Source of the DNA: a virus
Lineage: Duplodnaviria; Heunggongvirae; Uroviricota; Caudoviricetes
Virus record (IMG/VR): IMGVR_UViG_2534681657_000014
Direction: 5' to 3' (one strand)
Length of the DNA stretch: 4,765 nucleotides
The position numbers and the translations under genes were made by a program. The notes below the pieces were generated by a model. The model did no database searches. It saw nothing but the letters and a program-made list of their open reading frames with translations, and was not told where the DNA came from. Shown here one piece after another: positions 1-4,765 of the stretch (the stretch's first letter is position 1; every line of letters starts with the position of its first letter).

Positions 1-75
1 ACCGCTATGCAGCGAACTGCATATTGCCCCGTCAACGTATTACCACTGTCAGCAACAGCGACATCATCCGGATAA

Positions 76-846
76 ACGCAGTGCCCGTGCGCAGCGCGAT
101 ACTGGCTGAAGAAAGAGATACAGCGCGTATACGATGAAAATCACAAGGTATACGGTGTGCGTAAAGTCTGGCGTCAGTTGTTACGGGAAGGTATCAGAGT
201 GGCCAGATGCACTGTGGCACGTCTCATGGCGGTTATGGGACTTGCCGGTGTTCTCCGGGGTAAAAAGGTCCGTACGACCATCAGCCGGAAAGCCGTTGCC
301 GCAGGCGACCGCGTAAACCGTCAGTTCGTGGCAGAACGACCTGACCAGCTGTGGGTGGCTGATTTTACTTACGTCAGCACATGGCGGGGCTTCGTCTATG
401 TGGCGTTCATCATTGATGTGTTTGCCGGATACATCGTGGGGTGGCGGGTCTCATCGTCCATGGAAACGACATTCGTGCTGGATGCACTGGAGCAGGCGTT
501 ATGGGCCCGTCGACCGTCCGGCACGGTCCATCACAGTGATAAAGGTTCTCAGTATGTATCGCTGGCCTACACACAGCGGCTTAAGGAAGCCGGATTACTG
601 GCATCAACAGGAAGTACAGGCGACTCGTATGACAACGCGATGGCGGAGAGCATCAATGGTCTTTACAAAGCGGAGGTAATACACCGTAAGAGCTGGAAAA
701 ACCGTGCAGAAGTGGAACTGGCCACACTCACGTGGGTGGACTGGTATAACAATCGACGATTGCTGGAAAGGCTGGGCCATACTCCTCCGGCAGAAGCAGA
801 AAAAGCTTATTATGCTTCCATCGGAAACGATGATCTGGCAGCCTGA
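76..846 (+). CDS. IS3-family transposase OrfB (DDE/rve integrase core), 5'-partial and apparently frameshifted
   Basis: Frame-1 ORF (ORF track 157..846, GTG start; frame open from 76) reads ...LKKEIQRVYDENHKVYGVRKVWRQLLREGIRVARCTVARLM...DQLWVADFTYV...VHHSDKGSQY...YDNAMAESINGLYKAE..., with candidate DDE residues in ADFTY, HHSDKG and AESING. The expected upstream HTH-like segment PLCSELHIAPSTYYHCQQQRHHPDKRSARAQRD is encoded in frame 2 (nt 2-109) and stops at TGA 110-112, so N-terminal and catalytic parts sit in different frames. Confidence 0.85.
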   Translation, partial: TQCPCAARYWLKKEIQRVYDENHKVYGVRKVWRQLLREGIRVARCTVARLMAVMGLAGVLRGKKVRTTISRKAVAAGDRVNRQFVAERPDQLWVADFTYVSTWRGFVYVAFIIDVFAGYIVGWRVSSSMETTFVLDALEQALWARRPSGTVHHSDKGSQYVSLAYTQRLKEAGLLASTGSTGDSYDNAMAESINGLYKAEVIHRKSWKNRAEVELATLTWVDWYNNRRLLERLGHTPPAEAEKAYYASIGNDDLAA

Positions 847-888
847 GTTCACAGATAAAACACTCTCCAGGAAACCCGGGGCGGTTCA
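847..888 (+). repeat. right terminal inverted repeat region of the IS3-family element
   Basis: Lies between the transposase stop (844-846) and the point where lambda O-homologous sequence resumes (889 onward, ACTTCGGCAGAGG). Ends in ...GGTTCA. The left end is outside the window, so the IR length cannot be confirmed. Confidence 0.5.
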
Positions 889-926
889 ACTTCGGCAGAG
901 GTAACTTTGCCGGACAGGAGCGTAAT

Positions 927-1763
927 GTGGCAGATCTCGATGATGGTTACGCCAGACTATCAAATATGCTGCTTGAGGCTTATTCAGGCGCAGATCTGAC
1001 CAAGCGACAGTTTAAAGTGCTGCTTGCCATTCTGCGTAAAACCTATGGGTGGAATAAACCAATGGACAGAATCACCGATTCTCAACTTAGCGAGATTACA
1101 AAGTTACCTGTCAAACGGTGCAATGAAGCCAAGTTAGAACTCGTCAGAATGAATATTATCAAGCAGCAAGGCGGCATGTTTGGACCAAATAAAAACATCT
1201 CAGAATGGTGTATCCCTCAAAACGAGGGAAAATCCCCTAAAACGAGGGATAAAACATCCCTCAAATTGGGGGATTGCTATCCCTCAAAACAGGGGGACAC
1301 AAAAGACACTATTACAAAAGAAAAAAGAAAAGATTATTCGTCCGAGAATTCTGGCGAATCCTCTGACCAGCCAGAAAACGATCTTTCTGTGGTTAAACCG
1401 GATGCTGCAATTCAGAGCGGCAGTAAGTGGGGAACAGCAGAAGACCTGACCGCCGCAGAGGGGATGTTTGACATGGTGAAGACCATCGCGCCATCAGCCA
1501 GAAAACCGAATTTTGCTGGGTGGGCTAACGATATCCGCCTGATGCGTGAACGTGACGGACGTAACCACCGCGATATGTGTGTGCTTTTCCGCTGGGCCTG
1601 CCAGGACAACTTCTGGTCCGGTAACGTGCTGAGTCCGGCCAAACTCCGCGACAAGTGGACCCAGCTCGAAATCAACCGTAACAAGCAACAGGCTGGCGTG
1701 ACAGCCGGAAAACCAAAACTCGACCTGACAAACACTGACTGGATTTACGGGGTGGATCTATGA
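927..1763 (+). CDS. O: lambda-type replication initiator protein O, N-terminally truncated by the upstream IS insertion
   Basis: The 278-aa translation (VADLDDGYARLSNMLLEAYSGADLTKRQFKVLLAILRKTYGWNKPMDRITDSQLSEITKLPVKRCNEAKLELVRMNIIKQQGG...NTDWIYGVDL) matches lambda O as I recall it from residue ~22 onward. The frame is open back to 834, and 885-926 still encodes FNFGRGNFAGQERN (lambda O residues ~8-21), but there is no ATG. The first usable start is GTG 927, preceded by AGGAG at 916-920. The native start and first ~8 codons are displaced by the IS. Confidence 0.9.
   Translation: MADLDDGYARLSNMLLEAYSGADLTKRQFKVLLAILRKTYGWNKPMDRITDSQLSEITKLPVKRCNEAKLELVRMNIIKQQGGMFGPNKNISEWCIPQNEGKSPKTRDKTSLKLGDCYPSKQGDTKDTITKEKRKDYSSENSGESSDQPENDLSVVKPDAAIQSGSKWGTAEDLTAAEGMFDMVKTIAPSARKPNFAGWANDIRLMRERDGRNHRDMCVLFRWACQDNFWSGNVLSPAKLRDKWTQLEINRNKQQAGVTAGKPKLDLTNTDWIYGVDL
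1213..1297 (+). repeat. ori-lambda iterons (four O-binding repeats, each an internal dyad)
   Basis: Four tandem units inside the O coding sequence: TCCCTCAAAACGAGGGA (1213-1229), TCCCCTAAAACGAGGGA (1233-1249), TCCCTCAAATTGGGGGA (1257-1273), TCCCTCAAAACAGGGGGA (1280-1297). This is the classic ori-lambda iteron arrangement. Confidence 0.88.
1298..1340 (+). other. A/T-rich unwinding segment of the replication origin next to the iterons
   Basis: CACAAAAGACACTATTACAAAAGAAAAAAGAAAAGATTATTCG directly follows iteron 4, as in ori-lambda. Confidence 0.75.
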
Positions 1764-2461
1764 AAAACATCGCCGCACAGATGGTTAACTTTGACCGTGA
1801 GCAGATGCGTCGGATCGCCAACAACATGCCGGAACAGTACGACGAAAAGCCACAGGTACAGCAGGTAGCGCAGATCATCAACGGTGTGTTCAGCCAGTTA
1901 CTGGCAACTTTCCCGGCGAGTCTGGCTAACCGTGACCAGAACGAACTGAACGAAATCCGCCGCCAGTGGGTTCTGGCTTTCCGGGAAAACGGGATCACCA
2001 CAATGGAACAGGTTAACGCAGGAATGCGCGTAGCCCGTCGGCAGAACCGACCATTCCTGCCATCACCCGGGCAGTTTGTTGCATGGTGCCGGGAAGAAGC
2101 ATCCGTTATCGCCGGACTGCCAAACGTCAGCGAGCTGGTTGATATGGTTTACGAGTATTGCCGGAAGCGAGGCCTGTATCCGGATGCGGAGTCTTATCCG
2201 TGGAAATCAAACGCGCACTACTGGCTGGTTACCAACCTGTATCAGAACATGCGGGCCAATGCGCTTACTGATGCGGAATTACGCCGTAAGGCCGCAGATG
2301 AGCTTGTCCATATGACTGCGAGAATTAACCGTGGTGAGGCGATCCCTGAACCAGTAAAACAACTTCCTGTCATGGGCGGTAGACCTCTAAATCGTGCACA
2401 GGCTCTGGCGAAGATCGCAGAAATTAAAGCTAAGTTCGGACTGAAAGGAGCAAGTGTATGA
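1760..2461 (+). CDS. P: lambda-type replication protein P (DnaB helicase loader)
   Basis: The 233-aa ORF (MKNIAAQMVNFDREQMRRIANNMPEQYDEKPQVQQVAQIINGVFSQLL...AEIKAKFGLKGASV) is near-identical to lambda P as recalled. Its ATG overlaps the O stop (ATCTATGA) and its TGA stop overlaps the next ATG (GTATGATGG), the usual lambda coupling. Confidence 0.93.
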   Translation: MKNIAAQMVNFDREQMRRIANNMPEQYDEKPQVQQVAQIINGVFSQLLATFPASLANRDQNELNEIRRQWVLAFRENGITTMEQVNAGMRVARRQNRPFLPSPGQFVAWCREEASVIAGLPNVSELVDMVYEYCRKRGLYPDAESYPWKSNAHYWLVTNLYQNMRANALTDAELRRKAADELVHMTARINRGEAIPEPVKQLPVMGGRPLNRAQALAKIAEIKAKFGLKGASV

Positions 2462-2631
2462 TGGGCAAAGAGGCAATTATTCATTACCTGGGGACGCACA
2501 AGAGCTTCTGTGCGCCGGACGTTGCTGCGACAACAGGTGTGACATTAACCAGCATAAATCAGGCTGCGGCAAAAATGGCGCGGGCAGGAATCCTGGTCAT
2601 TGATGGTAAGGTCTGGCGAACGTTTGTTTAA
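2458..2631 (+). CDS. ren: ren-like ORF, C-terminally truncated (57 codons; lambda Ren is ~96 aa) at a recombination breakpoint
   Basis: Translation MMGKEAIIHYLGTHKSFCAPDVAATTGVTLTSINQAAAKMARAGILVIDGKVWRTFV* follows lambda Ren (MTGKEAIIHYLGTHNSFCAPDVAALTGATVTSINQAAAKMARAGVLVIEGKVWRT...) up to ...KVWRT, then diverges and stops at TAA 2629-2631. Not in the ORF track because it is under 60 codons. Confidence 0.6.
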   Translation: MMGKEAIIHYLGTHKSFCAPDVAATTGVTLTSINQAAAKMARAGILVIDGKVWRTFV

Positions 2632-2777
2632 CGGTTAGCTACTCAGGATGATAGGGCGGGGCAAGTGAGTATGAAGCGGATTTTCAGGAATGCCATCAGA
2701 GTTTGGAAATAAAGTGGGTTTTCTAGTGGCAAGAGACTTGATAATATTTAGTTCTTTGAATCCAAGGAGATAGGGTT

Positions 2778-3272
2778 ATGAGAAAATTTATTTTAGCCTT
2801 TGTTATAAGTGCCTCGTTTACAGCAAATGCTGGTGTAGAGAAGTTAGGGCCGTGGATAACAAAGTCTGAGATAAATAAAATGACTGACCAGACTGACTTT
2901 GTGGCCCTTAATTTATCACCAGATTCATATAACAAAGCAGGTACTGATCGTGCAACTTCACTGGTGTTGCGTTGTAGTGATAACAAAACAGATGCCTATT
3001 TATCATTCAATGATTATATGGGTTCGGACAACCCAAGAATTACAGTGCGGTTAGATGGCGGAAAGCCGGTCAAGAGTGTTTGGGGAGGTGGGGAAGGCGG
3101 TGATTCTGCATTTGCTCCACAACCAATACAATTTATAAAGACCTTGGCTAAGCATAAAAAAGCTATTTTTGGGTTTGAACCTTATGGATCAACTATGCAA
3201 GTAGTTGAGTTTGACTTGTCTGAGATTGATAAGGTTGTGGAAAAAATTTCACAGTCTTGCAATTGGAAATGA
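2778..3272 (+). CDS. hypothetical secreted/periplasmic protein with Sec-type signal peptide; moron-like cargo gene of unknown function
   Basis: 164-aa ORF with RBS AAGGAGA (2764-2770) 7 nt upstream of the ATG. N-terminus MRKFILAFVISASFTANA-G has a basic n-region, hydrophobic core and A-N-A cleavage motif, with no lipobox Cys. Two Cys in the mature part (LRCSD, QSCNWK) and a Gly-rich loop (WGGGEGGD). Markedly AT-rich compared with the flanking O/P genes, and followed by an intrinsic terminator. I do not recognise a homolog. Confidence 0.8.
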   Translation: MRKFILAFVISASFTANAGVEKLGPWITKSEINKMTDQTDFVALNLSPDSYNKAGTDRATSLVLRCSDNKTDAYLSFNDYMGSDNPRITVRLDGGKPVKSVWGGGEGGDSAFAPQPIQFIKTLAKHKKAIFGFEPYGSTMQVVEFDLSEIDKVVEKISQSCNWK

Positions 3273-3288
3273 CAAAAAAATTTCATAT

Positions 3289-3315
3289 GAACCCAGTTTG
3301 CGCTGGGTTTTTTAT
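3289..3315 (+). terminator. intrinsic (Rho-independent) terminator of the secreted-protein gene
   Basis: GAACCCAG-TTTGCG-CTGGGTT followed by TTTTTTATTT: stem CCCAG/CTGGG (3292-3296 / 3303-3307, extendable by A-T pairs), 6-nt loop, T-run 3308-3313, starting 17 nt after the stop codon. Confidence 0.7.
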
Positions 3316-4307
3316 TTCAGTAGCCAATAATGCATTCAAAATCTCTTACTTGAGAAACGGCCTATTTGAGATTTCAGTCGTGGCAGGATGATCAGTTGAT
3401 TCGAGTATTGACGCATTTGCGTTCGGAGCGATTACAGTAGATTGTAAATAATAATGAGAAACACATAGCCACCCCGTGGTATTGAAACCATATAATGTTG
3501 GATTTGAAAACAGATCTTTTCCCATGTATTAATAACTACATCCCCGCGAGTGATTCAAAAAGGAGGGCCCAATTTTGTCCGAGTTTTTGTATTCCCCCGC
3601 ATGCCGCTGCGGAGCACTACATCTGAGTGTCTGACTAGGGGATAAAATTAGACTGGATAGTGAGAAGAAAGTGGCGCGCTAGGCTGTGCCGAGTGCTACC
3701 AGTACACCTTGGGGGTGTGCAGCTTTCGCCGAGACTGTAGTGGGTATCGGTTAATGCACGAAAAACCGAGAGGTCAGACAACCAATTTGCCGTAGGATTG
3801 TTTCCGGTGCGATACCGGTCTACTAACTGAAAGCAATGCGAAAAAGCATAAACTCGGTCCTTCAGTCGCCCTACACACTATTTACTAAGAAGGGCTGAAG
3901 CATGGATACAATTATTACATGGATGGGAGATCGTCTGTTGGGGGGACACAAAAATCCGATCTGCGGCAGATGGCGATCACTGGATTAACTTCCGCGATTT
4001 GTTCAACAATTTTGTACACTGAAAAATTAAAACATGGTGAGCCTATTAACCCAAACGAAGAAGAAAAACTTTATAGGCTTTGGTATGAAGGAAACGCTTG
4101 AAAGAATAAAGCACAATTAAAACCTTTGATTTGCGATAATCAACTTGCCATAATTAAGTAATCGGAGTCTGAACAACTCCGGTGACTTCTGCGCTAAACG
4201 GGGACGTTTATGCGCACATACAATCCAAACTATCTTCTCCTTTCACAGATGCAGAAATGCACCTGCAATTCTTTGCATCTAGCGTTTGACCTCTGCGGAG
4301 GTGAAGC

Positions 4308-4430
4308 GTGAACCTCCCACAAGACGGCATCAAATTACATCGCGGCAACTTCACCGCTATCGGCCAGCAGATCCAGCCTTATCTGGAGGAAGGCAAATGC
4401 TTTGTAAGCGTCAACGGAGCACCGTATTGA
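4308..4430 (+). CDS. short ORF (40 codons) with strong RBS; probably the 5' fragment of a gene interrupted by the IS66-family insertion, with its last 9 codons read from the IS terminus
   Basis: GGAGG (4297-4301) sits 6 nt upstream of GTG 4308. Translation [32 protein letters not shown] then VSVNGAPY*, where the last 9 codons (4404-4430) lie inside the GTAAGCG... terminus of the IS66-type element. No homolog recognised. Confidence 0.3.
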
Positions 4431-4436
4431 CGCTTA
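4404..4436. repeat. IS66-family terminal inverted repeat containing a strong hairpin
   Basis: GTAAGCGTCAACGGAGCACCGTATTGACGCTTA: arms TAAGCGTCAA (4405-4414) and TTGACGCTTA (4427-4436) are perfectly complementary (10 bp), with inner CGG/CCG pairing around an AGCA loop. Followed by TTTATT on the + strand. The transposase stop codon lies within the right arm. Confidence 0.45.
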
Positions 4437-4765
4437 TTTATTGGTGAGTACTACGTTCCATGGCAGGAGTTCGTCAACACGGTTGGAGGGCCATTCCGGC
4501 AGTACGCTCAGAATATGGCGCAGATACGCTTCCGGATCGATACCGTTCAGTCGGCAGGTGCCGATCAGCCCGTACAGCAGTGCTCCACGCTCGCCGCCGT
4601 GATCGCTACCGAAGAACACGTAATTTTTCTTTCCGAGACAGACTGCACGAAGCGCTCTTTCCGCTGTGTTATTGTCCACCTCCGCCAGACCGTCATCACT
4701 GTAATAACAGAGGGCGTCCCACTGATTCAGTACATAGCTGAACGCTTCGCCCAGTCTGGATTTTT
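4434..4765 (-). CDS. IS66-family transposase (TnpC-type), C-terminal part; N-terminus lies beyond the window
   Basis: Minus-strand translation ...KSRLGEAFSYVLNQWDALCYYSDDGLAEVDNNTAERALRAVCLGKKNYVFFGSDHGGERGALLYGLIGTCRLNGIDPEAYLRHILSVLPEWPSNRVDELLPWNVVLTNK* carries the IS66-family signature (DNNxAERALR...LGRKNxLFxGS...GG...LIxTCKLNGIDPxAYL...ELLPWN). The frame stays open to the window edge, so the M at 4679 in the ORF track is an internal GTG, not the true start. Confidence 0.85.
   Translation of the reverse strand, partial: KSRLGEAFSYVLNQWDALCYYSDDGLAEVDNNTAERALRAVCLGKKNYVFFGSDHGGERGALLYGLIGTCRLNGIDPEAYLRHILSVLPEWPSNRVDELLPWNVVLTNK

Follow-up and report, generated by a model that had tools for sequence, protein, structure and literature searches.

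What becomes of a phage replication initiator when an insertion sequence (IS) comes to lie between its start codon and the rest of the gene? The question is raised by a 4,765-nt stretch of lambda-like prophage DNA (hereafter the window, meaning the whole stretch of DNA that was analysed), in which the remaining sequence of the replication gene O is preceded by the end of such an element. A preliminary description of this DNA had proposed that an IS3-family element separates the first codons of O from the remainder, that the loss of about 21 residues harms the iteron-binding domain of the protein, and that prophage replication is most likely inactivated or crippled as a result, unless the IS supplies outward transcription and the shortened O still works. 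We followed up each part of this proposal with comparisons to annotated genomes, protein families, predicted structures and divergent O genes.

IS629 and its junction with O

The IS3-family element is IS629, a common transposable element of E. coli, whose right end meets O at codon 9. Positions 1-888 align end to end and without rearrangement with the IS629 annotated in phage record LC567828.1, with 885 of 889 positions identical (99.5%) and one gap, and the annotated end of that mobile element ('IS3 family IS629') is the base that matches window position 888. The 3' 68% of the element lies inside the window, and its left end and orfA lie beyond the window edge. The following features are found in this part:

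1-888, plus strand: 3' part of IS629, oriented like O; IS positions 422-1310 of 1310
1-31, plus strand: ALIL frameshift pseudoknot (Rfam RF01497) of the IS629/IS3411 group, 3' end only, clipped by the window edge
2-109, plus strand: orfB (transposase) frame 5' of a deletion, with a premature TGA at 107-109
157-846, plus strand: rest of orfB with the DDE/rve catalytic part, no longer in frame with the orfB start; stop TGA at 844-846
849-888, no strand assigned: right terminal inverted repeat of IS629, ending in ...CCCGGGGCGGTTCA

The pseudoknot match at 1-31 covers model positions 87-117 of 117 at 25.2 bits (E = 0.0013), a score that falls under the gathering threshold because the window edge clips the structure; the ALIL pseudoknot is likewise annotated in full copies of the IS. 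The translation of 157-843 matches the Pfam families rve (E = 4.5e-28), rve_3 and HTH_21. Alignment with two IS629 copies reveals a private 1-bp deletion between window positions 100 and 101, which shifts the orfB frame, and none of about 11,000 IS629-like sites that complete E. coli genomes contain gave a full-length exact match to a 60-mer spanning this deletion. At its other end the element is complete. The reverse complement of the right inverted repeat agrees with the left end of IS629 at 25 of the first 26 nucleotides, the terminal 14 being identical, and the TG...CA ends typical of the pair are present, with the right end ...GGGGCGGTTCA at 888 forming the inverted copy of the reference left end TGAACCGCCCC.... 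The same IS right end also occurs in the E. coli genome MS 119-7.

From position 889 onward the window carries lambda-type O sequence. An alignment to related O genes had been put forward in the preliminary description as the way to fix the insertion point, and the enterotoxigenic E. coli (ETEC) strain 504237 (NZ_CP025862.1) provides it: this nearest relative differs from window 886-4765 by a single mismatch over 3,880 nt and carries an intact O of 299 codons, whose ATG lies 25 nt upstream of the base that corresponds to window 889. This places the right junction at O nt 25/26, within codon 9, and the O start and first eight codons are indeed separated from the remaining gene. The proposal that O resumes at 889 holds for the nucleotide sequence and needs correction at the level of codons: the phenylalanine encoded at 885-887 stems from the IS, O having L8 at that place, and the first codon of O is codon 9. 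In BLAST and megablast comparisons with phages and E. coli genomes, homology begins at 886 and not at 889, because O nt 23-25 happen to be TCA, like the last three bases of the IS. What follows the junction is a short segment of O that has lost its own start:

889-926, plus strand: O coding sequence left without a start codon (O nt 26-63, codons 9-21)

This segment is identical to the O of strain 504237 and is predicted by RNA folding to contain a 10-bp hairpin at 891-914. In the O frame, the stop TGA at 831-833 is followed by no ATG, GTG or TTG before a GTG at 927. The earlier statement that the remaining frame has no ATG is thus accurate for this interval and wrong for the sequence downstream, where ATG codons occur at M34, M67 and other places.

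None of 5,426 complete E. coli genomes has the exact junction, a 31-mer across it had no match in a collection of one genome per species or in JGI metagenome contigs, and an exact-protein look-up of the 278-aa product of the open reading frame behind it gave no record. MS 119-7 was the only E. coli genome brought up by a junction-spanning 60-mer, and its insertion site differs: its element lies 27 bp upstream of the site in the window, in the same orientation.

The N-terminal tail and the rest of O

Three features describe where translation of the remaining gene might begin:

916-929, plus strand: internal Shine-Dalgarno (SD) sequence AGGAG (916-920), a 6-nt spacer (cgtaat) and GTG at 927-929 (O codon 22)
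927-1763, plus strand: 5'-truncated O open reading frame of 278 codons, O residues 22-299
925-999, plus strand: out-of-frame ATG, 4 nt past the SD sequence, opening a 24-codon frame; a possible competitor for ribosomes

The GTG at 927, with AGGAG 6 nt upstream, had been singled out as the plausible restart. Both elements are present, the product would lack residues 1-21, and this is the only start that would retain the conserved domain of O. Indeed, the Pfam domain Phage_rep_O (PF04492) occupies residues 1-94 of the truncated protein and profile positions 2-95 of 95 (E = 6.4e-36), and O residues 1-21 lie outside it. AlphaFold2, run on full-length lambda-type O with a 34-sequence alignment, assigns residues 1-23 a pLDDT below 50 and no secondary structure, and places the helix-rich winged-helix part at residues 28-108 (pLDDT 63-92); a PDB sequence search found no solved O structure. 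The minimal origin-binding domain has been given as O residues 19-139, a boundary that we do not use as evidence.

In lambda, ClpXP does not recognise O without its N-terminus, tagging this end stabilises the protein, and residues 1-12 (MTNTAKILNFGR) have been used as a transferable ClpX signal (PMC7804408). The residues lost here include this signal. On the basis of the Pfam boundaries, the AlphaFold2 model and the published ClpX signal, the IS cut falls in the degradation tag of O and outside its DNA-binding fold, and the supposed damage to the iteron-binding domain is not borne out. The situation is comparable to that of lambda O as a ClpXP substrate, which is stabilised when its N-terminus is blocked; unlike in tag-blocked lambda O, the signal is here removed genetically by the IS, and the stability of O(22-299) is a prediction.

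The tail is kept in 34 of 34 enterobacterial O homologues, in which N3, A5 and E19 are conserved or nearly so, and it is therefore under selection. A complete O frame with its own start and this tail (MxNxA...E19) is absent from the window, where IS629 has replaced the start and codons 1-8. The tail takes other forms in some phages. In Salmonella phage g341c, lambda O residues 19-299 (99% identity) follow a P22-like tail of 16 residues, the O of Caldibacillus phage CBP1 lacks the tail and begins about three residues before the equivalent of the VADLDDGY motif, and the O of Pseudomonas phage MPK9 has MTNIVQL placed directly on the domain. Judging by these sequences, the O tail is exchangeable or dispensable in functional phages.

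Downstream of the truncation, the replication module retains the following features:

1212-1298, no strand assigned: four ori-lambda iterons inside O, 20-nt direct repeats at spacings of 20, 24 and 23 nt
1461, plus strand: private T-to-G change, Trp200 to Gly of O, the sole difference from strain 504237 in 886-4765
1760-2461, plus strand: replication gene P (Pfam Phage_lambda_P, E = 5e-62), annotated as replication protein P in relatives

An A+T-rich stretch follows the iterons at about 1299-1340. The truncated O differs from that of strain 504237 in W200G only, at a tryptophan that is invariant in 34 O homologues, and a 60-mer with G at 1461 had no exact match in 2,910 E. coli records. The two private changes of the window, the deletion at 100/101 and the T-to-G change at 1461, could reflect relaxed selection, second-site selection or read errors. 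The ATG of P overlaps the stop codon of O (ATGA), so translation of P may be coupled to that of O, and poor translation of O may through such coupling depress P too. Further downstream, the non-coding stretch 3300-3900 gave no Rfam match, with fold z-scores of -0.9 and -0.3.

A conserved candidate for an internal start at codon 22

To place the SD-GTG in a wider context, O genes were gathered from phage records, from viral contigs and from contigs of one genome per species, anchored on the VADLDDGY motif and reduced to 20 representatives with no more than 90% nucleotide identity over 174 nt. The codon equivalent to V22 is GTG in 19 of the 20 and ATG in the remaining one (Providencia, L124), with GTT, GTC and GTA never used. 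GGAG or GAGG stands 5-9 nt upstream of this codon in 19 of 20 genes, and the E19 codon is GAG in all 17 genes with this residue compared at the same identity limit. Across codons 13-65, V22 and E19 are the only two of 27 conserved degenerate columns that are held to a single codon; at the four-fold degenerate columns G28, A43, T46, V52, A55, T60 and G62 all four codons occur, and in the same segments GTG accounts for 8 of 53 valine codons and GAG for 32 of 67 glutamate codons. The 6-nt spacer between the SD sequence and the GTG is freely variable, and the out-of-frame ATG at 925 is specific to lambda-type O, where the spacer ends in AAT before GTG. RNA folding gives the SD and GTG about average accessibility, with no meaningful difference between the chimeric and wild-type mRNAs.

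This conservation at the level of nucleotides bears the signature of a translation start, and not that of a constraint on the protein or on a DNA site. It points to initiation at codon 22 as a natural capacity of O genes, which would yield a short O isoform, and suggests that the SD-GTG at 916-929 is no chance restart and probably works given available mRNA. Literature searches returned no paper describing an internal start in O. The O of Cronobacter phage phiES15, whose annotated start is the V22-equivalent GTG, was considered as a natural short O and rejected, because an in-frame upstream ATG with tail-like sequence exists.

A tentative extension, which we regard as possible and on balance doubtful, is that lambdoid O genes encode two initiators, a ClpXP-labile full-length O and a long-lived O(22-299) made from the conserved internal SD-GTG, the absence of the ClpX recognition signal being what would make the latter long-lived. 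There are long-standing reports of a stable fraction of O, to which the short isoform might relate. In-frame internal-start isoforms are found elsewhere in lambda, in S107/S105 and C/Nu3. They also occur as the long and short forms of ClpB (PMC6168691) and of SpaO (PMC13059759). As in these four systems, O has an SD sequence and a start codon inside a longer frame, conserved at synonymous sites, and the short O would lose an N-terminal regulatory segment; unlike in all four, the short form of O is a prediction from sequence.

The fate of the gene and of the prophage

The lambda-like prophage of strain 504237 occupies the classic lambda attachment region, flanked by ybhC and bioA, and contains int, xis, recombination genes, cI, cro and cII, O, P and a complete set of morphogenesis genes. 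Several lesions are present too, namely a ren pseudogene and three IS elements (ISEc47 in ybcN, ISCro1 in a tail gene and IS100 after the lysis genes), and its ybcN::ISEc47 junction is common to the window, at 4403/4404. The setting of prophage decay that had been suggested for this DNA is thereby upheld.

IS elements have struck at O in other strains as well. In the sister ETEC strain 602354, O is split by IS100 near codon 70, and in MS 119-7 an IS629-like element lies between the SD sequence and the ATG of O; these are independent insertions that disable or uncouple the same gene in lambda-like prophages. Their consequences differ from those at the present site. The IS100 of strain 602354 cuts into the winged-helix domain and destroys any form of O, whereas the element in MS 119-7 leaves the whole O frame intact and separates the -10 element of the oop promoter from oop. 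An IS3-family element is also found between P and ren in three genomes. No specific report of IS629 in O turned up in the literature. The element itself is a documented main driver of prophage diversification (PMC4587872). In the lambdoid (Stx) prophages of O157:H7, the same element (99.5% identical to the copy here) has likewise targeted prophage genes (among them roi, lysozyme and methyltransferase), with the same consequence of gene splitting and prophage diversification or decay (PMC4587872). Unlike in the O157:H7 cases, the target here is codon 9 of the replication initiator in an ETEC-like background, and the present copy of the element is itself frameshifted.

We propose that a 1,310-bp IS629 entered codon 9 of O in a lambda-like prophage, in the orientation of the gene. 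The insertion detaches the SD sequence, the ATG and the first eight codons of O from the remaining gene and sets O-ori-P apart from the pR side by 1.3 kb of IS. Since the O start and first eight codons are detached, full-length O cannot be made, and IS629 has abolished it. The 21 residues lost with it form a disordered tail with the ClpX recognition signal and are not part of the origin-binding fold; a short O of residues 22-299 could be translated from the SD-GTG if transcripts cross the IS. Normally regulated prophage replication would most likely be lost, as one more decay step of an already defective prophage. That the prophage is replication-defective, or at least deregulated, in an already decaying lineage is our main reading, to which we give a probability of roughly 70%. 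As an event it is of a known kind, ordinary IS-driven prophage decay, and the conserved internal start is its only non-ordinary lead.

Among the alternatives, the most serious is that the gene works in changed form. IS629 read-through transcripts would then be translated from the SD-GTG into an O(22-299) with complete origin-binding and P-binding parts and no ClpX degron, and replication would be kept, possibly deregulated, by a long-lived initiator. That a short O works is conceivable given the conserved SD-GTG, with GTG or ATG as codon 22 throughout the divergent O genes, and given the intact fold, the predicted disorder of the tail, the requirement of the N-terminus for ClpXP degradation (PMC7804408), the exchanged tail of g341c and the tail-less O of CBP1, and the accessibility of the SD and GTG resembles that of the wild type. 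This reading needs transcription across the element. IS629 is oriented with O, and the sole terminator-like hairpin on the plus strand in the window scan, at 346-361, is weak, the total number of hairpins being within chance expectation; the full IS629-like element of MS 119-7 has no plus-strand terminator-like hairpin. With no convincing plus-strand terminator, read-through from pR or from an IS promoter is possible. As to transcription supplied by the IS end itself, a consensus scan found no sigma-70-like promoter on either strand of window 1-1800, the junction hexamer TTCAAC was seen by eye to have no -10 partner, and the idea of outward transcription put forward in the preliminary description is therefore without support. 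Also telling against a working short O are W200G at an invariant tryptophan, the out-of-frame ATG at 925, which may compete for ribosomes, and the retention of the tail, with its conserved N3, A5 and E19, by all 34 enterobacterial homologues, from which it follows that the long form matters. Taken together, we consider a functioning short O unlikely in this prophage.

In MS 119-7, the same consensus scan also picks up the minus-strand oop promoter (TTGAGT-17-CATAAT). Its -35 element is the complement of O nt 21-26, so the IS629 of the window sits at the upstream edge of the oop promoter, which should survive on the left side of the insertion, outside the window.

That left side bears on a second alternative, which concerns how the junction arose. 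Other IS629 copies are flanked by 3-bp duplications (TTA in MS 119-7, TAA in LC567828.1), and the left junction to be expected for a simple insertion would therefore consist of O nt 1-28 followed by TGAACC..., that is, ...ATGACAAATACAGCAAAAATACTCAACT then TGAACCGCCCCGGG, with ACT (O nt 26-28) duplicated. A simple insertion with a 3-bp duplication would be the economical reading. The junction might instead stem from an adjacent deletion mediated by IS629, or from recombination between two IS629 copies, in which case the 5' end of O, and possibly cII, cro and cI, would be missing or elsewhere. Adjacent deletions that leave the IS intact are documented for IS629 (review, PMC9330008). Such an origin would fit a left junction that lies outside the window, and a right junction that is absent from the E. 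coli, one-genome-per-species and metagenome collections searched, so that no sister sequence shows the left side. We nevertheless hold it to be quite improbable: no base is missing from the IS end, whose flank lies inside O, which is the pattern of a fresh insertion, the duplications at the other copies examined are plain 3-bp ones, and over the 3.9 kb that follow the window stays collinear with strain 504237. Finally, an artefact, in the form of a repeat-induced misjoin at an IS629 copy with the two private single-base differences as read errors, is hardly credible, for although these differences are unique among thousands of copies and error-like, the junction lies exactly at the IS terminus, a signature of transposition unlike a random misjoin, and the remaining window is base-perfect against a complete genome.

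Loss of regulated replication through an insertion in O is thus our preferred reading, and it would add one more route by which E. coli lambda-like prophages lose this function, through a gene that IS elements have struck independently in related strains. It also changes how the truncation is read, as O loses its degradation tag and keeps its DNA-binding fold. If O genes do encode two initiators, the insertions here and in MS 119-7 would remove or uncouple the long form only, leaving a short-only gene, and W200G could even be a second-site hit against harmful unregulated initiation. If the internal start is real, lambdoid phages would possess an undescribed, protease-resistant isoform of one of the best-studied replication initiators.

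Insertion elements and a private substitution

The IS629 copy, whose 3′ part fills window positions 1-888, carries a private 1-bp deletion at 100/101 (IS629 position 522) that leaves the orfB transposase frameshifted, with a stop at 107-109. We found no full-length exact match to the deletion-bearing sequence among about 11,000 IS629-like places in complete Escherichia coli genomes. Barring a read error at this position, the element would be non-autonomous.

In the same prophage of the sister ETEC strain 602354, the replication initiator gene O is interrupted past approximately codon 70 by IS100 (NZ_CP025847.1; locus L007 of our comparison set, 2479-5337), a knock-out of this gene that is independent of the insertion in the window. 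In MS 119-7 (NZ_CP146653.1; L003 3722-5031), an IS629-like element with 96% identity to the window copy sits between the O Shine-Dalgarno (SD) sequence and the ATG, 27 bp upstream of the window's insertion site, in the same orientation and with a TTA duplication, where it parts the oop promoter −10 from oop. This may be a local insertion hot spot. An IS3-family element also separates the replication gene P from ren in a different lambdoid prophage (NZ_AP045810.1, L002 5193-6406; also MS 196-1 and M15), one that has the ren-TagO-ybcN segment in common.

The rest of the window differs from ETEC strain 504237, its nearest relative, in which O is intact, by a sole mismatch over 3,880 nt. This base change, at 1461, replaces O Trp200, a residue that shows no variation among 34 homologues, with Gly, and a 60-mer containing the variant had no exact match in 2,910 E. 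coli records.

The region from ren to ybcN

Downstream of the replication genes, the following features were delineated:

2458-2726, ren pseudogene, with a frameshift and an internal stop in relatives
2778-3272, 164-residue protein named 'TagO' in RefSeq, with a hydrophobic, signal-peptide-like N terminus
~3290-3325, terminator (hairpin and T-run) 3′ of the 'TagO' gene
4308-4765, ybcN interrupted at 4403/4404 by an end of ISEc47 (IS66 family; minus strand)

The 'TagO' protein has a marginal match to Pfam VasI (26.7 bits; cut-off 26.5 bits), and the unit at 2458-3330 looks like a moron inserted behind the replication genes. The following ~600 bp (3330-3900) is without gene annotation in relatives, yielded no matches in an Rfam search and folds with an energy no better than that of shuffled sequence on either strand. 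About 32 codons of ybcN remain before ISEc47, at a junction identical in strain 504237, and in strain 602354 ISEc47 is annotated elsewhere within ybcN.

The O tail and a conserved candidate internal start

Contigs of Shewanella, Pseudomonas, Bradyrhizobium, Paenibacillus, Kitasatospora and other taxa that are short or have low coverage also contain lambda O at 97-99% identity (genome_contigs; L091-L099, L101-L106 and others); in such unrelated assemblies it is most likely lambda DNA contamination.

In Salmonella phage g341c (L008 353-700), a mosaic joint falls at O residue 19, such that a 16-residue P22-like tail precedes lambda-type residues 19-299 (99% identity), and a small upstream ORF is also on the P22-like side. 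The O tail appears to move with the cII-oop side and not with the origin-binding domain.

Among 20 divergent O genes from loci L001-L170, codon 22 (site at window 916-929) is GTG in 19 and ATG in one, the E19 codon is GAG without exception, and GGAG lies 5-9 nt 5′ of codon 22 in 19 of the 20. Whereas nearby synonymous sites vary freely, the SD-GTG itself is synonymously conserved. This pattern suggests that the signal may be a natural internal start, giving rise to an O isoform without the degron recognized by ClpX.

What the first reader, a model, noticed from the sequence alone, without database searches (positions are those of the whole stretch)
2778..3315. Self-contained AT-rich cargo gene for a 164-aa signal-peptide protein of unknown function, downstream of the replication module
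The gene has its own strong RBS and its own intrinsic terminator, and is much more AT-rich than the flanking lambda-like genes. That is the signature of a moron: an independently expressed accessory gene carried by a prophage. The product has a clean Sec signal peptide with A-N-A cleavage site and no lipobox, two cysteines that could form a disulfide, and a Gly-rich WGGGEGGD loop; I recognise no family. Periplasmic prophage morons often act in superinfection exclusion, receptor masking or host-interaction, so this is the best candidate here for an uncharacterised function.
Basis: partly seen in the sequence, partly recalled or inferred. Interest (0 to 1): 0.65.

Follow-up and report, generated by a model that had tools for sequence, protein, structure and literature searches.

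The report
Prophage moron encoding periplasmic VasI-like protein
This is a real, self-contained cargo gene ("moron") in a decaying lambda-like prophage of E. coli; it encodes a small exported protein that is only remotely related to the type VI secretion accessory protein TagO/VasI, whose name it carries in databases, and what it does is still unknown.

Summary
In detail: a 164-aa ORF (2778-3272) with an AAGGAG ribosome-binding site, a signal peptide ending A-N-A, two cysteines, a hairpin/T-run terminator (3289-3318), and 39% GC against 48-53% in the neighbouring O and P genes.

The moron reading is supported by comparison:
- Homology to lambda stops at 2702.
- A related phage diverges again at 3350.
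- Only 85 of 5,426 complete E. coli genomes carry the gene.
- Orthologues at 54-81% identity sit in a different slot of unrelated siphovirus prophages, between the tail-assembly chaperone and tape-measure genes. This is the slot of the HK97 gp15 exclusion moron.
- All 48 distinct loci keep a downstream terminator. 38 of them keep a TGnTAnnnT promoter-like motif about 40 nt upstream of the start codon.
- dN/dS is about 0.1.

It matches PHROG 1848, is borderline for Pfam VasI (PF11319), and is already named "TagO" by NCBI's PGAP annotation pipeline. It is not a T6SS TagO, though: 14 bits against a 124-bit equivalog cutoff, 18% identity to the E. coli T6SS-2 TagO, and never found in a T6SS cluster.

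The predicted fold resembles Bartonella IalB. Function is untested. My best guess, at low confidence, is periplasmic protection of the lysogen, most likely superinfection exclusion. This is a new member of a known kind and of moderate interest.

The parts
2703..3350 (+). Extent of the cargo (moron) module
   Evidence: 95.8% homology to lambda O-P-ren ends at 2702, 45 bp before lambda's ren stop codon. Phage IdasGreatGrand is collinear up to 3350 and then carries 1.84 kb that the window lacks. Homology to the upstream leader of the tail-slot orthologues begins about 60 nt before the ATG.
2719..2747 (+). Candidate sigma-70 promoter: weak -35 TTTTCT (2719-2724), 17-nt spacer, extended -10 TGaTAATAT (2739-2747)
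   Evidence: Relaxed hexamer scan. A TGnTAnnnT motif lies 39-46 nt upstream of the ATG in 38 of 48 non-redundant loci, against a background of 2.3% per 31-nt window. It is aligned across contexts. It was not detected by the standard scan. This is a prediction only.
2764..2769 (+). Shine-Dalgarno sequence AAGGAG, 8 nt before the ATG
   Evidence: Read directly from the sequence.
2778..3272 (+). CDS for the 164-aa VasI-domain protein (WP_001224618.1, PHROG 1848), stop codon included
   Evidence: dN/dS is 0.08-0.14.
2778..2831 (+). Signal peptide (residues 1-18, MRKFILAFVISASFTANA), predicted signal peptidase I cleavage after A18
   Evidence: Hydropathy and the -3/-1 rule. The N-terminus is variable in sequence but always hydrophobic in homologues, with AxA-type ends. 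No SignalP run was available.
2832..3269 (+). Mature domain (residues 19-164): beta-sandwich plus two helices, invariant C66 and C161, NKMTD and GFEPYG motifs, Gly-rich loop 103-109
3289..3320 (+). Intrinsic terminator: 9-bp stem with 4-nt loop (3289-3310) plus T-rich tail
   Evidence: A hairpin plus T-run lies within 100 nt downstream of the gene in 48 of 48 non-redundant loci, although the terminator sequences differ.
886..2702 (+). Lambda-like backbone upstream: O (927-1763, N-terminus lost to an IS3-family insertion), P (1760-2461), ren fragment (2458-2631)
   Evidence: PGAP marks ren as 'frameshifted; internal stop'.

Best explanation
SHOWN, or strongly supported by computation:
- Window 2703-3350 is a moron, a compact horizontally mobile transcription unit: promoter-like element, strong RBS, one gene, intrinsic terminator.
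- In E. coli lambdoid prophages it sits between ren and the nin region. In siphovirus prophages of other Enterobacterales it sits in the gap between the tail-assembly chaperone and tape-measure genes.
- It encodes a Sec-exported soluble periplasmic protein of about 16 kDa. The protein has one conserved cysteine pair, probably a disulfide, and a beta-sandwich/two-helix fold of the VasI (DUF3121, PF11319)/IalB type.
- It is a remote relative of the T6SS accessory protein TagO/VasI. It is not an orthologue and is not part of any T6SS.

INFERRED (mechanism):
- The protein is made in the lysogen from its own promoter. During lytic growth it is also made from pR or late read-through.
- It acts in the periplasm as a binding module that protects the lysogen from something crossing its envelope.
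- The most likely activity is superinfection exclusion after adsorption. That would mean interfering with the tail-tip/tape-measure conduit or with a host periplasmic or inner-membrane factor needed for genome entry, as the unrelated HK97 gp15 moron from the same tail slot does.

My confidence is about 0.9 for the identity part and about 0.3 for the exclusion mechanism. The figure given is a blend.
For: Module boundaries.

Rarity:
- 85 of 5,426 E. coli genomes carry the gene, all 98-100% identical.
- The downstream segment is found without the gene (151 against about 83 genomes).
- 322 phage records have the DUF6246 tail chaperone, but only 2 have the gene.
- 110 viral-contig matches, against 3 among 185,579 species-representative genomes.

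Two slots: all 41 copies at >=98% identity are O-P-ren-[gene]-ybcN, and all 41 copies at 54-81% identity are tail chaperone...[gene]...tape measure. Other phage lineages carry distant versions next to a repressor (Brucella BiPBO1) or at the prophage end (P2-like 500465-2).

Module architecture: terminator in 48 of 48 loci and promoter-like motif in 38 of 48. In Klebsiella a terminator also precedes the gene, so a promoter of its own is needed there.

Selection and export: dN/dS about 0.1. Export features and invariant cysteines.

Family and fold.

Precedent: the HK97 gene 15 moron lies between the tail chaperone and tape-measure genes, is expressed from the prophage and blocks genome injection (PMC3594210).

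Fold relatives associate with trans-envelope machines:
- VasI with the T6SS (PMC3166118).
- The MotY N-domain docks on flagellar periplasmic rings.

Other weak pointers:
- The ORF is intact although the surrounding prophage is broken by two IS elements.
- Two distant relatives lie beside restriction-modification or defence-like genes.
Against: - No experiment or expression data bear on function.
- The protein has no PADLOC hit. The PADLOC hits in relatives fall on fused N-terminal domains, not on the VasI domain.
- Sharing a slot with HK97 gp15 is analogy, not homology. That slot also carries arc/ant, KilA-N, Rha and SocA genes.
- The same allele group (78-81% identical) is found with different tape-measure types. 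This argues against a tape-measure-specific partner.
- The standard promoter scan found nothing upstream, and the window's -35 is poor (3 of 6).
- The disulfide is inferred from invariance, not from model geometry.
Confidence: 0.4

Rival explanations
1. T6SS-related accessory. The prophage protein acts on a type VI secretion system. It could substitute for or compete with the host's own TagO/VasI (E. coli T6SS-2 has one), changing killing efficiency. Alternatively it could protect the lysogen's periplasm against incoming T6SS attack, in the manner of an orphan immunity or shield protein.
For: - Pfam VasI match (26.7 bits against a 26.5 cutoff), and 47 of 50 relatives match VasI.
- The PGAP name is TagO.
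- The Cys...Cys-x-Trp signature aligns with the bona fide E. coli T6SS-2 TagO, ECs_0222.
- V. cholerae VasI (VCA0118) is exported. It is dispensable for Hcp/VgrG secretion but needed for full killing (PMC3166118).
Against: - TIGR03360 equivalog score is 14.4 bits against a cutoff of 124. ECs_0222 scores 257.
- Only 18% identity to ECs_0222, pairwise E 0.028, hhalign probability 13%.
- None of the 50 nearest cluster representatives comes near the equivalog cutoff (best E 4e-17).
- None of the 80+ loci examined is in a T6SS cluster.
- VasI's own function is unknown (PMC13584744), so the homology carries no mechanism.
Confidence: 0.18
2. Lysogenic-conversion factor for interaction with an animal host or for envelope fitness, in the manner of IalB, Bor or Lom. 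The periplasmic or envelope-associated protein would alter adhesion, invasion, serum resistance or stress resistance of the lysogen rather than interactions with phages or bacteria.
For: - 3 of 50 relatives also match Pfam IalB.
- IalB is implicated in erythrocyte invasion (PMC8859334).
- Many top E. coli carriers are human ETEC or diarrhoeal isolates.
- Morons such as lambda lom and bor act this way (PMC3594210).
Against: - The window protein itself does not match Pfam IalB, and sequence identity to 3dtd is 9%.
- Carriers also come from frogs, swans, soil, sludge and wastewater, and from Pantoea, Klebsiella and Citrobacter.
- The protein has no membrane anchor and no secretion signal beyond Sec, so surface exposure is not expected.
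- IalB's mechanism is itself unknown.
Confidence: 0.12
3. An ordinary lytic-cycle gene of the phage, for example a tail-assembly, injection or lysis accessory, rather than cargo expressed in lysogens.
For: - In 41 of 82 classified loci it lies inside the tail operon, often only about 60 nt upstream of the tape-measure gene and in the same orientation.
- In the lambdoid context it lies within the pR early operon.
- The standard scan finds no promoter.
Against: - It is present in only 2 of 322 phage records with the same tail chaperone.
- It sits at variable distances from both neighbours, among other cargo genes.
- It has moved between early and late operons.
- It always brings its own terminator, which would be odd for an internal operon gene.
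- An exported periplasmic protein is not expected in cytoplasmic tail assembly.
- It stays intact in a prophage that can no longer replicate.
Confidence: 0.05

Closest known systems
T6SS accessory protein TagO/VasI (V. cholerae VCA0118; E. coli T6SS-2 ECs_0222; Pfam PF11319/DUF3121; NCBIfam TIGR03360)
   Same: - Exported protein with a C-terminal domain of about 145 aa.
- Shares the Pfam VasI domain (marginal hit) and the conserved Cys...Cys-x-Trp signature plus a conserved Trp in the middle.
- Function is unknown in both.
   Different: - 18% identity to ECs_0222.
- 14 bits against the 124-bit equivalog cutoff.
- Shorter: no N-terminal extension of about 60-80 aa.
- Always encoded in prophages, never beside tssH or vasH.
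- Has subfamily-specific NKMTD, GGEGGD and GFEPYG motifs.
HK97 gp15 moron (superinfection exclusion; Cumby et al. 2012, as reviewed in PMC3594210)
   Same: - A single-gene moron with its own promoter and terminator and atypical GC.
- Located between the tail-assembly chaperone and tape-measure genes, which is the slot of all 54-81% identical orthologues.
- An envelope-located product with bacterial homologues outside phages.
   Different: - No sequence or fold relationship.
- gp15 is a small inner-membrane protein of the YebO family. This protein is a soluble periplasmic beta-sandwich.
- Exclusion activity is demonstrated for gp15 and untested here.
- The E. coli copy in this window is in the ren-nin slot, not the tail slot.
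IalB (invasion-associated locus B, Bartonella; PDB 3dtd; Pfam PF06776)
   Same: - Also a small exported protein.
- Three relatives of the window protein match both Pfam VasI and Pfam IalB.
   Different: - 9% identity.
- The window protein has no Pfam IalB hit.
- Foldseek did not recover the match.
- IalB is a chromosomal gene of alpha-proteobacteria linked to erythrocyte invasion.
N-terminal domain of MotY (Vibrio flagellar T ring; PDB 8z5n chain A; the identification of this chain as MotY is from its description and length and is probable, not verified)
   Same: - A periplasmic docking module that contacts ring structures of a trans-envelope machine.
   Different: - 11% identity.
- It is part of a two-domain protein with an OmpA-like C-domain.
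- No link to phages.
PHROG 1848 (phage protein family of unknown function)
   Same: Full-length match, E 2.7e-70, residues 1-164 to profile positions 1-166 of 166. The window protein is simply a member.
   Different: Nothing differs. The family has no assigned function.

Membership tests
T6SS TagO/VasI proper (NCBIfam TIGR03360 equivalog) | Score at or above the curated equivalog cutoff (124.2 bits) | tested here: not met
   14.4 bits, E 0.026. The control E. coli T6SS-2 TagO, ECs_0222, scores 257.4 bits.
T6SS TagO/VasI proper (NCBIfam TIGR03360 equivalog) | Encoded inside a T6SS gene cluster, typically beside tssH/clpV or vasH | tested here: not met
   All loci examined are prophage contexts. 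The Sakai T6SS-2 cluster shows the expected arrangement for a true TagO.
T6SS TagO/VasI proper (NCBIfam TIGR03360 equivalog) | Contributes to T6SS-dependent killing | not testable with these tools
   This needs competition assays. The phenotype of VCA0118 is described in PMC3166118.
VasI domain superfamily (Pfam PF11319 / DUF3121) | Pfam gathering score reached | tested here: met
   26.7 bits against a cutoff of 26.5, E 5.3e-6, residues 56-163 to profile 78-184. This is marginal, but 47 of 50 profile-detected relatives also match.
VasI domain superfamily (Pfam PF11319 / DUF3121) | Conserved Cys pair and Trp signature of the domain; export signal or membrane anchor ahead of it | tested here: met
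   - C66 and C161 are invariant; W26, R65, D93, W102, F112, P135 and W163 are >=90% conserved in 50 diverse relatives.
- The signature aligns with ECs_0222.
- 77 of 150 relatives have an N-terminal hydrophobic segment and 17 have a cytoplasmic N-domain followed by a TM segment.
Moron (Juhala/Hendrix definition, as given in PMC3594210) | Extra DNA that is absent from related phages at the same position | tested here: met
   - Lambda lacks it, and homology breaks at 2702.
- 85 of 5,426 E. coli genomes carry it.
- 2 of 322 phages with the same tail chaperone carry it.
Moron (Juhala/Hendrix definition, as given in PMC3594210) | Base composition different from the flanking genes | tested here: met
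   39.2% GC (GC3 32%) against 48-53% (GC3 52-57%) for O, P and ren.
Moron (Juhala/Hendrix definition, as given in PMC3594210) | Own transcription terminator | tested here: met
   Hairpin 3289-3310 plus T-run. Present in 48 of 48 non-redundant loci. This is a prediction from sequence, not measured termination.
Moron (Juhala/Hendrix definition, as given in PMC3594210) | Own promoter | tested here: inconclusive
   The standard scan is negative. An extended -10-like TGaTAATAT with a weak -35 is present. The motif is conserved in 38 of 48 loci at a fixed distance from the ATG despite saturated synonymous divergence. An upstream terminator in the Klebsiella loci implies that a promoter is needed there.
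Moron (Juhala/Hendrix definition, as given in PMC3594210) | Expressed from the repressed prophage | not testable with these tools
   This needs RNA-seq or 5' RACE on uninduced lysogens.
IalB family (Pfam PF06776) | Pfam match | tested here: not met
   No IalB hit for the window protein at E <= 0.1. There is fold-level similarity only. 3 of 50 relatives hit IalB weakly.
Superinfection-exclusion proteins (functional class) | Blocks infection by other phages when expressed from the prophage | not testable with these tools
   No match to any PADLOC model. The only evidence is the positional analogy with HK97 gp15.

The most novel reading that the evidence does not exclude
Phage-borne VasI-domain proteins (PHROG 1848 and its distant relatives in P2-like, Brucella, Pasteurella and Acinetobacter phages) form a previously unrecognised family of periplasmic protection factors. 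They would bind a needle- or tape-measure-like structure as it crosses the periplasm, blocking phage genome entry, T6SS attack, or both. If so, they would also reveal what the VasI/TagO domain does in T6SS, a function still listed as unknown in 2026: recognising or guiding a trans-envelope conduit.
Probability: 0.15. Interest if true: 0.7.

Novelty: new member of a known kind. Interest (0 to 1): 0.4.

Why it matters
The gene is a clean and easily tested example of prophage cargo. It is a single small exported protein under strong purifying selection, present on at least 1,000 public contigs, and has moved between early and late operons of unrelated phages.

Databases label it "T6SS-associated protein TagO". 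That name suggests a secretion-system role, which the evidence here does not support, and it will mislead T6SS gene counts in E. coli, Klebsiella and other Enterobacterales.

If the protein proves to be an exclusion or protection factor, it would add a soluble periplasmic class to the known envelope-level defences. It would also give the first functional handle on the VasI/IalB fold.

If it has no phenotype, the finding is an ordinary moron of unknown function.

Tried and rejected
- Sequence search of PDB with the single protein and with a 50-sequence profile gave nothing meaningful.
- The AFDB50 fold library was unavailable.
- PADLOC gave no hit for the protein. The hits in relatives (PDC-S55, PDC-M72A, MzaA) fall on fused N-terminal domains, so I rejected them as evidence for defence.
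- Rfam found no RNA element in or near the module.
- The search for related loci with the diverse alignment failed because it had no conserved stretch.
- The profile search of the 5.8-billion-protein set with the diverse alignment returned mostly the same close homologues. I therefore could not survey how the wider superfamily divides between T6SS, phage and other contexts. Only two distant relatives could be placed.
- Literature searches for PF11319, DUF3121, PHROG 1848, TagO with prophage, and IalB with prophage found no study of a phage-borne member.
- I considered and rejected a lipoprotein (no lipobox cysteine), a membrane protein (no hydrophobic segment after residue 18), and coding on the opposite strand (the 87-aa ORF at 2723-2986 has no support, whereas the + strand ORF has dN/dS of 0.1).
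Full report
OBSERVATION

The feature is real and sits at the stated coordinates.
- ORF 2778-3272 (+) encodes 164 aa. AAGGAG lies at 2764-2769, 8 nt before the ATG.
- The N-terminus (MRK / FILAFVISASF / TANA|G) has the n-, h- and c-regions of a signal peptidase I substrate, with A-N-A at residues 16-18. There is no lipobox cysteine and no later hydrophobic segment.
- The protein has two cysteines (C66, C161) and the W102-GGGEGGD-109 loop.
- The only terminator-like site in 2400-3700 is the 9-bp hairpin at 3289-3310 followed by a T-run. It folds at -12.2 kcal/mol, z = -2.35 against shuffles.
- The ORF is 39.2% GC (GC3 32%). O is 48.3%, P is 53.3% and the ren fragment is 50.6%.

WHERE IT SITS

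The window is a decayed lambdoid prophage of E. coli.
- An IS3-family transposase gene (157-846) abuts a lambda-type O gene that has lost its start. P follows (1760-2461), then a 57-aa fragment of ren (2458-2631). An IS66-family fragment (4434-4679, minus strand) cuts ybcN at 4403.
- Homology to phage lambda (95.8%) runs from 886 to 2702 and stops 45 bp before lambda's ren stop codon.
- Phage IdasGreatGrand encodes an identical protein. It is collinear up to 3350 and then has 1.84 kb that the window lacks.
- The unit is therefore bounded at about 2703-3350. It consists of a 75-nt leader, one gene and one terminator.
- In intact prophages integrated next to ybhC the order is cII-O-P-ren(pseudo)-[gene]-about 0.9 kb-ybcN-ninE-ybcO-rusA-Q.
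- Lambda's own first terminator-like hairpin after ren lies at the equivalent place. The module's terminator may therefore play the tR2 role. This is an inference, and the identification of that hairpin as tR2 is from memory.

FAMILY

- The protein is a full-length member of PHROG 1848, function unknown (E 2.7e-70).
- It passes Pfam VasI/PF11319 by a hair (26.7 against 26.5 bits).
- It is WP_001224618.1, named 'type VI secretion system-associated protein TagO' by PGAP. The exact sequence is on at least 1,000 public contigs.
- A profile of 24 close homologues finds 3,817 cluster representatives at E <= 1e-3 among 1.84 billion proteins. The whole mature domain (profile positions about 17-165) usually lies at the C-terminus of proteins of 160-700 aa.
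- 47 of 50 sampled relatives match Pfam VasI and 3 also match IalB.
- C66 and C161 are invariant across these 50 relatives. W26, R65, D93, W102, F112, P135 and W163 are at least 90% conserved.

It is not a T6SS TagO.
- The NCBIfam equivalog model TIGR03360 gives 14.4 bits against a cutoff of 124.
- The genuine TagO of the E. coli Sakai T6SS-2 cluster, ECs_0222, lies next to ClpV/TssH and scores 257 bits.
- The two proteins share 18% identity over 112 residues (pairwise E 0.028; hhalign probability 13%). The Cys...Cys-x-Trp signature does align.
- None of the 50 nearest representatives approaches the equivalog cutoff (best E 4e-17).
- The function of TagO/VasI is itself unknown (2026 review PMC13584744). 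V. cholerae VCA0118 is dispensable for Hcp/VgrG-1 secretion but needed for amoeba killing and full E. coli killing (PMC3166118).

STRUCTURE

- AlphaFold2 on the 24-sequence alignment gives pLDDT 79 and pTM 0.76. Low confidence is confined to the signal peptide and the Gly-rich loop 104-109. The fold is a beta-sandwich of about nine strands with two helices (116-123, 150-160).
- Foldseek against PDB finds nothing significant, and there is no PDB relative by sequence. The fold assignment is therefore moderately supported.
- In the viral structure library the model matches only uncharacterised phage proteins.
- IalB is implicated in erythrocyte invasion by an unknown mechanism. The MotY N-domain docks onto periplasmic rings of the flagellar basal body.

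DISTRIBUTION AND MOBILITY

- The gene is in 85 of 5,426 complete E. coli genomes, all 98-100% identical. The segment just downstream is found full-length in 151 genomes, so the gene varies independently of its neighbours.
- A pattern scan found 110 relatives in IMG/VR viral contigs but only 3 among 185,579 species-representative genomes.
- Classifying 83 loci gave a clean split. All 41 copies at >=98% identity lie in O-P-ren-[gene]-ybcN. [quoted passage not shown] These are from Klebsiella, Pantoea, Citrobacter, Pluralibacter and others.
- In that tail slot the distances to both neighbours vary from about 60 nt to several kb. The slot also holds arc/ant, KilA-N, Rha, HNH and SocA genes.
- Of 322 phage records with this chaperone, only 2 carry the gene.
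- More distant relatives (25-28% identity) sit right after a repressor gene in Brucella phage BiPBO1. They sit at the prophage end, as a 297-aa version following a zinc-ribbon protein, in P2-like phage 500465-2. They also occur in Klebsiella P2-like, Pasteurella and Acinetobacter phages.
- This is the behaviour of cargo, not of a core gene. The tail slot looks like the usual home, and the E. coli ren-nin copy looks like one recent relocation.

THE MODULE TRAVELS AS A UNIT

- All 48 non-redundant loci have a GC-rich hairpin plus T-run within 100 nt after the stop codon, although the terminator sequences differ.
- 38 of 48 have TGnTAnnnT (TGaTAGGAT, TGcTAGGAT; TGaTAATAT in the window) 39-46 nt before the ATG. 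The background is 2.3% per 31-nt window.
- Most of the 10 loci that miss the TGnTAnnnT pattern, and that could be read in the alignment, still have the TAGGAT hexamer.
- In many tail-slot loci a -35-like TTGTCG lies 17 nt upstream and overlaps the T-tail of a terminator that precedes the module. Transcription from upstream would stop there, so the gene needs its own promoter.
- In the window the corresponding elements are TTTTCT (2719-2724, 3 of 6) and TGaTAATAT (2739-2747). The standard scan does not call this a promoter.
- Synonymous sites between these orthologues are saturated (dS > 1.2) while dN/dS is 0.08-0.14. Survival of the upstream motif therefore implies selection on it. Whether it is a promoter is a prediction.

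MECHANISM

Shown by computation: a moron encoding an exported, cysteine-paired periplasmic domain of the VasI/IalB type.

Inferred: it is expressed in lysogens and benefits them.

The most likely activity is superinfection exclusion at a step after adsorption. The reasoning is as follows.
- The orthologues occupy the slot of the founding moron, HK97 gene 15. That gene is expressed from the prophage and blocks genome injection in a tail-dependent way (PMC3594210).
- Other lineages place relatives beside repressors or at prophage ends, where lysogenic-conversion genes usually lie.
- The known fold relatives associate with machines that cross the envelope.
- The ORF survives intact in a dead prophage.

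I give this mechanism about 0.3. It rests on analogy. The protein has no PADLOC hit. The same allele group occurs with different tape-measure types.

Rivals:
- A T6SS-related role (0.18). It is supported only by remote homology to a protein of unknown function.
- An IalB/Bor-like host-interaction role (0.12).
- An ordinary lytic-cycle gene (0.05).

COMPARISON AND NOVELTY

- The architecture is a textbook moron.
- The protein is a member of a catalogued but uncharacterised phage family and a remote member of the VasI domain superfamily.
- I found no paper on a phage-borne member.
- What is new here is modest. The database name 'TagO' over-reaches. The family is phage cargo that shares the HK97 gp15 slot. 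It has an IalB-like predicted fold.
- I rate it a new member of a known kind, with interest 0.4.

LIMITS

- No expression or phenotype data exist.
- No signal-peptide predictor was available.
- The context of the wider superfamily could not be surveyed.

Noticed in passing
window 1-926: An IS3-family transposase orfB (157-846: rve, HTH_21) is preceded by a partial, sub-threshold match to the ALIL frameshift pseudoknot at 1-31. The insertion removed the first ~22 nt of the lambda-type O gene, so this prophage cannot make full-length O.
   Followed up: partly
window 2458-2702: ren is reduced to a 57-aa ORF, against 96 aa in lambda. PGAP marks it 'frameshifted; internal stop' in every E. coli carrier I inspected. 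The cargo junction at 2702 also removed ren's last 45 bp.
   Followed up: partly
window 3352-4300: About 950 bp downstream of the module has almost no coding capacity. The only conserved ORF is 60 aa (3919-4101, PHROG 8527, unknown function). Phage IdasGreatGrand has an extra 1.84 kb inserted exactly at 3350/3352, so this is another recombination hotspot.
   Followed up: partly
window 4308-4765: ybcN (start 4308) is cut at 4403 by an IS66-family element. The element's transposase C-terminal fragment is at 4434-4679 on the minus strand; PGAP names it ISEc47.
   Followed up: partly
L004 4940-5003, L007 7940-8003, L011 7950-8003: Tail-slot orthologues carry an AGGAT...ATCCT inverted repeat that spans the -10-like hexamer and the bases just before the ATG (AGGATttATCCT in Pantoea). 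It could be an operator or a 5' UTR hairpin that occludes a weak RBS. The window copy lacks it and has a strong AAGGAG instead.
   Followed up: no
P0064, P0070, P0109, P0066, P0103, P0148; L100, L101: Distant VasI-domain proteins are fused to other N-terminal domains: zinc ribbon plus TM segment, sigma-factor-like domains (PADLOC PDC-S55, NCBIfam MzaA-like) or ankyrin repeats. The two I could place genomically lie beside type III RM-like, McrB-like AAA and HATPase genes. This suggests the domain is a periplasmic sensor or binding module in signalling or defence-island proteins.
   Followed up: partly
L016 1997-2020 (lambda 40596-40619): Lambda's first terminator-like hairpin after ren (tR2, named from memory) lies where the module's own terminator now sits in this prophage. 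The moron may have replaced tR2 functionally.
   Followed up: no
protein cluster of window:2778-3269: The 90%-identity cluster holding the 164-aa protein also contains many 233-aa 'Replication protein P' sequences and has one as its representative. This is evidently a clustering artefact in the protein collection.
   Followed up: no
BFVD hits D9IC73 (phage RB16), D5JF58 (phage KP15), V9LYR6 (Vibrio phage VH7D): Uncharacterised proteins of lytic T4-like phages and of a Vibrio phage share the predicted fold (Foldseek E 2e-5 to 7e-3). The fold is therefore not confined to temperate phages.
   Followed up: no

Follow-up and report, generated by a model that had tools for sequence, protein, structure and literature searches.

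An apparently empty interval in a lambdoid prophage is a mosaic of two broken genes, a known promoter/leader, and a previously unannotated, predicted folded RNA of about 330 bases

The window, by which we mean the whole stretch of DNA analysed, is 4,765 nucleotides of a Caudoviricetes record (IMGVR_UViG_2534681657_000014). Positions 3316 to 4296 of it look nearly empty. On the left lies a cargo gene (2778-3272), annotated as TagO in RefSeq and weakly matching Pfam VasI, and on the right is ybcN. Between the terminator of the cargo gene at about 3315 and the ribosome-binding site (RBS) and GTG start of ybcN (4297/4308), the longest open reading frame (ORF) in any frame has no more than 60 codons, as a sequence-only reading of the window had noticed. 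That reading offered two explanations: structured non-coding RNA or decayed cargo genes. Both turn out to be true of separate sub-segments, and neither explains the whole kilobase. Five pieces are resolved in the interval (3322-3440, 3504-3533, 3540-3871, 3902-4120, and 4126-4311; Table 1). Judged from its sequence and that of its relatives, the interval is a mosaic of two broken genes, a known promoter/leader, and a previously unannotated folded RNA gene of ~330 bases. The mosaic is best explained as the outcome of repeated exchange of cargo in a lambdoid prophage, DLP12/phage-82-like and defective. About two-thirds of the interval, everything outside the RNA, is ordinary, consisting of gene debris and the known promoter/leader.

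Table 1. Features in and next to the interval 3316-4296 (window coordinates)
Feature	Position	Strand	Details
Intrinsic terminator of upstream TagO/VasI-like cargo gene	3289-3315	+	Terminator scan: 9-bp stem (3289-3310) and T-run; left boundary of the interval
3' remnant of Roi/antirepressor-like gene (P22_AR_C domain)	3322-3440	+	In frame: last 28 codons and stop, 3354-3440
Predicted sigma-70 promoter of the RNA	3504-3533	+	-35 TTGAAA 3504-3509, 18-nt spacer, -10 ATTAAT 3528-3533; predicted start A3540
Predicted structured non-coding RNA, ~332 nt, two domains	3540-3871	+	Consensus by RNAalifold from 16 variants; pairs counted in 31 distinct variants
Predicted RNA domain 1	3540-3644	+	P1 AUCCCC/GGGGAU closing junction; stacked arm 3546-3600; hairpin 3605-3629
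Predicted RNA domain 2	3651-3867	+	Long-range helix 3651-3656/3862-3867 around 3667-3727, 3728-3751, 3765-3770/3853-3858, 3788-3835, 3836-3849
Candidate pseudoknot	3630-3635 with 3773-3778	+	99.5% of cells paired; one C-G to U-A compensation
E. coli-variant hairpin CTTCAG...CTGAAG, extended by GCCCT/AGGGC	3860-3900	+	5' arm overlaps 3' strand of long-range helix
Pseudogene of 118-aa protein (phrog_12412)	3902-4120	+	Frameshift in G-run 3940-3945; 134-nt internal deletion between 11-nt direct repeats
Predicted promoter of ylcH(orf33)-ybcN-ninE-ybcO-rusA operon	4126-4154	+	TTGATT, 17-nt spacer, TG-CATAAT; consensus scan
Inverted repeat CGGAGT-7 nt-ACTCCG (4163-4181)	4158-4186	+	Possible regulator-binding site in the phage 82 annotation
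orf33 (ylcH), 33 codons	4210-4311	+	RBS 4198-4203; WP_072141579.1 in RefSeq, orf33 in X92588

The first piece is the end of a Roi-like gene. When the intact 202-aa protein of a related locus (L005) is used in tblastn, 19 of 28 residues are identical at 3354-3437 (E 5e-9), and the DNA homology reaches back to about 3322. Intact Roi-like genes of 202-249 aa are located at the syntenic position in L005 and L007, and a 107-aa fragment of the gene in phage Turner matches Pfam P22_AR_C (1.1e-15). On the other side of the RNA are the remains of a gene for a 118-aa protein. tblastn recovers it as three segments that occupy two frames (aa 1-14, 17-67, and 107-118; E 2e-26). Since the similarity is split over two frames and aa ~68-106 are missing, the sequence identifies 3902-4120 as a pseudogene and not a working member of phrog_12412. 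Part of it, read out of frame, gives the 60-codon ORF at 3919-4101. The intact counterpart is a gene of phage Turner (L003 4551-4907 in the alignment). The 118-aa protein matches its PHROG at 8e-70, and this family has 21 clusters, Enterobacterales throughout. Its AlphaFold model has four helices (pLDDT 79.6). A fold search with the model gave no significant match, HEPN toxins appearing at E about 1, and the protein has neither a Pfam match nor a conserved Rx4-6H motif. A homologue is also found without the RNA. In the window, the predicted RNA and its promoter appear intact, and the co-transcribed 118-codon gene is dead.

The right-hand piece is the promoter and leader of the ylcH-ybcN operon. 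Positions 4125-4296 are 89.5% identical to phage 82 record X92588, where the matching hexamers are annotated as putative -35/-10. The -35/-10, inverted repeat, RBS, and orf33 of the orf33-orf151 (ylcH-ybcN) region in that record map one-to-one onto the window at an offset of 4076, and there is no difference of substance. In phi80, the stretch corresponding to the inverted repeat contains the repeat IR4. The stop codon of orf33, which we take to be ylcH of K-12, overlaps the ybcN GTG start at 4308. Of 5426 complete E. coli genomes, 2759 contain the orf33 stretch. This part of the interval is already known and annotated.

The interval is not uniformly non-coding, as had been claimed: 4210-4311 is a conserved annotated gene and two of the other pieces are recognisable gene remnants. 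Decay of cargo genes accounts for these two remnants flanking the RNA, but not for 3540-3871 or for the last 170 bp with its lambdoid promoter/leader and small real ORF. Frameshifted gene pieces without conserved structure, named in the same reading as evidence against an RNA, are what is found in the two remnants and clearly not what is found at 3540-3871. All six hairpins listed there are present, within a few bases of where they had been placed. Their density is only modestly above chance. Perfect stems of at least 6 bp number 12, compared with 5.9 +/- 2.3 after dinucleotide shuffling (12 are reached in 3 of 200 shuffles), and stems of at least 7 bp number 3, compared with 1.5. As signs of a non-coding RNA, two of the six hold: 3703-3721 and 3804-3818 belong to the comparatively supported fold. 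The other four do not. Hairpins 4040-4079 and 4247-4280 lie within sequence that codes or once coded for protein, 4163-4181 corresponds to the inverted repeat of the phage 82 annotation, and 3860-3900 is confined to the E. coli variant. The support for the RNA comes from comparison with relatives and not from hairpin content.

The RNA explanation thus survives for one segment, with strong covariation support, and not for the remaining interval. Pairing statistics were taken on the 31 distinct variants, which are 70-100% identical, for 90 predicted pairs in 17 helices. Standard pairs occupy 96.4% of the cells, compared with 33-46% when the partners are slid, recombination between variants inflating such cell counts. 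Compensatory changes on both sides are seen at 20 pairs (3-8 in the slid controls) and in 7 of the 17 helices, and they trace to a handful of lineages, as the family is narrow. The covariation score is 0.222, compared with 0.044-0.066 in the slid controls. Long invariant runs alternate with covarying stems along the alignment. G-U cells number 354 and A-C cells only 18, an asymmetry favouring the + strand. Between the window and phage Turner, the RNA is the least diverged segment (0.9% vs 3.3-22% in the flanks). Its three substitutions are all at predicted pairs; two change C-G to U-G and the third changes U-G to U-C. Folding of the single sequence 3536-3900 is no better than that of shuffles on either strand (z = -0.19, +0.05). 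The variant comparison shows that the predicted fold is under selection. It also shows, by the G-U and A-C counts, the promoter, and the intrinsic terminator in most non-E. coli variants, that the putative RNA is read from the + strand. One long-range pairing, GUCCGAG (3577-3583) with CUCGG (3853-3857), was rejected: L053 and L054 have GACCCAG in the first arm, compensated within the local hairpin (GGU/ACC), and the 3' arm covaries with 3765-3770.

Substitutions in the element are spread over the three codon phases as 50/63/55 (p = 0.46). With no codon periodicity and with frame-breaking indels of 1-2 nt, the alignment marks the element as non-coding. A minus-strand ORF, open over the whole element in 7 of the 31 variants, was rejected on these grounds. 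A 19-codon ORF after a conserved AAGGAGG within the RNA was also rejected; L071 and L082 have a 1-nt deletion that shifts it, and the sites in it where changes would be synonymous do not vary. Short 'hypothetical protein' calls over the RNA in phage records are, this suggests, spurious. The element could still have no function as RNA, being either a decayed minus-strand protein gene, to which the open frame would point, or a 'linker' that recombination between lambdoid modules maintains at the DNA level; lambdoid mosaic boundaries are known to bear conserved sequence. Such an origin explains neither the even codon phases and small indels, the compensatory double changes that hold the pairing, the strand-specific G-U excess, nor the alternation of invariant runs with covarying stems, and the element has its own predicted + strand promoter and terminator. 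This explanation is disfavoured, and we consider it very improbable.

Known RNAs do not account for the element. A scan against Rfam 15, named in the sequence-only reading as a check, gave zero matches at E<=10 inside 3316-4296 when the whole window was scanned, and none for 3500-3910 alone with lax filters. For the most divergent variant (L082), the sole match is a chance snoRNA in the flank. ARAGORN finds no tRNA or tmRNA. In none of the 159 E. coli genomes carrying the RNA is there a RefSeq feature under it, and searches with its conserved sequence strings and keywords matched none of the papers searched. A preprint on Pas sRNAs (10.64898/2026.05.13.724894) and a paper on HepS both concern other loci. 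The likeness of the hairpin AUGC-GAAAAA-GCAU to nut (boxA/boxB) is unconvincing, as an additional G-C pair reduces the loop to a tetraloop in some variants. The RNA is previously unannotated.

The promoter of the RNA was called by inspecting the variant alignment. Its hexamers (TTGAAA/TTGAAT/TTGTAT and (T/A)TTAAT/TTAAAT/TTATAT) are conserved with fixed spacing in all variant types, and the spacer sequence is variable. A strict consensus scan does not list it, the -10 hexamer lacking the required A at position 2. The alignment shows that the RNA begins at this conserved predicted promoter and, in most non-E. coli variants, ends at a predicted intrinsic terminator. Of 20 variants outside the E. 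coli type, 15 have this terminator immediately behind the fold (e.g., L067). No terminator is found between RNA and ORF in the window or in the other variants that carry the 118-codon gene. The accessory ORF always starts ~10-45 nt beyond the RNA on the same strand, where a separate promoter would not fit. A CI operator or local OR-type operator (TTAAGA...TCTTAA type) was searched for at the RNA promoter and not found. As the promoter has no copy of the prophage's OR-type operator, it probably fires in the lysogen.

This constant position just upstream of an ORF suits a purely cis-acting leader equally well. Such a leader would be riboswitch- or attenuator-like, the fold sensing a signal and setting transcription or translation into the downstream accessory gene, with no role in trans. 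It would have the conserved 5' fold, terminator, and ORF on one strand that known leaders have, no promoter lies between RNA and ORF, and the terminator is at the attenuator position in 15 of the 20 variants. In the E. coli type, the 118-codon gene has the RNA as its 5' UTR, and the hairpin at 3860-3900 connects the final helix of the RNA with the Shine-Dalgarno (SD) region, its 3' arm covering the SD-like GAAGG ahead of ATG 3902. However, this hairpin is absent from the other variants bearing the 118-codon gene (L057, L062, L104, L106, and L109) and is therefore not a conserved expression platform. Inspection of the alignment found no antiterminator or anti-sequestor pairing, mutually exclusive between the fold and the terminator or SD, that is conserved across variants, and the junction sequences differ between them. 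The RNA is also intact in the window although the downstream gene is dead, and with ~330 nt and 17 helices it is larger than any riboswitch aptamer known to us. The genes behind it are unrelated to one another, which is unusual for a ligand-sensing leader. A purely cis-acting role is a genuine possibility, but on balance an improbable one.

The RNA is carried by 159 of 5426 complete E. coli genomes (about 3%) and recurs among lambda-like prophages of E. coli, Klebsiella, and relatives. It is also present in inducible phages (Turner, IdasGreatGrand, and Klebsiella phage Kp4856-1). Two exact-pattern scans of 185,579 GTDB species-representative genomes with 19-24-nt invariant blocks gave 0 matches, so host taxonomy is taken from the records of phages and RefSeq and from the source names of proteins. 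No match was found in plasmids. No more distant relatives were found by a gapped two-block pattern or by an nhmmer profile over 80 further ybcN loci. The family thus sampled looks narrow, with at least 70% identity and confined to lambdoid prophages of Enterobacterales. Among 80 sampled ybcN loci, 13 have the RNA and 67 have no detectable relative of it. The slot it occupies has at least 26 different fillings in these loci, including TIR and HEPN proteins, and invasin-like alternatives occur as well. The RNA is part of an accessory ('moron') cassette in this hypervariable slot, which is located between the replication genes and the ylcH-ybcN-rusA-Q block.

Lambdoid phages bear terminators at the entry to the nin region, and a promoter-proximal structured RNA followed by a terminator is found there. 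The RNA might therefore be a cis-acting processive antitermination RNA like put of HK022, modifying the polymerase that transcribes it to read through nin-region terminators towards Q. Only the position is compatible. The RNA is about five times the size of put, unlike it in fold, and similar to no Rfam model. An unrepressed promoter feeding Q would be dangerous to a lysogen, and the element is optional cargo and not a core regulatory part. We consider this role scarcely probable.

The variants show that the predicted RNA occurs with unrelated downstream genes, which encode proteins of 118 aa, 183 aa, 178-191 aa (with two TM-like segments), 95 aa, or 177 aa. In L054, an ordinary nin gene (DUF1367) follows directly. 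The 183-aa protein, from a Klebsiella-phage variant, is unrelated to the 118-aa protein; it contains an RHNLLH (Rx4H) motif but has no HEPN match in Pfam and no sequence relative in PDB. Apart from DUF1367, no downstream protein has a significant match in Pfam, NCBIfam, or PADLOC, and the cargo proteins match only function-unknown families in PHROGs. In a test for retrons, the ORFs directly next to the RNA, in the window and in ~45 related loci, proved either too short or of a different kind, and Pfam revealed no reverse transcriptase domain in those scanned.

Some loci combine an RNA with a toxic or defensive protein. In type III toxin-antitoxin (TA) systems such as ToxIN, the gene order is promoter, RNA, terminator, and small ORF. 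The same order is seen in the 15 of 20 non-E. coli-type variants with a terminator, and not in the window or the other variants with the 118-codon gene, where none separates RNA and ORF. Like ToxIN, CptIN, and TenpIN, the cassette resides in a mobile element and a slot of the defence type. The RNA might therefore neutralise or gate the small protein encoded behind it. The TIR and HEPN proteins that fill the slot elsewhere, the Rx4H motif, and the small protein with two hydrophobic TM-like segments agree with this, and a decayed protein gene next to a retained RNA, as in the window, is the expected look of toxin loss. But in type III systems the antitoxin RNA consists of tandem repeats that the toxin processes. 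No repeats are seen in this RNA: TRF reports 0 arrays for 3316-4296, and there is no direct repeat of at least 10 nt in 3530-3880. The RNA is constant while the protein changes, so at least five unrelated proteins would need to share one conserved RNA, and in L054 it precedes an ordinary nin gene. Pfam, NCBIfam, and PADLOC reveal no ToxN/AbiQ/CptN-type endoribonuclease or other toxin or defence protein downstream, the HEPN fold matches of the 118-aa model are insignificant, and that protein has a homologue without the RNA. We regard a dedicated partnership of this kind as unlikely.

Modules of an AbiF-type non-coding RNA with a HEPN protein are also similar, e.g., the phage-encoded AbiF system of C. 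difficile (PMC12373285). They share with this locus a structured RNA upstream of a small effector in a prophage and, in one variant, the Rx4H motif. They differ in that no protein directly downstream of this RNA matches Abi_2/HEPN in Pfam and the 118-aa protein has no Rx4-6H motif; at the RNA level, the Rfam scan gave no match.

Among large phage and prophage RNAs, ROOL and GOLLD come closest. ROOL and GOLLD are about 580-800 nt long, compared with about 330 nt here, and are often found in prophages. They too are multi-helix RNAs of unknown function, recognised by covariation only, with no adjacent dedicated protein. However, their Rfam models do not match this RNA, which occurs only in Enterobacterales lambdoid prophages, has its own clear predicted promoter and terminator, and is directly ahead of an accessory ORF. 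Base-pairing sRNAs of E. coli prophages (DicF, IpeX, AgvB/AsxR, and Pas sRNAs) are likewise non-coding RNAs of lambdoid prophages with their own promoters. They are Hfq-type RNAs of 50-150 nt that have Rfam models and mostly come from late or lysis regions (10.64898/2026.05.13.724894), whereas this RNA is ~330 nt, highly structured, located in a nin-proximal cargo slot, and without an Rfam match.

Taken as a whole, the best explanation is a mosaic interval with a discrete structured RNA gene that has its own sigma-70 promoter and whose folded RNA is also the leader of an accessory gene; we consider this explanation about evenly balanced between right and wrong. The most likely role, as far as function can be inferred, is that of a prophage-expressed folded RNA that doubles as the leader of its neighbour. 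The transcript would fold into two domains and act as RNA itself, binding or sensing a protein or a small molecule. Read-through of the short terminator, or its absence in the E. coli type, would make the same RNA the 5' leader for expressing the small accessory gene. A bolder reading, which we put forward as a rather unlikely speculation, is that the RNA of ~330 nt is the constant sensor or gate of a modular, RNA-based accessory system of prophages, expressed in the lysogen and controlling or partnering interchangeable small effector genes directly behind it. Candidate effectors in this equally speculative system would be the four-helix 118-aa protein, the Rx4H protein, the two-TM protein, and others.

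The RNA also accounts for a recurrent 'empty' gap in the annotation of E. coli prophages. It is unexpected that an RNA of ~330 nt and 17 predicted helices, with no Rfam family, annotation, or mention in the literature searched, is present in E. coli and its lambda-like prophages, which rank among the best-studied genetic systems. Since inducible phages and about 3% of complete E. coli genomes carry it, in a slot where other loci have TIR, HEPN, or invasin-like cargo, it may plausibly contribute to the fitness of the lysogen or to the exclusion of phages, and such a role is directly testable in a tractable host. If the modular system is real, it would represent a novel type of anti-phage or exclusion system, one built around a constant RNA instead of a constant protein.

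The interval between the terminator of the TagO/VasI-like gene and the ribosome binding site (RBS) of ybcN (3316-4296) is worth a second look, and the sequence-only reading was correct in picking it out. Both of its options, non-coding RNA and decayed genes, are present there: about one third of the interval is a predicted structured RNA, new and well supported (the core element, 3540-3871), and the remainder is ordinary. As had been claimed, no ORF exceeds 60 codons, but the right end holds the 33-codon orf33. All six hairpins named are present. The hairpin at 4040-4079 lies within the pseudogene of a 118-codon gene, that at 4247-4280 inside orf33, and CGGAGT...ACTCCG within an inverted repeat annotated in phage 82. 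Hairpins are dense only to about twice expectation (12 stems of at least 6 bp vs 5.9 +/- 2.3 in shuffled sequences; 3 vs 1.5 for at least 7 bp), and the predicted folding energy of 3536-3900 is the same as that of shuffles on either strand. Sequence alone thus gives little ground for a structured RNA, and comparison is required.

In BLAST searches against phage records, the Klebsiella phages Kp4856-1 and Kp4862-1 match 3540-3868 only (78% identity); the genes that flank the element there differ from those of the window. Further relatives came from exact-pattern scans with invariant blocks, which yielded some 70 contigs from IMG/VR and 28 from metagenomes. Contigs encoding homologues of the 118-aa protein were also looked up, adding genomes of Obesumbacterium proteus and Enterobacter bugandensis. 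In the resulting alignment there are 31 distinct variants of full length, with identities of 70-100% to the window (3 more came from the homologue look-ups), and long invariant runs are interspersed with short segments of high variability. The fold that RNAalifold predicts has two domains, with 90 pairs in 17 helices. Across the 31 variants, standard pairs occupy 96.4% of cells, compared with 32.7-46.3% for 3' partners slid by 1-3 columns; both-sided changes occur at 20 pairs (3-8 in the slid controls), and the covariation score is 0.222 (0.044-0.066). Compensatory changes are found in seven helices, several with three or more pair types. For example, pair 3669/3725 is A-U or G-C, pair 3678/3694 is C-G, G-C or G-U, and the stem 3731-3736/3743-3749 shows up to five pair types. 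A possible pseudoknot, GUCUGAC (3629-3635) with GUCAGAC (3773-3779), is almost invariant, with one C-G to U-A compensation among six pairs tested, and is a candidate only. The element is also the least diverged segment between the window and the inducible phage Turner (0.9% vs 3.3-22% in the flanks), and its G+C content is 0.48-0.52 vs 0.34-0.42 in the adjoining cargo DNA. We are highly confident that a selected plus-strand RNA structure exists at 3540-3871. That the element is a conserved block without RNA function is, beside these paired substitutions, scarcely credible. In one IMG/VR contig (L046, ~3330-3400), an IS21-like element with an IstA-like ORF breaks the RNA near its 3' end.

The predicted pairs include 354 G-U cells vs 18 A-C cells, so that the same pairs are only 84.3% paired on the opposite strand. 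In all variant types the first helix is preceded by TTGAAA/TTGAAT/TTGTAT and (T/A)TTAAT-type hexamers, 17-18 nt apart with a variable spacer. From these conserved promoter hexamers, the predicted first nucleotide of the RNA is the A of AUCCCC (3540). The -35 of this promoter is overlapped by a direct repeat, TGGTATTGAAACCATAT / TGGATTTGAAAACAGAT (3477-3515, 22-nt spacing), and other variants have the palindrome ACCATA-TGTTG-TATGGT in its place; either is possibly a regulator-binding site. Of 20 non-E. coli-type variants, 15 (e.g., L067) have a terminator (GC-stem and T-run) 5-10 nt after the last helix. Variants with the 118-codon gene, including the window, are without this terminator, and the RNA continues directly into the gene. 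Substitutions are spread evenly over codon phases (50/63/55, p = 0.46) and 1-2-nt indels are present; therefore the short plus-strand ORFs and a minus-strand frame that is open in some variants are non-coding. The Turner record (PP925837) places two short 'hypothetical protein' CDS on the RNA (L003 4144-4275 and 4325-4444). Their frames are not kept in other variants, and they are probably spurious.

The Rfam scan that had been suggested gave no matching model in Rfam 15, even at E ≤ 10 with lax filters. ARAGORN found nothing, and no tandem or direct repeats were found in the RNA. It is present in 159 of 5426 complete E. coli genomes, one copy each, and is annotated in none; it was not found on the plasmids searched or in GTDB species representatives. 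Many RefSeq E. coli chromosomes have the interval at 100% identity, and its sole annotation there is a 33-codon 'hypothetical protein' at the right end. Full-text literature searches with invariant strings and topic keywords returned nothing on the RNA. The prophage Pas sRNAs and the HepS system were considered and rejected, as those are other loci. We conclude that, within the databases and literature searched, this RNA is a new family.

Features of the window and the interval
Feature	Position	Remark
IS3-family element	1-~888	in 5' end of lambda-O-like gene; transposase ends at 846
lambda-O-like replication gene O	889-1763	resumes after IS3-family element
P	1760-2461
ren pseudogene		between P and TagO/VasI-like gene
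TagO/VasI-like cargo gene	2778-3272	'type VI secretion system-associated protein TagO' in RefSeq
Terminator of TagO/VasI-like gene	3289-3315
Roi/antirepressor-like remnant (P22_AR_C)	3354-3437	last 28 residues; Turner alignment, tblastn
Core RNA element	3540-3871	plus strand
Dead copy of 118-codon gene (phrog_12412)	3902-4120	Turner alignment, tblastn
Promoter hexamers	4126-4131 and 4149-4154	X92588 annotation and promoter scan
Inverted repeat with CGGAGT...ACTCCG	4158-4186	X92588 'possible regulator-binding site'
RBS of orf33	4198-4203	X92588 annotation
orf33 (ylcH)	4210-4311	X92588 annotation
ybcN	4308-4430	cut at ~4404 by IS66-family end
IS66-family end (GTAAGCG...)	~4404-4765	transposase C-terminus at 4434-4679, minus strand

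The window belongs to a defective lambdoid E. coli prophage. Its O gene, whose first sequence after the IS3-family element is ...NFGRGNFAGQERNVADLDD, is interrupted, so the prophage is unable to replicate normally. An ALIL frameshift-pseudoknot model matches partially at 1-31. The ori iterons in O (1204-1304; repeated ATCCCTCAAAACGAGGGA-type units) give false H/ACA snoRNA-like Rfam matches on both strands. The TagO/VasI-like protein has a hydrophobic, signal-peptide-like N-terminus, and its gene, an AT-rich cargo of the prophage, has a terminator of its own. ybcN is left with about 32 codons.

The frameshifted gene remnants anticipated by the sequence-only reading flank the RNA. On the left, other loci have intact Roi/antirepressor-like genes (202-249 aa) at the equivalent place; in the window the TagO cassette replaced the remainder of that gene. 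On the right, the 60-codon frame at 3919-4101 is a piece of the 118-codon pseudogene. A frameshift at a G-run (3940-3945) puts residues 17-67 out of the frame of residues 1-14; residues ~68-106 were lost via a 134-nt deletion, which in the intact gene is flanked by an 11-nt direct repeat, and 107-118 return to the first frame. The killing frameshift is a 6-G (window) vs 7-G homopolymer (compare the equivalent in VR50), and the 7-G allele encodes an in-frame product of 66 aa (phrog_8527). This run could be slippage-prone or a sequencing artefact in some assemblies. The right 170 bp (4125-4296) is widespread in lambdoid phages, according to BLAST against phage records. For the matching stretch, the phage 82 record X92588, placed on the window by an offset of 4076, annotates a putative promoter, the possible regulator-binding site, an RBS, orf33 and then orf151 (ybcN). 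The phi80 record marks repeat IR4 in the corresponding stretch. We take orf33 of phage 82 to be ylcH of K-12.

In every case the RNA lies within the early-right operon, on the strand of the neighbouring genes, with replication and early nin-type genes upstream of it and ybcN/ninB-type genes downstream. A put-like antiterminator in this position seems very improbable. The gene directly behind the RNA varies: it encodes the 118-aa protein (E. coli, Enterobacter, Obesumbacterium), a 183-aa protein (Kp4856-1, L004 4385-4936), a 178-191-aa protein with hydrophobic segments close to either end, a 95-aa protein or a 177-aa protein, or it is an ordinary DUF1367 nin gene with no cargo between. Pfam, NCBIfam and PADLOC gave no assignment for these accessory proteins. 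The model of the 118-aa protein is four-helix, with no significant fold match. A 51%-identical homologue exists without the RNA (L108 300-656, adjoining a DNA polymerase III theta-like gene and an integrase), so protein and RNA are separable. For the 183-aa protein, Pfam, PADLOC and PDB gave no sequence match; from its RHNLLH (Rx4H) motif near the C-terminus, it may be a divergent HEPN-like protein. That the RNA is an antidote or gate of toxic effectors is improbable.

OR-type operators of the window's prophage were not found at the RNA promoter, which would thus probably fire in the lysogen. No separate promoter would fit into the short gap between the RNA or its terminator and the following start codon, so accessory genes could be transcribed by read-through only. 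A purely cis-acting leader would account for this arrangement, and we consider it rather unlikely: the RNA is conserved regardless of the downstream gene and is intact in the window though the co-transcribed gene is dead, which argues for a function of the fold itself. The reading we prefer, at about an even chance as a whole, is that the transcript would fold into two domains with a function of their own, for instance to bind or sense some protein or ligand, and would also be a leader, the sole transcription route to the adjacent accessory gene in the lysogen.

Among 80 loci chosen by near-identical ybcN (L111-L190, 1.5 kb upstream of ybcN), the slot from the Roi-like gene to ylcH-ybcN has at least 26 fillings. 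Among them are a TIR_2 protein, a HEPN protein paired with a 133-aa partner, an invasin/Big_1 protein of 865 aa, lipoproteins and several proteins without assignment (e.g., L123 2004-2813, L115 1983-2776, L120 105-2699). The RNA occupies 13 of the 80, and the remaining loci are without a detectable relative. This occupancy and the varied fillings indicate that the RNA cassette is an optional part of the cargo at a 'moron'/defence-type hot spot; the slot upstream of ylcH-ybcN itself resembles a hot spot for cargo or defence genes in DLP12/phage-82-like prophages.
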